IMG/VR virus record: IMGVR_UViG_3300031823_000001
Location: 1 to 64,000 of that record
Source of the DNA: a virus
DNA length: 64,000 nucleotides
Reading direction: 5' to 3' (one strand)
Each line of letters begins with the position of its first letter. Position 1 is the first letter of the stretch. Below, piece by piece: positions 1 to 64,000 of the stretch. A model generated the notes under the pieces. The model was given only the letters and a program-made list of their open reading frames with translations, was not told the origin of the DNA and ran no database searches. The position numbers were made by a program, and so were the translations under genes.

Positions 1-767
1 TTCAGCCGGACGGCCTCGTCGGTGCTGATCTGCGCGGCCTCGACCTTGCCCTGCCAGTAGTCCACCGTCCGGTCGAGCTGGTACCCCTGGAGTGTCGCCC
101 CGACGGGGGCCCAGTAGCGGTGCAGGATGCGGCCGATCAGGAAGCCGAGCAGAAGCTGGGGCACGCTGAGCTTGCCGAGGAAGTGCGCCGAGACCTTGAA
201 TCCCGGGTGACGGAAGGCCGTAGCCGCGTGCGCCCACGCACCGGGGAGAGCGAAGTCGATCAGCCAGACGCCGAGTACGCCCAGTGCGAGGGTGAGGCCG
301 ATGATGACCAGCGGCGCGGTCAGGATGCGCCAGGTGCCGACCCGGACTCCCCACCACTTCTTCTTGGCGAGGAGGGTGGTGATCGCCATGGTGGCGAACG
401 CGGGCTCGGGGATGTCGCGGAACGCGGTGTGCCGGTACAGCGGCCAGTTCGCCGAGTGGATGAAGCCCATCCCGCCGTCCCACCAGGTCTTCAGGTAGAA
501 GATCTGGTGGTTGAAGCCGCCGATGTGGATGTACCAGCGGACCTCGAACAGGCCGAAGTAGAGCCCGGCGATGAACCCGGCCCCGATGAAGCCGGCTACA
601 ACCGACCACAGCGTGGACTGGGCGAAGCGGAACCGCACCGGATCACCGGACAGCAGGAATGCCTGGGACTTGCCCAGGGCGGTGATGCTGTCGGCAACGT
701 CACTGCCTACCTTGCCGGCGACCCGGCGGTGCGGCAGGCGGTCGAGCACCCCGCCGAGGGCACTCAC
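1..767 (-). CDS. Multi-pass membrane protein, partial (runs off window start)
   Basis: GTG overlapping the upstream TGA; my translation MSALGGVLDR...TLWSVVAGFIGAGFIAGLYFGLF... has several hydrophobic segments; not in ORF track because the frame appears open to the window edge. Confidence 0.7.
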   Translation of the reverse strand, partial: MSALGGVLDRLPHRRVAGKVGSDVADSITALGKSQAFLLSGDPVRFRFAQSTLWSVVAGFIGAGFIAGLYFGLFEVRWYIHIGGFNHQIFYLKTWWDGGMGFIHSANWPLYRHTAFRDIPEPAFATMAITTLLAKKKWWGVRVGTWRILTAPLVIIGLTLALGVLGVWLIDFALPGAWAHAATAFRHPGFKVSAHFLGKLSVPQLLLGFLIGRILHRYWAPVGATLQGYQLDRTVDYWQGKVEAAQISTDEAVRL

Positions 768-1222
768 TTCGTCACCGTCGCGGTGGCGGTGGGAGTGGCG
801 GTGGCTGAGGGGCTGGCGCCCAGGCCGTTGACGCAGGAGGCCATGGCGTTGAGGAAGCCGGTCTCCTTGCTGGCGCTGGTGCCCGTTGCCTTGTGGGCGT
901 TCTCGGCGGCCGTGAGAGCGCACGCAGCTACCGCGTCGTCGTCGGCCTTCGGGATCGCCTCGCAGGTGTAGAAGCCCTGGCGTGTGCTCTTGTGCAGCAG
1001 CAGGCTGACCTCCCACGCCTGGACGGTGCTGCCCTTGGGCTGGCACTTGGCGGCGAGTGCCGCCGCATCGGACGCGGCGGCCGAGGCCTGCGCCGAGTAG
1101 CTCGGGTCAGGCGTGAAGATGCTGGGCACGGACGCGGCTGCGCCCTTGTTTCCGCCGCACGCGACCGCAGCGGCGAGCACTCCCGCAGCGAGCGGGGCGG
1201 CGGCGAGGAACCGTCGGTTCAT
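764..1222 (-). CDS. Lipoprotein
   Basis: MNRR + hydrophobic stretch + lipobox-like AVAC; PT/TA-rich tail. Confidence 0.75.
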   Translation of the reverse strand: MNRRFLAAAPLAAGVLAAAVACGGNKGAAASVPSIFTPDPSYSAQASAAASDAAALAAKCQPKGSTVQAWEVSLLLHKSTRQGFYTCEAIPKADDDAVAACALTAAENAHKATGTSASKETGFLNAMASCVNGLGASPSATATPTATATVTK

Positions 1223-1304
1223 GGGGGTATCTGATTCCCTTCCTTGATGGTTTCTTACTCGGGGTGGAGGAGGTCGAGGTCGCGGCTGGTTAGCTCCTCG
1301 CGGT

Positions 1305-1565
1305 TCATTCGTCTTCGTCCATACCGGCGAACAGCGCGTCGAAGCATGCCTCGTGCTCGCCGCTCATGAGCGTGCCGCGCTGCCCGTCGGACAGCTCGGG
1401 AAGCATGTCCTGGACGTAGCCCTCGCCCCTGTGCCAGCGACTCCAGCGGTCCGCGTTGACGCCTGAGACCTCGCTCGGCTGCTGGCAGAGCGGGCAGACG
1501 AAATGCAGCGTGAGGGTGCCGTCCTCCGCTACGTGAGAGGATTCGAGCGGGGTCGCCGACGCCAT
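1305..1565 (-). CDS. Small CxxC (Zn-ribbon-like) protein
   Basis: ATG coupled to upstream TGA; MASATPLESS...CPLC...HEAC. Confidence 0.6.
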   Translation of the reverse strand: MASATPLESSHVAEDGTLTLHFVCPLCQQPSEVSGVNADRWSRWHRGEGYVQDMLPELSDGQRGTLMSGEHEACFDALFAGMDEDE

Positions 1566-1882
1566 CAGTCTTCCTCCTCGTCGTATGCGGCCGGCACCCA
1601 GACCTGCTCCAGGAACACCAGCTCTGACGGCCACGGGTAGGCCGCCGGCCACACCTTGCGGGCGACCCGCTTGTCGGCGTTGCACTGGGGAGCGCCCAGG
1701 CCGGCCACCTGCCGCCTGCCACGGTGGCTGACGATGTTGTGGAACGCGAGGCCCTTGTCCGGGTGCGCGACCCACCAGCGGCAGGCGTAGAACTTGTACT
1801 CCCTGAGCGGGTCAACGGGCGCCGTCGTGGCCTCCGCGACAGGGAGGAACAGGTAGTGCCTCTCCTCCAGCCAGATGTTCAC
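1565..1882 (-). CDS. Hypothetical protein
   Basis: GTGA coupling; MNIWLEERHY... Confidence 0.55.
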   Translation of the reverse strand: MNIWLEERHYLFLPVAEATTAPVDPLREYKFYACRWWVAHPDKGLAFHNIVSHRGRRQVAGLGAPQCNADKRVARKVWPAAYPWPSELVFLEQVWVPAAYDEEED

Positions 1883-2271
1883 GCTGCCTCCATGTCTTCC
1901 ATCCGCTCGGCGTGCGGGTGCTTTACGTGGACGATGACGTTGCGCCGCAGGTCGCGGCACGGTTCTTCCTCGTCGGCCCCGCAGCGGCGGCACTCCAGGA
2001 GCAGCGCCAGCTCCTCCCATTCGGCCAGCTCGGCGACCGCCGTCTTGGCTGCCCGGCGGTTGGCTGCGTCGAAGACCTCGGTGATCGACTTGACCCAGTT
2101 CTCGCGGACCGCGTCGCTGAGCGTCTCCCAGAGGAGGCCGTCGCCCAGGCAGCCGTTCTCTGACAGGTAGGCGACAACCTCGCGCGCTCCCTCAGTCCGG
2201 GCGACGCGGCCCACGTCGCGGCTGGAGGGCTTCACTCCGTTCCGTTCGAACGGGCCTGCAAGCCGTGGCAT
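1879..2271 (-). CDS. Hypothetical protein with C-terminal CxxC-C-H zinc finger
   Basis: CRRCGADEEEPC...HAER. Confidence 0.6.
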   Translation of the reverse strand: MPRLAGPFERNGVKPSSRDVGRVARTEGAREVVAYLSENGCLGDGLLWETLSDAVRENWVKSITEVFDAANRRAAKTAVAELAEWEELALLLECRRCGADEEEPCRDLRRNVIVHVKHPHAERMEDMEAA

Positions 2272-2363
2272 CTTCCTTCAGTCCTTCCTTTCCGCTGACC
2301 TGGTATTCGAGGTAATGGACGAGGTAAAAGTGCAAAACGGTACTAATCCAGCTTTTAGAGGAC

Positions 2364-2645
2364 TTACGGCAAACCGGGCAGCGCACCGGGTATCTGCGGG
2401 TCACTAACGAATGGTGAAGGAGCAGCGGCTTCTTGCGCCTGGTATCTGTGAAACCAAAGCTCGGATTCGATGTAGCGGCGGGTCGCGCCGCCTGTCTTCG
2501 TCTCAAAACCACCGCACGAGCAGGTGACGTCGTAGCCCCAGGAGCCGCGCATCGTGCCGGTGCGGCGGATCTTCGCGCCCCCGGCCCACACCCACCAGGT
2601 CGCCTGGTGGGCCTTCATCGTCTCGGCGCTGAGGATGTCGCTCAC
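2364..2645 (-). CDS. Hypothetical protein (CSC...H motif)
   Basis: GTGA-coupled start; WGYDVTCSCGGFET...WFH. Confidence 0.5.
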   Translation of the reverse strand: MSDILSAETMKAHQATWWVWAGGAKIRRTGTMRGSWGYDVTCSCGGFETKTGGATRRYIESELWFHRYQAQEAAAPSPFVSDPQIPGALPGLP

Positions 2646-2953
2646 CCGAGCCCCCTCGCCCGCCAGGCCCCACAGCACGCCCAGCAGATCATCTCGCCGG
2701 TCCCGGCCCACTCGGTCATGGCGATGGCGTTCCCGCAGGCCTCGCAGGAAGGGACCGGGACCCAGCGCCAGCCGTCCTTCATCCAGCCCTTGACGATCTT
2801 CACGTAGGGCTGGCTGCCGCCGGTTCCCTCGCGGCCGAGGACGTCAGCCTTGGCCGCGAGGTAGTTCTCGGCCTCGACCTCGTAGGTGTCGCCCCACGAG
2901 TAGGTCTCACCGTACCCGTCGGCCTTCACCGCGATCAGCCTGAAAGTGCTCAC
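2642..2953 (-). CDS. Hypothetical Zn-finger protein
   Basis: CEAC...CWAC; coupled ORF. Confidence 0.55.
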   Translation of the reverse strand: MSTFRLIAVKADGYGETYSWGDTYEVEAENYLAAKADVLGREGTGGSQPYVKIVKGWMKDGWRWVPVPSCEACGNAIAMTEWAGTGEMICWACCGAWRARGLG

Positions 2954-3234
2954 GATTCGTCGTACTCCTCGCGGTCGTCGTACTCCTCGCGGTCGCTGTA
3001 GTCGGGGTCGCCTGACCTGTCGTGCATCCCGGCCGGCTCTACCACGTCGTCCTTGAAGTCGATCGTGTAACCCTTGGGCGTCTTAACGATCGTCACGTCG
3101 ATGAACGTGGCGATGACGGAGATGTCTGCCATCTGCACCATGCGCTGCGCCTGCGAGTAGGTAACGTCCGTCAGCCTCGCCTGGATCAGGCTCGCAGCGT
3201 CCATTCGGTTAAGCGGCTTCTTGTTCTTGCTCAT
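2950..3234 (-). CDS. Hypothetical protein
   Basis: MSKNKKPL...; tail has an 18-bp tandem duplication (DREEYD x2). Confidence 0.55.
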   Translation of the reverse strand: MSKNKKPLNRMDAASLIQARLTDVTYSQAQRMVQMADISVIATFIDVTIVKTPKGYTIDFKDDVVEPAGMHDRSGDPDYSDREEYDDREEYDES

Positions 3235-3395
3235 CAGATGCCTCTCGCCTTCGCGTCGTCGATGCGGAGCCGGCAGACGGTCTTCTTGCGTCGGTGCCAC
3301 CGCCGCCCGGCGGCCGTCAGGTCGAAGCACCTCTCCCCGACGCCCGCATGGCACATGCGGCAGGTGATCTTCAGCGCCTTCTCTTCCTGGTTCAT
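3234..3395 (-). CDS. Small zinc-finger protein
   Basis: MNQEEKALKITCRMCHAGVGERC...C; same type as the 1879-2271 finger. Confidence 0.55.
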   Translation of the reverse strand: MNQEEKALKITCRMCHAGVGERCFDLTAAGRRWHRRKKTVCRLRIDDAKARGI

Positions 3396-3396
3396 C

Positions 3397-3678
3397 TCAG
3401 ATTCCCTCGTACGCTGCGATCATGGCGCGGGCCGCGTCCGCGTAGGCGCCGGCCGGCAGCAGGTTGGAGTCGTCGAGGGTCATATGGCCGGCGATCTCCC
3501 ACCGGACGCCCGTGGGGATGAACTTCCCGGTCACGCCCTTGACGCCGACACCCCAGACCTCGCCGACAGGACGCGGGTACTTCACGCTGGTGTCGTTGTA
3601 CTCGTCTGCGTCGAAGACCTTGTATACGGGCAGGTCGGTGCCGGGGTAGTTCCCGTCGTGTACCAGTTGGTAAGCCAT
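3397..3678 (-). CDS. Hypothetical protein
   Basis: GGAGG RBS then MAYQLVHDG; downstream of motif copy 3721. Confidence 0.65.
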   Translation of the reverse strand: MAYQLVHDGNYPGTDLPVYKVFDADEYNDTSVKYPRPVGEVWGVGVKGVTGKFIPTGVRWEIAGHMTLDDSNLLPAGAYADAARAMIAAYEGI

Positions 3679-3720
3679 CTCAGGTCCTCCTGTAGCGCTC
3701 GTTCCTTGCAGAACCGACAA

Positions 3721-3738
3721 TACAGGGTTTCTTGATAA
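3721..3738 (-). promoter_or_regulatory. 18-bp phage promoter/operator motif
   Basis: Minus strand TTATCAAGAAACCCTGTA, last TA starting -10-like TATTGT. Confidence 0.75.
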
Positions 3739-3757
3739 CGGGCAATCATATTTGGGG

Positions 3758-3973
3758 CTACGGGCGTGTTCGCCCCTCCAGGATCACCACGAACATCCCG
3801 TTCTCGAACCCGGCCGACACCTGCTCCAGCTCGAACAGGTGCCCGTGCACGCGGACCAGGACCTTCTTGCCCACGTCCATGTTGCGGCCCCATGCCCCGC
3901 CGAGATCGGTGAGGACATGCAGTGCCTCCTTCAGCTCCCCGACGCTCAGGCCGCCTTCTTCGCCCGCCGTCAC
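3758..3973 (-). CDS. Hypothetical protein
   Basis: GTGA-coupled to the Nudix stop; MTAGEEGGLSV... Confidence 0.55.
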   Translation of the reverse strand: MTAGEEGGLSVGELKEALHVLTDLGGAWGRNMDVGKKVLVRVHGHLFELEQVSAGFENGMFVVILEGRTRP

Positions 3974-4566
3974 AGTCTCGCCTCCCCGTCGGCCGCGAGC
4001 TGCTCGACCGCCAGCAGGTCGGCCACAGGCAGCCGGACGACGTCCAGCTCGGCCAGGAAGCCCACCCACACCGGCTCGATCCCGGGGAAATCCTGGAATT
4101 CGCTGTCGCTGACCCGCCCGTGGGCGTACAGCACCGTCTGGTTGGCCAGGAGCTGCACCTGCGGCGCGCTGAGCCAGCGGGCCAGCTTCACCTCGCGCTC
4201 CGACAGCTTCAGCTCCGGGACCTGGAGCCCCAGGTAGGCGACGTAGATCTCCCACTGGTGGCCGGTGCCCTTCGGGCCTGGCTCGCGCCTGCACCTGTTG
4301 AGGCGCCAGCCGCCCACCGGGGTCCAGTGCACCTCGGTGACGTCCAGGCCCACTTCCTCCTTCAGCTCGGCCCGCGCCGCGTCGGTATAGCTCAGGTGCT
4401 CGTCGAAGACGTGCCCGGATACCGGGGCGACGCTGAAGGGGAACGTGTTGCGCCATATGAACAGCCACCTCGGCCGCCCGTTCCCGTCGGTGCGCTCGAC
4501 CAGCACGCCGACGCTGGCGTTGTCGCACTGCTTCGCCGGCGCTACGGCGTCCGCCTGTCCTGGCAT
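3970..4566 (-). CDS. Nudix hydrolase
   Basis: Nudix-box variant SGHV-x7-DAARAELKEEVGL. Confidence 0.85.
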   Translation of the reverse strand: MPGQADAVAPAKQCDNASVGVLVERTDGNGRPRWLFIWRNTFPFSVAPVSGHVFDEHLSYTDAARAELKEEVGLDVTEVHWTPVGGWRLNRCRREPGPKGTGHQWEIYVAYLGLQVPELKLSEREVKLARWLSAPQVQLLANQTVLYAHGRVSDSEFQDFPGIEPVWVGFLAELDVVRLPVADLLAVEQLAADGEARL

Positions 4567-4577
4567 CGGTTCTCCTA

Positions 4578-4619
4578 AATGTCTGAAGGGCGGCCCGCAT
4601 GAGCCGCCCTTCAGACATT
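4578..4619. other. Perfect 17-bp inverted repeat between promoter motif and Nudix RBS
   Basis: AATGTCTGAAGGGCGGC-N8-GCCGCCCTTCAGACATT. Confidence 0.8.
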
Positions 4620-4635
4620 ATCAATAAACCTTGTA
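4618..4635 (-). promoter_or_regulatory. 18-bp phage promoter/operator motif
   Basis: Minus strand TACAAGGTTTATTGATAA overlapping -10-like TAATGT. Confidence 0.7.
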
Positions 4636-4648
4636 TCGGTGGAAGAGC

Positions 4649-5005
4649 TTAGGCTGCTTCGCCTGCTTCCTTTTCCTCCCGCTGACGCGCTCTCGATACT
4701 CTTGCAGTGCGGCTCACCTGAAGGTTCTTCCGCTCCTCCTCGGTGAGGCCGCCCCGGATGCCGTACCGGCCGCCGCCGCTCTTCTCCTCGGCCATCGCCG
4801 CCTCCAGGCACTCGGTCCTGGCGCAGCACCCGGTGCACAGTCCCTTCGCCTTCTCCACGCGCACCTCGCGCGTGCCGGGACTCTCGTTCTCGCCCTTGTA
4901 GAACAGGCCCGTGCTCTCGCCCCGGCACGCCACCTCCGCTGGTGCGCGCCAGATCGGCACGGTCTCCTTGCGCCACTGCGCCGCCCTCGGGCTGGTGCGG
5001 CTCAC
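4649..5005 (-). CDS. whiB: WhiB-family Fe-S transcription factor
   Basis: AC...FY...AKGLCTGC...C LEAA...GIRGGLTEEER (four Cys and a GxWGG-like turn). Confidence 0.85.
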   Translation of the reverse strand: MSRTSPRAAQWRKETVPIWRAPAEVACRGESTGLFYKGENESPGTREVRVEKAKGLCTGCCARTECLEAAMAEEKSGGGRYGIRGGLTEEERKNLQVSRTARVSRARQREEKEAGEAA

Positions 5006-5295
5006 CCGCGCCGCCTCTCCCGGTGCGCCAGCAGGCGCGCGCCAAGTCCTACGGCCAGGATCATCCCGCCAGCCCAGTAGCCGGGCACTCCGCCCTGGAG
5101 CGCGCCGTTGAGTACCAGGTCGGCTGAGCCGACGGCAGTCCAGATAGCGCCGGTCCTTGCCGTGTTGCTGGCGCGCGCCGCCCTGTACCGCGCCAGGCGC
5201 GCCGCGTCCCTGGTGCGCCACCTGATGCCGTACCGCGCCGCCTGGCGCGGTGCGCTGGTGCGCCCTGGCGCACCGCTTGCTGCTCCCGCTCTCAT
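5002..5295 (-). CDS. Small membrane protein
   Basis: Two hydrophobic segments at the C-terminus; coupled to whiB. Confidence 0.45.
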   Translation of the reverse strand: MRAGAASGAPGRTSAPRQAARYGIRWRTRDAARLARYRAARASNTARTGAIWTAVGSADLVLNGALQGGVPGYWAGGMILAVGLGARLLAHRERRRG

Positions 5296-5399
5296 GAGAC
5301 AGCCCTTCCCTGAAATGAAGCGGGGCCCCGGATGTGGCGTCCGCGAGGCCCCGCAGGCGCGCCCTCTTTCCCCTTGCCGGGGGCGCGCCGCTCCTGATG

Positions 5400-6320
5400 C
5401 TAGCGGGGGGCCTTGAAGCTGGCGTCGCCGAGCTTGTCGGGCATCTGGAGCTTGGAAGCGGACTTGCCCGTGCGCCAGGTGTCCCACGAGCGCAGGCACA
5501 GGAACAGCACCGTCTCCTGCTTGACCCTGGTGCCGTGCCTCTGCGCTTCGTACTGGTCGCGGGCGAGGCGCTTGCGGAGTACCGTCAGCGGGTGCGGCCT
5601 GCCCGGCACCTCGTCGGTCAGCCCGGCGCCGCTGCGCAGGTACTCCAGGAATATGTCCCGCTGCTCCGGGCTCTTCTGGCCGAGGAGCCACCACAGGAAG
5701 CCCGCCACTCCGGCCGGCACGATGGGCGGCTTGAGGCTCCAGTTGGCGGCGAACTTGGTGGCTTCCTCGATGTAGGCGACGCGCTCAAGCTCTGCCGGGA
5801 GGTACTTGCCTTCCTGCGGCTTCAGGATTTCCATGACCTCGGCGCGGGTTGGCTTGTAGGCGTTGCCGGTGATGCGCCCGGCTTCCCACAGCACGATGCG
5901 GCGGCCGATGGTGTAGAGCATCGTGGGGTTCTCGCGGCCGTCCATGCCGAGGAGGTCCTGGCCGGTCCTGTTCTTGCCGATGTTGAGGTAGGGGAACGCC
6001 TCGTCGATCTCCTGCGTGGTGCCCCTGGTCACCCACAGGGTGAGAGTGAAGTCGTCGGGATGGGCGATCTCCTCCTTCCTGGCGAGCGCCATAGCCGCTT
6101 CGAGGATCGCGAGGTAGCGCTGCTGCCCGTCGCGCAGCACGCCGTCCCCGGTGTCTTCCCCGTCGTAGACGACGGGCTCGGGGCTCTTCCTCCAGCGGCC
6201 GGCCTCCATGTCGCGGGCGTAGCGGGCGATGACTCCCGGCGAGGGGTGCCTGCCGCACCGGGCTGTCTTGAGGTCCTCGCGGGCGATGGCCGGCGTGATA
6301 TCTTCCCACTGGCTGTGCAT
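5400..6320 (-). CDS. ParB/Srx-like (DGQHR-type) domain protein
   Basis: ARYARDMEAGRW...PVVYD...LRDGQQRYLAI. Confidence 0.75.
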   Translation of the reverse strand: MHSQWEDITPAIAREDLKTARCGRHPSPGVIARYARDMEAGRWRKSPEPVVYDGEDTGDGVLRDGQQRYLAILEAAMALARKEEIAHPDDFTLTLWVTRGTTQEIDEAFPYLNIGKNRTGQDLLGMDGRENPTMLYTIGRRIVLWEAGRITGNAYKPTRAEVMEILKPQEGKYLPAELERVAYIEEATKFAANWSLKPPIVPAGVAGFLWWLLGQKSPEQRDIFLEYLRSGAGLTDEVPGRPHPLTVLRKRLARDQYEAQRHGTRVKQETVLFLCLRSWDTWRTGKSASKLQMPDKLGDASFKAPR

Positions 6321-6402
6321 TGTGGCTGAAGCCTTCTTCCTGTTCTGCTGTGTTCCCTGTTGTTTACTGTTGTCCTGATCGGGTGCCCTTGCCCGGCACC
6401 CG

Positions 6403-6645
6403 TCAGGGGACGTGCAGCTCGCAGTTGCCGGGGCAGCAGAAGTGGAACCCTGCCTCCGTCATGGTGACCGAGCACGTGCTGAAGTAGTGCCCCTGGTGCT
6501 CGTTTCCGGTGGGACGCCCGCAGCGCTCGCAGACAAGGCCGTCACCCGCGCCGGGCAGCATGTCCGGCTCGTCGGCCCAGGGGAGCCTCTCCAGGCGCCT
6601 GGTGGCCCTCCTGAGCGGCTCTGTGGGGCTGTCCGGGCTAGTCAC
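6403..6645 (-). CDS. Small Cys/His-rich protein
   Basis: CERCG...HQGHY...C...HFCCPGNCELH. Confidence 0.55.
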   Translation of the reverse strand: MTSPDSPTEPLRRATRRLERLPWADEPDMLPGAGDGLVCERCGRPTGNEHQGHYFSTCSVTMTEAGFHFCCPGNCELHVP

Positions 6646-6707
6646 CGGGGTGGAACACCTTCTCGTGGTCCTCCATCAGCTTGCCGGCTTCCTGGCAGCG
6701 CTTGCGC

Positions 6708-6962
6708 TCAGTCCCGGTCACCGGCCTGTGCCCTCTCGTGCTCCTCGATGGCGGCCCGTACGTAGCTGCCCACACTCGCGGTGCGGCTCCAGTCGAGCAG
6801 CTCGCCCCACTCCCGGCCGCTCAGCGGCTTCGGGTTGGGGCTCCCGCAGTAGCAGCACACCGGGGTGCGCATGCCTGTGGTGCCGAACGCGATGCGCCAG
6901 TGTCTCATGCGCAGGGGGCAGCGGGTCATCGCCTGCCTGCGACGGGGAGCCCTCTCAGTCAC
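6708..6962 (-). CDS. Small Cys-rich hypothetical protein
   Basis: ORF track; CCYCG motif. Confidence 0.45.
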   Translation of the reverse strand: MTERAPRRRQAMTRCPLRMRHWRIAFGTTGMRTPVCCYCGSPNPKPLSGREWGELLDWSRTASVGSYVRAAIEEHERAQAGDRD

Positions 6963-7076
6963 TGTTCTTCCTCCCGGTAGTTCGTAGGCAGCAGGTAGCA
7001 GATCCGCCCTCGTGCGCCGTTTGTTCCGCGCGGCCGGCTGCGCCGGGCGTCTAACGCGCGAGGGCCGGTCTCAGAA

Positions 7077-7094
7077 TACAGGATTCCTTGATAA
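7077..7094 (-). promoter_or_regulatory. 18-bp phage promoter/operator motif
   Basis: Minus strand TTATCAAGGAATCCTGTA leading into -10-like TATTCT. Confidence 0.75.
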
Positions 7095-7117
7095 TCAACA
7101 ACGGGGAACAGAACTGT

Positions 7118-7906
7118 TCAGGCGGCTTCCCGCATGAACGGGGGCACTTCTCTCTCGGGCCTGCGCCGCCAGCGCACGTTCGCCGTCCGGATGAACGCCT
7201 CGTCGTCGGTGACCAGGGCGAGCATCTGCGCCGCGTGAGCGTCCGCGTCAGGCAGGGAGCCCGGCGGGTGCGCGCAGTAGGTGGCGTCGCGCTCCTCGCC
7301 TATCTCCGGCATGAGGTCCACGTTGCCTGCCTGGCCACGGTTCCTGACCCGCCAGCGGCGCCCGGACGGGCCCCTGACCTCGAACCAGCCCTTGTCCTGG
7401 TAGCTCTCCCACTGCTCGTCGCTCAGCAGCGACCGCAGCAGCTCCAGGGCGCGGGATTCGGCCTGCTCGCGTTCCAGGCGCTGCTCCGCAGCCCTGGCCT
7501 CCGTCTCGGCCTGCCGCTCCCGGAGGCGCTCCCGGACCTCCCTGTCGCGCTCCTCGCGCTCGGCGCGCTGCTCCTCGGTCTCCTGGTAGGCCGTATTCCA
7601 CGTGACCCACTGGGTGCCGGTGCTGACGTAGGCGGTGCTCGTGGAGTAGTTGAAGGCGAGTGACCCGGCTGTGGTCGCGACCGCGCTGTTCCACGAGGTC
7701 CAGGCGGTGTCCGCCATCGTGACGGTGGTGCCCGTCGTCAAGCACCAGGCGAACCACGTCTGCCCTGGCGACCAGGAGCTGAAGGCCTCCTGCTTGAGCG
7801 GCTGGACAGCCGTCAGGTCCGCCAGCGTTCCCGCTGTCGGAGCCGGGAGCTGCTGCGCCAGTGCCTTTAGCGCCTGGTCAGCCAGGGCGGGTGCTGACCC
7901 TGCCAC
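7118..7906 (-). CDS. Partner of the GG-terminated protein: Trp/Thr-rich region, coiled coil, C-terminal globular domain with CAH motif
   Basis: Starts 1 nt after the GG-TGA stop; GWFEVRG..GRRWRV...GNV...YCAHP...D...AQML..DDE.F...AN. Confidence 0.75.
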   Translation of the reverse strand: MAGSAPALADQALKALAQQLPAPTAGTLADLTAVQPLKQEAFSSWSPGQTWFAWCLTTGTTVTMADTAWTSWNSAVATTAGSLAFNYSTSTAYVSTGTQWVTWNTAYQETEEQRAEREERDREVRERLRERQAETEARAAEQRLEREQAESRALELLRSLLSDEQWESYQDKGWFEVRGPSGRRWRVRNRGQAGNVDLMPEIGEERDATYCAHPPGSLPDADAHAAQMLALVTDDEAFIRTANVRWRRRPEREVPPFMREAA

Positions 7907-7907
7907 G

Positions 7908-8174
7908 TCAGCCGCCGACGAGCGGCTTGACGAGGATGATCCGCTCGGCGTCCGGGTCGAACTCCCGGATCTGCTCGCCCTGGTGGCCGTCCTTGCCCTC
8001 GGCCTTGTAGGCGAGGTAGCCCTTGCGGGTCAGCTCCCTGAACTGCTTCCTGGCCGCGTCCACCTCGTCCTTGTTGCGCCTGTCCCACATCTGGCGGACG
8101 TCGCCCGATCGGTCCAGGGTGCTCATGAGCCCGTGGTGCTCCGGCACGGTGATCTCAGTTTCCTGCACAGTCAT
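7908..8174 (-). CDS. Small protein ending in Gly-Gly (ubiquitin/MoaD-like C-terminus)
   Basis: Own GGAGG RBS; 88 aa ending FDPDAERIILVKPLVGG. Confidence 0.8.
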   Translation of the reverse strand: MTVQETEITVPEHHGLMSTLDRSGDVRQMWDRRNKDEVDAARKQFRELTRKGYLAYKAEGKDGHQGEQIREFDPDAERIILVKPLVGG

Positions 8175-8612
8175 GTTTCCTCCGAAGGATTTACGCTGAT
8201 TACTGATGACGAACGGCCAACGTGCAGCCTTCCGCGTATTGCAAGGCCAGCAAGCAGGTCTCAGGTTCGACGGCCACTTGCTACCGCCTCGATACAGCGG
8301 CTTCACATGATCCATGTAGCGAGCCGCGTTGCCGCACATCCAGCAACGGCCACCGTAGTAAGCCCGCCGGGCCTGTCGTTGCTCCTCGGTGCAGTTCCCT
8401 GGCGCAGCCGCTTCTCTCGTCAGTCGCCGCTGGATGCTCTGCGCTTGCGTCTGAGGCTTCTGCTTCAGCACAGTGAGAGGAGCCGAGGTCAGCCTCTCCA
8501 GGAATGACTCGCGACAGGAAGCGCACTCGCGCGCGATACCTTTGCTTCCTTCGAAGCAAAATTCGGCTACCCGCCTTTCGCGTAGGCACATAATGCACCT
8601 CTTCTTGATCAC
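7908..8612 (-). CDS. HNH endonuclease read in frame into the GG protein
   Basis: CWMCG...MDHVKPLYRGG...NLRPACWPCNTRK; lower GC; no stop before 8174. Confidence 0.75.
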   Translation of the reverse strand: MIKKRCIMCLRERRVAEFCFEGSKGIARECASCRESFLERLTSAPLTVLKQKPQTQAQSIQRRLTREAAAPGNCTEEQRQARRAYYGGRCWMCGNAARYMDHVKPLYRGGSKWPSNLRPACWPCNTRKAARWPFVISNQRKSFGGNMTVQETEITVPEHHGLMSTLDRSGDVRQMWDRRNKDEVDAARKQFRELTRKGYLAYKAEGKDGHQGEQIREFDPDAERIILVKPLVGG

Positions 8613-9157
8613 GGGAAGATCTCCTGTTCACCGCAGGACCGGCACAGGTAGGTCGTCCCCGGGGTGCACCAGGCTACGTCCAGCGGTACGCCGCACCCGT
8701 CGCACACCGACTTCACCGTCCGCGACCCGGCAGGCAGCTCCCCGGGGAGCACGTGCCCCGCCCTGGTGAGAGAACCGGAGCTGGTGAGGCGAGCCCTGGG
8801 CCAGGGCTCGCCGTTCATGCTGACGGTGCCCATCGCGACGGCGACCCGGAGAGCCTCCATGGCCGCGTCCCCGGGCGAAGCGTAGACCAGGCTGCCGTCC
8901 TCGCGGCGGCCGAACGGCACGCGCCCGTCGTCCGGGCCGGGCAGCTCCCGCTCGCGCCCGCTGCCTTCGAGGAGGGCAGAGGCGTTCCACACGGCCCATA
9001 CGGCCAGCGAGACACCCGACAGGATGAACACGGTCATGGTGGCCCAGTTGACCGCTCCCGCCGCCCACGCGGGGACCGGCAGCAGCGCCAGGAACTCCGT
9101 CAGGAAACTGATCAGGGCCCACTTCACTGCGTTGCGGCCAAGGGCCCGGCCCTTCAT
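8609..9157 (-). CDS. Membrane protein with C-terminal Zn ribbon
   Basis: Two TM segments; CDGC...CRSC. Confidence 0.55.
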   Translation of the reverse strand: MKGRALGRNAVKWALISFLTEFLALLPVPAWAAGAVNWATMTVFILSGVSLAVWAVWNASALLEGSGRERELPGPDDGRVPFGRREDGSLVYASPGDAAMEALRVAVAMGTVSMNGEPWPRARLTSSGSLTRAGHVLPGELPAGSRTVKSVCDGCGVPLDVAWCTPGTTYLCRSCGEQEIFP

Positions 9158-9393
9158 GACGGCTTCTCTTCCGGCCACCGGATCGTGATCTCAGTCGCCT
9201 TGTCGATCGTCGCGGTGACCTCGGCCGCACCGTCAGGCCTCAGGCCCAGCCGCTCCAGCATCGCCGCCCCGATGTAGGCGAGCAGGCTCCCGGTGCCGGC
9301 GAGCACCAGGCCCGGCTCGGATCCGCTGATGTCCGCCAGGACCTCGCCGATCGTGTAGTCGTCGAGTTCCCTCCGCACGTCCGGCGGGGTCAT
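9154..9393 (-). CDS. Hypothetical protein
   Basis: ATGA-coupled; MTPPDVRRELDD. Confidence 0.55.
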   Translation of the reverse strand: MTPPDVRRELDDYTIGEVLADISGSEPGLVLAGTGSLLAYIGAAMLERLGLRPDGAAEVTATIDKATEITIRWPEEKPS

Positions 9394-10004
9394 GCCGTGG
9401 GGTCCTTCTTCAGCCTCCACGTCCTGAAGCCGGCGTGCTCCAGCGTCCCGCTGGCCTCGCCCTCCTGGAGCCATGCGTGAAGCACCTCGCGGGACGACGG
9501 GCCGTGCCGTCCGCTCAGTGCCATGAGTTCGGCGGCCCTCAGCCCCTCCGGGTGCTTCGCGAGGTTCTCCAGGGCTATCTCCTGCCAGCGCAGGCGCCGG
9601 TCTTCCTGCGGCTGGCTCTTCAGCAGTACCAGCAGCCCGGTGATGGCGTCCTGGGCCGCCTGCACCAGCGGCTCGGTGTCCTCCAGCAGGTCCTCCGCGC
9701 AGGCAGCCCCTGAGCTCTCCAGCTTCTCCTTGGCCATGACCCACGACTCCACGGCGATCTGCGCCATCGCGGGGCTCGCGCAGATATCCGCCGCACGAGC
9801 CACGAACAGCGGCTGCGGTATACGCCGCACGTCGTTGTCCGACGCGTGCAGGTGCTCGGCCGCCGCCCACTTCGCTGCCTGCTCCCGCTCCTGCGTAGTC
9901 CAGGTGGCGATCACCTCGGCGGGGATCATCACCCCGGCGACCAGGCTGAGGATGTCAGCCAGGACCTCCGGGATTGTCTCGGTCTTTTCCGCTTCAGGAG
10001 GCAT
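9390..10004 (-). CDS. Hypothetical protein with C-terminal winged-helix-like region
   Basis: EGLRAAELMALSG...SSREVLHAWL...GTLEH..FRTWRL. Confidence 0.6.
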   Translation of the reverse strand: MPPEAEKTETIPEVLADILSLVAGVMIPAEVIATWTTQEREQAAKWAAAEHLHASDNDVRRIPQPLFVARAADICASPAMAQIAVESWVMAKEKLESSGAACAEDLLEDTEPLVQAAQDAITGLLVLLKSQPQEDRRLRWQEIALENLAKHPEGLRAAELMALSGRHGPSSREVLHAWLQEGEASGTLEHAGFRTWRLKKDPTA

Positions 10005-10527
10005 CTGACTTTCCCTCTCCCGTCGTCCACTTGCCGAACGCCCTGTGCGCCGCGCCTGACTTCAGCCAGGTCTCGTAGGCGTCGGTCTCTTCTGGCGTCC
10101 CGAAGCGCAGCTCAAGGTAGCGCCTGTGCTCCTGGAAGCCGGGCCACTGCACGGTGACTGCGGGGCCCGGCCCGGCGATAATCCCGTCGGCCTCCTGCGT
10201 GCCCTCGTCCCGTCCGGGGGCGCTCAGGCCCCACGACTCGCGGATGAATTCCAGGGCCTCGTCTATGTCTGCCGCCCTGCACTCGCGGGGTGCGTCCTGG
10301 CTGTTGGAGTGCTGGACCTGGGTGCTCGCCCAGATCTCTCCGTCCGCCTCGCGCAGGTGCACCCTGAGCTGCGGGGCCGCGTACTTCCCGAACCCGCTTA
10401 CGTCGCCTCCGCCTTCGTTGAGTACCGCCGCCTCGCGGGCGGTGAGCGGCCGGTCGCCCCAGGCGAGAATGACATCGCCTTCCCTCCACGGGGGAGCCGG
10501 GGCTGTCCTGCCTTCTCCTGCGTCCAC
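9994..10527 (-). CDS. Hypothetical protein
   Basis: Coupled ORF in the operon. Confidence 0.5.
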   Translation of the reverse strand: MDAGEGRTAPAPPWREGDVILAWGDRPLTAREAAVLNEGGGDVSGFGKYAAPQLRVHLREADGEIWASTQVQHSNSQDAPRECRAADIDEALEFIRESWGLSAPGRDEGTQEADGIIAGPGPAVTVQWPGFQEHRRYLELRFGTPEETDAYETWLKSGAAHRAFGKWTTGEGKSDAS

Positions 10528-10925
10528 TACGCCATCTCCCTCCGCAGGCGCTCAGCCTGCGCCCGTCCCTTGCGCTGCACCCGGGGCGAGGAGGAGCCGC
10601 AGAGACCGCACGAGTACTCGCCGCCCAGGGCCCACCACACCGGCCTGTGGGGGTGCGGCACCAGCCGCCACGGAGCTGTCGTCATGTTGAGCCGCAGCTC
10701 CGTCGCCCAGGCCCGCGCGAACGTCCGGTACTTCACCCGTCCTCCAGGTGTATCGTCTATCCCGACGAGAATACCAATAAAGCCTGTATTCCAGCTATGT
10801 TCTCGCAGCCATTTCCGGCATTCGCACCGGCAGCAGTACGTCGAGAACGCGTAGTGATCGTGCAGCCGCCGCTCGTGCCCGCATCCCGGCCTGCGGCAGC
10901 GCCTCGTGTCCTGGCTCGGCTTCAC
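10527..10925 (-). CDS. Cys-rich hypothetical protein; probably has a second start (GTG 10736) behind an internal promoter motif
   Basis: ORF track; GGAGG before GTG AAG TAC. Confidence 0.45.
   Translation of the reverse strand: MKPSQDTRRCRRPGCGHERRLHDHYAFSTYCCRCECRKWLREHSWNTGFIGILVGIDDTPGGRVKYRTFARAWATELRLNMTTAPWRLVPHPHRPVWWALGGEYSCGLCGSSSPRVQRKGRAQAERLRREMA
10771..10788 (-). promoter_or_regulatory. 18-bp phage promoter/operator motif
   Basis: Minus strand TACAGGCTTTATTGGTAT with -10-like TATTCT. Confidence 0.65.
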
Positions 10926-10946
10926 GCGGCCATGTAACCACGCCGG

Positions 10947-11516
10947 TCACCCGATCCGCCTGATCACTACGAACGCGCCCTCGGCGCTCTCCCCGGGGCG
11001 CACCTCGAACGACCCGGCGTCCAGCAGCGCGATGGCATGCCCCGGGACGGTCTCGGCGAACTGCTTGCGGCTCCAGTCCCAGCGCTCCTGAGCCCACCCG
11101 GCGTCCACCGGCACGCTCAGCCCCCCGCCGTACAGGAACAGCACCGTGTCTCCCTCCAGCGCCCACGCCCCGCCGGCCTCCACGGCCGTCAGCGGGCCGA
11201 ACTCCCGGTCCGCCTCCTCCAGCGGCTGCACGCGCCACTTGTCGCCCATCTTCGCCCTGGCCGTCGCGTCGTAGCAGAACACCAGGCCGCTGCCGGGACC
11301 GCCCGCCTCCAGCCACGGGTAGCCCGCACGGTCGAGCCAGACGCCGGGCGGCGCTTCCTGCCGCTCCCCGTTCTCGGGCTCCAGCAGGTCCGTCCGGAAC
11401 CAGTCGAGCGTCCCGTTGTCGAACTGCACCCTCGCCCTGCCCGCCTCGGGGATCACCGCGACCACCTCGCCGTGGAGTTTCCCCGCGTAAACGACGCGCA
11501 TGCCCTCTTCGATCAC
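10947..11516 (-). CDS. Hypothetical protein with N-terminal SH3/KOW-like barrel
   Basis: GMRVVY...GEVVAV....ARVQFDNG....F....L. Confidence 0.55.
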   Translation of the reverse strand: MIEEGMRVVYAGKLHGEVVAVIPEAGRARVQFDNGTLDWFRTDLLEPENGERQEAPPGVWLDRAGYPWLEAGGPGSGLVFCYDATARAKMGDKWRVQPLEEADREFGPLTAVEAGGAWALEGDTVLFLYGGGLSVPVDAGWAQERWDWSRKQFAETVPGHAIALLDAGSFEVRPGESAEGAFVVIRRIG

Positions 11517-11523
11517 CTACAGT

Positions 11524-11802
11524 TCACCGCCGTACCCCGAACGCGAACGGGTTCCGGATCTCCATCGGGACCCTCGACCAGTCGATCGTGAGAACGGTGA
11601 CGGTCCCGTCTGTGCTGATCGTCGCCTCCTCCTCGGTGAGGTTCTCGATCAGCAGGTCGAGCACCTCCGACAGCGCGATTCGCCTGCTGTCTACGTGGGT
11701 GATGCCTGCCGTGCGCGGCGGCAGCTTCCAGTAGGTGCTCAGCCGGAACGACACGGGCGCCTGGACGCGCTCCTGTGCCTGCTCTGTGGGTGACTCGCTC
11801 AT
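11524..11802 (-). CDS. Hypothetical protein
   Basis: AGGAG RBS; MSESPTEQAQ. Confidence 0.55.
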   Translation of the reverse strand: MSESPTEQAQERVQAPVSFRLSTYWKLPPRTAGITHVDSRRIALSEVLDLLIENLTEEEATISTDGTVTVLTIDWSRVPMEIRNPFAFGVRR

Positions 11803-12203
11803 GTTGCTCTCCTGTTCAGGTCGTACGTCTGGGTTTGCAGCGCTGCCACGGCGAGGCCCGCAGGGTTCTGCGCCCCCTGGGCGATGAGCGCCAGCACCGC
11901 CCGGTAAAGCTCGTCTTCCATCGCCAGCGCCCGGTCCGGCTCCTTCACCGAATGGGCGGCGACCCGCCGCACCATCTCCAGGACGTGCTTCACTGCCGCC
12001 GCCCCGTCGCCCAGGATGCGCCCGCCGGACAGCAGGTAGACGGTGACCGACCCGCCGCCGGTCCGCTCGGAAGTCTTGTCGATCGCCATCGTCGCGTGGT
12101 TCTTGCAGGCGTGCGCCGCCGGGGATTCCGGGACATCCCGGGTGACCAGGTACAGCGCCCCCGAGTGGCAGAAGTCGCACGCCGGGCCGTCACCCCGGGC
12201 CAT
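11799..12203 (-). CDS. Hypothetical protein (CDFC...CKNH)
   Basis: Coupled ORF. Confidence 0.55.
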   Translation of the reverse strand: MARGDGPACDFCHSGALYLVTRDVPESPAAHACKNHATMAIDKTSERTGGGSVTVYLLSGGRILGDGAAAVKHVLEMVRRVAAHSVKEPDRALAMEDELYRAVLALIAQGAQNPAGLAVAALQTQTYDLNRRAT

Positions 12204-12417
12204 AGACGCCCGCCTCGCGGAGCCCGTCTATCTCGTTCAGGCACCTGACGGCAGCGTCCCGGTGGCTCAGGGTCGCCAGGAAGAGGCGGTGCCGCTGCCA
12301 GAACGCCAGCCAGGGCGTCTGGGCGTGCAGGTCCAGGCATTCCTCCATCAGGCTGAACTGGTACTCGGATTCCGCCAGCAGCGCCTCGACCTGGCCGAGG
12401 ACCTCGTCCCTGTTCAC
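12190..12417 (-). CDS. Hypothetical protein
   Basis: Coupled ORF. Confidence 0.5.
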   Translation of the reverse strand: MNRDEVLGQVEALLAESEYQFSLMEECLDLHAQTPWLAFWQRHRLFLATLSHRDAAVRCLNEIDGLREAGVYGPG

Positions 12418-12818
12418 CGGCAGTTCCCGTTGTGCGGGCAGTGCTGGCAGCAGCAGCCGTCCGGGTAGTCCTCGTTGTGCGCGGTGACCTCTGTGATGCC
12501 GTTGACGCCGCGCGCCAGGTAGTAGGCCACTTCGTCCGCCAGCCGGTCGTCCACCTTCACCAGCAGGTACGTCGTCTGGCGGGCGGCCAGCTCGGCGCGG
12601 CCCGCGTCGGTGACCGCGTAGGTCGCTCCCCGGCCGTCGCGGCTGACCTTCATGAAGCCGGCGCGGGCCAGGAGGCTGGCCATCGCCGCGACCCGCTGGC
12701 TGGAGGTGCCGAGCATCCTGGCGGCTTCCTTCGGGGTGACGTCCGGGCCGCCGTACGACTCGACGATGCGCATCAGGTTGCGGTCCTCGCTGGTGAACCC
12801 GTCGCTGTTCCCGCTCAC
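12414..12818 (-). CDS. Winged helix-turn-helix (MarR-like) DNA-binding protein
   Basis: VTPKEAARMLGTSSQRVAAMASLLARAGFM...DGR...YAVTDAGRAEL. Confidence 0.75.
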   Translation of the reverse strand: MSGNSDGFTSEDRNLMRIVESYGGPDVTPKEAARMLGTSSQRVAAMASLLARAGFMKVSRDGRGATYAVTDAGRAELAARQTTYLLVKVDDRLADEVAYYLARGVNGITEVTAHNEDYPDGCCCQHCPHNGNCR

Positions 12819-13054
12819 CGCATTGCCCTCTCCCCGGCCCACAGCACCGCCTCGGTCTCGGGGTCCACGACGTAGAGCTGGGTGCCCGTCCCTGCCTCGT
12901 GGTTCGCTACCTGGATGGCGATCTCCAGGGTGAAGGTCTTCAGGCTGTGCCCTGCCCTGTCCAGCCTGAACTTGTCGCCGTCGGCGTAGCGAAGTTCGTA
13001 CTGCTTGTCGTTGGGGGACCTGGTGACCCGGACCGGGCCGCCGAAGATGCTCAT
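12815..13054 (-). CDS. Hypothetical protein
   Basis: Coupled ORF. Confidence 0.5.
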   Translation of the reverse strand: MSIFGGPVRVTRSPNDKQYELRYADGDKFRLDRAGHSLKTFTLEIAIQVANHEAGTGTQLYVVDPETEAVLWAGERAMR

Positions 13055-13248
13055 CGGACTTCCTCTCCGTCGCTCAGTGCAGCCGCTGGGCGACGAGCAC
13101 GAGCAGCGTGATCACGGCGGCGTTGAACAGGAGGGTGAAGACCGCCACCCCGGGGGTGACCGGCTTGCGCGGCTTCCCGGTAAAGGCGATCGTCGCGACC
13201 ACGTCTGCGGCCAGCCAGCCGGTGAGTGCGTACAGGAACCAGACCATT

Positions 13249-13473
13249 TCAGATCTCTCCTCGGGGTGCGTCGGGAAGGGCCGCCACGTAGGCGGCCCTG
13301 GTGCGCCAGTGGATGCCGCACGTGTTGCAGCGGACCAGCGAGTAGTCGCTGGGGGTGAAGTGGTAGCCGTTGAAGGCGCTGTAGTTGCCGTAGCGGACTA
13401 CGACGTCCCAGGTCGTCTTGTGGGCCTTGTCGGTGCAGGCGTACTTGCGCGGGGGCTCGTAGATGCGCGGCAT
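13249..13473 (-). CDS. Small phage protein (Zn-binding)
   Basis: NYSAFNGYHFTPSDYSLVRCNTCG..WRT. Confidence 0.65.
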   Translation of the reverse strand: MPRIYEPPRKYACTDKAHKTTWDVVVRYGNYSAFNGYHFTPSDYSLVRCNTCGIHWRTRAAYVAALPDAPRGEI

Positions 13474-13682
13474 AACACGACCACCTCGACGAAGTCGGAG
13501 GTGGTCGGCACCGCCGTATCGTCCCCGTCACGGCAGAGGACGATGTGGCGGTGATTCGTGCAGCCCGGGTACTCCGGCAGGATCTCCGTCACGGTCGCGG
13601 TGTACGCGGTGCCGTCCCACCAGGCCTCGACGCGGCTGCCGGCGGCGAGCGGGGTCCCCCGGCAGTCGGTTACCTCGCTCAT
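13398..13682 (-). CDS. Hypothetical protein (SH3/Tudor-like barrel)
   Basis: DCRGTPLAAGSRVEAWWDG..YTATV. Confidence 0.5.
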   Translation of the reverse strand: MSEVTDCRGTPLAAGSRVEAWWDGTAYTATVTEILPEYPGCTNHRHIVLCRDGDDTAVPTTSDFVEVVVLCRASTSPRASTPAPTRPTRRPGTS

Positions 13683-13915
13683 ACGATCACCTCGACGAAT
13701 GGCTCCGCCGCCCCGGTGAAGTGCGGCAGCCCTGCCCCGCGCCCGATGACGCCCCAGTCCACTCGCCTCACCTGCATGAACCCGTCGGTGTGCAGGCCCG
13801 GCACGGGCTCGGTGCCGCGCGGGTGGTGGATGTAGTCGCCTGGCCGGGGCACCGGCCCGTCGTAGTCCCGCACATCGGCGACGAGCATGTTGCCCTCGGT
13901 GATGATAAGCCTCAT
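13679..13915 (-). CDS. Hypothetical protein
   Basis: PVPRPGDYI motif; coupled. Confidence 0.55.
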   Translation of the reverse strand: MRLIITEGNMLVADVRDYDGPVPRPGDYIHHPRGTEPVPGLHTDGFMQVRRVDWGVIGRGAGLPHFTGAAEPFVEVIV

Positions 13916-13916
13916 G

Positions 13917-14111
13917 TCACTCTCCCTCTTCGAGCAGCGCGTCCAGCATGGAGCCGCCGCTGAACAGCAGGTCGCAGAACACGTCGTCGGCCGGTTCGAC
14001 GTGGTGCCAGTTCCCGTCCTCGCCCGCGTAGACGGGGAACCCGCACCTCTTGTGCACGAAGATGTCGGCGCCTTCGTCGATGTCGGCGCCTTCGTCCGCC
14101 CCGGTGCTCAT
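13917..14111 (-). CDS. Small hypothetical protein
   Basis: DEGADI x2 duplication; HKRC...WHH. Confidence 0.5.
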   Translation of the reverse strand: MSTGADEGADIDEGADIFVHKRCGFPVYAGEDGNWHHVEPADDVFCDLLFSGGSMLDALLEEGE

Positions 14112-14371
14112 GCGATCACCTGGAGGTACGGGACGGTGTCCGCCTGGAGGGATACGACGATGGCCGGGACCTTGATCACCGGCTGGCCGTCTTCTTCGGC
14201 GACGAGGACGATCTCGTCGCCTTCCCTGATCAGGGCGGTCACTGTCCGCCAGTGGGCCGGGGTGATGGGAATGTCGAAGTCGCCCGGGATGCCCTCCTGT
14301 CCCCGTGCGACGATGATCATGGCGTCGGCTACGGGAACGTAGATAGGGACGATCGGGGCTGCGGCTTCCAT
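14108..14371 (-). CDS. Hypothetical protein
   Basis: Coupled ORF. Confidence 0.5.
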   Translation of the reverse strand: MEAAAPIVPIYVPVADAMIIVARGQEGIPGDFDIPITPAHWRTVTALIREGDEIVLVAEEDGQPVIKVPAIVVSLQADTVPYLQVIA

Positions 14372-14595
14372 CAGTTCACCTCCACCGTGATCGTCCAGTC
14401 GTGGCCGGCCTCGATGACGGTGCAGGGAACTTCCCTGCCGTCTACTTCGAGTACCGCCTGCACCCCGGGGAGTGCTTCTGTGATCACGTCCCAGGCGCCC
14501 CGGTAATGCGGGAGCGTCGCGGTTATCTCGCCCGGCCCGGTCTGGGCGAGGCTGGCCCTGAAGCCGAAGACCCCGATGCTGATCCTGTCCGCCAT
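14371..14595 (-). CDS. Hypothetical protein (paralog of next gene)
   Basis: RISIG...DVITEALPG. Confidence 0.55.
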   Translation of the reverse strand: MADRISIGVFGFRASLAQTGPGEITATLPHYRGAWDVITEALPGVQAVLEVDGREVPCTVIEAGHDWTITVEVN

Positions 14596-14816
14596 CAGAA
14601 CTCGACCACCGTTACGTAGTCGCCGGGGTCGGTGGCCCGGATGCGGCCCTCGTACGCCGCCCCGGCGATCGTGACGGTCACTGCCGCCCCGGGGACGGCC
14701 CTGGTGATGAAGTCCAGTACGTCCGTGGTGGGGAGCAGCTCGCAGACAAGCTCGGAGTCCAGTGCTCCCCTGACCCGGGCCAGGACTTCAGAGTCCCCGA
14801 TCTTGATTCTTGCCAT
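14595..14816 (-). CDS. Hypothetical protein (paralog of previous gene)
   Basis: GGAGG RBS; RIKIG...DFITRAVPG. Confidence 0.6.
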   Translation of the reverse strand: MARIKIGDSEVLARVRGALDSELVCELLPTTDVLDFITRAVPGAAVTVTIAGAAYEGRIRATDPGDYVTVVEF

Positions 14817-14855
14817 CGGTGCCTCCCGGCGCTCGGTTTCCTTGCAAGCCCAGGA

Positions 14856-14873
14856 TACAGCTTTTCTTGATAA
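14856..14873 (-). promoter_or_regulatory. 18-bp phage promoter/operator motif
   Basis: Minus strand TTATCAAGAAAAGCTGTA leading into -10-like TATCCT. Confidence 0.8.
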
Positions 14874-15021
14874 AGCCAAAGGGGTTAGGTGAATTACAGG
14901 CTCTCCAGCCAGCCGTGCACCCGATCGACGTGCTCCTGCGTCAGGCCCGTCGCCCGGTCCACGATTTCCAGCCGCTCCTGCCGGGCAAACTGGCCGGCGC
15001 GGACCGTGCTGTGTATCTCGG

Positions 15022-15807
15022 TCACCGTCTTTCTCCTTCGTCGCAGGGGACGACCTGGTCCCCTTCCATCCGGATCTGCGGCGCCTCGGCGCAGCGGCGC
15101 ATCGGGTAGCAGGAGAACACCATCTGCGGGCCGTCCGGCCCATCCCACTTCGCCAGCCACGACGGGTGCTCGGGAGTAGGCCGCATGCGCCAGTCGCCCC
15201 GCACCCGCTCCATGGTGACGGCCGCGCTCACCGGGACGATGCCTGCGCCGGCCAGCCGGTCCTTCAGCAGGAGGCTGACCGGCGTGTAGGCAGCTCCCCG
15301 GCGGGGCGCCGGGCACGGCGGGACGCGGCCGGTGCTCCAGGGGCCGTCAGGCTCCAGGCGCGTCTCCCAGCGGGTCAGGCCCCGGGGCGTGGCGAGCCTG
15401 GCCCCGGCCGCTCCGCACAGCCCGCAGGTCCGTGTGAGGGCCGTCTGCGGGTCACCGTCGTGCTTCCAGGAGTGGTTCACCTCAGCCATCCGTATGTCAT
15501 GGCAGGATTTTATCAATAAAGGTTGTATTGCGGAAGCCGCTGTATCGCATGCCTGCCCGCAGCCCGTGCACTTCCAGTAGTGCGTCGTCCTGCCCTCCAC
15601 GGTCACCGGGGCCCGGCAGCAGGCCGACAGGTCCTCGGTGACCTCGTAGCGGACCGGCTCGCACTCCCTCATGCACTCAGTGCACCGCGTCCTGGCAGGA
15701 GAAGCCGACCTGTCCGCGAAGACCGCCGCCTCGCAGCAGTCTGAGGCGATGCAGATCTTTATCCCCGCGTACAGCGGCTCGTCCGCTTCCATGCGCCGCA
15801 GGATCAC
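15022..15807 (-). CDS. Cys-rich hypothetical protein(s); internal start at 15489 likely
   Basis: Repeated SxCC.A...CxxC...C modules; motif copy at 15510 lies inside the frame. Confidence 0.45.
   Translation of the reverse strand: MILRRMEADEPLYAGIKICIASDCCEAAVFADRSASPARTRCTECMRECEPVRYEVTEDLSACCRAPVTVEGRTTHYWKCTGCGQACDTAASAIQPLLIKSCHDIRMAEVNHSWKHDGDPQTALTRTCGLCGAAGARLATPRGLTRWETRLEPDGPWSTGRVPPCPAPRRGAAYTPVSLLLKDRLAGAGIVPVSAAVTMERVRGDWRMRPTPEHPSWLAKWDGPDGPQMVFSCYPMRRCAEAPQIRMEGDQVVPCDEGERR
15510..15527 (-). promoter_or_regulatory. 18-bp phage promoter/operator motif
   Basis: Minus strand TACAACCTTTATTGATAA with -10-like TAAAAT. Confidence 0.7.
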
Positions 15808-16296
15808 TGCGCCCCCTCCTAGCTCTCGGCTGCCCGGGACGTCCCGACCGCATGGCAGCGAGGGCACCCGACGCGCTTCCCGGACCTGTAGCGCCTGGCG
15901 TGCCCCGCGCACAGGAACGCAAGGCTCCTGTACCCGCAGGCCGTGCAGGTGACCGACATCCTCACCGCAGATGGCAGCCCGCACCGCAGGCCCGGCCATG
16001 ACGCCCTGAGCCGGCCACGGAGCAGCAGCTTCGCGACCCAGCGGGCCCTGCACGGCGGAGCGCCCTCGGCGTCGATCCCGTCCAGCGCCTCGATGACCGC
16101 CTCGACCGCCGTCGCGCTCACGGCTGCTCCGGTTCTGCGTAGAAGAACAGGACAGCTACGTCGTAGCAGCTTCCGTTGAGCGGGATGCCTACCGCCTGGC
16201 AGGCCCAGTCGTATATGTAAGAGCGCGCGGTTCCGAGATCGAATCTCTGCACCCACTTACGCTGGACCAGTTGGCCGCCGGTGCTTGCCGTGATTA

Positions 16297-17136
16297 TCAC
16301 GAGCCATTCCATGCCGGTCTTTCCTGTTCCTCGATGAAAACTGTCCACTGCTCTGCCATCGCCCTTGCCAGCCCCGGCAGCGTCCGGTTGCGCTCCCGCT
16401 GCCGGTGGACCCGGCCGTGGCGGTCCTCGTGGCCGCTGGCGAACTCCTTGTCGCGGCCCTGCTTCATGTCCACCCGCCAGCTCCCGCCGCCGGTCGCCAC
16501 GCGCCCGTGAGGGTTGACAGGGCGGTCGGCATACAGCAGCGGCAGGTTCTTCAGCCACAGCCCGGTGGCCTTGATCAGCGGGTCGCCGAACATGTGCGGC
16601 TGCACGTACTGGTCCGGCGGCCGGTAGCGGCGGCTCATGTCGCCGCGCGGGTTCTCCACCGCCACGTAGCGGGCAGGGGCGTTCACCATCTTCATGAAGA
16701 ACCACGCCGCGTAGTCCTGGACGGAGAAGAACTCGTCCTCCGGGATCTCCGGCGGCCTGACGTCCGAGGGCGTGGCGCGCTTCGTCTTCCACCACACCGC
16801 GCCCGCCTGCGACAGGTGCGTGCACGGCGGGAACAGGAACGCCGCGTCCCACAGCGGTACCGGGTCTTCCCGCAGTATCCCGGCCACGTCGCGCTCCCGC
16901 TTGCGCCGGGCGTTGACCGGGTGGTCCCAGTCGAACAAGTCGAGTACGTCGCCCTGGTAGTGCCGGGCCGACCCGGTCATCCCGGACCACCGGCTCAGCG
17001 GATCGGCGATGAAGTCCCGGTCGGGCGACTCCGACGGCAGCACGTCAGCCGACACGGCCTCCCACCCGCGCCTCGCGAACTCGTCCCGCACCTTGGCGGA
17101 GCACTCGCACCCGGCCAGCACCCTGCGCTTAGGCAT
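16297..17136 (-). CDS. DNA (cytosine-5) methyltransferase, short phage type
   Basis: VLAGCECS, SAD, YQGDV, FPPC (catalytic PC), VENP, QPHMFG...K.T.LW, R..T..G.A.AMAEQW. Confidence 0.85.
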   Translation of the reverse strand: MPKRRVLAGCECSAKVRDEFARRGWEAVSADVLPSESPDRDFIADPLSRWSGMTGSARHYQGDVLDLFDWDHPVNARRKRERDVAGILREDPVPLWDAAFLFPPCTHLSQAGAVWWKTKRATPSDVRPPEIPEDEFFSVQDYAAWFFMKMVNAPARYVAVENPRGDMSRRYRPPDQYVQPHMFGDPLIKATGLWLKNLPLLYADRPVNPHGRVATGGGSWRVDMKQGRDKEFASGHEDRHGRVHRQRERNRTLPGLARAMAEQWTVFIEEQERPAWNGS

Positions 17137-17503
17137 CGCGGTCCTCTTGCTCCAGCCCGAATACGTGCCCGATGCCCAGGCGCACGGCAAGCTCGTAGTT
17201 ACGGGCCTGCCCGCCTGGCTCGACGGTACTTTCCAGTGAGATCCCGTCCCGTACGCAGACAGCCTCAAGGACTGCCCGAAGCAGGTCTTCTTCAACGCGC
17301 ATCCGGATGTGCTCGCTGAGGCTTCCGCCCCGCATCAGCGTCAGGTTCTCCGGGAGCGTGGCCACCGGCTGATGGCCGCGCATGTAACGGACGTACACGT
17401 ACTTGCGGCCGACAGAGTCGATGACCCCCTCTTCCTCGTCGCCGGGGACCGCCGAGTAGACGACGTGCTCGCAGATGCTGTCACGGGCCTCGTCGAGCGT
17501 CAC
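17129..17503 (-). CDS. Hypothetical protein
   Basis: MTLDEAR...EEGVI.SV...YVYVRY...ATLPENL. Confidence 0.55.
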   Translation of the reverse strand: MTLDEARDSICEHVVYSAVPGDEEEGVIDSVGRKYVYVRYMRGHQPVATLPENLTLMRGGSLSEHIRMRVEEDLLRAVLEAVCVRDGISLESTVEPGGQARNYELAVRLGIGHVFGLEQEDRDA

Positions 17504-17799
17504 TGGTCCTCCGCCCGGGTGAAGTCCTGCTCGTAGTAGATGAAACGGCGCTTCCACGACTCGATGACGAGCCGGGTGCGTCTCTCCAGGGTGTCGCCGC
17601 CCTGCGCCAGGTGCCGGTGCTCGGAGGTGACCTCCCGGCTGATCTTCAGCCTCCACCACCAGCCGCTCTCCGGGTCGGTGAACCGGCCGAAATCCGCCTC
17701 GGCGAGGACGCCGCCCTCAGGGAGCGTCTCTGCGGCGGCGGTCACCGCCTGGGCCAGGGCATCCTCTGCGGTGGGGCACGGGGGCTTCCCGGTCGTCAT
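17500..17799 (-). CDS. Hypothetical protein
   Basis: ATGA-coupled; MTTGKPPCP. Confidence 0.5.
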   Translation of the reverse strand: MTTGKPPCPTAEDALAQAVTAAAETLPEGGVLAEADFGRFTDPESGWWWRLKISREVTSEHRHLAQGGDTLERRTRLVIESWKRRFIYYEQDFTRAEDQ

Positions 17800-18116
17800 T
17801 CGTCCTCCTCGCCCGGCGGTTCTACCTCGTCGAATCCGCCGAGCCGCTCGTAGATCCGGATCAGGTTGGTCGCGTGGCCGTAGTGATCGTAGAAGCCACG
17901 GCACAGCGCCGGGCCGAAGTCCGGGTGCGGCCCGTAGGTGAGGGTCTCGTGGCAGGTAATGCCCTGGCCCCGCACCCCCGTCTCGATCATGGACTTCAGC
18001 CGGCCTGGGCGCAGGTCCATCGGGTTGCCCGGCCGCAGGACGCACGTCGCGCACTGCTCGCTGAGCAGGCGCGGCACCCCTCCCCCGCGAGGCAGGTACG
18101 ACTGCTCCTCGCTCAC
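17796..18116 (-). CDS. Cys-rich hypothetical protein
   Basis: CATCVLRPGN...CHET...LCRGF. Confidence 0.6.
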   Translation of the reverse strand: MSEEQSYLPRGGGVPRLLSEQCATCVLRPGNPMDLRPGRLKSMIETGVRGQGITCHETLTYGPHPDFGPALCRGFYDHYGHATNLIRIYERLGGFDEVEPPGEEDE

Positions 18117-18559
18117 CGCTCGCCTGCCGTGATCGACGGCTGCTGCCGGTCGTACTCGTCGAAGACGGTGTGGTCCGGCGCGAGGAGCATGTAGGGGAAC
18201 AGCGCCCTCTCCGGCTGCACCTGGCCGGCCTCGACCAGGGCGAGGTTCGACTCCAGCCACATCTTCAGGACGCGCCAGGCGACCTTCTGCGCGTGGGCGT
18301 GCTCGGTGTACTTCCGCTCGATCTTCCGCTCCCTGTAGGCAGCTCGCAGGGCACCCTGGGTGCCGTCGAAGTTGACGGCGATCTCGTAGCCGCGCTCGCC
18401 CCACCGGGTGTCGAGGACGAAGCTGATGCCCATCGGCACCCTGTCCTTCCCGTAGGCGAGCCCGGCCCGCTTCGCGCCGTACTTGCCGAGGGTCACCAGG
18501 CACTCGTGCGCGGTCTTGTCCGCCGCGACCTCGGTGGTGTAGTTCAAGGGGCCAGGCAT
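18113..18559 (-). CDS. Conserved-looking phage hypothetical protein
   Basis: NYTTEV...GA...ISF...QKVAWRVLKMWLE...FPYML; GGAGG RBS. Confidence 0.7.
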   Translation of the reverse strand: MPGPLNYTTEVAADKTAHECLVTLGKYGAKRAGLAYGKDRVPMGISFVLDTRWGERGYEIAVNFDGTQGALRAAYRERKIERKYTEHAHAQKVAWRVLKMWLESNLALVEAGQVQPERALFPYMLLAPDHTVFDEYDRQQPSITAGER

Positions 18560-18632
18560 GCTCCCCTCCTTTCGTCGTCTGAGATGCTGGCGCCGCCGGC
18601 TGCATCCAGTCGGCGGCGCGCGTCCGCTACCT

Positions 18633-18929
18633 TCACCTGCTTGTCCCCTCGTAGAACCGCTGTGCCTGCTCCCAGGCCCACTCCCGGCGCGAATCGGCCT
18701 CGTCGCCGCTGTAGTTCACGGCCCAGTTCTCGACGGGCTCCATCGCGGTCGCGATCCGCAGCTCCTGGTGCACCGTGTGGATGACGAGAGCGTGGCTCAT
18801 GCGGGTGCCGGCCTCCACGTCGCTGATGCAGAGCAGGTCGGCGATGTCGTCACGGGTCAGGTGGTGGTCCACCCGGAACAGTGTCATGGCCTCCCCGGTG
18901 GAGCGCTGCCGCCACTTCCAGCGGTTCAC
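18633..18929 (-). CDS. Hypothetical protein
   Basis: Coupled ORF. Confidence 0.5.
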   Translation of the reverse strand: MNRWKWRQRSTGEAMTLFRVDHHLTRDDIADLLCISDVEAGTRMSHALVIHTVHQELRIATAMEPVENWAVNYSGDEADSRREWAWEQAQRFYEGTSR

Positions 18930-19402
18930 AGGCCGGTCGCCTCCAGCAGGTGCTCCCAGTCCGTGAGGTACAGGGAGCCGTTCGGCCTGAGATCCACCTC
19001 CACTGCGCTGAGCCGCCGGCGGACCACGTCCCAGCGGGCTTCCACTGCCTGCGCCTCGGCACGGCGCCTGTCGGCCTCCTCCTTAGCGGCGGCGAACGCC
19101 TCCGGGGTGTAGTAGTGCACGCCGCCGGGGCTGGCGCCGGACGGCAGCCCCTCCTTCGCGCCGACCCGCACCAGCACGCCCCACTCGGCGAGGGCGTCCA
19201 GGGCCCGCTTCACCCGGCCGAAGTAGCGTTCCTGGACGCGGTTCCCCGCCCACCCCTGCGGTACGTCCTGTCTGCTGGAGCCGAGCCGCTCCGCTACGGC
19301 CCACACGAGGTGGTGTGCTTCGGCGTGCCCGTACTCCGGCATCAGCGCGGCGGCGGCTTCGCGGATCTCGGCGGGCGTCAGGCTGTCTAGCTGCCTCGTC
19401 AC
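18926..19402 (-). CDS. Hypothetical protein (possible winged helix)
   Basis: GRVKRALDALAEWGVLVRV...YYTP. Confidence 0.5.
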   Translation of the reverse strand: MTRQLDSLTPAEIREAAAALMPEYGHAEAHHLVWAVAERLGSSRQDVPQGWAGNRVQERYFGRVKRALDALAEWGVLVRVGAKEGLPSGASPGGVHYYTPEAFAAAKEEADRRRAEAQAVEARWDVVRRRLSAVEVDLRPNGSLYLTDWEHLLEATGL

Positions 19403-19568
19403 CACGACCGGAACCACCCGTCTTCGTCCGGCGTGTAAGACACCCACACCTCTCCGCCGCGCGGCGGCTCGTCTTCCTCCGCCGGAGTGATCTCTGCGTG
19501 GACACCGCCGTCCTGGGGCGGGTCGTCGTTCCCTCCGAAGAGGCTGCTCAGGATTCCCATGCCCATGA

Positions 19569-19841
19569 TCAGTAATCTCCTTGTTCGTGGTAGCCGTGGC
19601 CCGGCTCGTCGTCCCGCTGCTCGTCGAGGGGCAGGACCAGAATGCCGTTGCGAGGCTCTTGCGCCTGCGCGGGCTTGATGATGCCCGTCCCGGAGCGCAG
19701 GAGGCCCGTGCAGCTCGCCAGGCCGTTGATCAGGTCCCCGGCGGTCAGCACGCCGAAGCGGCGCCTCAGGACCTCCGCTGCGTTCTCCAGGACCCGGGCG
19801 TCCGCCTCGATGGCTGTCCCCGCTGGGTCGTTAGTATCCAT
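19569..19841 (-). CDS. Hypothetical protein, leaderless; first gene of the leftward unit
   Basis: ATG 6 nt after -10-like TAAGAT. Confidence 0.6.
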   Translation of the reverse strand: MDTNDPAGTAIEADARVLENAAEVLRRRFGVLTAGDLINGLASCTGLLRSGTGIIKPAQAQEPRNGILVLPLDEQRDDEPGHGYHEQGDY

Positions 19842-19850
19842 AGCCGGATC

Positions 19851-19868
19851 TTATCAAGAAAAGCTGTA
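19851..19868 (-). promoter_or_regulatory. 18-bp phage promoter/operator motif at the strand switch
   Basis: Minus strand TACAGCTTTTCTTGATAA-gat-ccggct-ATG. Confidence 0.85.
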
Positions 19869-19996
19869 ACTCACTACCATCTTCCCTTACCATTGGGGCA
19901 TGCTCCTGATATTCGCCGCCGTGTGGCTCATGACCGAGCTGGGGGACCTCCTGAAGAGGGCTGCCTCGCAGGCTCGGAAGGGGCAGGAGGCCCCAC

Positions 19997-20977
19997 ATGA
20001 CCACGATGACCCGGCGCACCGGCACCGTCCGCAAGGTAGCTCATGACCCCGGCGACCCGCTCGTCACGAGCCACTGCCCGTTCTGCGGCTCCGGCCAGGT
20101 CGTCGGCCGCTCCGACGGCACGATCGGCTGCGACTTCTGCGGCCAGAACTACATCGTGCGGGTGCAGCCCGCGTTCCCGGGGATGCCGCAGATGCCCATG
20201 GGGCCGGGCGCTCCCTCGGACACCGGGCCTGACGGCGGCCTGGTGGACCCGGGCATGATCGGCCCCGACGGCGCCCCCGTGGACGACGGGGACGGCCCGC
20301 CTCCCGGGGAAGATGCCGAACCGGGAGGCGGGCCGTTTGGCGACTCCCCGGACGACGACGGTGCTGGGCCGCCTTCCGGGGGCGATAACGGCGACGGTAC
20401 ATACTCCGGGCCGCCTCCGAAGAAGAAGTCGGAAAAGGGGAAGGGCAAGAAGGAATCCGTTCGGTCCCGTCGGTACCTGGGGCTCGAAGGGCAGGTCCTC
20501 ACCGAGGACCAGTTCCTCCGGCACGTCGCCGTCCGGGTGTCCGGCGCCAGCCCGAAGGTGATGGCCGTGCTGCGCGCCGACAGCCGCCGCCAGGTCACCG
20601 CCGACGACGGCGCGCTGCTGCCCTACCGCATCCTCGGCAGCGGCCACCGGGTGACCGTCGGCCGGGGCGGATCGGGCTGGTACGGGATGATCAGCCCGCC
20701 GGAGCCGCACTCGCAGCACGTGCACCTCATGGACCTCGGGCACGCGGAAACCCGCGAGGACGCCCACCGGACGGCCGACGCGCACCTGGGGCGCGGCCCG
20801 GCCCGCGACTTCGTGCGCGCCACCACCACCGACCTCGGCGAGGCCGCCTCCCGCTACAGGTCCCCGGAGTGGCACCGGGGGCCCGGCGCCGGGACCGCCC
20901 CGTCGCAGTGGCGCCCGGCGCAGGCATCGCGGGGGCGCCGCCCTTTCACCGCCAGGGCCACCAGGACCGGGAGCTGA
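19997..20977 (+). CDS. Putative virion/head protein with N-terminal Zn ribbon
   Basis: RKVAHD...HCPFCGSGQVVGRSDGTIGCDFC; acidic Pro/Gly linker; recalled similarity to Cluster C-like head-region proteins. Confidence 0.7.
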   Translation: MTTMTRRTGTVRKVAHDPGDPLVTSHCPFCGSGQVVGRSDGTIGCDFCGQNYIVRVQPAFPGMPQMPMGPGAPSDTGPDGGLVDPGMIGPDGAPVDDGDGPPPGEDAEPGGGPFGDSPDDDGAGPPSGGDNGDGTYSGPPPKKKSEKGKGKKESVRSRRYLGLEGQVLTEDQFLRHVAVRVSGASPKVMAVLRADSRRQVTADDGALLPYRILGSGHRVTVGRGGSGWYGMISPPEPHSQHVHLMDLGHAETREDAHRTADAHLGRGPARDFVRATTTDLGEAASRYRSPEWHRGPGAGTAPSQWRPAQASRGRRPFTARATRTGS

Positions 20978-20982
20978 GAGAC

Positions 20983-21153
20983 GTGGCGTCGGTCCGGGAG
21001 CACATGCGCGGCGCCCACGGCCTGGACGCCGCCGGGATGCTGCCGCTGCGGGTGCTGCTGAGCATGCACGAACAGGACCACGGCAGCGAGCCGGAGTGGG
21101 GCGGTTCGGCCGACGCCTCCCGCGCCCCGGGTTTTATCGCGGGGAGGAAGTAG
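20983..21153 (+). CDS. Small His-rich protein
   Basis: GTG after GGGAG; REHMRGAHG...MHEQDH. Confidence 0.45.
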   Translation: MASVREHMRGAHGLDAAGMLPLRVLLSMHEQDHGSEPEWGGSADASRAPGFIAGRK

Positions 21154-21572
21154 TGGGAATCTTCGAGGCGATCCGCCGGGCTGCCTCCGGCGACTGGCGC
21201 GACCACTGGGACCGTGCCATGGACTCTCTGGGAAACGCCGGGTTCCCCAACTCGCAGATGCGCCTCGACACCGGGCACAAGCTGTGGGTCTACCACATGG
21301 GACCAGGAGGCCGGGACGAGAACAACGGGCTGTTCGGCATGGACCCGCGACCGGGCTTTCACGCCCAGGTATGGCACCCTGCCGGCGACCAGGGCCACGT
21401 TATCGAGGCGCACCTCGGCGACATCCCGGAGCATGTCGGCCCGCTGCTGCGGAACATGTTCGGCCGCCGCGACGTGCTCGGCCACCTGCGCGACCAGATG
21501 GACCGTGCGCAAGGGCACGGTCCCGACCAGACCGGCAACCGGCTGATGATCGACATGACCAGGAGGCGCTGA
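21153..21572 (+). CDS. Paralog family member 1 (TGH...GH.RDQ..RA)
   Basis: LDTGHKLWV...HLG...VLGHLRDQMDRA. Confidence 0.65.
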   Translation: MGIFEAIRRAASGDWRDHWDRAMDSLGNAGFPNSQMRLDTGHKLWVYHMGPGGRDENNGLFGMDPRPGFHAQVWHPAGDQGHVIEAHLGDIPEHVGPLLRNMFGRRDVLGHLRDQMDRAQGHGPDQTGNRLMIDMTRRR

Positions 21573-21976
21573 TGAGCGACTGGAGCCTCGGCAACCACAT
21601 CAGTGCGATCGACCGGGCCTCGCAGGACCTGGCCGGGCACGGGTTCCCCGTCCAGGGCGGATCGGGCTTCTGGGAGACCGAAACCGGCCACCACTTCATG
21701 GTGAACCGTGATCACGAGGGCAACTGGGAGCTGAGCGGCGGCCACGCCGGGGACCCGGACCTGTCCCTGGTGCACGTGCACCTCGGCCCCGGGGACGACG
21801 ACGTCGGCGGCAAGGTCAGCCGGGTGTTCCGGGACCGCGAGTTCATGGGGCACCTGGGCGACCAGTACAACCGGGCACGGCTCAACAACAACCCGACCGG
21901 CTACGACTTCGACGCCCAGCGGGCGGTCACCCACCGCTCGCCGGACACCGACGTCTTCATGGACAGGAGCCGGTGA
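21572..21976 (+). CDS. Paralog family member 2
   Basis: TETGHHFMV...HAGDP...HLG...FMGHLGDQYNRARLNNNPTG. Confidence 0.7.
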   Translation: MSDWSLGNHISAIDRASQDLAGHGFPVQGGSGFWETETGHHFMVNRDHEGNWELSGGHAGDPDLSLVHVHLGPGDDDVGGKVSRVFRDREFMGHLGDQYNRARLNNNPTGYDFDAQRAVTHRSPDTDVFMDRSR

Positions 21977-22161
21977 TGAGCGAGCCGCTGCGCGAGACCG
22001 GGCTGCCGGGCAGCAGGCGGATGGTCGCCCCCGACGGGACGGTGGAGTTCACCGAGCACGGCGGGTGCGGGTGGATCATCCTGCGTCCCTCGCGCACCTG
22101 GGATGAGTGGCGGCAGTTCGCCCGCGTCATCCTGGCTACCGTTGACCCGGGGGAAAGCTGA
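21976..22161 (+). CDS. Small hypothetical protein
   Basis: Coupled on both sides. Confidence 0.5.
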   Translation: MSEPLRETGLPGSRRMVAPDGTVEFTEHGGCGWIILRPSRTWDEWRQFARVILATVDPGES

Positions 22162-22592
22162 TGGGGCTTAGCCGCGAAGAGATTTACCACCGGAACAACC
22201 TGGCGCGCACGCACCTGTACGAGTCGGGCATGTCGCCTGATGCGCCTGGCCAGGCAGACGGCTCTCCTCCTCACTGGCAGCTTGAGACGGGTCACAGGAT
22301 CGCCGTCGGATTGCATCCCGATACCGGCGAGTGGGGCCTCAATATCCAGCACTACGGCGACCCGACTGGGACCAGGCTCATCTCGATGCTCGGCACGCAC
22401 GACGAGTCTGAGGTGCCCGGGCAGCTTGCCCGGGAGTTCCGGCACCGCGAGACCATGGGGCACATGCGTGACCAGTGGCAGCGGGCCGCGCTCAACAACG
22501 ACCCGACGGGCAGGCACCCGGAGGTGCGGCGCTACGCGCCGGGGACCGCACCGGATTACGTCGTGCTGGACCACTACGGACTACATAGCTGA
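22161..22592 (+). CDS. Paralog family member 3
   Basis: LETGHRIAV...HYGDP...MLG...TMGHMRDQWQRAALNNDPTG. Confidence 0.7.
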   Translation: MGLSREEIYHRNNLARTHLYESGMSPDAPGQADGSPPHWQLETGHRIAVGLHPDTGEWGLNIQHYGDPTGTRLISMLGTHDESEVPGQLAREFRHRETMGHMRDQWQRAALNNDPTGRHPEVRRYAPGTAPDYVVLDHYGLHS

Positions 22593-23206
22593 AGGCCATG
22601 TTCGGCTGCTAGCGCGACCGCCTGCGCCGTGATCCGGCTGAATTTCTCTACGTTGCACCGACCGTGCAAGAGCTGAAGATTCCAGTCGTCCTCGATCACA
22701 AGACCTGATGCCTTGGGGATGATGTGATCGACTTCTACGTCGGCCAGGTCGTCGGGCAGCTCCAGATCGCACCAGAAGCAGATCCATTCCTGGCGTTCGC
22801 CGAGTAGTTGCACCAGTGCTGACCTGTGGTTCTTCTTATGGCGCTTGTTGGCCGCGCTGGCGTGCTCGGTGCAGTACCAGCTCCGCAAGTTCGCTGTCGC
22901 ACCGCATTCGCCGAAGTCCCTGCACCGTCGCCCGGTGGTCAGCAGAACAGCCTGAGCAGACAGGCGGCTGGACTCCCTCCTGCACGCCTCCGTCTGGGCA
23001 CATACGCCGTACTTGCTCCAGGTCGGATGGCTGCACACAGTGCACGGCTGCGTGGGGAGGAGACCGCCGCGCTTGGCTGCCTGATTACGCCGCCAGAACT
23101 CCCTCTTGCACTCCTGGTTCTTCCGGCAGACGCCCGTCTCGCTTCTTACGGGACCGCCGCAGACTTCGCACGGCTTGACCGGCATCTGCGTCCAGTGGAC
23201 TGTCAC
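22574..23206 (-). CDS. HNH endonuclease with repeated N-terminal Cys4 fingers
   Basis: CxxC-x9-GVC-x5-C twice; CFWC...EVDHIIP...NLQLLHGRCN..K. Confidence 0.85.
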   Translation of the reverse strand: MTVHWTQMPVKPCEVCGGPVRSETGVCRKNQECKREFWRRNQAAKRGGLLPTQPCTVCSHPTWSKYGVCAQTEACRRESSRLSAQAVLLTTGRRCRDFGECGATANLRSWYCTEHASAANKRHKKNHRSALVQLLGERQEWICFWCDLELPDDLADVEVDHIIPKASGLVIEDDWNLQLLHGRCNVEKFSRITAQAVALAAEHGLQLCSP

Positions 23207-23215
23207 ATAGGAATT

Positions 23216-23233
23216 TTATCAATAAACCCTGTA
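23216..23233 (-). promoter_or_regulatory. 18-bp motif driving leaderless HNH gene
   Basis: TACAGGGTTTATTGATAA; TAAAAT-N6-GTG. Confidence 0.8.
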
Positions 23234-23255
23234 GCGATCAGGAGAAACGCCCGTA

Positions 23256-23264
23256 CCCCGGAAG
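23256..23264 (+). promoter_or_regulatory. Candidate late promoter element CCCCGGAAG
   Basis: Recurs upstream of virion genes. Confidence 0.55.
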
Positions 23265-23299
23265 GGATGTAGAGCACTTCACTCCCTGGGAGGAACCGG

Positions 23300-25579
23300 A
23301 TGCGCGTCGCCTACCGCCCCGGCAGCGGGGCAGCCCGGCAGGCCTCTGTCGCGCAACGGCTCGGGCGCACCATGGGGATGGGCGCGCTCTCTGAGCAGAT
23401 GTCCCCCGAGGTGGCGGAAGCCAGGAAGAACAGGCGGATTAACGCACGCCAGGGGTCGGTGGGGCGTCGTGCCGCGTACTCCACCGGAGGAGCTGGTGGG
23501 TCCGGGTTTTCGGATATCCAGTTTGCCACTGGGCGTCCACGCGATCCTTTGTTCTATTGGAGGCAGAATAACCTCCCTTATGACTTCTCTCAGAACGAAG
23601 AGCTTGCGAAAGTACGTGCGTTTTGCCGCCTTTTGTACCAGACAGACCCAATTGTGGGTAGTTGCGTAGATATATTCAGTAAGTTTCCGACGGTCGGCGC
23701 GCACCTCGAATGCAAGGACCAGCGGCTGACGGACTTTTACGAAGACCTGTTCTTCGGCGACGACGGCCTGGACTACTCGGAGTTCCTCGTTGATATCGGA
23801 CGCGAGTACTACATCACTGGCGAGGCGTGGCCTTTCGCGACTTTCAACGAGGACCTGGGCATATGGGATGACGAAGAATTGCTCAACCCCGACGACATCA
23901 AAGTCGAGCGCAGCCCGTTCCTGAAGGAGCCCCGGTACTTCACCCGGCTGCCGTGGACGATCCGGCAGATCCTCACCACCAGGCAGCCCGCCTGGGAATA
24001 CAACAAGCTGATCCAGGAGTACCCGGAGCTGGCCGCCTACACGGCCGAGAACGCGTTCATGCCGGTCTCTAACGTGCTGCTGCGCCAGCTCCGCTTCAAA
24101 GGCGACACCTTCAACTTGAGGGGATTGCCTTTGCTCACCCGGGCGATGCGCTCGATGCTCCAGCAGGAGATGCTCAACACCGCCCTCGACTCGATCGCCG
24201 ACCGGCTCTACACCCCGCTGCTCCTCGCAAAGCTCGGCGCCAGCGCAACCGACCTCGGCACGTCGGTCCCCTGGATTCCCACCGACGACGACCTGGAGAA
24301 CTTCGAGCTGGCCCTGGACGCCGCCCTCGCCGGCGACTTCCGGGTGCTGATCCACAACTTCGCGGTCGAGCTGGAGTCGGTGTTCGGCCGGGAGAACATG
24401 CCCGATCTTTCGGCGGACTTCGAAAGGATCGAGGACCGGGTCCTCCAGGTGTTCGGCCTGTCCCGCACCTTCCTGATGGGCGCCGGGGAAGGCCAGACCT
24501 ACGCGGCCGACGCGCTCAACAAGCAGCTCGTCGAACAGCTCATGCAGACCTACCAGAAGATGCTGATGCGGCACACCCGCCAGCGGATGCTGATCGTCGC
24601 CGAAGCCCAGGAGCACTACGACTACGAGGAGCGCAACGGGCGCCGCTTCGTCGTCATGGAAGAGGTCCTCGAAACCGACGAGGAGACCGGCGAGAAGCGG
24701 ATCACCGAGCAGCCCAAGCTCCTGGTGCCCGAGCTGAAATGCGCGGTCCTGAACTTCCGCGACGAGGACACCACCCGCCAGTTCGTCGAGGCGATCCGCG
24801 CCTCCGGCATCCCCGTCTCCCAGCGCACCCGCACCCGGGGCCTCGGCATCGACCTGGACGAGGAGCGCGAGAGGTCCCAGGACGAGGCGGTCGCCGACAT
24901 CATCGGCCAGGCCCGCACCCGCAGGCAGGCCTTCATCGAGCTGCGCAACCAGGGGCTGCCCGTCCCCGCCGACCTGATGATGGACTTCGCTCCCGTTGCC
25001 CAGGTGGAAGGCGTGCCCCCGGCCGTCGCGGGCCAGGCGATGATGATCGACCGGATGGGCACGCAGCCCGTCCCGCTGCCTGACCTCGCGCCCACCCCGG
25101 ACGACGCGGCCATGGCCGAGCAGATGGAAGAACAGGCTGGCGGCCCGCTCAACGCCCCCTCTGACGGCGAGCAGGCAGAAGAGGACTCCGGCGGCGGCAT
25201 GGACCAGCGCCCCGAGGAGTCCGACGAGCAGCGCGGCAGCATGCCGAAGGCCGGGCGCCGTCGCGGCATGCCGAAGAAGGGCGCGCTGCTGGAGCGCACT
25301 AGCCGCGTCCGCCGGATGGCGGCCCTGTCCCGGGCGGTGGACGAAGCCGCCCGCGAGGGGGACGCCGCAGCCGCCGGGGCGGCGGACGGATTCGTCCTCA
25401 CCGCGCACCTGCCGGAATCCGAGGCCCAGGCCCAGAAGGGACAGGGGACCTGGTACTCGGGCGAGTCGATCCGTGGCTACCAGGACCCGGCCCACGTCGG
25501 CATCCGTTCTCGCCTCGGCGTGACGGAAGACGACGGCGAGCTGCTCGACTACGACCGCTACGCCCCCGCGCGGGGGTGA
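23300..25579 (+). CDS. Portal protein
   Basis: RAFCRLLYQTDPIVGSCVDIFSKFP, IGREY..GEA.P, LLNPDDI, GLPLL.RA, IADRLYTP...AKLG; acidic tail; position in head module; recalled Cluster C portal similarity. Confidence 0.85.
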   Translation: MRVAYRPGSGAARQASVAQRLGRTMGMGALSEQMSPEVAEARKNRRINARQGSVGRRAAYSTGGAGGSGFSDIQFATGRPRDPLFYWRQNNLPYDFSQNEELAKVRAFCRLLYQTDPIVGSCVDIFSKFPTVGAHLECKDQRLTDFYEDLFFGDDGLDYSEFLVDIGREYYITGEAWPFATFNEDLGIWDDEELLNPDDIKVERSPFLKEPRYFTRLPWTIRQILTTRQPAWEYNKLIQEYPELAAYTAENAFMPVSNVLLRQLRFKGDTFNLRGLPLLTRAMRSMLQQEMLNTALDSIADRLYTPLLLAKLGASATDLGTSVPWIPTDDDLENFELALDAALAGDFRVLIHNFAVELESVFGRENMPDLSADFERIEDRVLQVFGLSRTFLMGAGEGQTYAADALNKQLVEQLMQTYQKMLMRHTRQRMLIVAEAQEHYDYEERNGRRFVVMEEVLETDEETGEKRITEQPKLLVPELKCAVLNFRDEDTTRQFVEAIRASGIPVSQRTRTRGLGIDLDEERERSQDEAVADIIGQARTRRQAFIELRNQGLPVPADLMMDFAPVAQVEGVPPAVAGQAMMIDRMGTQPVPLPDLAPTPDDAAMAEQMEEQAGGPLNAPSDGEQAEEDSGGGMDQRPEESDEQRGSMPKAGRRRGMPKKGALLERTSRVRRMAALSRAVDEAAREGDAAAAGAADGFVLTAHLPESEAQAQKGQGTWYSGESIRGYQDPAHVGIRSRLGVTEDDGELLDYDRYAPARG

Positions 25580-25803
25580 GGAGGGGCGAAGTGCACCTGG
25601 TCCAGTGCAAGAACAAGGACTGCACGGCAGTAGCCACCATCACGGCGCACGACGTGGACATCCACGCGGCGCTGGACGCGGCGGGGTGCGAGTGCTGCCC
25701 GCAGGACCATCACCACGGGCAGGCGGCCAGCGCCACCGGCACTCCATGCCGCCCCGTGACCGTCACGATGCTGCCCGGCTCGGCCGAGATCTCCCTGGGG
25801 TAA
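25576..25803 (+). CDS. Small Cys/His-rich protein
   Basis: GCECCPQDHHH...PCRPVT. Confidence 0.6.
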   Translation: MRRGEVHLVQCKNKDCTAVATITAHDVDIHAALDAAGCECCPQDHHHGQAASATGTPCRPVTVTMLPGSAEISLG

Positions 25804-25806
25804 CCG

Positions 25807-26247
25807 ATGGCCTACATGACCGACACCGGCCGCACCGCGAACATCCTCAACTACATCCTGGACGCGGGATCCATCCAGGCGATCACCCAGCCGTACATGC
25901 TGCGGCTGATGACCGCGATGGGCAGCGGCAACGGCAACGTCAACGGCACCAACGGCACCGAGCTGTCCGGTACCGGGTACACGGCCGGCGGCTCCACGCT
26001 GGGCGCCTCCGCGCCGTTCGGGTCGTTCTCCAGCACCGCCCCGACCGCCTCGAACGCCAACGCGGTCTCCTGGTCCGCCGGCTCCTCGTGGTCCACGGTC
26101 GTCGGAGTCGAGATCTGGGACTCCACCACCGGCACCAAGCTGCGCTGGTTCCAGGGCGTCCTGTCGGCCAACATCACCGGGGTGTCCTCGGGCGACACGG
26201 TGCAGTTCGCCGTCGCCTCCATCAGCCTGAACGCGACCCAGTGGTAG
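25807..26247 (+). CDS. Small virion fibre subunit-like protein
   Basis: LRLMT...GTELSGTGY...SNANAVSW...W.TV....IWD...G.L...V.SGDT..F...SI pattern typical of small phage fibre/structural proteins. Confidence 0.7.
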   Translation: MAYMTDTGRTANILNYILDAGSIQAITQPYMLRLMTAMGSGNGNVNGTNGTELSGTGYTAGGSTLGASAPFGSFSSTAPTASNANAVSWSAGSSWSTVVGVEIWDSTTGTKLRWFQGVLSANITGVSSGDTVQFAVASISLNATQW

Positions 26248-26263
26248 GGGAGGCGAGCGGCTG

Positions 26264-26896
26264 ATGGCAAGCCAGGCGTGGGTTTCCCTGCTCAACGGCG
26301 GCCTGGCATCCTCCGGGCCCGGGGCCACCTGGACCGAGGCGGCCTCAACGACGGCCGTCCTGTCCCCGCAGACGTCGGTGACCAACCAGGACTACGCGGT
26401 GGCGCAGGCCGGGGGCCAGCCGCTCGGGTGGTACCCGGGCTGGCTGATCCGGGTGACGGCGCGCGGGTGGATCACCACCAACACCACGACGGGCACGCTG
26501 ACGGTCTCGCTGAGGGCCAACAAGAACAACGCGACCGCCCCGGCGTCCAACACGGTGCTGGCTACCTGCAACGGGCTCACCACCGGGGCCACTGCGGTCA
26601 CCGGCATCCAGTACGAGCTGCACGCGCTGATCCGGTGCACGAACGTGGCCAGCTCCGGCAACACGGTCAGCACGCAGGGAACGCTGTTCATAGGCAACAG
26701 CGGCGCGGGAGTTCCGGCCAACCCGATCGCGCTGACCGCCTCGGCCGGCATGACGCTGCCGATGCCGAACATCTCCGGCGAGAACCCCGCCGCAGTAGAC
26801 ACCACCCAGCTCCAGGGCATCCAGCTCTGCGCCACCGGCACAGCCGCCTCCGGAACCATCGCATGCACCCAGTGGCTGGTGGAGGCCCTTAACTAA
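26264..26896 (+). CDS. Virion structural protein (beta-rich, fibre/decoration)
   Basis: T/A/G-rich; IRVTARG...VDTT; structural operon context. Confidence 0.6.
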   Translation: MASQAWVSLLNGGLASSGPGATWTEAASTTAVLSPQTSVTNQDYAVAQAGGQPLGWYPGWLIRVTARGWITTNTTTGTLTVSLRANKNNATAPASNTVLATCNGLTTGATAVTGIQYELHALIRCTNVASSGNTVSTQGTLFIGNSGAGVPANPIALTASAGMTLPMPNISGENPAAVDTTQLQGIQLCATGTAASGTIACTQWLVEALN

Positions 26897-26910
26897 GGCG
26901 GTAACAGCCG

Positions 26911-29900
26911 GTGGCGCTCACCGTAACTGCGACTGCCAGCGGGGCGGGCTCAGCCAACGGCATCGAGCTGGCCGTCAGGGTCCTGAACGGCGCTTCGCTG
27001 ACGCAGGCCGGGGCAGCGGCCAACTCGGCGACAGTCACCACGCCGCAGCTCGCCGTGACTCCGGGCGCGTCCGGGAACTGGGTTTACGGCTGCGTCGGCA
27101 CAGGCGGGTCGGCGACCGCGTTCTCCAGCCTGGACGCCGACACCACGTCCGTCGCCGCCTCCACCGTCGTCAGCGGCGGCTACTGGGGCATGTACCGCTC
27201 CACCTCCGGGACCACCACGTCTTCCACGACGTACGGATGGGCGGCGCCCACCGCGACCTCCGGCAACTACTTCGCGGCATGCGCCGAGATCCAGGCCAGC
27301 GGCACCCTGTCGGAGGACAGCTCTACCCCGGCGGTCGCCTCTACCTCCGGCGCCGCGACGGTCACGAGCGCGTCGTTCACCCCGCCCGGCACGTCCATTC
27401 TCGTCGCCACGGTCCTCGCCCAGTGGAGCGGCACGGGCGCGGTAAGCGTCGCGCTGAGCGACTCCGCCGGCGCGTACAACTGGACGCAGCTCAGCGCCAC
27501 CCCGACCGAGGCGCTGGCCAGCGTCTGGGTGGGCATCCCCGTCTCCGGCGGAACGGCCGGCTTCGCAGCCGTCGGAGGGCTCGGCAGCGCCACCGCGTCC
27601 GGGTTCACCCTGACGACCGGCGCGGCGGACGGCAAGGACCACTTCGTCCTGCTGTGGGTGACTTCGGAGACGGTCGCCGACTACGCGACGGCGGTCAGCA
27701 GCAGCAACATCGCCTGGGACCCGGCCCCGGCGGTCCCGCATACCCCGTTCACGAACAACCCCGTCGTCCAGACGGTGTTCAAGGGCAAGGTGACCAGCGC
27801 CTCGGCCGGCGCTGCGGTAACCGTCTCGCTGTCAGCGGGCAGCCCGACCATGCGCATCGCCTGGCGGGAGTTCAGTACCGCCGCCGGGTACGGGGCTCTC
27901 GTCCTGGAGGCCCTCGGGACCACCGACACCGCGTCCGGCGGCGCGATGCCGCCGGTCACTCCCGTGCACGCGGGGTGCCTTTACGCCGGCTACGTCTACG
28001 ACGACGGAACCGGGGTCGCGGGCACGACCGCCGGCTACGTCTACGCCCTGGACGCCAACACCAACCAGTTCGCCTACAACCTGTCGTGCACCGGCTCCCC
28101 GCAGAGCCCGAACATCGGCGACACGGGCGGCACCTCCGGCATCGGCGTGATGATGTACCAGGCGGTCAACACGCCGCCGCCCCGCCCCGCCCTGGTGCCG
28201 CCCGGCTCCAGGTCCCCCATGTCCATGCGGGCGCTCCAGGTGCCGCCGCTCCCGCCGGGGCCGGTCACCCTGCCCGGGGCGGTGTCCCTGTCGGGATCAG
28301 GCACGGTCACCCCGACCGGGAACGGCCGCAGCCAGTACACCTGGCCTTTCACCTACGACTCGATTTGGAACCTGCCGGTCAGCGCGAGCGCCACGTACGC
28401 CCCGTCGGGAATCACTGTCACCAGCGACTACTCGACCGATCCCAGCGCGGTGGAGTACTGCTGTACTGATCCCGCGCAGCCGGTCAAGAGCCTGCTCAAC
28501 GCGGAGCTGTCCGGCGGGGGCACCGGGGCGGTGAACGTCTACGTCGCGCCCGGCATGTCCGCTCCGGGTACCTGGAATGACTGCGCGGCGCTCCTGGGGA
28601 CTGACAACGACACCGTCTACCAGGGCCAGACCCTGGAGCTGACGGCAGGCGGCAACCCGCAGTTCGGCGGGGACGCGGACGCTCCGTCGGCCACGGTCAG
28701 CATCACCGGGGAGGGGATCACCGGGGCGCACGGCGGGTCAGGGCTGTCTGCGCTGGGCGGGACGCTCACCGTGGCCGACCTGACCGGCTCGGGGCCGATC
28801 AGCCATGCGATGAAGGTCTGTTTCAACGGCTACGAGTACTACTCGTCCGCAGGCGCCGGCTACCAGTGGCCGGCGATCAGTGCCGACGGCGGGTACAACG
28901 TCCCGGCCGACGTGAACTACTACGGCGGCTCCAATCCTGACGTGATCCTGGGGGCGCTGCTGGCGCTCCCGCCTTTCATCGTGCCGTCCTCGCGGTACTC
29001 CGATCCGCTCGTCCAGCGGATCGCCACCGCCATGCAGTGCTACGGCTGCTACATCGTTGACAACACCGCGAGCGGACCCGGTGTCAGCGACAGCATTATC
29101 GAAATCAACTACGACGCGGTCAGCTACTTCACGGGCACCGGCACTTTCAGCTCTGATCTTCATCAGATGCTGGAAGACCTTCAGGTCATCACCAGCAGTA
29201 CGTCGAGCACGCCGGGCGGCGGCGCGATCGGAAGCGACAGGTTCGCTCCCTATGCACCGCCGTTCAACAACGGCACGGACGTCCCGCCGTCGGTGACGGT
29301 AGTGACCCCGGAGTCGGTCCTGATGGAGTCTCTCCAGGACGCCTTCCCCGGCAGCACACTCAATGCCCAGTGGGGAAGTTACGGCACCGTAACCGTCGCC
29401 GCGAACCAGGCCGCTGTCGCGTCGGGCACCTCCGAGAGCGGCATCTACTCGGTCTCCGGGTACATGCTCACCGGCAGCTACATGCTGGCCAAGGTCACCC
29501 CTTACACCGGGGGGACCGGCGGCTACACGTATTTCCAGGCCATCACGGAGACCGGCTCAGGCGGAGCTGGAATCCAGTACAACAGCGGGAGCATCTGGGC
29601 ATACTGGATCAGCTCCTCTGGCGCGGTCACCAGCCTGGCCACGCTCACGTACGACCCGGTAAACCACGCCTGGTGGCGCATCAGGGAGTCCGGCGGGACG
29701 ACCTATTTCGACACGGCCCCCGACGGGCTTGTCTGGACGAACAGATGGTCGGTCGCCGACCCGATCATCTACAACAGCATGGAAGCCCAGCTAGGGACCG
29801 CGATCAGCGGCGGCACCGCCGGGACCACCTACCTCACTGACTTCAACCTGCCGTCAGCCGCCGGGGCGGTCTCGCTGGCAGGCACCGGAATCCTGGGGGC

Positions 29901-31623
29901 AGCCGGGCAGGCGGCAGTACCGGGAGCCGCCTCCCTGGCCGGCCTGGGTACCGCCTCCGCCGCCGGGCACAAGAGCATCCCCGGCGCTGCGTCCTTCGTC
30001 GGCATCGGCAGCCTCACGGCGAGCGGGACGGGCACCGTCAGCGCCGCCGCCGCACTGACGGGGTCCGGCACTGCCGGAGCCGCCGGGCAGAAGACGGTCC
30101 CGGGCGCGGCGCCGCTCGCCGGGTCCGGGACCACGGGCGCCGCCGGCGGCCTCGCCGGGTCAGCCCCCATGGCAGGCCTGGGGAGCCTGGGAGCCGCCGG
30201 GCAGAAGACCGTCCCGGGAGCAGCGCCGCTGGCCGGGCTCGGTGCCGTCACCCCGGACGGGCAGAAGACCGTCCCCGGTGCCGCGTCTTTCTCCGGTATC
30301 GGCAGCTTCGGGGCAGCCGGGCACAAGACGGTGCCCGGGGCAGCGCCCCTGGCGGGGACCGGGCTGGCGACGGCCGCAGGCCAGAAGACGGTGCCGGGGA
30401 GCGCTTCCCTGGCCGGCCTGGGCACCGCCGCAGTCGCGGGCCAGAAGACGGTTCCCGGTGCTGTCTCAGCCGCCGGGACCGGCACCCTGACTGCCGCTGA
30501 GCACAAGACAGTCCCGGGTGCGGCCCCGCTCGGCGGAGCCGGAAGTCTGTCCGGCGCCGGGGAGACGGTCCGCCCCGGGGCAGCCGCCCTGGCCGGCGCG
30601 GGCATCTTCTCCGCTACCTCCGGCGGGTTCCTCCCCGGGGCGGCGGCACTGGCAGGGGCCGGCACGGCAGGAGCCGCCGGGCAGAAGACGGTACCCGGGA
30701 CAGCGGCGCTCAGCGGATCGGGTACGGCCGCCGCCGCTGCCCGGGTGACCTATTCCGCCTCTGCCCCTCTCGCGGGGGCGGGAACCCTGGCAGCCGCCTG
30801 GACCTTCACGCAGCAGGCGGCTGCGCCCCTCGGCGGCCTTGGCACCGCCTCCGCTTCCCCCTCGGGGTTCGTCCCGGGAGCAGCCCCGCTCGCCGGGGCG
30901 GGAACCCTGGGCGCTGGTGCGGTGCGCACCGCTCACGCGGTCGCCGCGCTGGCCGCGCAGGCAGAGCTGGCCGCTCAGGCACGGCTGACAAGAGAGGCGT
31001 CCGCGTCCCTGGCGTCGGGGGCCGTCCTCAGCCCGCATGCCGTCGTCGGCCGGCCGGGCAGTGCGGCACTGACCGCGCCAGGCACGGTCAGTGCCCCCGG
31101 GCTGGTCACCGAGAAGGCCGCCTTCGCGGGGTCTGCTCACGGAACCCTCGGCGCTGCGGCAGTGAGGACTGCCGTGGCGCGCGGGGCGCTGGCGGCTTCC
31201 GCAGCGCTGACCGCGCACGGCACCATCGCGAGGCCCGGCACCGCGTACTTCACGGCAGCGCCCGTCGTGACCGCCGCCGGGGTCATCCCGCAGCGCGGGA
31301 CCGCCGCGCTCGGCGCGCACCCGGTGCTGTTCGCGTCGGCCTTCAACCGCCTCGGCACCGCGTCCCTGTCTTCCACGGCCGCCCTGTCGTGCTCGGCGAC
31401 CGCCGGGCCTGACCTGGAAGCGCTGTGGGCCGCTTACCAGAAGGCGCGGCTGGCGGAGAACAGGGCCTTCGAGATCTGGCGGATGATGCACCAGGCGGGA
31501 GGCACCGACGGCACCGCCGGGTTCCTGTACGCGAAGGCGTACGAGGCCGAGCGCCAGGCTGATCTTGCCTACAAGGCTTTCCAGGCGGCGCAGCGGAGGG
31601 TCTTCACCGGAGTCACCGGCTGA
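26911..31623 (+). CDS. Large fibre/receptor-binding protein: several beta-sandwich domains followed by 19-aa tandem repeats
   Basis: Lectin-like domain (WWRIRESGGTTYFDT.PDG..W) and GAAPLAGxGTxxAAGQKTV repeats. Confidence 0.75.
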   Translation: MALTVTATASGAGSANGIELAVRVLNGASLTQAGAAANSATVTTPQLAVTPGASGNWVYGCVGTGGSATAFSSLDADTTSVAASTVVSGGYWGMYRSTSGTTTSSTTYGWAAPTATSGNYFAACAEIQASGTLSEDSSTPAVASTSGAATVTSASFTPPGTSILVATVLAQWSGTGAVSVALSDSAGAYNWTQLSATPTEALASVWVGIPVSGGTAGFAAVGGLGSATASGFTLTTGAADGKDHFVLLWVTSETVADYATAVSSSNIAWDPAPAVPHTPFTNNPVVQTVFKGKVTSASAGAAVTVSLSAGSPTMRIAWREFSTAAGYGALVLEALGTTDTASGGAMPPVTPVHAGCLYAGYVYDDGTGVAGTTAGYVYALDANTNQFAYNLSCTGSPQSPNIGDTGGTSGIGVMMYQAVNTPPPRPALVPPGSRSPMSMRALQVPPLPPGPVTLPGAVSLSGSGTVTPTGNGRSQYTWPFTYDSIWNLPVSASATYAPSGITVTSDYSTDPSAVEYCCTDPAQPVKSLLNAELSGGGTGAVNVYVAPGMSAPGTWNDCAALLGTDNDTVYQGQTLELTAGGNPQFGGDADAPSATVSITGEGITGAHGGSGLSALGGTLTVADLTGSGPISHAMKVCFNGYEYYSSAGAGYQWPAISADGGYNVPADVNYYGGSNPDVILGALLALPPFIVPSSRYSDPLVQRIATAMQCYGCYIVDNTASGPGVSDSIIEINYDAVSYFTGTGTFSSDLHQMLEDLQVITSSTSSTPGGGAIGSDRFAPYAPPFNNGTDVPPSVTVVTPESVLMESLQDAFPGSTLNAQWGSYGTVTVAANQAAVASGTSESGIYSVSGYMLTGSYMLAKVTPYTGGTGGYTYFQAITETGSGGAGIQYNSGSIWAYWISSSGAVTSLATLTYDPVNHAWWRIRESGGTTYFDTAPDGLVWTNRWSVADPIIYNSMEAQLGTAISGGTAGTTYLTDFNLPSAAGAVSLAGTGILGAAGQAAVPGAASLAGLGTASAAGHKSIPGAASFVGIGSLTASGTGTVSAAAALTGSGTAGAAGQKTVPGAAPLAGSGTTGAAGGLAGSAPMAGLGSLGAAGQKTVPGAAPLAGLGAVTPDGQKTVPGAASFSGIGSFGAAGHKTVPGAAPLAGTGLATAAGQKTVPGSASLAGLGTAAVAGQKTVPGAVSAAGTGTLTAAEHKTVPGAAPLGGAGSLSGAGETVRPGAAALAGAGIFSATSGGFLPGAAALAGAGTAGAAGQKTVPGTAALSGSGTAAAAARVTYSASAPLAGAGTLAAAWTFTQQAAAPLGGLGTASASPSGFVPGAAPLAGAGTLGAGAVRTAHAVAALAAQAELAAQARLTREASASLASGAVLSPHAVVGRPGSAALTAPGTVSAPGLVTEKAAFAGSAHGTLGAAAVRTAVARGALAASAALTAHGTIARPGTAYFTAAPVVTAAGVIPQRGTAALGAHPVLFASAFNRLGTASLSSTAALSCSATAGPDLEALWAAYQKARLAENRAFEIWRMMHQAGGTDGTAGFLYAKAYEAERQADLAYKAFQAAQRRVFTGVTG
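29860..31405 (+). repeat. 57-bp (19-aa) degenerate tandem repeat array
   Basis: Repeated GGGCAGAAGACGGTxCCxGG / GQKTVPGAAPLAG. Confidence 0.85.
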
Positions 31624-31632
31624 CCCCGGAAG
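31624..31632 (+). promoter_or_regulatory. Candidate late promoter element CCCCGGAAG
   Basis: Intergenic, before GGGAGG RBS. Confidence 0.5.
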
Positions 31633-31647
31633 ACTGGGAGGTCTTTC

Positions 31648-31890
31648 GTGTGGGGTAACTGGTACTGGCCGCGCGGGCTGATCGTCGTGTTCGTCGCGTT
31701 CGCGGTCCCTGAGCTGTACGCGCTGTTCACCAACGTGCAGAACACGCTCTCGGACTACTGCTGGCGCGAGCTGAACGTCAACGTGGCGTGGGGGCACGGG
31801 GTGCACACGGCCGCCTGGTGGTTCTCGCTGGTCATGTGGCTGACGTTCGTGGCGGTCATCACCGGGCACATCTGGTGGCGGTCGCTGTAA
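31648..31890 (+). CDS. Two-TM small membrane protein
   Basis: Trp-rich; NTLSDYCW; two hydrophobic helices. Confidence 0.65.
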   Translation: MWGNWYWPRGLIVVFVAFAVPELYALFTNVQNTLSDYCWRELNVNVAWGHGVHTAAWWFSLVMWLTFVAVITGHIWWRSL

Positions 31891-31898
31891 CCGGGGCC

Positions 31899-32315
31899 TT
31901 AGAGGGACGGGGCCGACATGCGGTCCTTCCACTCCTGCGCGCACTCCAGCGTGCAGAACGCGTGGTCAGTCTCGTCTCCCTCCACCCGGGCGAGCCACGG
32001 GTCACCGCTCACCTTGCTGGAGCAGGAGGGACCCTCGCATTCGCTGGCGTCTTCTTCCTCTTCGGGGGAGGCGACGGCCAGCAGGACCGGGGCTGCCTTG
32101 ATCGCCGCCGGCAGCGGCGGCGCGGGGGGCGTGATCCGCACGCGGTCGTGCGCCGCGTGGCGGATCCGGCCGATCCCCACCGCGATAGCGATGAAAGAGA
32201 CAGCGAACACGGCCATGTAGAACTGCCCCGGGTAGGCACGGATGAAGTCGTTCAGCTCGACGCCCGCCCAGGCGAGCAGCAGTACTGCGACGATGACGAC
32301 GATCGCGGCTGGCAT
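31899..32315 (-). CDS. Membrane protein with C-terminal Cys finger
   Basis: Two TM; CEGPSC...FCTLECA. Confidence 0.6.
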   Translation of the reverse strand: MPAAIVVIVAVLLLAWAGVELNDFIRAYPGQFYMAVFAVSFIAIAVGIGRIRHAAHDRVRITPPAPPLPAAIKAAPVLLAVASPEEEEDASECEGPSCSSKVSGDPWLARVEGDETDHAFCTLECAQEWKDRMSAPSL

Positions 32316-32452
32316 CAGTCTTCCTCCTGTACCCTGCACTCGCCGTCCGGGCAGTCCGTGCAGTTCAGGACGGGCATGGGCCACGAAAACACCACGCCGC
32401 GCGGGATCGAGTGAGAGCCGCTGAGGTGCCCGCAGTTCGTGCAGATGTTCAC
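32315..32452 (-). CDS. Tiny Cys-rich protein
   Basis: MNICTNCGH...CTDCPDGEC; GAGGAG RBS. Confidence 0.5.
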   Translation of the reverse strand: MNICTNCGHLSGSHSIPRGVVFSWPMPVLNCTDCPDGECRVQEED

Positions 32453-32461
32453 TGGATCTCC

Positions 32462-32761
32462 TCAGAAAACGCCCTCGAACGGGCTCCAGCCCCAGCGCCT
32501 GCGGCGGCGGGGCGCGGTGCGGACCGTGGCCGGAATCGTCTCCTCCTGCTGCCTCGCCTGGACCATGACCTTTTCCCCGTGCTCGTAGCGCTCGCCCGCC
32601 TCGGGCGGGACGACAGCGGCGATCAGTCCGTCGCCGATGCAGACGTAGGTGACGGTCCCGGCCAGGGCGCCGTAAGCGGCCCTGACCATCGCGGCGCCTA
32701 GTTCGGCCGAACCATCCGACCCGCGACTGACGTAGTCCTCGATGTCGATGTAGTTGCTCAT
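32462..32761 (-). CDS. Hypothetical protein (antitoxin Phd-like N-terminus possible)
   Basis: ELGAAMVRAAY.G.VTYV..G...AAVVP. Confidence 0.5.
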   Translation of the reverse strand: MSNYIDIEDYVSRGSDGSAELGAAMVRAAYGALAGTVTYVCIGDGLIAAVVPPEAGERYEHGEKVMVQARQQEETIPATVRTAPRRRRRWGWSPFEGVF

Positions 32762-32994
32762 CAGGTGAACTCCAGGTCCAGGGCGGGGTTGTAGGACAGG
32801 TCCTCGAAGCGGTGCCCCCAGGTTCCCTTCGCTGGCGTGAAGCCGCCGTCGGGGGAGAAATGCTGGGAGTAGTGCTCGGCGACGGCCAGGGCGTCGCCCA
32901 GCTCGTCTGCGTCCAGCACGCCGTGCTCGCTGATCAGGTGCTTGCGCAGCCCGTCGTGCTCCTCGGTGAGAGGCCACTCTTGTCCCTTGCTCAT
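32761..32994 (-). CDS. Small His-rich protein, leaderless
   Basis: LRKHLISEHG...EHYSQH; TATTGT-N6-ATG. Confidence 0.6.
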   Translation of the reverse strand: MSKGQEWPLTEEHDGLRKHLISEHGVLDADELGDALAVAEHYSQHFSPDGGFTPAKGTWGHRFEDLSYNPALDLEFT

Positions 32995-33003
32995 AAAGGG
33001 ACA

Positions 33004-33021
33004 ATATCAAGGAAAGCTGTA
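33004..33021 (-). promoter_or_regulatory. 18-bp phage promoter/operator motif
   Basis: Minus strand TACAGCTTTCCTTGATAT. Confidence 0.8.
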
Positions 33022-33069
33022 TTCCTCAACGCTTTTGGCCTTCACCGCCAGAAGGGGTGAGGAGGCAGC

Positions 33070-36000
33070 ATGATCCGGAGGCACTCAACCAGGCTGTCCC
33101 AGGCGCACGACGAGCCGGAGGACGACCAGGCGCAGCACACCGCCGCCCGTGACTACCCCGAGCTGGGCACCGTCCTGACCGACCGCCCCGACCCGGGCCA
33201 GCAGATCACGGTCATCGGGATGCGCCGCCACGGCGACGCCTACGGCACCCCCGAGGACGCCCGCAGCGGCGAGTACAACGGCGGCGAGGGCGACCTCGGC
33301 ATGTACTGGGCCGAGCCGGGCCAGCAGGCGTGGAAAGAGGAGAACCTCGGCCCGCAGGAAGAGGCCCCGCCGCCCCTCTACAGCCCGGACACGTTCGCCG
33401 GGAACGTCATGGCCCGCTTGCACGCCATGGAGGAGGCCCAGGGCTTCTTCGGCATGCGCCACCACGCCACCTCCATCAACGGCACCCAGATCGACGACGC
33501 CGGGGACGCGCCGGAGCACGGCACCGTACCCCGCGCCGGCGAGCCGAATTCCTACGACGACCGCTCCACCGAAGGCCAGGGCGACCCCCGGTGGAACCAG
33601 GCGCTGCCGGCGTCGCAGCACGGCGACAAGAAGGCCGAGAACGGCGCGACCGTCGGGATGTACCCCGAGGGGATGTCAGCCGGCGGCGGACCCGGGCTGG
33701 AGATCGGCGCGTTCACCGCCGCCTTGCCTCCTGGCGAGCTGGACGAGCTGCGCAGGCACGTCGGCGGGGACCACGGCTTCCCCGTCCAGGACAGCTACGG
33801 GGACGCAGCCCTGTCCGCCATCCACGACGGGCTGCACATGTCGGGGCTGGCCTCCCACAGCCACGCTGACGACGACTACGAGACCAATCCTGCCTGGGAC
33901 CGCGACGCTGGCGGCTACCACGAGTTCACCGGCTCCCGCCGGACCGCCCGGGTGCCGTGGACCGGCAAGGAGCGCGGCAGCCTGCACCGCTGGCAGGAGG
34001 AGCCCACGGCCACCTGGGGCGACTTCGTGCCGTCCTCGGAGTTCCCGCTCCTGGGCGCGGGCGAGCACGTCAGCCACGAGGACGGCGGCGACGGCATCGG
34101 CCCGGTCGAGGGCGCCGGGGGCCTGGACGACAGGTTCGGCCCGGACATCACCTCGCTGGGCCCGGCGATGAAGAGCCCGTCCGGCTACCCCCTGGCACTG
34201 CCTGAGAACGGCGGGTCGGCCGCCGACGACCCGGAGAAGGCGGTCGCCGACTCGCGGGACTTCCGCCCGCGCCCGCAGGAGGACGTGCGGGAGCGCGACC
34301 CGGACAGGTTCCTGCGGATGATGAACGCGCTCAACGTCCACGTGCGGATCGACGGCAAGGAACTGCACGACCACGACGACCCGGACAACTCCCTGGACGC
34401 TGCCGAGGACAAGAAGCCGGACAGTCCACAGGACAAAAACGACCCCGGTAACGAGTCTTCGCAGGCAGACGACGCTGACTCGCTGGACAGTCCACAGGAC
34501 AGTCCACAGGGACTCCCGGCGCCCGGGACGCAGGAAGACAACCCTGAGGCCGACCCGTCGCAGTGGCCGCAGGCCGGGGCGGACGTGAACGAGACGTCCC
34601 GCGCCTATACCCAGGGCAGCGGAGACGGCAAGGTAAAGCGCGGCACTCCTCCTGCGCCCCAGCAGGATCAGGAGAACGATCCCGGCAACCAGGACGATTC
34701 CAGCGGTCCGGACGACGACAGCACCCCGTTCAGCAAGGACGGCGCCCTGGCGATGTTCACTGCCTCCGCCGCCAGCCCGGCGTTCCGCTTCGAGTTCACT
34801 GCCACCTGGAACGACGTCGTCGCCAAGGCGAAGCGGATCAGGGCCGGCGGCCACGTCCGCATCGTGCACGCTTCGGCGAGCATGGTCATCGGCGAGGTGC
34901 GCGGCGACCACGACACCTACGAGACCGGCATCCAGCGTCCGGTCGGCAAGCGGCAGACGATCCAGCACTGGGCGTGCGGCTGCCCGTGGGCGAGCTTCCA
35001 CCAGAAGACAGCGGCCAGGAGCTTCAACGGCCGCCCGTGCTCGCACGTGATGGCCCTCCAGTTCGAGGCGCAGGCGCGCGGTATGTTCGGCCGCCAGTTC
35101 AGCTCCGACGCCGAGGTGCCCGCCTGGGCGCCGCAGAGCGTCGTGGTGAAGTCCTGGCCGCCGTACGAGGGAGAACCGCACGCCGGCCGCTGGCGTGAGG
35201 AGTGGCGCGCACCACTGGCGCACCTGCGCCGCCCCGGTGGCGCGCCAGGTGCACCAGGCGACGTCCTTGGTGCGCCAGTGGTGTGCGCCACCGCCGCACT
35301 GGTGCGCGCCGGGGAGGACCCCGCCGAGGTCGGCGCGCTCCAGGTGCTGGCCGGGATGCGCACCGAAGCAGAGACGTCTTCGGTGCTGCGCGTCGCGTGC
35401 ATGGGGAATTCCATCGCAGCGAACGGAAACGGACCGGAAGGGGACAACCCAGATCTTTCTTTCCTCCGGTGGGCCAGCCGTCTCTCAGCCGGCTGTATCC
35501 GCCACGCGGGCTCGTTTTCGGCCGACGGGGCGAGCAGCAGCCAGATTCTTGCCTCCCAGATGGCTCCTGTGGTGGCATCCAAGCCCGACGCCTGCATCAT
35601 CGGCCCCTGGGTGGTGAACAACCCGGTCCTCGGTGTTTCCTTCGACCGGACGGCAGCCGACGTTGAGAACGCCGTGCTGGCGCTTCGAGTCGCCGGGATA
35701 GCTCCCCTGCTGTCACTTGAGCCTCCGGCGCCTGACCAGGAGCGCTCTGCTTTCGTGCGGCAGTACAACGAATGGGCGCAGCACTTTGCCGCCAGGTCCG
35801 GCGTCCCGGTCGCCGACTTTTTCGCGTCGCTGACAGGTCGGAACGGGGACTGGGCCGAAGGTTATAGCGCTGACGGGATACACCCGACCGCTGCTGGTGC
35901 GCGGGCTATGGGCAGGACTGTTGCCGGGTTGCTGAATTCCCCGGCGGTAGTTATCCCGGCGCCCCTGGCGTCGCTGCGTTACGAAGCCGACCAGTCGAAC

Positions 36001-37107
36001 GCCCCGTGGGGAAGCCAGAACGTCACCCAGAGCCCGCCGCAGAAGCCCTACGGGGCGACCTCCCCGCCGAACAAGGATCAGGACCCGGGCAGCTACGGCC
36101 CGCTCGCCGGGCCCGACCCGGAGAACTGGGGCGGCATCCAGGAAGACAGCGTGATGCAGATGCCGCTGTCCAACACCGCGTCGCACCCGGTGCCGGGCGA
36201 TACCGCCTGGCCCGCTACAGAGGGCTGGCAGGACGAGGACCAGGACGACTTCCCGTACTCCGACCGCTCGGCCACGGCGGGACCGTCTACCTCGATCAGT
36301 CCCCGGGACCCGCAGGGCATCCGGATGGAGGAGGCCAGGGTCACCGCAGCGGGCACGCCGTTCCCGGTCAACGGCACCGTCCCGCAGCTCGACGGGGCCC
36401 TGGCGGAGCTGCACGACCGCCCGGAGCCCGCGCTGCCGGAGACGACCGGGGACGACGAGACCGCGAAGACGGCCGCCGCCGACGGAACGATCGGCGGGAA
36501 CAGCGCCGGGACCGGAATGGGCCACGGCGCACCGCTGGACACCGCCGCGCTCGGGGAGTTCGGCGCGTCGGTCCGCGCCAGCTTCCGGCAGATGTTCGGC
36601 GGCACCCCGATGGGCGACCTGAACCGGGAGACCTCCCCGCAGGCCCAGCAGCCGTCGCCCGTCACCCAGGAGCCCGGCCTGGGGTCAATGGACGACGCTC
36701 TCAGTCCCGAGGACCCCTCGATCCAGACGATCGGCAACCAGCAGTGGTCCGGCGGCGGGGCCGACTCCGACGAGGTAGCAGTGCCTGCCGGGCAGTCGCA
36801 GGGCGGCATCGAGGACATCGTGGCTTCGTTCCAGCGGTCTGCGGCGGCGAAAGGCTACGCGGGCGGCGGAGGTCCGGGCCCGGCTGACGGCGACATCGCG
36901 GCGGCGGCGCGGCAGCACCTGTCCAGGACCGCTGACGTGCTGCCGAAGGAAGAGGCCGACGAGCTGGTCAGGGAGGGGGCAGGCAGCCGGGCCAGGAACC
37001 TGGACCTGCTCCGCCTGGAGGGCACGCATTACGAGGACGAAGACGAGGACCTGGCTAGGAAGGGCATCAGCTTGGACAACTACGACGACGACGTGATCTT
37101 CGCGTGA
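33070..37107 (+). CDS. Large modular head-associated protein with SWIM-type zinc finger and inserted SGNH/GDSL hydrolase domain
   Basis: WACGCPW...RPCSH (SWIM CxC..CxH); VACMGNSI...DGIHPTAAG (SGNH); acidic disordered linkers; ARNLDLLRLEGTHY C-terminus. Confidence 0.75.
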   Translation: MIRRHSTRLSQAHDEPEDDQAQHTAARDYPELGTVLTDRPDPGQQITVIGMRRHGDAYGTPEDARSGEYNGGEGDLGMYWAEPGQQAWKEENLGPQEEAPPPLYSPDTFAGNVMARLHAMEEAQGFFGMRHHATSINGTQIDDAGDAPEHGTVPRAGEPNSYDDRSTEGQGDPRWNQALPASQHGDKKAENGATVGMYPEGMSAGGGPGLEIGAFTAALPPGELDELRRHVGGDHGFPVQDSYGDAALSAIHDGLHMSGLASHSHADDDYETNPAWDRDAGGYHEFTGSRRTARVPWTGKERGSLHRWQEEPTATWGDFVPSSEFPLLGAGEHVSHEDGGDGIGPVEGAGGLDDRFGPDITSLGPAMKSPSGYPLALPENGGSAADDPEKAVADSRDFRPRPQEDVRERDPDRFLRMMNALNVHVRIDGKELHDHDDPDNSLDAAEDKKPDSPQDKNDPGNESSQADDADSLDSPQDSPQGLPAPGTQEDNPEADPSQWPQAGADVNETSRAYTQGSGDGKVKRGTPPAPQQDQENDPGNQDDSSGPDDDSTPFSKDGALAMFTASAASPAFRFEFTATWNDVVAKAKRIRAGGHVRIVHASASMVIGEVRGDHDTYETGIQRPVGKRQTIQHWACGCPWASFHQKTAARSFNGRPCSHVMALQFEAQARGMFGRQFSSDAEVPAWAPQSVVVKSWPPYEGEPHAGRWREEWRAPLAHLRRPGGAPGAPGDVLGAPVVCATAALVRAGEDPAEVGALQVLAGMRTEAETSSVLRVACMGNSIAANGNGPEGDNPDLSFLRWASRLSAGCIRHAGSFSADGASSSQILASQMAPVVASKPDACIIGPWVVNNPVLGVSFDRTAADVENAVLALRVAGIAPLLSLEPPAPDQERSAFVRQYNEWAQHFAARSGVPVADFFASLTGRNGDWAEGYSADGIHPTAAGARAMGRTVAGLLNSPAVVIPAPLASLRYEADQSNAPWGSQNVTQSPPQKPYGATSPPNKDQDPGSYGPLAGPDPENWGGIQEDSVMQMPLSNTASHPVPGDTAWPATEGWQDEDQDDFPYSDRSATAGPSTSISPRDPQGIRMEEARVTAAGTPFPVNGTVPQLDGALAELHDRPEPALPETTGDDETAKTAAADGTIGGNSAGTGMGHGAPLDTAALGEFGASVRASFRQMFGGTPMGDLNRETSPQAQQPSPVTQEPGLGSMDDALSPEDPSIQTIGNQQWSGGGADSDEVAVPAGQSQGGIEDIVASFQRSAAAKGYAGGGGPGPADGDIAAAARQHLSRTADVLPKEEADELVREGAGSRARNLDLLRLEGTHYEDEDEDLARKGISLDNYDDDVIFA

Positions 37108-37358
37108 GCGGGCTCGCGTACCGGATGGACCAGCTACACCGCGATGTGATCGCGTCCGCCGACCCCTACCTGGGGCGCGGGGTGTTCCTTGCCGCTCCCG
37201 GGATGGAGTGCGAAGAGATCACCGGGAAGCTCGCCGAGCGGCTGGGGATGACCGTGCCGGCCGTTGCCTGGGACGGTATCGGCGCGTGGGTTGACCTCGG
37301 CGGCGTGCCCGGGATGGATGCTCAGGAGCTGGAGTCCAGGTGGGGCGCGACTCCGTAG
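37104..37358 (+). CDS. Hypothetical protein
   Basis: GTGA-coupled. Confidence 0.5.
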   Translation: MSGLAYRMDQLHRDVIASADPYLGRGVFLAAPGMECEEITGKLAERLGMTVPAVAWDGIGAWVDLGGVPGMDAQELESRWGATP

Positions 37359-37398
37359 CCGGCTGTGCCGTTTTGACTGACGACTGGAGGGGGTCCGG

Positions 37399-37638
37399 AT
37401 GACTACGGCGCTGTCCGTTCTGGGGGCGCTTGGCGGGTTTACCGCCTTTATCACCGGGGTGACGCTCATCCTGCGGGCGATTTTCAAGCAGGTAAACGCG
37501 ACTGAGAAGAACACCACAGCCACGGAAGACCTGACAGAGAAGGTCGGCAGCCTCTCGGAGAAGTTCGGGCTGCTGGACACCAGGGTCACCATCCTGGAAG
37601 ACCATGACCGCAGGAACGGGGTGAGACCCCATTCGTAA
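37399..37638 (+). CDS. Single-TM coiled-coil membrane protein
   Basis: N-terminal TM, heptad tail ...DTRVTILE. Confidence 0.65.
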   Translation: MTTALSVLGALGGFTAFITGVTLILRAIFKQVNATEKNTTATEDLTEKVGSLSEKFGLLDTRVTILEDHDRRNGVRPHS

Positions 37639-37939
37639 GCTGCTTCTCATCAACCTGAGCCCGGCGACGAGGGCCGTCATCGTGGCCGCCGTGCTCATCT
37701 CCTTCATCGTCGGCGGCGTGGTCCTCGACTACCTCGTCGCCGGCTACCGGGCCGCGCAGGCGGTGCAGCAGTCCGTGGGGCAGTCCGAGCAGGCCCTGTG
37801 CGGGATCATCGACCTGGTGACAGCCGTCCCCGAGCAGCCTCCGGCCGACCCGGAGGCGAACCCGTCACGGGTGACGTCGTACCGCTTCTACCTGGCGTTC
37901 GTGTCTGTCGGCCGCAAGTACCACTGCACAGGGAACTAG
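37631..37939 (+). CDS. Membrane protein (start uncertain: ATT 37631 or GTG 37682)
   Basis: TM then ALC...C-terminal C; frame open from 37625. Confidence 0.55.
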   Translation: MRKLLLINLSPATRAVIVAAVLISFIVGGVVLDYLVAGYRAAQAVQQSVGQSEQALCGIIDLVTAVPEQPPADPEANPSRVTSYRFYLAFVSVGRKYHCTGN

Positions 37940-38502
37940 CTGTCGTCCTCGTCGTCGCCTGTGTGCTGCGGTGCACCCGGCGCCAGGGAGCTGGGCGGCA
38001 CGAAGAAGACGCCGCCTGAGTCCGGGAGGTCCGGGTAAGAGGGCAGCGTCTCCAGGTAGCGTCCCAGGTCGGCGTCCAGGGCCGGGCGCATCAGCTCTAC
38101 GACGATGGTCGGCGGGTCGTTCGGGGCGCGCCTGCGGGGCCTCTTCTGCTGCGGGACCTGAACGGGGATGTTCCACGAGGGGTTCTCAGCCGTCCTCCAC
38201 GGCGGCTTCTGCCCGGGCGTCGGGTCGGTCACATGGGAGGAGAACCTCCGATGCACGCTGGGGAGCTGGTCGGCGCGGACAGTCATCGGGTCCTGGTCCT
38301 TGTCGGTCCGCAGGTCGGTGACGTACTGGTCGGCCTCCCGCCCGGCAGCTTCCTCCCGCTGGCGGCGGGCCCCGGGGAGGAGCCTGCGCAGCCAGCCGAG
38401 CCAGTCCCTGCGCTCGGGCAGTATGAAGCCGTCCTCGCGCGGCATGGCCAGCGCGAGGACGGCTGCGGCGAGCAGGATGCCTGCCGCCGTCCAGTGATTC
38501 AT
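37936..38502 (-). CDS. Membrane-anchored hypothetical protein
   Basis: N-terminal TM; ATGA-coupled. Confidence 0.5.
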   Translation of the reverse strand: MNHWTAAGILLAAAVLALAMPREDGFILPERRDWLGWLRRLLPGARRQREEAAGREADQYVTDLRTDKDQDPMTVRADQLPSVHRRFSSHVTDPTPGQKPPWRTAENPSWNIPVQVPQQKRPRRRAPNDPPTIVVELMRPALDADLGRYLETLPSYPDLPDSGGVFFVPPSSLAPGAPQHTGDDEDDS

Positions 38503-39086
38503 CCCTTTTCCCTGCACACTCGCCCCATCCTGAACGCGCGGGACTCAGCGTCTGTCAGGTGCAGGCCGCACTTCATGCACCGCTCCTGGTTGTCCGCATA
38601 GGCCTCGCGGGCCTTGCTGATGCCCGCCTGGAGGATAGCGTTCAGGGCCAGGAACTGCTCGGGCCGCGATGCTTCGACCAGGCGTGGGTACTTGGTGTCG
38701 CCGCCGCCGATGACCCGCTTGACGAAGCGGACCCCGGGCTTCCTTCCCTCGGTCACCTTCCAGAAGTCCAGGTCGTTGCTCCCGGTCCGGGACGGGGTGG
38801 CGTAGAAGCCGCCCGGGATGTCCGCGATAACCGCCGGCGGCTCCTGGGCCGGTGCCTGGGGCGTCATGTTCTCCTCTGAGGTCCGCTGGCCGGGAAGGTC
38901 GGCGCACCTGGCGAGGTACCGCATTATCCCGTCGTACTGCGCCGGGTTGACCGGCTTCCTGCCGTCCACCAGGAAGGCGGCAAGCTTGTGGTCCTTGTGC
39001 GCCGCCGTCGCGGCGATCTTCTCGCTCATCGCCTGCCCGGTCATGTCCGTGCCTACCACTAGAGCCATCTTCTTCTCCCTGGTCAT
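38499..39086 (-). CDS. Phage protein with C-terminal DUF6011-like zinc ribbon
   Basis: IPGGFYA...DFWKV; CMKCGLHLTDAESR..RMGRVC. Confidence 0.7.
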   Translation of the reverse strand: MTREKKMALVVGTDMTGQAMSEKIAATAAHKDHKLAAFLVDGRKPVNPAQYDGIMRYLARCADLPGQRTSEENMTPQAPAQEPPAVIADIPGGFYATPSRTGSNDLDFWKVTEGRKPGVRFVKRVIGGGDTKYPRLVEASRPEQFLALNAILQAGISKAREAYADNQERCMKCGLHLTDAESRAFRMGRVCREKG

Positions 39087-39125
39087 CCCTGCGTAGCCTC
39101 TGCTCTGCGTTCGCTGGACACGACA

Positions 39126-39143
39126 ATAGCAAGAAAAGCTGTA
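39126..39143 (-). promoter_or_regulatory. 18-bp phage promoter/operator motif
   Basis: Minus strand TACAGCTTTTCTTGCTAT with TATTGT. Confidence 0.75.
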
Positions 39144-39166
39144 TTCAGCAACGAGTTTCCCCGGTT

Positions 39167-39175
39167 CCCCGGAAG
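39167..39175 (+). promoter_or_regulatory. Candidate late promoter element CCCCGGAAG
   Basis: Upstream of the protease gene. Confidence 0.55.
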
Positions 39176-39200
39176 AGAGGAGAGCAGACCGGGAGGACCC

Positions 39201-42200
39201 GTGCGCAAGTATGCGTCGCTGGAGGTGCTGGAGGCGTGGCAGCACCAGCCGCGCGCCCGGCTTGAAGGGAACCGGATCGTCCGGACCGCACACCGGGTGG
39301 CATTCGACTACGAACCGCGCCAGGGGTACCTGTACGTCCGTTCCAGGATGATCTCCAGCCGGACGAACGACAACCACGACACGTTCCCGGCCGAGGAAAT
39401 CGAAAAGGGATATAAGTCCTTTTTGGGCAAGCCGGTTTTTGTCAACCACCACAACGCGAACCACCGCCGCGCCCGGGGCGTCATCGTCGCCGTTGCGCTG
39501 CACCGCGACAGGAACCCCGACGGGACGCCCGACACCTGGGTCGAGGGCCTCCATGAGATCGACGCGGTGAAGTTCCCGAAGCTGTCTAAGGCGATCCTCG
39601 CCGGCCGGGTCAACCGCACCTCGATGGGCGTGGACGTGGACTGGTCCACCTGCTCGGCCTGCGGCAACAAGGCCACCAGCCCCGCCGAGTACTGCAAGCA
39701 CCTGCCCGCGCTGAAGGGCAAGAAGATCCGGCAGCGCAACAAGGTCACCGGCAAGGTCGAGGAGAAGCTGATCCACGAGGTCTGCGCCGGCCTCAGCTTC
39801 TTCGAGAACAGCCTCCTGGTGGAAGACCCCGCTGACCCGACGGCGTACCTGCTCGGCAAGCCCGACTCCCGGGGCATGGCGAAGGCCGCCGCGAAGACCG
39901 CAGCGGCCGGGGACCCGGACTTCCGCGACCACCTCGGCAACACCTGCCGGAACTGCGGCGACCCGGTGGCCTTCCTCCCCCGCACCCGGACAGGGAAGTA
40001 CCCGGACAGGTTCGTGCACGACTCGGCGCGCCTCTACGACCACCAGCCCGACCCGGCGGACCCGGGCAGCCGGTCAGGGAAGCTGATGCCGGGCACCTTC
40101 GGCGGGACCCGCTGCGCGGTCTGCGGCGGCGACGTGAAGATCAACCTGCGCGCCCTGCACACCGACACGGGCGGCTGGCACCACGGCGACGGCATGAAGC
40201 GCGATCACCCGGCGGTCCCGCTGGACGCCCGCTCCGTCTACGACTCGGTCCCCGGCACACGGGCGCAGTACGACCAGGCGCGGAGCCAGATGAGCGACCA
40301 CATGCACGGCCTGTTCGAGCAGCTCGAAGGACGCCCGCTGCCCCGCCGGCCGCGCGGCGACGAGGGGCAGATGCCCCCCGACCCGTTCACCGCCGCCAGG
40401 CGGAAGAAGCCCCAGGGCAAGCCGGTGCGCGGCTACGGCAGGGACCCGAAGTTCGACGGGGTGGCCCTCAAGAAGGACCGCAACGGGTTCTACGTGCACA
40501 CTCACAGGTCGAGGAGCGAGTCCTACCCCACAGTCGATGACATCCCGGACGCCGATATCGACTACATCCGGTCCACCGGGGCGAAGGCCGAAGGCGGCGA
40601 TCACCCCTGGTTCATGAACCACCCGGTCTCCCCGCACCACATCGTCCACGCCTATAACGACTCCTCCGACGACGAGCGGGCACTGGGCGACCGCTGGTAC
40701 TCCGACGCCCACCACGTCGCCAAGGTCATCGGCAAGGGGGACTCCGCCCTCGGCGCCGGGCTGCTGTCGGCCTACTCCCCCCGCACGATGTGGCCGGTCA
40801 ACATGTTCAATGCCAGCCGCGCCGCCCAGGGGGATCCGCCCGGCCCCGGCAGCGGCGCGCTCGGCGACCACCAGCGCAAGGCGATCCGCATCCTCGGCGG
40901 CGAGCACCACTCCAAGGTCCTCACCGCCCCGAAGACCGCCGCGTTCGCGCACCTGATCGAGCACGGCGGCGACACCGACGAGGACCGCAGGAGCGGCCGG
41001 GAGCGCGTCGTCATCGACCGGCACGCCATGTCGGTGGCCACCGGGAAGCGGCTGTCCGACGAGGACATGAAGAGCGCGCCCGTCGGTCAGGAGCAGCACT
41101 ACGAGCACGTCGCCAACGCCTACCGCGAGGCCGCGCACCACATCTCCACGGCCACCGGGCGGCAGGTCAGCCCCCACCAGGTGCAGGCAGCGACCTGGCT
41201 GCGGCAGATCAGGAAGAACACCGAGGAGGACTCCTCGGGAACCAGGGGCGGGGGCGGCAAGGGCCGCGTCCAGATGGGCGAGAACAGCCGCCAGCGCTGG
41301 GTGGAGCACCATCACGAACACCACCCGGGCAACATCCCGGAGGAGAACATGCACTACCACGGCTCGTCGGCCCAGCCACCGCCTCCCGGCGCTCCCTGGC
41401 CGGCCGGAGGTACCCACTGCGCGATGTGCGGCGGCCGTCTGGCCCACCCGGGCAACCCGAGCGGGAAGCCCGTCAGCCGGTCCATGCCGATGATGTGCCA
41501 GGACTGCTCGGGCCGCGTCCAGGGGCACGGGGCCGACACCGGCATGCCCGGCTACATGAGCCCCGCCCAGGCGCGGGAGACCGTACAGGACTCGCGTGCC
41601 TGGGACCTGGCCGGCGACCGGCTGCGCAGCTCCATGTCGGTGCGCAAGGAAGCGTACGGGGAGACGCGGGTCCCGCCGCAGGTGGACACCCTGCGGATGG
41701 ACGAGTGCCCGGTGTGCGGGGAGCACAACGTCTGGTCCGGCAGCAGGTGCCCTGTCTGCGGCTTCGTGGTACCGCCGTCGGTTTTCCGGGACCCGGACAC
41801 CGACAAGGCGAAGGAAGTCCGCGAGCAGCTCGACAGCTCCGGCGAGGTCGATGTCCCGGGCGACCAGGCGGACGCCGGCCAGCCAGACGCGACGCTGCCG
41901 ACCGCCCAGGTGGGCAGCGGCGACGACGCCGACGACCAGCTTGTCCACCCCGACCAGATCGCCCCCGACGGGGTGCCGACCGTCCAGGGCGGCGACGACC
42001 CGGCGAATACCGACGGGCTGCCCCCGCAGGACGAGGACGAGGCCCAGGCCGAGGCGGAGGCGGAGGTTCCCGAGGGGTCGGTCCCCGTCGGCGACGTGCC
42101 GCCCGACGAGGCGGACCTGGAGGACGCGGGCGACGAGGGCGAGGAGATGTTCGCCGAGGAGCTGATCTGCCCCGCCTGCGGAACCACCTTCGAGGCAGAT

Positions 42201-43310
42201 GCCGCCGCCCAGCCGGGCGTCCCCTGCCCGGCCTGCGGGATGGCCGCGCTCCACCCGGTGGACGAGGAAGACGGCGACGTAGACGAGGAAGAGCAGGACC
42301 CGGGGGCGGTACCCCCGGAAGGAGCAGAAGACCCGTCTGACCCGGACGAGGAGCCCGGGGACGAAGAGGACGAGGAAGACGAGGACAAGGACATGCCAGC
42401 AGACCGCAAGACGGCCGCCGCGCTCGCGCAGGCCCAGGCGCACCGGATCGCCGAGCTGAGCGCGCAGAACGAGGTCCTGTCGGCCCAGCTCCGCTTCCTC
42501 GCCTTCGCTGCGGGGATCGACCGGGAGCTGGCCGAGGTCGGCCGCCGGGTGATGCGCCGCCACGCGGACGTCCTCAACCCGGCGTCCCCCGTGCCCGACC
42601 CGCCGGAGGCCCCGCCGACGGAGACGACCGAGCAGGCGCTCCAGCCGGAGACGATGGACAACGCCGGGCGCCCCGGGACGACCCCGGGCGCGAACTCGCG
42701 GGTGCCCGCCGCGCAGACCACCACGGCGATCACCCCGGGCGTGGAGATGCAGACGCCCCCGGCGACCAACCTGATCGACGTGACCGCCCCCGTGCAGGGC
42801 ACCAATCCCAGCCAGGACGGCGGCGTGCCGCTGGAGCAGCGGCGCATCGAGACCGACGTCCGCATCGACCCCGACCCGCTGAAGGCGCACGGCCCCGGGA
42901 TCGGCGGCCAGGGCGACAACGGCTCGGCCTTCCCGTGGATTCTCGACGCGCGCCAGCCGGGCCAGCAGGGCGGCCAGCCTTCCGGGTCGGCAGACGAGGC
43001 CCAGGCGTCCCGGCGGACGTTCGCCTCCATCCGGCTGGCGAAGCTCCGGGTGCTAGCCGGGCTCGCCCAGGGCGACGAGCTGGCGGTGGCCGAGCGGATC
43101 GAGCGCGACGCCTCGCTGGCCACCCCGGTCATCGAGCACGAGATCGGGGTCCTGTCCCGCATGCCGGTCATCGATCAGCGGCAGGCGGCCCGGCCGGTGC
43201 AGCGCACCGCCGCCCGGTCGGTCCCGTCGCTCGCCTCGGTGGGAGCCGCGTCCCAGTACGCGCCCGCCGCCGGGGACTACGACCTCGACGCCTCCGACAT
43301 CTTCGACTGA
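39201..43310 (+). CDS. Capsid maturation protease / scaffold polyprotein with inserted cargo domains
   Basis: N-terminal FLGKPVFVNH...ARGVI...TSMG...CSACGN...YCKH...FFENS...PADPTA (HK97/herpes-type protease pattern); acidic scaffold-like C-terminal part; sits just upstream of the MCP. Confidence 0.8.
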   Translation: MRKYASLEVLEAWQHQPRARLEGNRIVRTAHRVAFDYEPRQGYLYVRSRMISSRTNDNHDTFPAEEIEKGYKSFLGKPVFVNHHNANHRRARGVIVAVALHRDRNPDGTPDTWVEGLHEIDAVKFPKLSKAILAGRVNRTSMGVDVDWSTCSACGNKATSPAEYCKHLPALKGKKIRQRNKVTGKVEEKLIHEVCAGLSFFENSLLVEDPADPTAYLLGKPDSRGMAKAAAKTAAAGDPDFRDHLGNTCRNCGDPVAFLPRTRTGKYPDRFVHDSARLYDHQPDPADPGSRSGKLMPGTFGGTRCAVCGGDVKINLRALHTDTGGWHHGDGMKRDHPAVPLDARSVYDSVPGTRAQYDQARSQMSDHMHGLFEQLEGRPLPRRPRGDEGQMPPDPFTAARRKKPQGKPVRGYGRDPKFDGVALKKDRNGFYVHTHRSRSESYPTVDDIPDADIDYIRSTGAKAEGGDHPWFMNHPVSPHHIVHAYNDSSDDERALGDRWYSDAHHVAKVIGKGDSALGAGLLSAYSPRTMWPVNMFNASRAAQGDPPGPGSGALGDHQRKAIRILGGEHHSKVLTAPKTAAFAHLIEHGGDTDEDRRSGRERVVIDRHAMSVATGKRLSDEDMKSAPVGQEQHYEHVANAYREAAHHISTATGRQVSPHQVQAATWLRQIRKNTEEDSSGTRGGGGKGRVQMGENSRQRWVEHHHEHHPGNIPEENMHYHGSSAQPPPPGAPWPAGGTHCAMCGGRLAHPGNPSGKPVSRSMPMMCQDCSGRVQGHGADTGMPGYMSPAQARETVQDSRAWDLAGDRLRSSMSVRKEAYGETRVPPQVDTLRMDECPVCGEHNVWSGSRCPVCGFVVPPSVFRDPDTDKAKEVREQLDSSGEVDVPGDQADAGQPDATLPTAQVGSGDDADDQLVHPDQIAPDGVPTVQGGDDPANTDGLPPQDEDEAQAEAEAEVPEGSVPVGDVPPDEADLEDAGDEGEEMFAEELICPACGTTFEADAAAQPGVPCPACGMAALHPVDEEDGDVDEEEQDPGAVPPEGAEDPSDPDEEPGDEEDEEDEDKDMPADRKTAAALAQAQAHRIAELSAQNEVLSAQLRFLAFAAGIDRELAEVGRRVMRRHADVLNPASPVPDPPEAPPTETTEQALQPETMDNAGRPGTTPGANSRVPAAQTTTAITPGVEMQTPPATNLIDVTAPVQGTNPSQDGGVPLEQRRIETDVRIDPDPLKAHGPGIGGQGDNGSAFPWILDARQPGQQGGQPSGSADEAQASRRTFASIRLAKLRVLAGLAQGDELAVAERIERDASLATPVIEHEIGVLSRMPVIDQRQAARPVQRTAARSVPSLASVGAASQYAPAAGDYDLDASDIFD

Positions 43311-43660
43311 TGACCTACGCCCTGACTGTCGGTTCCGGCACCGACTCGGTCGTGATGCCGAACGGCCTGCGCTACGCGGCGGAGGGGGCCTTCACGCTGT
43401 CCGACCGCCAGTTCGGGCTGCTGACCGCCGGGGCGAAGGAACTGCTCGCAGCGGGCGAGGGGGGCACCTCGACGGGCTACCTGGGAGGGACCGTGAGCCA
43501 TCAGGTGACGATCGCCGGCGGCCTGGACAACGTGGTGCTGCCCAACGGGCTGCGCTACACGGCGGGGGCCGTAGCGGTGCTTTCGGACGAGGAGTACTCC
43601 CTGATTCCCGCCGGCGCGCTGAGTTCTCTTTTCTCTTCCAACACGACGTCGCTGACATGA
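43310..43660 (+). CDS. Small virion protein with two internal repeats
   Basis: VVMPNGLRY..LSD / VVLPNGLRY..LSD. Confidence 0.7.
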   Translation: MTYALTVGSGTDSVVMPNGLRYAAEGAFTLSDRQFGLLTAGAKELLAAGEGGTSTGYLGGTVSHQVTIAGGLDNVVLPNGLRYTAGAVAVLSDEEYSLIPAGALSSLFSSNTTSLT

Positions 43661-43681
43661 CGGTGCCTTTTGCGCCCGCAG

Positions 43682-43690
43682 CCCCAGAAG
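43682..43690 (+). promoter_or_regulatory. Candidate late promoter variant CCCCAGAAG
   Basis: Upstream of decoration and MCP genes. Confidence 0.5.
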
Positions 43691-43742
43691 GAATAGCAGG
43701 AGGGCCTTACGGCCCGGCCGACCAGACACGGAGTAAAGGCCG

Positions 43743-44381
43743 ATGATTCGCACCTACCTCTCGAACGACTACGTGAAGAGGACGATCAGGCCTCTTTACT
43801 CCTGGACGCAGGCGACCCCCAAGTCGTGCTTCCTGGACCCGGCGTGGACCCGCGCGGTGCCGATCTGGCCCGGGATGGGATTCGTCCGCAGCGGCGGCGA
43901 CCTGGTGACCCTGGCGGGCGCGAACAGCACCCAGATGGGCTCCAAGACGATGACCGGCACCGCCTACTCCGGCAACGCGGGCACCACCACGGCACTGGCG
44001 AACTCCCTGCCCATCTACGGGCTGGGCGCGCTGTACGTCGGCGGGGACGGCATCGACGAGCTGCTCTACGCGGGCATCAACGCCTTCGCGGTGTGGGTCC
44101 TCGGGCCCGACGCGGAGTTCGAGATCCTCGCTCCCGCGTTCGACGCCACCCAGACCTGGACGGACCCGTCCGACGGCTCCGGCGCCGCCCTGGTAGGGGT
44201 GTCCACCGCCACCTCGAACCAGGGGATGCTCGTCCCCCTCACGGGAGCGGGCTCGGCTACCGTCTCCGCCCCGGTCGCGCGGCTGCTGAAGGTCAACAGC
44301 TCCACCAAGATCACCATCGGCGGCCTTGAGCCTTACGCCGCCGCGCAGCTCACGGCCAACACCAACGCGGGCCGGGACTAA
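43743..44381 (+). CDS. Capsid decoration/cement-like protein
   Basis: KRTIRPLY...QATP..FLDP...FEILAPAFD; immediately before the MCP; recalled Cluster C homolog. Confidence 0.7.
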   Translation: MIRTYLSNDYVKRTIRPLYSWTQATPKSCFLDPAWTRAVPIWPGMGFVRSGGDLVTLAGANSTQMGSKTMTGTAYSGNAGTTTALANSLPIYGLGALYVGGDGIDELLYAGINAFAVWVLGPDAEFEILAPAFDATQTWTDPSDGSGAALVGVSTATSNQGMLVPLTGAGSATVSAPVARLLKVNSSTKITIGGLEPYAAAQLTANTNAGRD

Positions 44382-44413
44382 CAGGACACGCGGGAAGCAG
44401 GAAAGGGAACACC

Positions 44414-45439
44414 ATGACCGAGCTGGCGACCACTTCGGCCGGCGGGCAACTGGCGCTGGCTCCCGGCGGCGGCCTGCGGCCCCGCGTGGCATCGCGCAAG
44501 TCCGACGACTACGTTGCGCAGATCGAGGCGCGGCGCTCGCGGAACAACGGCGTCTCGCTGACCCGCGAGGCCAAGGTCCGCAAGATGGCCTTGATCTTGT
44601 CGGACGAGATGCACGGCTTCCGCCGGCTGGGCGTCGGGATGGTCGGCCCCATCCAGCTCAAACTCCGGTACCAGGGCATCGTCCGGAACGTGCTGGTCGA
44701 GGACCCGGTCACCCCGGGCACCCCGGTGGAGTACGACGTCTGGGACGACCTCGGCCAGGCCTACATCCTGTCCGGCACCGAGGGCGAAGTCCGGGTCACG
44801 CCGTTCGAGGGCAAGCGCATCCCCGTCCGGTTCTTCCGGATCGCGTCGCGCCCCGCGCTCCGCAAGGAGGACCTGTTCTACCTGCGGATCAACGCGGTCG
44901 AGCAGGCGCAGGACGAGACCAAGCAGGCCATCCTCAAGCAGGAGGACGCCCGGCTGCTGGTGCTCCTCCAGGCGGCGATCACCGACTACGCCACCCGCCC
45001 CGACCACGTGGTCACGCCCAACCACAACATCACCGAGGCGTCCGGCTACCTGACTCCCGGTAGCCTCTACAGCGCGGTCGCCATGACCGACCTGCACGAG
45101 CTGCCCTCAGCCCGCATCCTGATCAACCCGTTCGACTACCGGGACATGTTCAGGTGGGACATCAACCAGACGGGCTGGGCCTTCAAGGACCGGGTCGTCG
45201 CGGGCGAGACCATCACGAGCTTCGGCGAGTTCCAGATCCAGCGGAGCATCATCGTCCCGCAGGCCAAGATCTTCCTCGCTCCCGAGCCGAATTTCCTCGG
45301 AGTTTTCCCGATCCTGTACTCTTTGGATGTCGAAGAGAACCACAATGTTGAAGCATTCTGGAAGGGATGGGTATTCGACGAAATGATCGCGATGTCGATT
45401 CTCAACCCAAGAGGCCTAGCCTCCATCACGAAGAGCTGA
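44414..45439 (+). CDS. Major capsid protein
   Basis: KSDDYV...MVGPIQLKLRYQGIVRNVL...YDV.DDLGQAY...ITPFEGKRI-like...WDINQTGWAFKD...LNPRG; strongly recalls the Bxz1/Cluster C MCP. Confidence 0.92.
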   Translation: MTELATTSAGGQLALAPGGGLRPRVASRKSDDYVAQIEARRSRNNGVSLTREAKVRKMALILSDEMHGFRRLGVGMVGPIQLKLRYQGIVRNVLVEDPVTPGTPVEYDVWDDLGQAYILSGTEGEVRVTPFEGKRIPVRFFRIASRPALRKEDLFYLRINAVEQAQDETKQAILKQEDARLLVLLQAAITDYATRPDHVVTPNHNITEASGYLTPGSLYSAVAMTDLHELPSARILINPFDYRDMFRWDINQTGWAFKDRVVAGETITSFGEFQIQRSIIVPQAKIFLAPEPNFLGVFPILYSLDVEENHNVEAFWKGWVFDEMIAMSILNPRGLASITKS

Positions 45440-45486
45440 GTCTTTCTTGCTCATGACTCTACGAAGGTTCTGAGCAAACAAGACGC

Positions 45487-45534
45487 CAAACACTCACCTC
45501 TTCCGGTATCCTATCCGGAGGAGGTGGGTGTTTG
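45487..45534 (+). promoter_or_regulatory. RBS-sequestering hairpin with -10-like TATCCT in the loop
   Basis: CAAACACTCACCTCTTCCGG-TATCCTAT-CCGGAGGAGGTGGGTGTTTG, ATG 2 nt downstream. Confidence 0.8.
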
Positions 45535-45536
45535 TC

Positions 45537-46559
45537 ATGGCACCGAAGTCTAAGAAGGATCAGTACATCGATGAGGTCAAGCGCCTCTATATCGACGGCC
45601 TGAAGTCTCTCGGCGAGATCAGCGAGATCCTCGGCCCGAGCGTTCAGACGCTCTCACGGTGGCTCGGTGAAGAGGGCATCGAACTGGCCACCCGGCCGAG
45701 GAACCCGAACGCCGGGCGCAGCGAGGCCGAGCAGCAGAAGATCAACGAGAGGATCGCCGCTCGCCAGCGAGAGCGCATCGGCGCTGGCGGCCACCATGGC
45801 GGCCGGTCGCGCGCGATCGACCGCGAAGACCGGGAGTGCGAGAATCCGGCTTGCTCCGAGATTTTCGAGGTCCCCGTCACTTCTCCGCAGCGGTTCTGCG
45901 GTCTGACGTGCGCCAGGTCCGTCGGAAACAAGGACCGCTGGGCAGACAAGAAGAAGATGACCACCTGCCCGTGTGGTGAGGTCTTCTACAGTCCCTACCC
46001 GAAGAAGTACCACTCCGACGAGTGCCGGGCTCAGTACGCTGCTAAGCGCCAGAAGGACCCGGCCAACACCCTGACCGGCACCTGCCAGAACCCGGGGTGC
46101 CCGCGCGAGAACAGCCAGTTCACCTACCCGAAGTCCCAGGGGCACCGACGCTACTGCTCCGACAAGTGCTCCCAGGAGCACACCAGGCCGAACGAGCCGC
46201 TCAATGGCCTGGAGGGAGCTTTCAGGGGACTGTGCTACCTCCTGGATGTCGGATGCCGCCGTCCCGACGGTAGCGAGCAGGTCACCTGGGGAGAGCGCGG
46301 CTCTTACGCACCGGACTTCATCTGCGAGTGGCGCGGCGAGGTGATCGCCGTTGAGACCAAGGGTGATCACTGGGTCAAGGAGGACACCGAGCCGAAGCAC
46401 GCGGCCTGGCGCGAGCAGCGCGGTCCTCTCGCGATGCTGTTCAAGGACGACCTGCGGACGCTTCGTACCGCGCCGTCGGCCGACCGCTTCTGGTCGATGC
46501 TGCGCTACCGGGCGACAGGAGGATCTTCGCTGTTGAGATTACAGCTTTTCTTGATATAG
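45537..46559 (+). CDS. Free-standing homing endonuclease-like protein (HTH, Cys fingers, PD-(D/E)xK domain)
   Basis: LKSLGEISEILGPSVQTLSRWL HTH; FCGLTC, YCSDKC repeats; SYAPDF...IAVETKG. Confidence 0.8.
   Translation: MAPKSKKDQYIDEVKRLYIDGLKSLGEISEILGPSVQTLSRWLGEEGIELATRPRNPNAGRSEAEQQKINERIAARQRERIGAGGHHGGRSRAIDREDRECENPACSEIFEVPVTSPQRFCGLTCARSVGNKDRWADKKKMTTCPCGEVFYSPYPKKYHSDECRAQYAAKRQKDPANTLTGTCQNPGCPRENSQFTYPKSQGHRRYCSDKCSQEHTRPNEPLNGLEGAFRGLCYLLDVGCRRPDGSEQVTWGERGSYAPDFICEWRGEVIAVETKGDHWVKEDTEPKHAAWREQRGPLAMLFKDDLRTLRTAPSADRFWSMLRYRATGGSSLLRLQLFLI
46540..46557 (+). promoter_or_regulatory. 18-bp phage promoter/operator motif
   Basis: TACAGCTTTTCTTGATAT with TATAGT. Confidence 0.8.
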
Positions 46560-46662
46560 TCACGGCATCAGGGAAGTGACTGATCCCACGGAGCGCCGCC
46601 CTACGGGAGCGGAACGCCATGGCACGCAGCACCCCGTCCGGTACTCAGACGAGGAGACAGCA

Positions 46663-46848
46663 ATGCCGCAGATCATCAGGACCGCCGAGGAGATCGACGC
46701 TGCCAGGGACCGCGCCCAGAAGGCGGCGTTCGACGCCGAGGACGCCGGGGACACCTACGACGCCGCCGAGGCCGTGTACGGCTTCATCCAGTGGATATTC
46801 GGGGACTCGGACACCGACCCGACCCTGGAGATGGCCGAGGAGGACTAG
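46663..46848 (+). CDS. Small acidic hypothetical protein
   Basis: GAGGAG RBS; MPQIIRTAEEID...WIFGD..DP. Confidence 0.65.
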   Translation: MPQIIRTAEEIDAARDRAQKAAFDAEDAGDTYDAAEAVYGFIQWIFGDSDTDPTLEMAEED

Positions 46849-46897
46849 GCGGTACCAGCAGAGAGCCGGCCCGGTGATCCGGGCCTACTCTTCTCAT

Positions 46898-46915
46898 TAC
46901 AGCTTTTCTTGATAA
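46898..46915 (+). promoter_or_regulatory. 18-bp motif, leaderless start
   Basis: TACAGCTTTTCTTGATAA; TAAGCT-N7-ATG. Confidence 0.85.
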
Positions 46916-46925
46916 GCTGTCCTCC

Positions 46926-47141
46926 ATGAACGACAGATTGAGCGTAACGCTCCCCGACGGCACCAAGTGCTGGATGTACGCAGACCAGTTGACGTCCCGC
47001 CCGGTGAACGAAGCCGCAGACTGCGAGTGCCGCCACACGTGCGCCGAGGACCCCGCCACCGCCTGCTCGCTGTCCGGCGACTGGCACGTCCACCCCGGCG
47101 AGCCGTGCCCGGTCCACCCCGACGCGCCCGGCGACCGCTGA
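46926..47141 (+). CDS. Small Cys/His-rich protein
   Basis: CECRHTC...CS..G.WHVH...PCPVH. Confidence 0.6.
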   Translation: MNDRLSVTLPDGTKCWMYADQLTSRPVNEAADCECRHTCAEDPATACSLSGDWHVHPGEPCPVHPDAPGDR

Positions 47142-47575
47142 TGACCCCCGAGGGGAAGCGCCGGCACTACGCCGCCGAGCGCGTCATCTACACGGCGGTG
47201 AAGCTGGAAGAGGCGGCACTGCTCGTTCGCATGCGGACAGAGGACCTGGAGAGGAGGCTGCGCGCAGCCGTTGACTGCGGCATCCTTCCGGACGACCTGA
47301 AGGCGATGACCCGGAACCCGGACGGCACCGACGCCGGGGCCATTATCGACCGCGTCTACCGCGAGTACCTAGACGACGAGTTCGAGGTGACCGGCCGGGA
47401 CACGGTGATGTACTGCCTGGCGCACAAGCGCAAGGTGACCTGGCTTCCTGGCCCCGCCTGGTGGATTCACGACAACGACCTGCCGCTCACGGGCAGCCTC
47501 GGGGACCCGAGGAGCTGCGCATCGATGTGGAGCGCACCCTCTCCTATTGAGGTAGCCAGGAAGGCAGCATCATGA
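47141..47575 (+). CDS. Hypothetical protein
   Basis: TGATG coupling. Confidence 0.55.
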   Translation: MTPEGKRRHYAAERVIYTAVKLEEAALLVRMRTEDLERRLRAAVDCGILPDDLKAMTRNPDGTDAGAIIDRVYREYLDDEFEVTGRDTVMYCLAHKRKVTWLPGPAWWIHDNDLPLTGSLGDPRSCASMWSAPSPIEVARKAAS

Positions 47576-47817
47576 TCAGCAAGGACGCGGGCGCGGCCAT
47601 GGCCCTCGCCTCCGGCATCCGGAACTGCAAGCAGTACGACGAGGAACTCTGGCCCAGCGTCGTGACCCGGATCATCACCGACCTCGACGAGGCGGGGCAG
47701 CAGGAGGCCGTAGACTGCATCGCGCACCTGCTCGGCGACCTGTGGGACCAGCTCCCCTACACTCCTGAACTCCGGGACAGCATCACCCGGATGGCGTCAT
47801 CCCTGGAGAAGCCATGA
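47572..47817 (+). CDS. Hypothetical protein
   Basis: ATGA coupling. Confidence 0.55.
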   Translation: MISKDAGAAMALASGIRNCKQYDEELWPSVVTRIITDLDEAGQQEAVDCIAHLLGDLWDQLPYTPELRDSITRMASSLEKP

Positions 47818-48086
47818 CCTACGAGGAAGCCGAGGCGCTCGCCCGCCTGGTCAGCCTGTGGAACGGCAGCGCGGTCACGCTGACCTGCGCGGCCGACGTC
47901 ATGCACGAGCTGGAGGAGACCGAGTACGACGGCGCGGAGGCGCCCGAGGTCCAGGTGGTCCCCTGGTACGAGCCCGGCCAGTGGAAGCTGACCCGGCACG
48001 ACTCCTGCGACGTGGTCGGCGGGAAGACGATCGAGGACGCGGTCATCGTCAGTCACAAGAACTGCACCGTCCTGGCGGAGTCATGA
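47814..48086 (+). CDS. Hypothetical protein
   Basis: ATGA coupling. Confidence 0.55.
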   Translation: MTYEEAEALARLVSLWNGSAVTLTCAADVMHELEETEYDGAEAPEVQVVPWYEPGQWKLTRHDSCDVVGGKTIEDAVIVSHKNCTVLAES

Positions 48087-48298
48087 GGTTCTCCTTCCTC
48101 GTGGACGTCGAAGTCGAGGACATCGAGCCCGGCAGCGACCAGGACAGGCCGCCCGCCGGGTACGCTCTCGCCGCGCTGAACGCCGCCGGGCTGCCGGACG
48201 CCTGGCAGCTTGACGGGTTCGCGGACCTGCCCTGGATAGCGGGCATTACCTCGGTGGAGCCGGCATCGGCTATGACGGGCCGCAAGCAGCGTAGCTGA
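48083..48298 (+). CDS. Hypothetical protein
   Basis: ATGA coupling; MRFSFLVDVEV. Confidence 0.5.
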   Translation: MRFSFLVDVEVEDIEPGSDQDRPPAGYALAALNAAGLPDAWQLDGFADLPWIAGITSVEPASAMTGRKQRS

Positions 48299-48299
48299 A

Positions 48300-48317
48300 T
48301 ACAGCCTTTCTTGATAA
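48300..48317 (+). promoter_or_regulatory. 18-bp motif, leaderless start
   Basis: TACAGCCTTTCTTGATAA; TAAGCT-N6-ATG. Confidence 0.85.
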
Positions 48318-48326
48318 GCTACTCTC

Positions 48327-48680
48327 ATGACAAACGACAACGGGGCCGGCCTCCGGGCGCTCTTCCACGGCCTGTGCACCTTCTGGGACATAGAGATCTG
48401 GGACGGGGAACAAGCCGGGGAGATGCCCGGCCCGTTCGACTTCTACCTGCCCTACGGGGCGGGCGTGTTCGTCGTCATCGCCCCCGGACCAGCCGACCGC
48501 CAGGCCGAGATCGGTGCCCTCCGGCAGCGGAAGGAGCAGTTCGTCGTCCTGGACCGCGACGACCTGGACAACCTCCGCCTGGCCAGCGGCCCGGAGGAAG
48601 CCAGCGAGACGATCGGCAACTGGATCGCCTACGGCACTCACGGGGCCGTGATGCGCCGCCACCCCGGGACCGCCCCGTGA
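48327..48680 (+). CDS. Degenerate PD-(D/E)xK-like protein resembling the C-terminal domain of 45537-46559
   Basis: LRALFHGLCTFWDI...FDFYLP...VVLDRDDLDNLRLA versus LEGAFRGLCYLLDV...PDFI...MLFKDDLRTLRTA. Confidence 0.6.
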   Translation: MTNDNGAGLRALFHGLCTFWDIEIWDGEQAGEMPGPFDFYLPYGAGVFVVIAPGPADRQAEIGALRQRKEQFVVLDRDDLDNLRLASGPEEASETIGNWIAYGTHGAVMRRHPGTAP

Positions 48681-48700
48681 ACAGAAGGCAGGGAAGCAGC

Positions 48701-48961
48701 GTGACTACCAACCTGAGCCAGGCCGTCCGGGACGCGGGGGCGTGGCTCGCGCTGCTCGAAGACAGCCAGGACGAACTCGACGTCACTCTCCTGAACGCCT
48801 GGCACTACCCGCCCCTCACCCTCGGCACCATCCGCGTCCTGTACGACCTGGCCCACGAGATCAGCGAGATCAGCGAACGGCACATCGCGGAAACAGTCGC
48901 CCGGCGGGAGGCGGCAGCCCCTCGAACGTCAGTCCCTCCCGGTAAAATACAAGGTAACTAG
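48701..48961 (+). CDS. Hypothetical protein
   Basis: GTG after GGGAAG. Confidence 0.5.
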   Translation: MTTNLSQAVRDAGAWLALLEDSQDELDVTLLNAWHYPPLTLGTIRVLYDLAHEISEISERHIAETVARREAAAPRTSVPPGKIQGN

Positions 48962-48978
48962 ATAAACCAGGAGGAAAA

Positions 48979-50010
48979 ATGGCCGCGTACTCTCCGGCGT
49001 CCGCACCAGCGAACATCATCAACCACATCACGGTGATCGCGGACGAGTCTTCGTCCATGAACCACCTGACAGAGACGCTGATCAAGGTCTTCAATAACCT
49101 GATCGCTCACCTCGCCGCCCAGTCCAGGTCCAACGGGCAGGAAACACGGATCACCGTCTACTTCTTCAATTCCCGGGGTACCAGCCGCTGCGTCATCTAC
49201 GACATGGACGTGCTGCGCCTCCCGACAATCGACGGCCTCTACAGCCCCGGCGGCATGACCGCACTGATCGACACGGTGCTGCTGTCGGTCGAAGACCAGC
49301 GGCTGATCCCGCAGAAGTACGGCGACCACTCGTTCCTCACCCTCGCCCTCACCGACGGGCAGGAAAACAACAGCAGGTGCACCTCCTCCGAACTCACCCG
49401 CACGATCGAGTCCGCACCGGAGAACGAGACCTACGGCGTGTTCGTCCCCAACCAGATGGGCGTGCACGAGGCCAAGAGGCACGGCTTCCCGGCAGCCAAC
49501 ATCTCGGTGTGGGACGCGAATTCCGCCCAGGGGATGGAAGAAGTCGGAAAGGTCATGCGCGACCTCTCCGACGCCTACATGGAAGGCCGCACCAAGGGCG
49601 TGCGGGGCTACAGCGCCCGCTCCGGAGGCGGCCTGTTCAGGATGCGCGACTTCACCGCCGCCGAGGTGACCACCGCCCTGGAGCCCCTCGCACCTGACAC
49701 CTACGTGGCGCTGAACGTCACCCACGACGGCCCGATCCGCGAGTTCGTCGAGGCGGCCGGCCTGATCTACGTCAAGGGCAGTTCTTTCTACCAGCTCACC
49801 AAGGCTGTGAAGGTGCAGTCCTACAAGGAGGTCGTCGTCGAGCACCAGGGGAGCTTTTACACGGGCGACGCAGCCCGGCAGATTCTCGGGCTGCCTGACT
49901 ACGAGGTAACAGTCCAGCCGGCCCGCAAGCCTGGCTGCACGATCTTCTTCCAGAGCACGTCGGTGAACCGCAAGCTCTTCGGCGGGACGCGGCTCCTGGT
50001 GATGCGGTAG
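48979..50010 (+). CDS. von Willebrand factor A (vWA) domain protein
   Basis: MIDAS: IADESSSM, GMTALID, LTDGQENNS; C-terminal KG..FYQLTK...FFQSTSVNRKL domain. Confidence 0.85.
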   Translation: MAAYSPASAPANIINHITVIADESSSMNHLTETLIKVFNNLIAHLAAQSRSNGQETRITVYFFNSRGTSRCVIYDMDVLRLPTIDGLYSPGGMTALIDTVLLSVEDQRLIPQKYGDHSFLTLALTDGQENNSRCTSSELTRTIESAPENETYGVFVPNQMGVHEAKRHGFPAANISVWDANSAQGMEEVGKVMRDLSDAYMEGRTKGVRGYSARSGGGLFRMRDFTAAEVTTALEPLAPDTYVALNVTHDGPIREFVEAAGLIYVKGSSFYQLTKAVKVQSYKEVVVEHQGSFYTGDAARQILGLPDYEVTVQPARKPGCTIFFQSTSVNRKLFGGTRLLVMR

Positions 50011-50076
50011 CTTGCCCCGGTGCCGGCAGACAAGACTCCGTTCCCCGGTGTCGCACGCGGAAGGTGAGGAGGACAG

Positions 50077-50343
50077 ATGATAGGACAGGACAGCGACGCG
50101 GCGGTCCTCGCGTCCCTGCGGGCCGAAGGTCCCTGCACCGTGACCGTGAAGCAGCTCGCGGCCAGGACCGGCCTCCCCCGGGTCACCGTGCGCACCTCGG
50201 TCACCGTCCTGGCGCTGGACGGCCTGGTGTGCGTGATCCCCAACGAGGGCGAGAGCGCCTACATGATCCGGCACCTGCACGCCGGCCCGGGGTCCTGCGA
50301 GCATTCCCTCGGGTGCACCATCCAGGAGGAGGGCGCGTCCTGA
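50077..50343 (+). CDS. Small winged-HTH protein
   Basis: TVKQLAARTGLPRVTVRTSVTVL..DGLV. Confidence 0.65.
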   Translation: MIGQDSDAAVLASLRAEGPCTVTVKQLAARTGLPRVTVRTSVTVLALDGLVCVIPNEGESAYMIRHLHAGPGSCEHSLGCTIQEEGAS

Positions 50344-50359
50344 GGAGGCGGTAACGAGA

Positions 50360-50388
50360 GAGCCCCGGCGGGCGGTCCGCCGGGGCTC
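50360..50388 (+). terminator. GC-rich hairpin, probable terminator
   Basis: GAGCCCCGGCGG-N5-CCGCCGGGGCTC. Confidence 0.6.
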
Positions 50389-50447
50389 CTCTGTGCTCAG
50401 GACATAACGTACCAGACAGCACCAGCGAAGCGCTTTATGATTTCAAT

Positions 50448-50681
50448 ATGCAGGACAATATGCAGCGGGACGAAGCACGCAAGGTTCTCCGGAGCGCCCT
50501 GTGGCTCGCCCGGGAACAGGCCGTGGGGGACCTGGAGGAGAAGAAGATCGCCCGGGAGCGAATCACCGACCTGGAGGCCCGCATGGGCATCGGGATGGAC
50601 AGCCAGCCGACCGCCGGCGACCTGCGGGAAGTGCTCGGCGACGGCGACGCGGAGATCAGGGCGGCCCTGGCGGCCTGGTAA
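50448..50681 (+). CDS. Hypothetical protein, probably leaderless
   Basis: TATGAT-N6-ATG; helical. Confidence 0.55.
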   Translation: MQDNMQRDEARKVLRSALWLAREQAVGDLEEKKIARERITDLEARMGIGMDSQPTAGDLREVLGDGDAEIRAALAAW

Positions 50682-50685
50682 TTCA

Positions 50686-50721
50686 GGGTCCCGGCCCCGT
50701 CCCTCAACGGGACCGGGACCC
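50686..50721 (+). terminator. GC-rich hairpin, probable terminator
   Basis: GGGTCCCGGCCCCGT-N6-ACGGGACCGGGACCC. Confidence 0.55.
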
Positions 50722-50804
50722 CGGGGGGCGTGCATCCGGTCTCGGGCCGCTTGAAACCGGGAGCACTATGCCGTTATTACACCATTATTACTGACAGAGA
50801 GCAA

Positions 50805-51044
50805 ATGATTACTCCAAGTAGTGAAAATAGCGAATGGTTCAAGTCCACGGACAGCTTCGCGAACGGCAACTGCGTCGAGGCGATGCGCTCAGGCGACACC
50901 GTGCTGGTCCGGAACAGCAGGAACCCGCTCGGCGCCGTCCTCAGCTTCACCCTCGCGGAGTGGGAAGCGTTTATCGGCGGGGCGAAGCTCGGCGAGTTCG
51001 ACCTGGACGAGGACGGAAAACTCGCCCGGTCAGACCCCCAGTGA
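50805..51044 (+). CDS. DUF397 family protein
   Basis: WFKSTDS..NGNCVEA...VLVRNSR.P...L.F...EW.AF..G...GEF. Confidence 0.88.
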   Translation: MITPSSENSEWFKSTDSFANGNCVEAMRSGDTVLVRNSRNPLGAVLSFTLAEWEAFIGGAKLGEFDLDEDGKLARSDPQ

Positions 51045-53129
51045 CTCCGACGGCTGCTGGAACCCGTAAGCCGCCGGCGGCGGCTCCTCCTCCGGGATCA
51101 GCGGCCCGTTCACCTGCTCGATGAAGGCGTAGTCGGCCGGGACGCGGGTGTAGGTGCCGAGCACGGAGGCCAGCTCCCGGTGCGGCGGCGGGATGACGTA
51201 CGCCACCGACGCCTTCGGGTCCTCCAGCGCCGCGCTCGCCAGGTTGTAGGAGATCCCCGCCGACGCCTGCCACGGCGACGCGAACCCGGTGCGCAGCGTC
51301 GTCCGGTCCGGCACCGCGAGCTGGTAGCGGCGCCCGTCGGACCGGAAGAAGTAGTCCAGCGTGTTCACCCGGAAGTCCGGCGTGGACTGCACCGTCACCT
51401 GCCCGGTGTTCACCGTGCCCTTCGCGGTGCGCTGCTGGTTCTGGTCGGTGTCGGTCAAGATCGCGGGCCGCACGAGCAGCGCCCGCAGTCCCGGCACCTG
51501 CGCCGGGCGGGCCGCGATCACCTGGGTGCCGTAGCACAGGGTGCAGCGGAACTGGTTGCCCTGCCCGTAGGCGGCGCTGATCTGCGCTTCGGTGGCCGCC
51601 GTCGGCCAGCCGAGCGGCAGCGCCGTCTCCGGGGCGATGTCGCTGACCGTCTTCGCCGGGGTGTAGCAGCGGGTGCACCGCTGCGCCAGGCCAGCGCCGA
51701 TGTCCAGGGGCCGCCACATCAGGGCGAACATCACCAGCTCCCCGTACTGCCACAGCGCCTGGGCGTGACGCTGCCGCTCCTGGACGACCGTCCAGCGCTG
51801 CGCGTCCCGCTGCCAGGTGGGCTGCTGGCCCTTCGGCCGGACCGGGAACGGCAGCTTCGGCTTCGTATCCGCCGCCGCGCACAGCGACGGGGAGCACGCG
51901 AACGCTGCGGCCCCGTGGACGATCCCGGCGGGGACCGGCGTGAAGACGCCCGGCGCCCGGAAGGCCGCCTTCGGGAACGCGGTCCCGTGCGCGGTCCCGG
52001 CGAGCTTCGCCCCGGCGGACAGCGTTCCGTGCCCGGCGCGGCTGAGCACCGCCGTCCCGGCCAGCGCCGGGGCGGCATACAGCCGGGCCCCGGGCAGGTC
52101 CTGGCCGGCGGCGTGCACCTGGGCCTGGGCGGCGAGCTGCGCGCGGGTGACGGCGGTGCGCAGCGCGTGCGCCGACAGGGCGGCGGCTGACGCGAGAGAG
52201 GCCGCCCCGAAGGTCTTCCGGACCCCGGCCGCCCGCAGCGCGGCGGCAGCCTCCAGCGCCGCAGCACCCAGCTCGGTCTTGTGGGCCGCCCCTGCGGCGG
52301 TAAGGGTGCCGGCGGCGCTCAGGTGCCCCCTGGCGGTCCGGGAGAGCACAGCCGGGCCCGACAGCGCTGCCGAGCCGTGCATGGCAGCAGCGGCGTGCTC
52401 CGTGGCCTTCGCGGCGGCACTGACGGAACCCGGCGCGTGCAGCCCCGCCGAGGCGTTCGCTGTGTGCTTCCCGGTGACCGTCAGCACCGGAGCGGCAGCC
52501 AGGTGAGCGGCCGACGCCGACGTCGCGGCGGTCAGGTGCCCGGCGGCCGACAGGACTGCCGACTCGGTGACGTGCAGCAGCGCCGAAACGGCCATCGCCG
52601 TCGAAGCGGACAGGCGAGACGAGACGGTGTCGGTGACGTGCGCGGCAGCCGAGAGCTGGGTCCCGGCGTACAGCGCCGCCTGGCCCGGCATGAAGTACCG
52701 GCCGGAGACGGTCAGGCTGGTGCCCGCGAGCAGCCGGGCGGCGCCCATCCTCCCCGGGACCGTCAGCACCGGAGCGGCAGCCAGGTGAGCGGCCGACGCC
52801 GACGTCGCGGCGGTCAGCGCGGAGGAAGCGTGCAGCGCGGCGACGGCGTTCTGCTGGATTTTAGCGGTCGCGGCGAGCGCCGGACGGGCGATCATCATCG
52901 GCACGGTGCCGCTGGCTGTCAGCGCCGTGGATGCCGACAGGGCCGCACTGGCGTTCTTGATGACGCGGGCGAGGACCGACAGCGAGGCGCCAGCGGACAG
53001 CGGTGCTTGCAGGGCGACGGCGCCGACAGTCCCCGACCCGGACATCTGCACGGACGAGCCGAGGGTCACGGCGGTGCCCAGCGTCCCGCTTCCCGTCAGG
53101 GGCGCCGCTCCGTTGTGAGTGACGGGCAC
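51030..53129 (-). CDS. Neck/head-completion-like protein with N-terminal 19-aa repeat stalk
   Basis: Ala-rich 19-aa repeats, then ERQRH..AL.QYGE...LMW...RC.RC...C.LCYGT domain recalled from Cluster C-like virion genes. Confidence 0.65.
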   Translation of the reverse strand: MPVTHNGAAPLTGSGTLGTAVTLGSSVQMSGSGTVGAVALQAPLSAGASLSVLARVIKNASAALSASTALTASGTVPMMIARPALAATAKIQQNAVAALHASSALTAATSASAAHLAAAPVLTVPGRMGAARLLAGTSLTVSGRYFMPGQAALYAGTQLSAAAHVTDTVSSRLSASTAMAVSALLHVTESAVLSAAGHLTAATSASAAHLAAAPVLTVTGKHTANASAGLHAPGSVSAAAKATEHAAAAMHGSAALSGPAVLSRTARGHLSAAGTLTAAGAAHKTELGAAALEAAAALRAAGVRKTFGAASLASAAALSAHALRTAVTRAQLAAQAQVHAAGQDLPGARLYAAPALAGTAVLSRAGHGTLSAGAKLAGTAHGTAFPKAAFRAPGVFTPVPAGIVHGAAAFACSPSLCAAADTKPKLPFPVRPKGQQPTWQRDAQRWTVVQERQRHAQALWQYGELVMFALMWRPLDIGAGLAQRCTRCYTPAKTVSDIAPETALPLGWPTAATEAQISAAYGQGNQFRCTLCYGTQVIAARPAQVPGLRALLVRPAILTDTDQNQQRTAKGTVNTGQVTVQSTPDFRVNTLDYFFRSDGRRYQLAVPDRTTLRTGFASPWQASAGISYNLASAALEDPKASVAYVIPPPHRELASVLGTYTRVPADYAFIEQVNGPLIPEEEPPPAAYGFQQPSESLGV
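52476..52817. repeat. Exact direct repeat of about 60 bp (52476-52535 and 52758-52817)
   Basis: GACCGTCAGCACCGGAGCGGCAGCCAGGTGAGCGGCCGACGCCGACGTCGCGGCGGTCAG twice. Confidence 0.85.
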
Positions 53130-53132
53130 GGG

Positions 53133-53390
53133 CTACTCCCGCCTCTCTGCGGGGTGCTTTTCCCCGGTCACGTGGCGGTACAGGTCGGCGGCGATCTTCC
53201 GCGCCGCCTCGGCGTCCGCCTGGGCTTTCCGGGCGGCTTCGCTGTTCTCCCGGCGCAGCCAGGCGAGGAAGCGCCGGATCGGCTTCTGGAAGACGAGGGT
53301 GGCTACTACGGTGATGACGAACTCGGCGGGCATCGCGCCGATGTTGGACCCCGCCCAGCGCCAGTACGCATCCCACCACTGCGGCAGCAC
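53133..53390 (-). CDS. Small single-TM protein
   Basis: GGGAGG RBS; TM then helix. Confidence 0.6.
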   Translation of the reverse strand: MLPQWWDAYWRWAGSNIGAMPAEFVITVVATLVFQKPIRRFLAWLRRENSEAARKAQADAEAARKIAADLYRHVTGEKHPAERRE

Positions 53391-53414
53391 GGCAGCCCTC
53401 CCTCGGTCTCATGT

Positions 53415-53423
53415 CTTCCGGGG
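53415..53423 (-). promoter_or_regulatory. Candidate late promoter element CCCCGGAAG
   Basis: Minus strand, upstream of 53390 and 53129 genes. Confidence 0.55.
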
Positions 53424-53550
53424 AAAGCCGGAGCCCGCCTGCTCGGTGTAGCGAGGGGTGGCAGGCGGGCTCCGCGAGGGCCGTAAGGCGGGGAAGACCC
53501 TCGTCCGGCGAGGGGACGGGGACTCCGCGCTCGCCAGGTGCCAGGCTATA

Positions 53551-53787
53551 TCAGGCGCCCGGAGAAAGGGCGTTACTTGTCGTAACGTTGTCGAGGCTGG
53601 AAGTAATGGCGGTATTGCACCAGGTGATGCCGTTCCACCACCACGGCTGCGGGGCGGCGCCCGGCATGAGGTACTGGGGACCTACCTGAACGGCGGCATG
53701 GCTGACGATGATCCGCTCCAGGGACGCTAGCTGCTCGCGCAGCAGCCGCACCTCGGTCTCAAGCTCCGCCTCGCGCTTAGCAGTCAT
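53551..53787 (-). CDS. Small coiled-coil protein
   Basis: KREAELETEVRLLREQLASLE. Confidence 0.5.
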   Translation of the reverse strand: MTAKREAELETEVRLLREQLASLERIIVSHAAVQVGPQYLMPGAAPQPWWWNGITWCNTAITSSLDNVTTSNALSPGA

Positions 53788-54008
53788 GCACCTTCCGGGG
53801 CGAAGACCTCGGACAGGGCCTCAGCGGAGATGGTGAAGTGCGAGGTTGTCACCACGCTCGGCCCGGCCAGGGTCGATGACCCGTGTACCGTCCCGGGCTG
53901 CCGTCCCGCCCGGCAGGTATCGCACAGCAGGTCCTCCTGGGTGATCGGCGCCGGGCACGGGCGATCGGGGACAGCTTCGCACTGGCAGGCGGCAGGCACC
54001 GGAGTCAT
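53784..54008 (-). CDS. Small Cys4 protein (QEDxLC paralog)
   Basis: CQC...C...TQEDLLCDTCR. Confidence 0.55.
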   Translation of the reverse strand: MTPVPAACQCEAVPDRPCPAPITQEDLLCDTCRAGRQPGTVHGSSTLAGPSVVTTSHFTISAEALSEVFAPEGA

Positions 54009-54358
54009 CCCGGAGGGTCCGCGCGCTTGAAGACCAGGCTCCCTTGCTCGGTGAGGGTAAGGCGCCACCGGCCTGCGGCCATGCTCCTCTCGGACTCCTG
54101 GACCGCCGTCATCTTCCGGCCCATCTCGCAGGCGAACAGGTCGCCGCCAAGCCGCTCGCGCAGCGGGTGCTTCAGCGTCCACCCGTCGTCGGTGATCTCG
54201 GCGACGTGCTCAGTCTCCTGGTCGGAGAGGATGTGAGTGACGGCCCCGGGATTCGGGCACTCCGGGTCTAGGCATTTGATCATCCCGCCGGACATCACGT
54301 GCAGGTGCGGGCCGCAGCCCATCGGGCAGTAGCCGACGACATCGCGGATCGGTGGCAT
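54005..54358 (-). CDS. Actinophage Zn-binding hypothetical protein
   Basis: GYCPMGCG...C...CPNP.AV..IL.D.ETEH...WTLKHPLRERL...LF.C. Confidence 0.65.
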   Translation of the reverse strand: MPPIRDVVGYCPMGCGPHLHVMSGGMIKCLDPECPNPGAVTHILSDQETEHVAEITDDGWTLKHPLRERLGGDLFACEMGRKMTAVQESERSMAAGRWRLTLTEQGSLVFKRADPPG

Positions 54359-54366
54359 GACGGTAA

Positions 54367-54582
54367 TTATCCGCCATTCCCTCGCGAGGGGAGGAGCAAC
54401 GAGTTGACCGCCCCGAAGTGGTAAGAGCCTGACTCTGGCAACGTGACGGCGAGACAGCAGGCCCAGGGCGCGTGTGCGACTTCCCGGCAGATGTCGCATA
54501 GGAAGTCCTCCTGGGTAGCTGGCGCACCGCACGCGGCTGCCAGGTTCTTCTGGCACTGGCAGGTGACCAGGGCGTGGCTCAC
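54367..54582 (-). CDS. Small Cys4 protein (QEDxLC paralog)
   Basis: CQC...C...TQEDFLCDICR. Confidence 0.55.
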   Translation of the reverse strand: MSHALVTCQCQKNLAAACGAPATQEDFLCDICREVAHAPWACCLAVTLPESGSYHFGAVNSLLLPSRGNGG

Positions 54583-54779
54583 CAGAACTCACCCGCTAGC
54601 AGCCGCGCGATCGTCTCGCGGGTCAGTTCCCCGGACTCGCGGTAGATGCGGTCGAGTTCCTTCCGCTGGGACGGCAGCATCGTCGGCAGCGGGAGGATGA
54701 TCGACTCCAGGGTGTAGAGGCTGGCTATGTCGTCGGCCCAGTCGTCCGGGTCGCTTAGTACGGGATCGGCGGCTGCCAC
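54579..54779 (-). CDS. Hypothetical protein
   Basis: Coupled ORF. Confidence 0.5.
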   Translation of the reverse strand: MAAADPVLSDPDDWADDIASLYTLESIILPLPTMLPSQRKELDRIYRESGELTRETIARLLAGEFW

Positions 54780-55294
54780 GGAGTCCCCTTGTGATCGTGG
54801 GTCTTGAGCTTGCAGTCGATCGTCTTGCAGCTCCGGGTCCGATCACAGATACGGCAGACTCGCTGGCCGTTCTTCGCGATCCGGGTGGTGCTCCGGGTGA
54901 ACTTGTGGCCCCACCGGCAATTGGTCTTCGATCCGTTGTGATGGCGGCCGTGCCTGACAGTGTCCCTCTTGTTCGCGGAGTAAGTCTTCCAGAAGAGGTT
55001 CTCCAGGCGGCAGTTCTCCTTGTTGCCGTCGTCGTGCGCTCCCTCGCAGCCGCGAGGGCACTTGCCGCGAAAGGCAGTCAGCACCAGTACGTGGACCCGG
55101 TGGTGGGTGTGCTTTCCCTCCTTGGAGAGGGTGACCATCAGATAGCCGTTGGGGTCCCGGCGCGGGCGGATGATGCGCCCTCTGGTGGTGGCACGGGGAA
55201 GACTGTGCACGCGTCCGTCGTCGGACACCAGGTAGAGCCCTTCGAAGTCCGGAACCGGAGCCCACTTGCCCTCAGGTAGCTGAAGATCAGTCAT
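54755..55294 (-). CDS. NUMOD4-HNH homing endonuclease
   Basis: W.PVPDFEGLYLVSDDGRV.S (NUMOD4); HRVH.LV..AF...H.DGNK.N.RLENL.W.T...N. Confidence 0.9.
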   Translation of the reverse strand: MTDLQLPEGKWAPVPDFEGLYLVSDDGRVHSLPRATTRGRIIRPRRDPNGYLMVTLSKEGKHTHHRVHVLVLTAFRGKCPRGCEGAHDDGNKENCRLENLFWKTYSANKRDTVRHGRHHNGSKTNCRWGHKFTRSTTRIAKNGQRVCRICDRTRSCKTIDCKLKTHDHKGTPWQPPIPY

Positions 55295-55336
55295 GCACCA
55301 ATGCTACATCGGATATCCGAAACGGACAAACCAGGA

Positions 55337-56233
55337 TCAATACCATCTCGCCCACATACGAGGCCTGGCAGCCACAGACCCTGCGATCCTGGTAGGGGCG
55401 TATCTGCCATAGCTCCCTCCGGATACGAGAACCTTCGGGCTGCCTGTCATTATATGGCGGATCTTGAATACGTCCAGCAGGCCCTTCAGCTCGGCCATCT
55501 CGTCGCCGAGAGCCGCCCGCCAGCGGTCGGCGTAGTCCCGGCGGTCCATCCGGGCGACCGGCGGTCCTGAGAACGCCGGCTGCTCGGTGTAGGAGCGGAT
55601 GAGCTGCTTGACGCACTCCACGTAGGCGTAGGAGGCCAGGAGGCCGCCCCAGAACTGGATCGGGTACTGCGGGCCGCCGTTGCCGTCCAGGGTGTAACTG
55701 CTCCACGGCTGGGCGACCGCGTTGATCTTCTGGAGGGCGATGCCCATCATCTGCGCCGCCCGGCCCCGCGACCAGTGCGCCTGGAAGTACTCCTGGGCGT
55801 TCGGTCCGCCCCCGGCCGAGTCGAAGAGGTCGGAAAACCGCACCCACACCTGGTCGTTGAGGAAATCCTGCATCTCCGGCGGCAGCACGTCGTAGGACGG
55901 GTTGGCCGGGCCGATCTCCAGGTAGGAGGCGTACTGCTGCCCGGCGCCGGAAACGGCGTAAGCCCAGTCCAGCTCCGCGTACCCCGGCGTCTGGGTGTCG
56001 GCACTGGACGGGGTGATCACGTAGGTGCCCGTCGCCTCGTGCGCCGCCGTGTACGTGTTGACCAGGGCCTCGCTGCCGTCCGGGTTCTGCATCAGCAGCC
56101 GCCCGGTCACCGAGGAGCCGTCCGGATCGGCGAGAACCCCGCCGATGTAAATCGCGAAGGTGAGCGGCGGCTGGGCGAACTGGGACAGGTAAGTGCGCTC
56201 CCGCCAGTCGATCAGCCCCGGGTCCACGGTCAC
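55337..56233 (-). CDS. Neck/head-tail adaptor-like virion protein
   Basis: WVRFSDLFDS..GGP...E..KQLIRSYTEQP...RMDRRDY..RW; recalled Cluster C-like virion gene; context. Confidence 0.65.
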   Translation of the reverse strand: MTVDPGLIDWRERTYLSQFAQPPLTFAIYIGGVLADPDGSSVTGRLLMQNPDGSEALVNTYTAAHEATGTYVITPSSADTQTPGYAELDWAYAVSGAGQQYASYLEIGPANPSYDVLPPEMQDFLNDQVWVRFSDLFDSAGGGPNAQEYFQAHWSRGRAAQMMGIALQKINAVAQPWSSYTLDGNGGPQYPIQFWGGLLASYAYVECVKQLIRSYTEQPAFSGPPVARMDRRDYADRWRAALGDEMAELKGLLDVFKIRHIMTGSPKVLVSGGSYGRYAPTRIAGSVAARPRMWARWY

Positions 56234-56243
56234 GGCAGGCTCC

Positions 56244-56906
56244 CTAAAGGACGTTGCCGGAGGCGAAAGTGGAGATCAGCGCGATGATCTTCACTCCCTG
56301 GAGGTTGACTGTGCTGAAGTAGATGTGGCTGAGCTGCGTCTTGATCCCGATCTGGTGCTGGCCGGCCGCCACCGACGGGATCATCGCCAGGGAGGTGGCG
56401 CTGGACGCCACCGTGCCGCCGGAGTTGTACGGGTCGCCCGCGCACCGCACCTGCTCGGAGAAACCGCCCATGTTCGAGGGGGTGCCGTCGAACGTGACGG
56501 TCTGCGTCACCACCTGCCAGGCGTCCGACCCGTAGGTGTAGTTGGCGGTCGCGATGATCGCCAGGGCGCTGGGCCGGGGCGTAGTGAAGGTGAGCAGCCC
56601 GAAGCTGCTCGTCGAGCCCGGGTTCAGCCCCGCGTTCAGGTTGAAACCGCCTGCGAACACCGGGGCCGCGTCCCGCAGGTCCGTCCACCCGGTCGAGTTG
56701 TTCCAGTAGGAGAGCTGCTTCAGGTCGCTCATGAAGATGAGGCGGCCGTTCTGATTCGCTCCCCAGCTAGGGCGGGTGGTGGACGTGCAGATGTAGGTCC
56801 CCGGCGAGGCATCCAGGATCTCGTAGTTCGCGGTGAAGTCCGAGAGCTGGAACTGGTCGGACTCGTCGTTGAGCTTCAGCCCCAGGACCGTGCTGTAAGT
56901 GGCGAT
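56244..56906 (-). CDS. Minor virion/fibre protein, apparent ATC start
   Basis: Frame extends upstream of the listed ATG 56732 to GGAGG-N5-ATC GCC ACT TAC (ATYSTVLGLKLNDESD...ICTSTTRP). Confidence 0.65.
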   Translation of the reverse strand: MATYSTVLGLKLNDESDQFQLSDFTANYEILDASPGTYICTSTTRPSWGANQNGRLIFMSDLKQLSYWNNSTGWTDLRDAAPVFAGGFNLNAGLNPGSTSSFGLLTFTTPRPSALAIIATANYTYGSDAWQVVTQTVTFDGTPSNMGGFSEQVRCAGDPYNSGGTVASSATSLAMIPSVAAGQHQIGIKTQLSHIYFSTVNLQGVKIIALISTFASGNVL

Positions 56907-56907
56907 G

Positions 56908-59250
56908 TCAGCCTCCCAGGCCAGTGCCGCTCTTGATGGCCCCGCTGGGGAGGTAGATCGGGTTGACCGTGTTGGCCGGGTCGAGCGCCCCGGTGCCGAC
57001 GTTGATCGAGCCCTCGCTGCCCGGCTGGGCCTCGGCGTAGTTCAGCGGCACCACGTAGGACGACCAGGCGGAGAACGCGCCGAGGCCGAGCTGGTTCCCG
57101 GCCGCCACCCGGAAGGCGTACCCCTGGTTGTAAGGGGTGGTCCCGTCCGGGTGGTAGATCACCGGGGTGTTCTGGATCAGGCCCTGGGTGAAGACCGCCG
57201 ACACCGAGCTGGGGTCCGCCCCGTACCAGTAGTCCACCGTGATCGCGTCGCCCGCCTGGGCGTTCACCGATCCTTCGGCCAGCGCGACCGAGTAGGAGGT
57301 CCACGGGCCGGCGCCGGTCACCGTGACGGTGTAGTCGTAGCCGTACTCCAGCACCTGGCCGTCCGCCTGGAGCGGGTCTGCCTCGCCGCCCGCGATCTCC
57401 CCGGAGGTGAGGATCGACTCGGCCGAGGAGGTGACGTCCCGGACAATGAGCTGGGTCGGCGGGGTGAGGATGCCCGTCTTGGTCAGGTTCGTACCGGAGG
57501 TGTCCGCCGTCGGGGCCAGTGCACCGGAACTGGTCGGCGGCGCGGTCAGCGTCAGGCTCGTGCCGATCGCCGTCGGCGACCCGGCCGTCTGCTGGCGGGT
57601 GAAGGTGCTGCCGCCCGCCTGGGTGACGTAGGCGTACCAGCCGGTGGCGCTGGTCTTCGCCGGCGGAGACGGGACGGTGATCGTCGAGGTGGACCCCGTG
57701 GTGGTCACCGTGCCCATCGCCGAGGCGACGCTCTCGCCGTTGGCGTTGACGTAGGTGACCTTCACCCCGTAGGTGCCGGCGAGGACCGTGCCGGTGGTCG
57801 CCGCCGTGGTCGGAGCAGGGGTCGAGGGCGCGCCCAGTGCTGCGGCCAGCAGCACGAGGGTGTCGGACTGGAAGGTCGGCTGCCCGGCGGTGCCGCCGCC
57901 GGCCGGGGCGTCCTGCCCGTAGTTCACCGGCTGGCCGGTGTAGGGGACGTACATCGTGCCGAGGGTGGTGGACTGGAGCAGGTAGTACTGGACGTAGACC
58001 GTCCCCGAGGGAGCCGCCCAGGTGATCTTCGCACCCCGGTTGACGGCCGTGACCTGGGAGATGCTCGGCGTGCCCGGCACCGACACGGGCGGGTTGGAGT
58101 CCCAGTAGGTGGCGTCCCCGTAGCTGTAGCTGACGGCGACGTTGTTCCCGGCGGTGAAGTTCGTGCCGGCGGTGAACTCGATGTACGCCGCCGTGGTGGG
58201 GCCGGCGCCTGCCGTGGTGACGGTGTAGTCGGTGGCCGCCACCAGCGGGGTCGAGGTGGAGGTGTCCTCCACCGTGACCGAGGACGGCACCACGCCGGCC
58301 TGGCTGAAGTAGTAGGGGGTGGAGACCGCCGCCGCGCTGAACGTGTCGGTCTGCGACGCCAGCGCCGTCGGGGCGGCGGGCGAGCCGATGTAGCTGGTGT
58401 CGATCTGGGTGGCCGCGTACGAGGCATCGACCAGCACCGGGGTGTCGTTCACCTGGTTGCCCAGGATGTCGGTCAGGGTCGTGTCTTTGCTGGACGCGGC
58501 GACCCCGGCCGACGGGGAACGGTACCCGGGCGGGCTGGAGTACATCGACGGCACGAGGTCGGAGCCGCCCGAGACGGTGGTGTCCAGGGTACCGGACAGG
58601 TAGTTGGTGCTCGGGGTGAAGCTCTCCGGGAGGTCGCCGCCGTAGACGCCCTCGGTGTCCGGGGAGCCGGCGCCGGTCCAGCCGAAGGTGCCGGGCTCGG
58701 TCTCGGCGACCTTGTACTCCGAGCCGGGCGAGCCGGTCTCCGAGCTGGACTGGGTGCCGGCCGCCGGGTCGGTGAGGGAGCCGCCCGCCGCCTGGTCGCC
58801 GATTCCCGCCACGGTCGAGCCGGTGGTGGGATCGACGGACGCCTTGAAAGCGGTTCCCGTCGGGGCCGCGCCGGGCTCGCCTTCGAAGTCGCCCGCGTTG
58901 TAGGACGTGTCCGGGACGGTGCCGTAGCGGTAGGTGACCTGGGCGGTGTCGCCGTTCGCCGAGGCGGAGGACGAGGACATGCGGGTGACGGTCCAGGAGA
59001 CCGTCTCCGGCCGCGTCCCGGTCATCGCCAGGGTGTAGTCGGTCCCTTCCACCAGGGCGGCGGAGGCAGTGACGTCGTACACCGTGATGACGTCGGCTGT
59101 CGGCGCCGCCCCGGCGGTCTCAAGGGCCGGGTAGGAGACGACGTACTGCTTCGACAGGGCGGCCGGGGTCCCGGACTCCAGCGTGATGGTGTCGGTCTGC
59201 TCGGCCACCCCGACCAGGGGCACGCCGTAGAAGTCGGCGGGGGTTGTCAT
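56908..59250 (-). CDS. Large Thr/Ala/Gly-rich virion protein with fibronectin type III-like modules
   Basis: PGTP.I..VTAVNRGAKITWAAP...YY; YAFRVAAGN..G.G.FS.WS; repeated LV.GTDYT. Confidence 0.7.
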   Translation of the reverse strand: MTTPADFYGVPLVGVAEQTDTITLESGTPAALSKQYVVSYPALETAGAAPTADVITVYDVTASAALVEGTDYTLAMTGTRPETVSWTVTRMSSSSASANGDTAQVTYRYGTVPDTSYNAGDFEGEPGAAPTGTAFKASVDPTTGSTVAGIGDQAAGGSLTDPAAGTQSSSETGSPGSEYKVAETEPGTFGWTGAGSPDTEGVYGGDLPESFTPSTNYLSGTLDTTVSGGSDLVPSMYSSPPGYRSPSAGVAASSKDTTLTDILGNQVNDTPVLVDASYAATQIDTSYIGSPAAPTALASQTDTFSAAAVSTPYYFSQAGVVPSSVTVEDTSTSTPLVAATDYTVTTAGAGPTTAAYIEFTAGTNFTAGNNVAVSYSYGDATYWDSNPPVSVPGTPSISQVTAVNRGAKITWAAPSGTVYVQYYLLQSTTLGTMYVPYTGQPVNYGQDAPAGGGTAGQPTFQSDTLVLLAAALGAPSTPAPTTAATTGTVLAGTYGVKVTYVNANGESVASAMGTVTTTGSTSTITVPSPPAKTSATGWYAYVTQAGGSTFTRQQTAGSPTAIGTSLTLTAPPTSSGALAPTADTSGTNLTKTGILTPPTQLIVRDVTSSAESILTSGEIAGGEADPLQADGQVLEYGYDYTVTVTGAGPWTSYSVALAEGSVNAQAGDAITVDYWYGADPSSVSAVFTQGLIQNTPVIYHPDGTTPYNQGYAFRVAAGNQLGLGAFSAWSSYVVPLNYAEAQPGSEGSINVGTGALDPANTVNPIYLPSGAIKSGTGLGG

Positions 59251-59672
59251 CCGGCGCTCCGGTCAGTGGTCTCGTCAACGACGGTCATGGGACCGATCCC
59301 CGAGGCGTGGTTCTGCCACGGCGCGGTGTGATCGCGCCAGCGGACCGCCCCGCTCCCCGGGTCAAGCTCCAGTCCTGCCTCTTCCAGGGCCCGGCGGGCG
59401 CGCTCGGCGGCGTCGGTGACCCGCTGCCGGTCGCCGTCCGGGTCCCCCCGGTTGACGGTCAGCCCCGGGCTCGTCTGCACGACGTTCGGGGAGACAGCCT
59501 CGTCGTCCGGGTCCATCGCGCGCAGCGCCCACGCCAGGTCCGAGGCACGGGCGTAGTCGAACGCAGACGTTACCCCGCGCAGGCTGGTGTGGGGCGCGTC
59601 CGGTCCGGCGGTGTCCGAGGTGTCGTACGTCCCGGTCATCGCCGCGTGGTCAGGGTTGCGCCCCCATGCCAT
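59247..59672 (-). CDS. Putative virion protein
   Basis: MAWGRNPD...; coupled in structural operon. Confidence 0.55.
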   Translation of the reverse strand: MAWGRNPDHAAMTGTYDTSDTAGPDAPHTSLRGVTSAFDYARASDLAWALRAMDPDDEAVSPNVVQTSPGLTVNRGDPDGDRQRVTDAAERARRALEEAGLELDPGSGAVRWRDHTAPWQNHASGIGPMTVVDETTDRSAG

Positions 59673-59673
59673 G

Positions 59674-60228
59674 TCAGAACCGCGTTCCGTCGTAGTCGTA
59701 GTCGCCGTCTTCGAGGACCCAGGGGCCGTCACCGCGCTTGAGGCAGTTGCCGGACAGTCCCTTGTGGCGGTCGCACAGCGGCGGCTTGCCGGTGTCGCCC
59801 TGGCGAACCGGAACCTGCTCGCCGCACACCGCACCGGGACGCGAGCCGGGGCCGATGCAGTTGACCACGGTGATCTCGTTGACGCCCGGGGAGTCGAGGA
59901 CCTCCCGGTCAGCCATCTGCTGGGCCTGCACCCGGCGTGCGAAGGCGTCCGACTGGCGGCTCAGGGCCTGCTGCACGACCGGGTGGTCGGCTCCCTCGAC
60001 GACGACGATGACGCCCCGGGAGAGGGCCCTCTGGAACGCGATGGTGCGGATCAGCGCATCGGGGATCGGCTGGACGTCCTCGCCGTCGGGGTGGCCCTTC
60101 CCCTGGAACACGACCTCGTAGTTCCGCTTGGCGTCGGCCGCGATCACCGTCGGCCCGCTCATCTGGTTCTGGCACATGACGGCCAGCGCGTCGCCTGCCC
60201 CTGGCAGTGCGGTGTCCATGATGGTCAT
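59674..60228 (-). CDS. Conserved virion-region protein
   Basis: QNQMSGPTV...F.GKG.P.GEDVQ.IP...F.RAL.RG; C-terminal CIGP...C...PPLC..H. Confidence 0.65.
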   Translation of the reverse strand: MTIMDTALPGAGDALAVMCQNQMSGPTVIAADAKRNYEVVFQGKGHPDGEDVQPIPDALIRTIAFQRALSRGVIVVVEGADHPVVQQALSRQSDAFARRVQAQQMADREVLDSPGVNEITVVNCIGPGSRPGAVCGEQVPVRQGDTGKPPLCDRHKGLSGNCLKRGDGPWVLEDGDYDYDGTRF

Positions 60229-60256
60229 TGGTTTCCTCCTAACCCTTCCGTGGCCG

Positions 60257-60589
60257 CTAGCCGAGGGCCAGCCAGGAGACCGTCGAGGTCTCGCTGCCGG
60301 AGCTGGAGGAGACAGTGAAGCCGCTTCCCGTGGTCACCGTCGGCACCGACAGGTTCCCGAGGGTCCCGCCGGGGGCCAGCCGCGAGACGATGATCACCGT
60401 GGTGTCGCCCAGGGAGGTCAGCGTGACGTTGACGGTGCCGGCTACCAGGGTGGCGGTCCCGGCGGTGATGCCGGGGATGGCACTGAGCTGGTCCTGCTGC
60501 TGCGTCAGGACATCGGAGATCGCGTTGTGGGCGTCGATGTGCCCGGTCTGCCCGGCAGCGACGGTATCCGGCGGGATCGGTGTGGTCAT
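60257..60589 (-). CDS. Small fibre-like virion protein
   Basis: GQTGHIDAHNAI; GTATLVAGTV...SFTV.S...ETSTV.W. Confidence 0.65.
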   Translation of the reverse strand: MTTPIPPDTVAAGQTGHIDAHNAISDVLTQQQDQLSAIPGITAGTATLVAGTVNVTLTSLGDTTVIIVSRLAPGGTLGNLSVPTVTTGSGFTVSSSSGSETSTVSWLALG

Positions 60590-60605
60590 GGAGGCCTCCT
60601 CCCCG

Positions 60606-60614
60606 CTTCCGGGG
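60606..60614 (-). promoter_or_regulatory. Candidate late promoter element CCCCGGAAG
   Basis: Head of the leftward virion operon. Confidence 0.55.
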
Positions 60615-60669
60615 GAGAACGCCGCGACTCGCCCCCGACACATATCGGAAACAGCCGTACACTCAGCTC

Positions 60670-61026
60670 ATGAAGGAAATGAATCTCAGCAAGACGACCG
60701 TGAAGATCATAGATATCTTCCTGGAGGACCCGCAGGCGCCCCGGTACGGGTTCGAGCTGATGAAGCGCATCCACCGGGGCGCCGGCACGGTGTACCCGAT
60801 CCTCGCGGACCTGACGTCAGCCGGATGGCTGGACCGGAACCGGGAGGACGCCGCAGCCCTGGACAGGCCGCCGCGCATCTACTACACGCTCAGCGCCGGG
60901 GCAGCGGCCTACCTGGCCGCCCGGGTCATAGCGATGGCCGGAGACTCAACAGCGGAACACCAGGCGGCCCGAGCCGGAATCGAACCGGCGCCCTACCGCT
61001 TAGGAGGCGGTCGCTCTCTCCCCTGA
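60670..61026 (+). CDS. PadR-family winged-helix regulator, leaderless
   Basis: RYGFELMK....GTVYPILA.L...GWL...RIYYTLS; TACACT-N6-ATG. Confidence 0.8.
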   Translation: MKEMNLSKTTVKIIDIFLEDPQAPRYGFELMKRIHRGAGTVYPILADLTSAGWLDRNREDAAALDRPPRIYYTLSAGAAAYLAARVIAMAGDSTAEHQAARAGIEPAPYRLGGGRSLP

Positions 61027-61037
61027 GCTACCGGGCC
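60965..61037 (-). tRNA. tRNA-Arg(CCU)
   Basis: Cloverleaf; loop CT-CCT-AA; GGTTCGATTCC. Confidence 0.9.
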
Positions 61038-61186
61038 ATGAGGTAAGCAGTAATCCATGCGAGCACCGAGACGACGGCAGCGAGAACGCACACCAGTTGG
61101 TACCCGTACATGCCCATGACGGCAGACGTAGCGGCGGAAGCCGACCCGGTGAAGACATAGGACACTACCTGCTGGAGCTTGTTCAC
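61028..61186 (-). CDS. Possible small two-TM peptide between tRNAs
   Basis: MNKLQQVVSYVF...YQLVCVLAAVVSVLAWITAYL. Confidence 0.4.
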   Translation of the reverse strand: MNKLQQVVSYVFTGSASAATSAVMGMYGYQLVCVLAAVVSVLAWITAYLMAR

Positions 61187-61200
61187 AGTGCTGATCGTAG

Positions 61201-61272
61201 AGGCGGAACGGGGGATCGAACCCCGGTAATGCGCTTTGCAGGCGCATGCCTGAACCACTCGGCCATACCGCC
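61201..61272 (-). tRNA. tRNA-Cys(GCA)
   Basis: Loop CT-GCA-AA; U73. Confidence 0.9.
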
Positions 61273-61273
61273 G

Positions 61274-61411
61274 TGGGTGCTCCCCCGTCCTATCCGCCAG
61301 GACCGGGGCCCTGGTTTTCCCTTCATCCGGCCATAGCATGTCTGAAAGCTTCGGGGACTGCTCAGGGGGCTGTTGTAACCGGGGTTGGACTACCGGCGAC
61401 CTGGGGTGCAC
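61274..61411 (-). ncRNA. CCA-ended tRNA-like RNA of unknown identity (138 nt)
   Basis: 5' GTGCACCCC pairs with 3' GGGGAGCAC-CCA; T-arm-like GTCCT-GGCGGAT-AGGAC; fills the gap between two tRNAs. Confidence 0.55.
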
Positions 61412-61412
61412 G

Positions 61413-61486
61413 TGCGCCTGGAGGGACTTGAACCCCCGGCCTCGCCCTCCGGAGGGGCGCGCTCTTTCCTGCTGAGCTACGGGCGC
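61413..61486 (-). tRNA. tRNA-Arg(CCG)
   Basis: Loop CT-CCG-GA. Confidence 0.9.
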
Positions 61487-61487
61487 A

Positions 61488-61574
61488 TGGAGGCGACACC
61501 TGGTGCCGGCCCAGGTCTGTCCGCGAGGACGGCGGATTTACAGTCCGCTGGGCGTGCTGCCGCCCACTGCCGCC
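61488..61574 (-). tRNA. Atypical tRNA-Tyr(GUA)
   Basis: GCGGA-CT-GTA-AA-TCCGC, long variable arm, encoded CCA; T-loop GCCGGCA and no D-loop GG. Confidence 0.7.
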
Positions 61575-61577
61575 ATT

Positions 61578-61739
61578 TGGCGCGAGCCCCTGGATTCTGC
61601 CAGGACTCCTCCGGGTGGAACCGGAGCGTGCTGTCCGGGGACGTTATCCATGGTTTCGTCCCCTTCGCATCGAGGTCCCTGTCCAGTCAGGCCCGTGCGC
61701 ACGGACCTGGCCGGAGCCGGCCTCTTACACCAGACTCGC
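61578..61739 (-). ncRNA. CCA-ended tRNA-like RNA with about 90-nt structured D-loop insertion
   Basis: Acceptor GCGAGTC/GGCTCGC-G-CCA; anticodon-like arm CTCCG-GTTCCACC-CGGAG; T-arm CCTGG-CAGAAT-CCAGG. Confidence 0.65.
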
Positions 61740-61740
61740 G

Positions 61741-61813
61741 TAGGCAATGACGGACTTGAACCGCCGACCTCTCCGGTGTGAACGGAGCGCTCTTCCAACT
61801 GAGCTAATCGCCC
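61741..61813 (-). tRNA. tRNA-Val(CAC)
   Basis: Loop TT-CAC-AC. Confidence 0.9.
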
Positions 61814-61814
61814 T

Positions 61815-61891
61815 TGGGGTGAATGACGAGGCTTGAACTCGCGACCTCCGGTACCACAAACCGGCGCTCTGCCGACTGAGCTACACCCACC
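61815..61891 (-). tRNA. tRNA-His(GUG)
   Basis: G-1:C73, loop TT-GTG-GT, encoded CCA. Confidence 0.92.
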
Positions 61892-61950
61892 ATGAGGACG
61901 ACGGGGGACTGAGCCCGAAGGCGGTGTCAGCCTGCTCACCTGTCGTCCAG

Positions 61951-62023
61951 TGCGGGCGGAGGGACTCGAACCCCCAACACGATGCTCCGTAGGCACCAGC
62001 TCTATCCATTGAGCTACGTCCGC
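61951..62023 (-). tRNA. tRNA-Arg(ACG)
   Basis: Loop CT-ACG-GA. Confidence 0.9.
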
Positions 62024-62061
62024 ATTAACGGGGCGGTCCCCAGGTGCCGCCGGGGACCGCT

Positions 62062-62140
62062 AAGAGGAGGCAGGGCTCGAACCTGCAATGCGTGGGCTGG
62101 CATCCCGCGCGCCAACGTCTACCAATTCCGCCACTCCTCA
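62062..62140 (-). tRNA. Atypical or pseudo tRNA, anticodon ambiguous (GCC or CGG)
   Basis: Leu-like D arm TGGCGGAATTGGTAGACG, canonical T arm GCAGGTTCGAGCCCTGC, irregular anticodon arm. Confidence 0.55.
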
Positions 62141-62144
62141 CCCG

Positions 62145-62217
62145 TGGGCGTACCTGGGATCGAACCAGGGACCTCTTCCGTGTCAGGGAAACGCGCGTTC
62201 CGCTGCGCTACACGCCC
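62145..62217 (-). tRNA. tRNA-Val(GAC)
   Basis: Loop CT-GAC-AC. Confidence 0.9.
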
Positions 62218-62299
62218 AGATACCGCAGCCTGTTCAGTCTCAGGTCCGTCCCCGGAGGGATGCGAGTCCCGGGCCTAGGCCCGGGAGGTCGCTGCGGCG

Positions 62300-62373
62300 C
62301 GGTCGTGACGGGACTCGAACCCGCGATCTCCTCCTTGACAGGGAGGTGAGCACTCCGTCTGCTCTGCACAACC
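62300..62373 (-). tRNA. tRNA-Asp(GUC)
   Basis: Loop CT-GTC-AA; G73; C at position 8. Confidence 0.88.
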
Positions 62374-62450
62374 ATGCCTGCTGCACCTTGGCGTCGGTGC
62401 TTCCCTCCCCGGACGGCCCGGGTGGTGTCGGAGCGTGCAGGACCGCTCGG

Positions 62451-62522
62451 CTCCGGTACCTGGACTCGAACCAGGAGGCGCGGATTAACAGTCCGCTCGT
62501 TTACCGATTAACGGACACCGGA
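62451..62522 (-). tRNA. tRNA-Asn(GUU)
   Basis: Loop CT-GTT-AA; G73. Confidence 0.88.
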
Positions 62523-62703
62523 ATGGTTCCCCGCTTCCGGTCAGCAGTGCGGGGAGAACTGCGTTCCGAAGACCACCGGGAGCGACCCGGTGCCGACCTT
62601 GCCCTTTCTGAGAGCCGGCCGGGCCAGGGCCGGTGGACGGCCAGGCGGTAGCGTTCTGCCTCCCTTACACCCGGGCGTAAAGGCGCTAGGCCTGTCTCTC
62701 TCG

Positions 62704-62776
62704 TAGCGGAGGCAGGACTTGAACCTGCGACCTCTGGGTTATGAGCCCAGCGAGCTACCGGCTGCTCCACTCCGCG
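62704..62776 (-). tRNA. Initiator tRNA-fMet(CAU)
   Basis: C1:U72 mismatch, three G-C pairs in the anticodon stem, CT-CAT-AA. Confidence 0.92.
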
Positions 62777-62891
62777 TCGTGCTCCCAGGGTATCCCGGGA
62801 GGTATCTGTCTCGCACCTGCGAATTTCAGCCCACCAGTGCAAGCGCCCGGATGCCGTAAGAGGGCCGTCCTCTCGCTCCGGCATCCCCAGG

Positions 62892-62963
62892 TGGCCCCAG
62901 ACGGTTCCGACCCGTCTTCTCCTGCTTGAAAGGCAAGCGGCCTAGCCATTGGCCGATGGGGTC
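62892..62963 (-). tRNA. tRNA-Glu(UUC), variant T-loop
   Basis: Loop CT-TTC-AA; T-loop GTCGGAA; A2:C71 mismatch. Confidence 0.8.
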
Positions 62964-63009
62964 TAGAATGTTACTCGCCGAGTCGGCTGACAACACCTAT
63001 ACTTAATTC

Positions 63010-63414
63010 ATGAACACCACCACTCAAGGAGAAATAAGCGAAGGCCACGTCATCGCGCACCTACTGAAGCGCGGCTACGCCGTGTCCATACCATTCGGTA
63101 ACAACCAGCGATATGACCTTGTAATCGATGACGGAAGCCATTTGTGGCGAGCCCAGACAAAAACAGCTCGGCTAGAAAAGGGCTGCCTGGTGTTCAATTG
63201 CAGCAATAACGGATACAAGGGCGTACGCAAGACGTATCAGGGGCAGATCGACCTCTTCCTGATCTACAGCCCACACACAGATAAGGTCTATCGGGTACCC
63301 ATCGAAGCAGCTACTGTCACGTCGATGATGCTGCGTATCGACCCGACCAGGGCAGGGAGCCCCAAGTCACCGAAGCATCCGATCAAGTGGGCTAGCGACT
63401 ACGAGCTGACCTGA
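63010..63414 (+). CDS. PD-(D/E)xK homing endonuclease (group I intron-associated, I-Ssp6803I-like family), free-standing
   Basis: GEISE..VIAHLLKRGY.VS.PFG.NQRYDLVID...RAQTKT; low GC; TATACT-N6-ATG. Confidence 0.85.
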   Translation: MNTTTQGEISEGHVIAHLLKRGYAVSIPFGNNQRYDLVIDDGSHLWRAQTKTARLEKGCLVFNCSNNGYKGVRKTYQGQIDLFLIYSPHTDKVYRVPIEAATVTSMMLRIDPTRAGSPKSPKHPIKWASDYELT

Positions 63415-63415
63415 G

Positions 63416-63490
63416 TGGTCCCGACGGGATTCGAACCCGTGTCAGTTGGTTGAGAACCAACCATCCTGAACCTGACTAGACGACAGGACC
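63416..63490 (-). tRNA. tRNA-Glu(CUC)
   Basis: Loop TT-CTC-AA. Confidence 0.9.
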
Positions 63491-63578
63491 ATGTTCCGCA
63501 CGGCTTGACCGACCGCCGGAGAGCACCCGGGGCTAGCAACCGGGTTCACGGGGCCGTCTTTAAGCGCGGCCGTTCAAG

Positions 63579-63651
63579 TGCGCCATGAGGGTCTCGAACC
63601 CTCGGCCAGCCCCTTAGAAGGAGGCTGCTCTGTCCGCTGAGCTAATGGCGC
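63579..63651 (-). tRNA. tRNA-Arg(UCU)
   Basis: Loop CT-TCT-AA. Confidence 0.9.
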
Positions 63652-63660
63652 AGATGCTAG

Positions 63661-63733
63661 TGGGCCGCCAGGGGATCGAACCCTGAACCCGTCGGTTAAA
63701 AGCCGACAACTCTGCCGATTGAGTTAGCGGCCC
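63661..63733 (-). tRNA. tRNA-Lys(UUU)
   Basis: Loop CT-TTT-AA. Confidence 0.9.
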
Positions 63734-63784
63734 GCGATCGGTATTCGCCGGGCCTGTTTCTCGTACATGTTTTCTCCGTCCCGG

Positions 63785-63857
63785 TGGGCCGTGTACGGAT
63801 TGAACGCACGACTCTCACCTTATAAGGGTGCCACTCTTACCACTGAGTTAACGGCCC
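63785..63857 (-). tRNA. tRNA-Ile(UAU)
   Basis: GGGCCGT acceptor, loop CT-TAT-AA, A73. Confidence 0.85.
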
Positions 63858-63862
63858 CTGAG

Positions 63863-63935
63863 TAGCGGTAGAGGGGATCGAACCCCCGACAACCCGATCA
63901 TGAGTCGGGCGCTCTGCCGACTGAGCTACACCGCC
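63863..63935 (-). tRNA. tRNA-Met(CAU), elongator type
   Basis: GGCGGTG acceptor; loop CT-CAT-GA (G37). Confidence 0.85.
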
Positions 63936-64000
63936 ATGGCGCACCCGGGGTCCCTCACAGCCTCCTGGCGAGCCAGGCTGCCGACCTACCCATCCGGTCG

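Follow-up and report, generated by a model that had tools for sequence, protein, structure and literature searches.

Phages T4 and T5 have long been known to produce small stable RNAs of unknown role from their tRNA regions. In T4, RNAC and RNAD (species 1 and 2 RNAs) are small RNAs from the tRNA region with no assigned role (PMC3014915), and Northern analysis confirmed them as late RNAs (PMC9697503). The T5 record (NC_005859.1) lists five non-tRNA RNAs of 70–170 nt as misc_RNA (RNAI, RNAIII, RNA1, RNA2 and RNA3), which lie directly against tRNAs. The annotation calls some of them 'tRNA-like stable RNA with unknown functions', and for RNAI and RNA3 the recorded sequence has a closing stem followed by a terminal CCA. 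In Mycobacterium smegmatis the tRNA-like domain of a non-tRNA RNA, YrlA, is cut by RNase P, after which CCA is added (PMC4201824), and one report describes an RNase P cleavage of a non-tRNA substrate that depends on RCCA (PMC12710915). Phage tRNA clusters are usually interpreted as tRNA sets for codon supply or anti-defence, with no attention paid to the 'spacers' between them. The array described here resembles T4 and T5 in that such spacers are conserved RNA genes.

The tRNA array and its encoded CCA triplets

The source is an uncultured soil phage with a complete genome of 161.7 kb, of which the window, the 64,000-nt stretch analysed here, is a part. Its minus strand carries a 7.8-kb operon (genome 60963-68798) with 40 tRNAs by ARAGORN default calls. 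The leader letters are C at −3 (29/40 tRNAs), A at −2 (27/40) and U at −1 (25/40). Inside the operon we found no sigma-70-like promoter, and terminators were not in excess. Tyrosine is the sole amino acid lacking a tRNA among the default calls, and a normal tRNA-Gly(UCC) is present. The phage carries no gene for a CCA-adding enzyme, and Ro60/TROVE (PF05731) is absent from the 161.7-kb genome. A PD-(D/E)XK gene sits inside the array; its relatives were uninformative. GenBank phages gave no near DNA match, only distant tRNA-level matches, and no protein match to the neighbouring 780-aa gene. The protein next to the array in the phage's relatives is 66–87% identical. Soil-run regions lacking coverage were given no weight.

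Table 1. Positions of the operon and its spacer RNAs in window coordinates.
Feature	Position	Strand	Observations
tRNA operon, window portion	60963..64000	−	most tRNAs with C-A-U leader in front
Element A, 138-nt four-way-junction RNA	61274..61411	−	4 homologues, covariation
Element B, divergent type-II tRNA-Tyr(GUA), encoded CCA	61488..61574	−	fold, ARAGORN -ps80, synteny
Element C, 162-nt tRNA-shaped RNA	61578..61739	−	6 homologues, RNAalifold, pair counts
59-nt hairpin module, closing stem 1 nt after tRNA-Arg(ACG)	61891..61949	−	z-score −2.2
81-nt cloverleaf-shaped conserved module, no CCA	62218..62298	−	z-score −3.2
Spacer D, tRNA-Met/tRNA-Asn, hairpin string, ends unpaired	62523..62702	−	z-score −0.55
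Spacer module E, three-way junction, closing stem covaries	63936..64000, on to genome 64020	−	L008 homologue

A preliminary description, whose coordinates and letters are correct, had drawn attention to spacers that end in CCA just ahead of a tRNA. On the minus strand these triplets lie at 61276-61274, 61490-61488 and 61580-61578, respectively 1, 1 and 3 nt before the next tRNA, and further ones are present at 62526-62524 and 63939-63937. Among the 16 ARAGORN tRNAs considered there tRNA-His alone encodes CCA, as it had stated; in the whole array 5 of 40 do. CCA stands 0–3 nt ahead of the next tRNA in 7 of 30 spacers, against 1.65 expected from background. This signal exceeds chance only partly, and the C-A-U leader itself yields a CCA followed by one nucleotide whenever position −4 is a C. 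In orthologous spacers the triplet was found in 6/6 cases for element C, 4/7 for tRNA-Tyr, 2/4 for element A and 2/6 for the site at 62524, and the one at 63937 was not kept.

The two weaker cases, at 62524 and 63937, had been put forward as CCA-ended RNAs and are coincidences with the leader motif. The triplet of spacer D belongs to the leader, while in module E the first C of the 'CCA' lies within a stem, and the L008 homologue combines compensatory closing-stem changes with a different tail. The paired 5′ and 3′ ends proposed for the spacers were found in elements A, B and C and in module E, and were not found in spacer D. Two modules outside the original proposal are also conserved: the cloverleaf-shaped one has four homologues and 26 pairs, four of them with compensatory changes, and the hairpin module has an 83% identical copy in another slot of L008.

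Three different RNAs between the tRNAs

The three clear CCA-ended RNAs, previously treated as a single class, are three different things, one of them simply the tRNA-Tyr of the clade. Rfam 15, searched at the gathering score and at E≤10 with 64 kb, 3.2 kb and 476 nt, gave no match over elements A, B or C. ARAGORN in its intron, mitochondrial and tmRNA modes returned nothing credible. At -ps80 it made many false calls on both strands, and we counted its Tyr call only in combination with synteny. Covariation, the check chosen beforehand, was found in both A and C. The broader proposal that the array holds conserved structured non-tRNA RNAs overlooked by ARAGORN and Rfam is borne out. No further copies were found with our models R1 and R2.

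The minimum-free-energy fold of element B is a full type-II cloverleaf with a long variable arm, five intact helices and a 7-bp acceptor stem. Its 7-nt anticodon loop, C-U-GUA-A-A, has U33 and a purine at 37. The elbow is degenerate, with the T loop GCCGGCA and a D loop lacking GG. ARAGORN made no default call and reported Tyr(gta), at the exact coordinates, only with -ps80; RF00005 gave no match over the element even at E≤10 in 476 nt. Orthologues occupy the same slot, upstream of tRNA-Arg(CCG), in L005, L006, L008 and L009 (default calls) and in L007 and L010 (irregular calls). Element B could be aligned with the tRNA-Tyr of these six relatives, with compensatory changes in 14 of 22 pairs. 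A 17-mer from its T arm matched only unrelated coding DNA. Orthology, fold and synteny identify element B as the phage's own predicted tRNA-Tyr(GUA) with a drifted elbow, an orthologue of recognised tRNA-Tyr genes. The idea that an odd elbow obliges an RNA to carry its own CCA fails at this gene: an encoded CCA is likewise present in orthologues whose T loop is canonical and is missing from the L008 orthologue, whose T loop is the variant CUCGACA. Once element B is counted the phage tRNA set covers all 20 amino acids, although standard tools miss the tRNA-Tyr. The degenerate T loop could also mark a dying gene.

Element C consists of a 7-bp acceptor stem, G73, an encoded CCA, a T-like arm that adjoins the 3′ strand of the acceptor, a hairpin whose 6-nt loop, UUCCAC, is invariant, and an insertion of two hairpins (∼95 nt) at the position of the D loop. 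The genome has a single copy of it. Its homologues, in six related phage contigs and three different array slots, each begin directly after a tRNA discriminator base, and all six end in GCCA. All seven acceptor pairs form in all six homologues and six of the seven covary, including 1-72 and 2-71. Across the structure 93.5% of cells are paired and 18 pairs have changed on both sides; these covariation counts come from six sequences of one clade, four in the case of element A, and are inflated by shared ancestry. None of 500 shuffles reached the observed structure, and it also beat all slid controls. One- and two-nucleotide indels among the homologues exclude a coding explanation.

The acceptor stem, discriminator and CCA of element C are those of a tRNA. 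It departs from one in its hairpin loop, which has 6 nt (8 if the invariant closing G-C pair is opened) instead of the 7 of an anticodon loop, and in its non-canonical T and D loops, the T-like loop lacking UUC. Neither ARAGORN nor Rfam made a call on it. Its reading as a tRNA core rests on invariant columns that are unable to covary (U8, a 4-bp D stem, A14, A15 and A21), and a competing RNAalifold model extends the neighbouring hairpin instead. A pattern scan returned the same contigs in IMG/VR, one already known contig in metagenomes and nothing in a prokaryote genome set. Derivation from the adjacent tRNA-Val(CAC) was rejected, as the stem identity is confined to the window copy; the key letters of hammerhead, K-turn and box C/D motifs are unconserved in both A and C. 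As judged by conservation and covariation, element C is a real tRNA-shaped RNA of an undescribed family, always GCCA-ended; the earlier proposal of a tRNA-like RNA with a non-canonical T loop and its own CCA holds here, with G73-CCA conserved.

Element A begins directly after tRNA-Arg(CCG) with a closing stem of 9–10 bp. Model R2 scored its homologues in four contigs at 114–142 bits. Covariation is seen in the closing stem and in a hairpin whose length differs among homologues; the junction sequences do not change. The tails of the four homologues read CCA, UCA, CCA and CCU, and that of a fifth soil relative UCA, so CCA is not a conserved feature; in element A it is probably incidental, a coincidence with the leader. 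Element A had been described as a CCA-carrying tRNA-like RNA, yet it has neither a conserved CCA nor a discriminator base nor a conserved T-like arm. Its reading as the 'top half of a tRNA', with a 5-bp stem and 7-nt loop by the closing stem, was rejected: those pairs form in the window copy only, and a competing hairpin covaries. The stability of element A is not above that of shuffled sequence (z-score +0.34). Pattern scanning of IMG/VR recovered the same contigs only, and an 18-mer gave eight unrelated matches in contexts unlike A, against an estimated ∼17 expected by chance. The sole RNA match, a 215-nt soil contig from an RNA library, is identical over 61200-61372 and spans the junction of A and tRNA-Cys; its strand and ends were not visible, and it could be DNA carry-over. 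The covarying stems and invariant junctions point to element A as a separate conserved structured RNA.

Proposed release of the elements and alternative readings

The anatomy, conservation, covariation and orthology described above are demonstrated. We favour, at a probability of roughly 60%, the reading that the three are unrelated RNA genes of one polycistronic operon: a drifted tRNA-Tyr, a tRNA mimic (C) and a passively released RNA (A). Processing, stability and action in trans are inferred as follows. RNase P would cut the 5′ end of element C, and this one cut would leave the tRNA upstream with a 3′ end at its discriminator base; exonucleases would then trim the 3′ end of C back to the encoded GCCA. 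Once released, element C would be a stable tRNA mimic acting in trans, with specificity residing in the invariant loops and not in a normal anticodon. Two reasons may explain why GCCA has been kept: the CCA-adding enzyme would act poorly on a remodelled elbow, or RNase P would rely on RCCA in atypical substrates. Element A would be released passively by processing of the tRNA-Arg 3′ end and the tRNA-Cys 5′ end, with the closing stem protecting it. A bolder extension, which we regard as doubtful, makes C the founding member of a hypothetical class of phage tRNA mimics, with a tRNA core, G73-CCA and a ∼95-nt domain replacing the elbow, serving as decoy or regulator, and A a second, independent trans-acting RNA. 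A host factor that handles tRNAs would recognise C during infection, the candidates being the ribosome, a synthetase, or a tRNA-targeting defence enzyme active on anticodon loops or acceptor ends.

The modules might instead be purely cis-acting punctuation or insulation, the helices after CCA-less tRNAs guiding RNase P or RNase Z and preventing misfolding with neighbours, with no function after release. Plant mitochondrial t-elements and the mascRNA element of MALAT1 are analogues. Nearly every long spacer does contain a closing helix that begins at +1/+2 relative to the discriminator base upstream and finishes a few nucleotides ahead of a C-A-U leader. Modules take different array slots in different relatives, and element C is missing from two related records despite coverage of the array or genome, and is therefore dispensable. 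Punctuation, however, requires shape and not sequence, and in A and C the long single-stranded junctions and loops have stayed invariant among relatives with only 66–87% identity in the neighbouring protein, although the stems change without restriction. The GCCA of C is moreover conserved in L009, where it lies 27 nt from the next tRNA. We consider this explanation unlikely.

Decay of tRNA genes into pseudogenes, together with chance hairpins of GC-rich spacers and CCAs that coincide with the leader, accounts for the triplets at 62524 and 63937 and probably for that of A; the T-loop consensus of tRNA-Tyr, lost in this genome only, would also fit. It is improbable for the elements as a whole, given the covariation and invariant loops of A and C, the intact helices and anticodon loop of tRNA-Tyr, and a near-copy of element B, with three differences over 88 nt, in a soil metagenome from another study.

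Bacterial tRNA-Gly has U as its discriminator. That element C is a chargeable, translation-active, unusual Gly-like tRNA with non-standard decoding is very improbable: its acceptor start GCG, 7-bp acceptor with G73-CCA, 8-nt loop with UCC, U33 and purine 37, 74–78-nt core after in-silico excision of the insert, and the frame breaks in two tail genes would fit. Against it, the invariant G-C pair closes the loop to 6 nt, neither the T loop nor the D loop is canonical, no call is made by ARAGORN on the excised core even at -ps80, the acceptor stem covaries freely up to its terminal pairs, the discriminator is G, the phage already has its normal tRNA-Gly, and a search for a link between the loop and the tail-gene break sites found none and no obvious match.

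Comparison with YrlA, tmRNA and the T4 and T5 RNAs

Element C shares a tRNA-like module with YrlA (RF02553), a tRNA-like Y RNA of bacteria and phages; in M. smegmatis this RNA has an acceptor-like stem of 7 bp (PMC4201824). In contrast to YrlA, the acceptor stem of C is made by its own 5′ and 3′ ends, which do not form a Ro-binding stem. RF02553 matched neither A nor C, only adjacent pairs of true tRNAs (E>0.6). With the tRNA-like domain of tmRNA, element C has in common the acceptor stem, T arm, encoded CCA and lack of a normal anticodon arm, but its invariant third pair is G3-C70 and not the alanine identity pair G3-U70. In C we found neither a conserved tag frame nor pseudoknots; the stretch where a tag could be encoded differs among homologues through indels and covarying stems. 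No tmRNA was called by default ARAGORN, relaxed modes giving only meaningless calls, and none was matched in Rfam.

Close parallels exist in T4 and T5. Like the stable RNAs of those phages, A and C are non-tRNA genes within the cluster, abutting tRNAs and co-oriented with them. To T4 RNAC and RNAD they correspond in tRNA-region origin, and homology is not expected. The T5 RNAs show no sequence or model similarity to those of this phage, R1 finding nothing in the T5 region, and host phylum and architectures differ. Element C differs from them by its acceptor stem of 7 bp and by the large insertion that takes the place of the D loop. It keeps a tRNA-like acceptor end with encoded CCA and drops the decoding parts. 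For annotation, the lesson is that a tRNA set can be complete for 20 amino acids while its tRNA-Tyr escapes standard tools. A and C are new families of a known kind. With their clear boundaries, they offer testable substrates for RNase P, CCA-adding enzyme, synthetases and defence nucleases, and such families could help explain the stable RNAs of T4 and T5, a 50-year question.

The tRNA array and its spacer modules

The virus record is complete and terminally repeated, with 161,740 bp of which the window is bases 1-64000. It is of soil origin, and the sequencing run that covers it best, a soil metagenome, may be its source. With default settings ARAGORN predicted 40 tRNA genes at 60963-68798, every one on the minus strand, and together these cover 19 amino acids, tyrosine alone being absent. 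No close relative was found among GenBank phages, and related IMG/VR sequences were reached via a neighbouring 780-aa gene, at a protein identity of 65-91%. Among these relatives, loci L005 to L011 have the tRNA array in synteny. Within the window the array shows neither a sigma-70-like promoter nor an excess of terminators, consistent with a single long precursor.

Most long spacers are modules whose closing helix begins at +1 or +2 after the tRNA, and several are kept in the relatives, some of them in other slots, that is, between other tRNAs. An extra tRNA fragment with a T arm (L008, 6311-6400) and an extra folded module of ∼100 nt (L007, 4933-5030) in the corresponding spacers show rapid module turnover.

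Elements and modules of the tRNA array
Feature	Coordinates	Strand	Remarks
Element A	61274-61411	minus	conserved structured RNA, four homologues
Element B	61488-61574	minus	divergent type-II tRNA-Tyr(GUA), encoded CCA
Element C	61578-61739	minus	tRNA-shaped RNA, homologues in six contigs
59-nt hairpin module	61891-61949	minus	conserved; other slot in L008
81-nt 'tRNA-Pro(cgg)'	62061-62141	minus	not a standard tRNA; 27.1 bits, under the Rfam cut-off
81-nt cloverleaf module	62218-62298	minus	conserved, invariant 25-nt 3' part
87-nt element	63491-63577	minus	Arg(UCU)-Glu(CUC) slot, kept in five relatives

The 'tRNA-Pro(cgg)' combines a Leu-type D arm with a normal T arm, and one long stem replaces its anticodon and variable arms. 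In the 7-nt loop of this stem, three homologues have GCC where L008 has GUC; ARAGORN names for the homologues vary among relatives, one with a four-letter anticodon. It resembles T5 RNA1 in that both keep a Leu-like D arm.

A PD-(D/E)XK endonuclease gene (PF11645, E=1e-29; 63010-63414, plus strand) lies inside the array, opposite in strand to the tRNAs. It ends 1 nt from tRNA-Glu(CUC) and is missing from that slot in relatives, in this respect resembling the free-standing homing endonucleases in the T4 and T5 tRNA regions. Outside the window, frame breaks are visible in the genes for the tail tube and baseplate J proteins (genome 75580-75610 and 89750-89770), with a short direct repeat on each side of the tail tube break; no link of these breaks to elements A, B and C was found.

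CCA ends and the tyrosine tRNA

A preliminary description had taken A, B, C and two weaker cases, ending at 62524 and 63937, for CCA-ended odd tRNA-like RNAs. The observation is partly confirmed and its interpretation partly supported. A sequence check verified the letters at these coordinates; A, B and C each finish in CCA, 1, 1 and 3 nt ahead of the next tRNA, respectively, and their 5' and 3' ends pair on folding. tRNA-His is indeed alone in encoding CCA among the 16 tRNAs considered there, and over the entire array 5 of 40 tRNAs do so. A CCA that finishes 0-3 nt short of a tRNA was counted in 7 of 30 spacers; background would give 1.65. Directly 5' of the tRNAs runs an array-wide leader with C at -3 (29/40), A at -2 (27/40) and U at -1 (25/40), a bias common to related phages that presumably represents an RNase P leader preference. 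By our own estimate from these counts, the leader alone predicts ∼4 cases of CCA plus 1 nt.

Comparison of orthologues split the five cases. The spacer ending at 62524 (62523-62702) drops out, having unpaired ends, a z-score of -0.55 and CCA in only two of six orthologous spacers. The module at 63936-64020 is a conserved three-way junction whose closing stem includes the first C of the 'CCA'; its homologue in L008 ends in a different tail.

Element B alone folds into a full type-II cloverleaf with a 7-bp acceptor stem and D, anticodon, long variable and T arms. Its anticodon loop reads C-U-GUA-A-A, and its 3' end is a discriminator (base 73, directly 5' of CCA) U followed by CCA. ARAGORN names it tRNA-Tyr(gta) with exact coordinates only at the relaxed -ps80 threshold, a setting that also yields many false calls. 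Synteny is the decisive evidence for its identity: in all relatives examined a tRNA-Tyr(gta) occupies the matching slot upstream of tRNA-Arg(CCG), called by default in L005, L006, L008 and L009 and irregularly in L007 and L010. Compensatory changes occur in 14 of the 22 aligned pairs of B and these orthologues.

The T loop is normal in relatives and intermediate in L008, and the combination of a GCCGGCA T loop with a D loop lacking GG is confined to the window genome. CCA is encoded in four of seven Tyr orthologues, canonical T loops among them, and is absent in L008. The encoded CCA thus predates the odd elbow and does not depend on it, contrary to the proposal that B must carry its own CCA because of that elbow. 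A soil metagenome contig from a different study holds a copy of B with 3 differences over 88 nt. B is read here as the phage's tRNA-Tyr, probably still functional; it may instead be a gene in decay.

Elements C and A

Homologues of C were found in L005, L006, L007, L009 and L010/L011, making six contigs with the window (70-91% identity); two related records lack it. In 6/6 the element starts at the nucleotide right after the discriminator of the upstream tRNA and has G+CCA as its 3' end; from there to the next tRNA the distance is 1-3 nt, or 27 nt in one contig. It is single copy in the genome and follows Val(CAC), Arg(ACG) or Arg(CCG) in different relatives, hence behaving like a gene that can move within the array. 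RNAalifold on the six homologues gave a 7-bp terminal stem with six covarying pairs, a long hairpin and two hairpins with invariant loops, one holding a 6-nt palindrome with an ACCAUGG core and the other consisting of the 6 nt UUCCAC. A further arm of 5 bp, its loop 6-7 nt long, is placed like a T arm, flush against the 3' strand of the terminal stem. Counted over this structure, 93.5% of cells are paired and both partners change in 18 pairs; 0/500 shuffles reached this pairing and slid controls collapsed. Short indels exclude a coding explanation. Searches of Rfam, a prokaryote genome set and the T5 tRNA region gave no match to C. The proposal that the array holds a tRNA-shaped RNA overlooked by standard tools is borne out by C.

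Several features of C fit a tRNA with a large D-loop insertion: U8 is invariant, a 4-bp D stem is possible, A14, A15 and A21 are present, the 4-nt variable loop ends in G-U, and removing the insert leaves a core of 74-78 nt. However, the columns behind these features are invariant and thus inaccessible to covariation, RNAalifold favours an extended neighbouring hairpin, one of whose pairs covaries, and the excised core was not accepted by ARAGORN, even at -ps80. A tmRNA is ruled out by the invariant G3-C70 and the lack of a tag frame, and a Y RNA by the absence of a Ro60 gene from the phage and of a match to RF02553, the Rfam family of the tRNA-like Y RNA YrlA.

Element A is a conserved structured RNA that is neither tRNA-like nor meaningfully CCA-terminated. 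Its four homologues (window, L005, L006 and L008) share a closing stem of 9-10 bp in which changes are compensated, together with a small hairpin, a composite arm, a covarying hairpin that differs in length, and long junctions of invariant sequence. Just after the closing stem come CCA, UCA, CCA and CCU, with UCA again in a fifth relative from a soil run, and the homologues have no discriminator base. A T-arm-like hairpin beside the closing stem pairs in the window copy only and was rejected. Folded alone, A does not exceed shuffled sequence in stability. Gene boundaries, structures, conservation and orthology were demonstrated, and the single class once proposed for A, B and C dissolves: C and A are conserved RNA genes, B is tRNA-Tyr and the CCA of A is incidental.

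Proposed processing and known phage stable RNAs

RNase P would cut the 5' end of C by way of a 12-bp stack (acceptor stem plus T-like arm) and RCCA, and the same cut would give the tRNA before it, which lacks an encoded CCA, its 3' end. GCCA may have been retained because the CCA-adding enzyme acts poorly on the remodelled elbow, or through use of RCCA by RNase P on atypical substrates. Mycobacterium smegmatis YrlA offers a precedent for such processing and CCA addition (PMC4201824), and an RCCA-dependent non-tRNA substrate of RNase P is reported (PMC12710915). A would be set free passively through processing of its neighbours. Invariant loops and junctions suggest that A and C act in trans; that array RNAs may serve as decoys is a conjectural reading.

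In T5, annotated stable RNAs lie directly against tRNAs in the same pattern as the modules described here. RNA1, RNA2 and RNA3 are annotated as tRNA-like or putatively so, and RNAI and RNA3 finish in CCA (T5 record). T4 has RNAC and RNAD as counterparts, RNAs of unknown role (PMC3014915, PMC9697503). The array adds two RNA families that are new, as well as a hidden tRNA-Tyr, and all three belong to a type of system familiar since T4 and T5.
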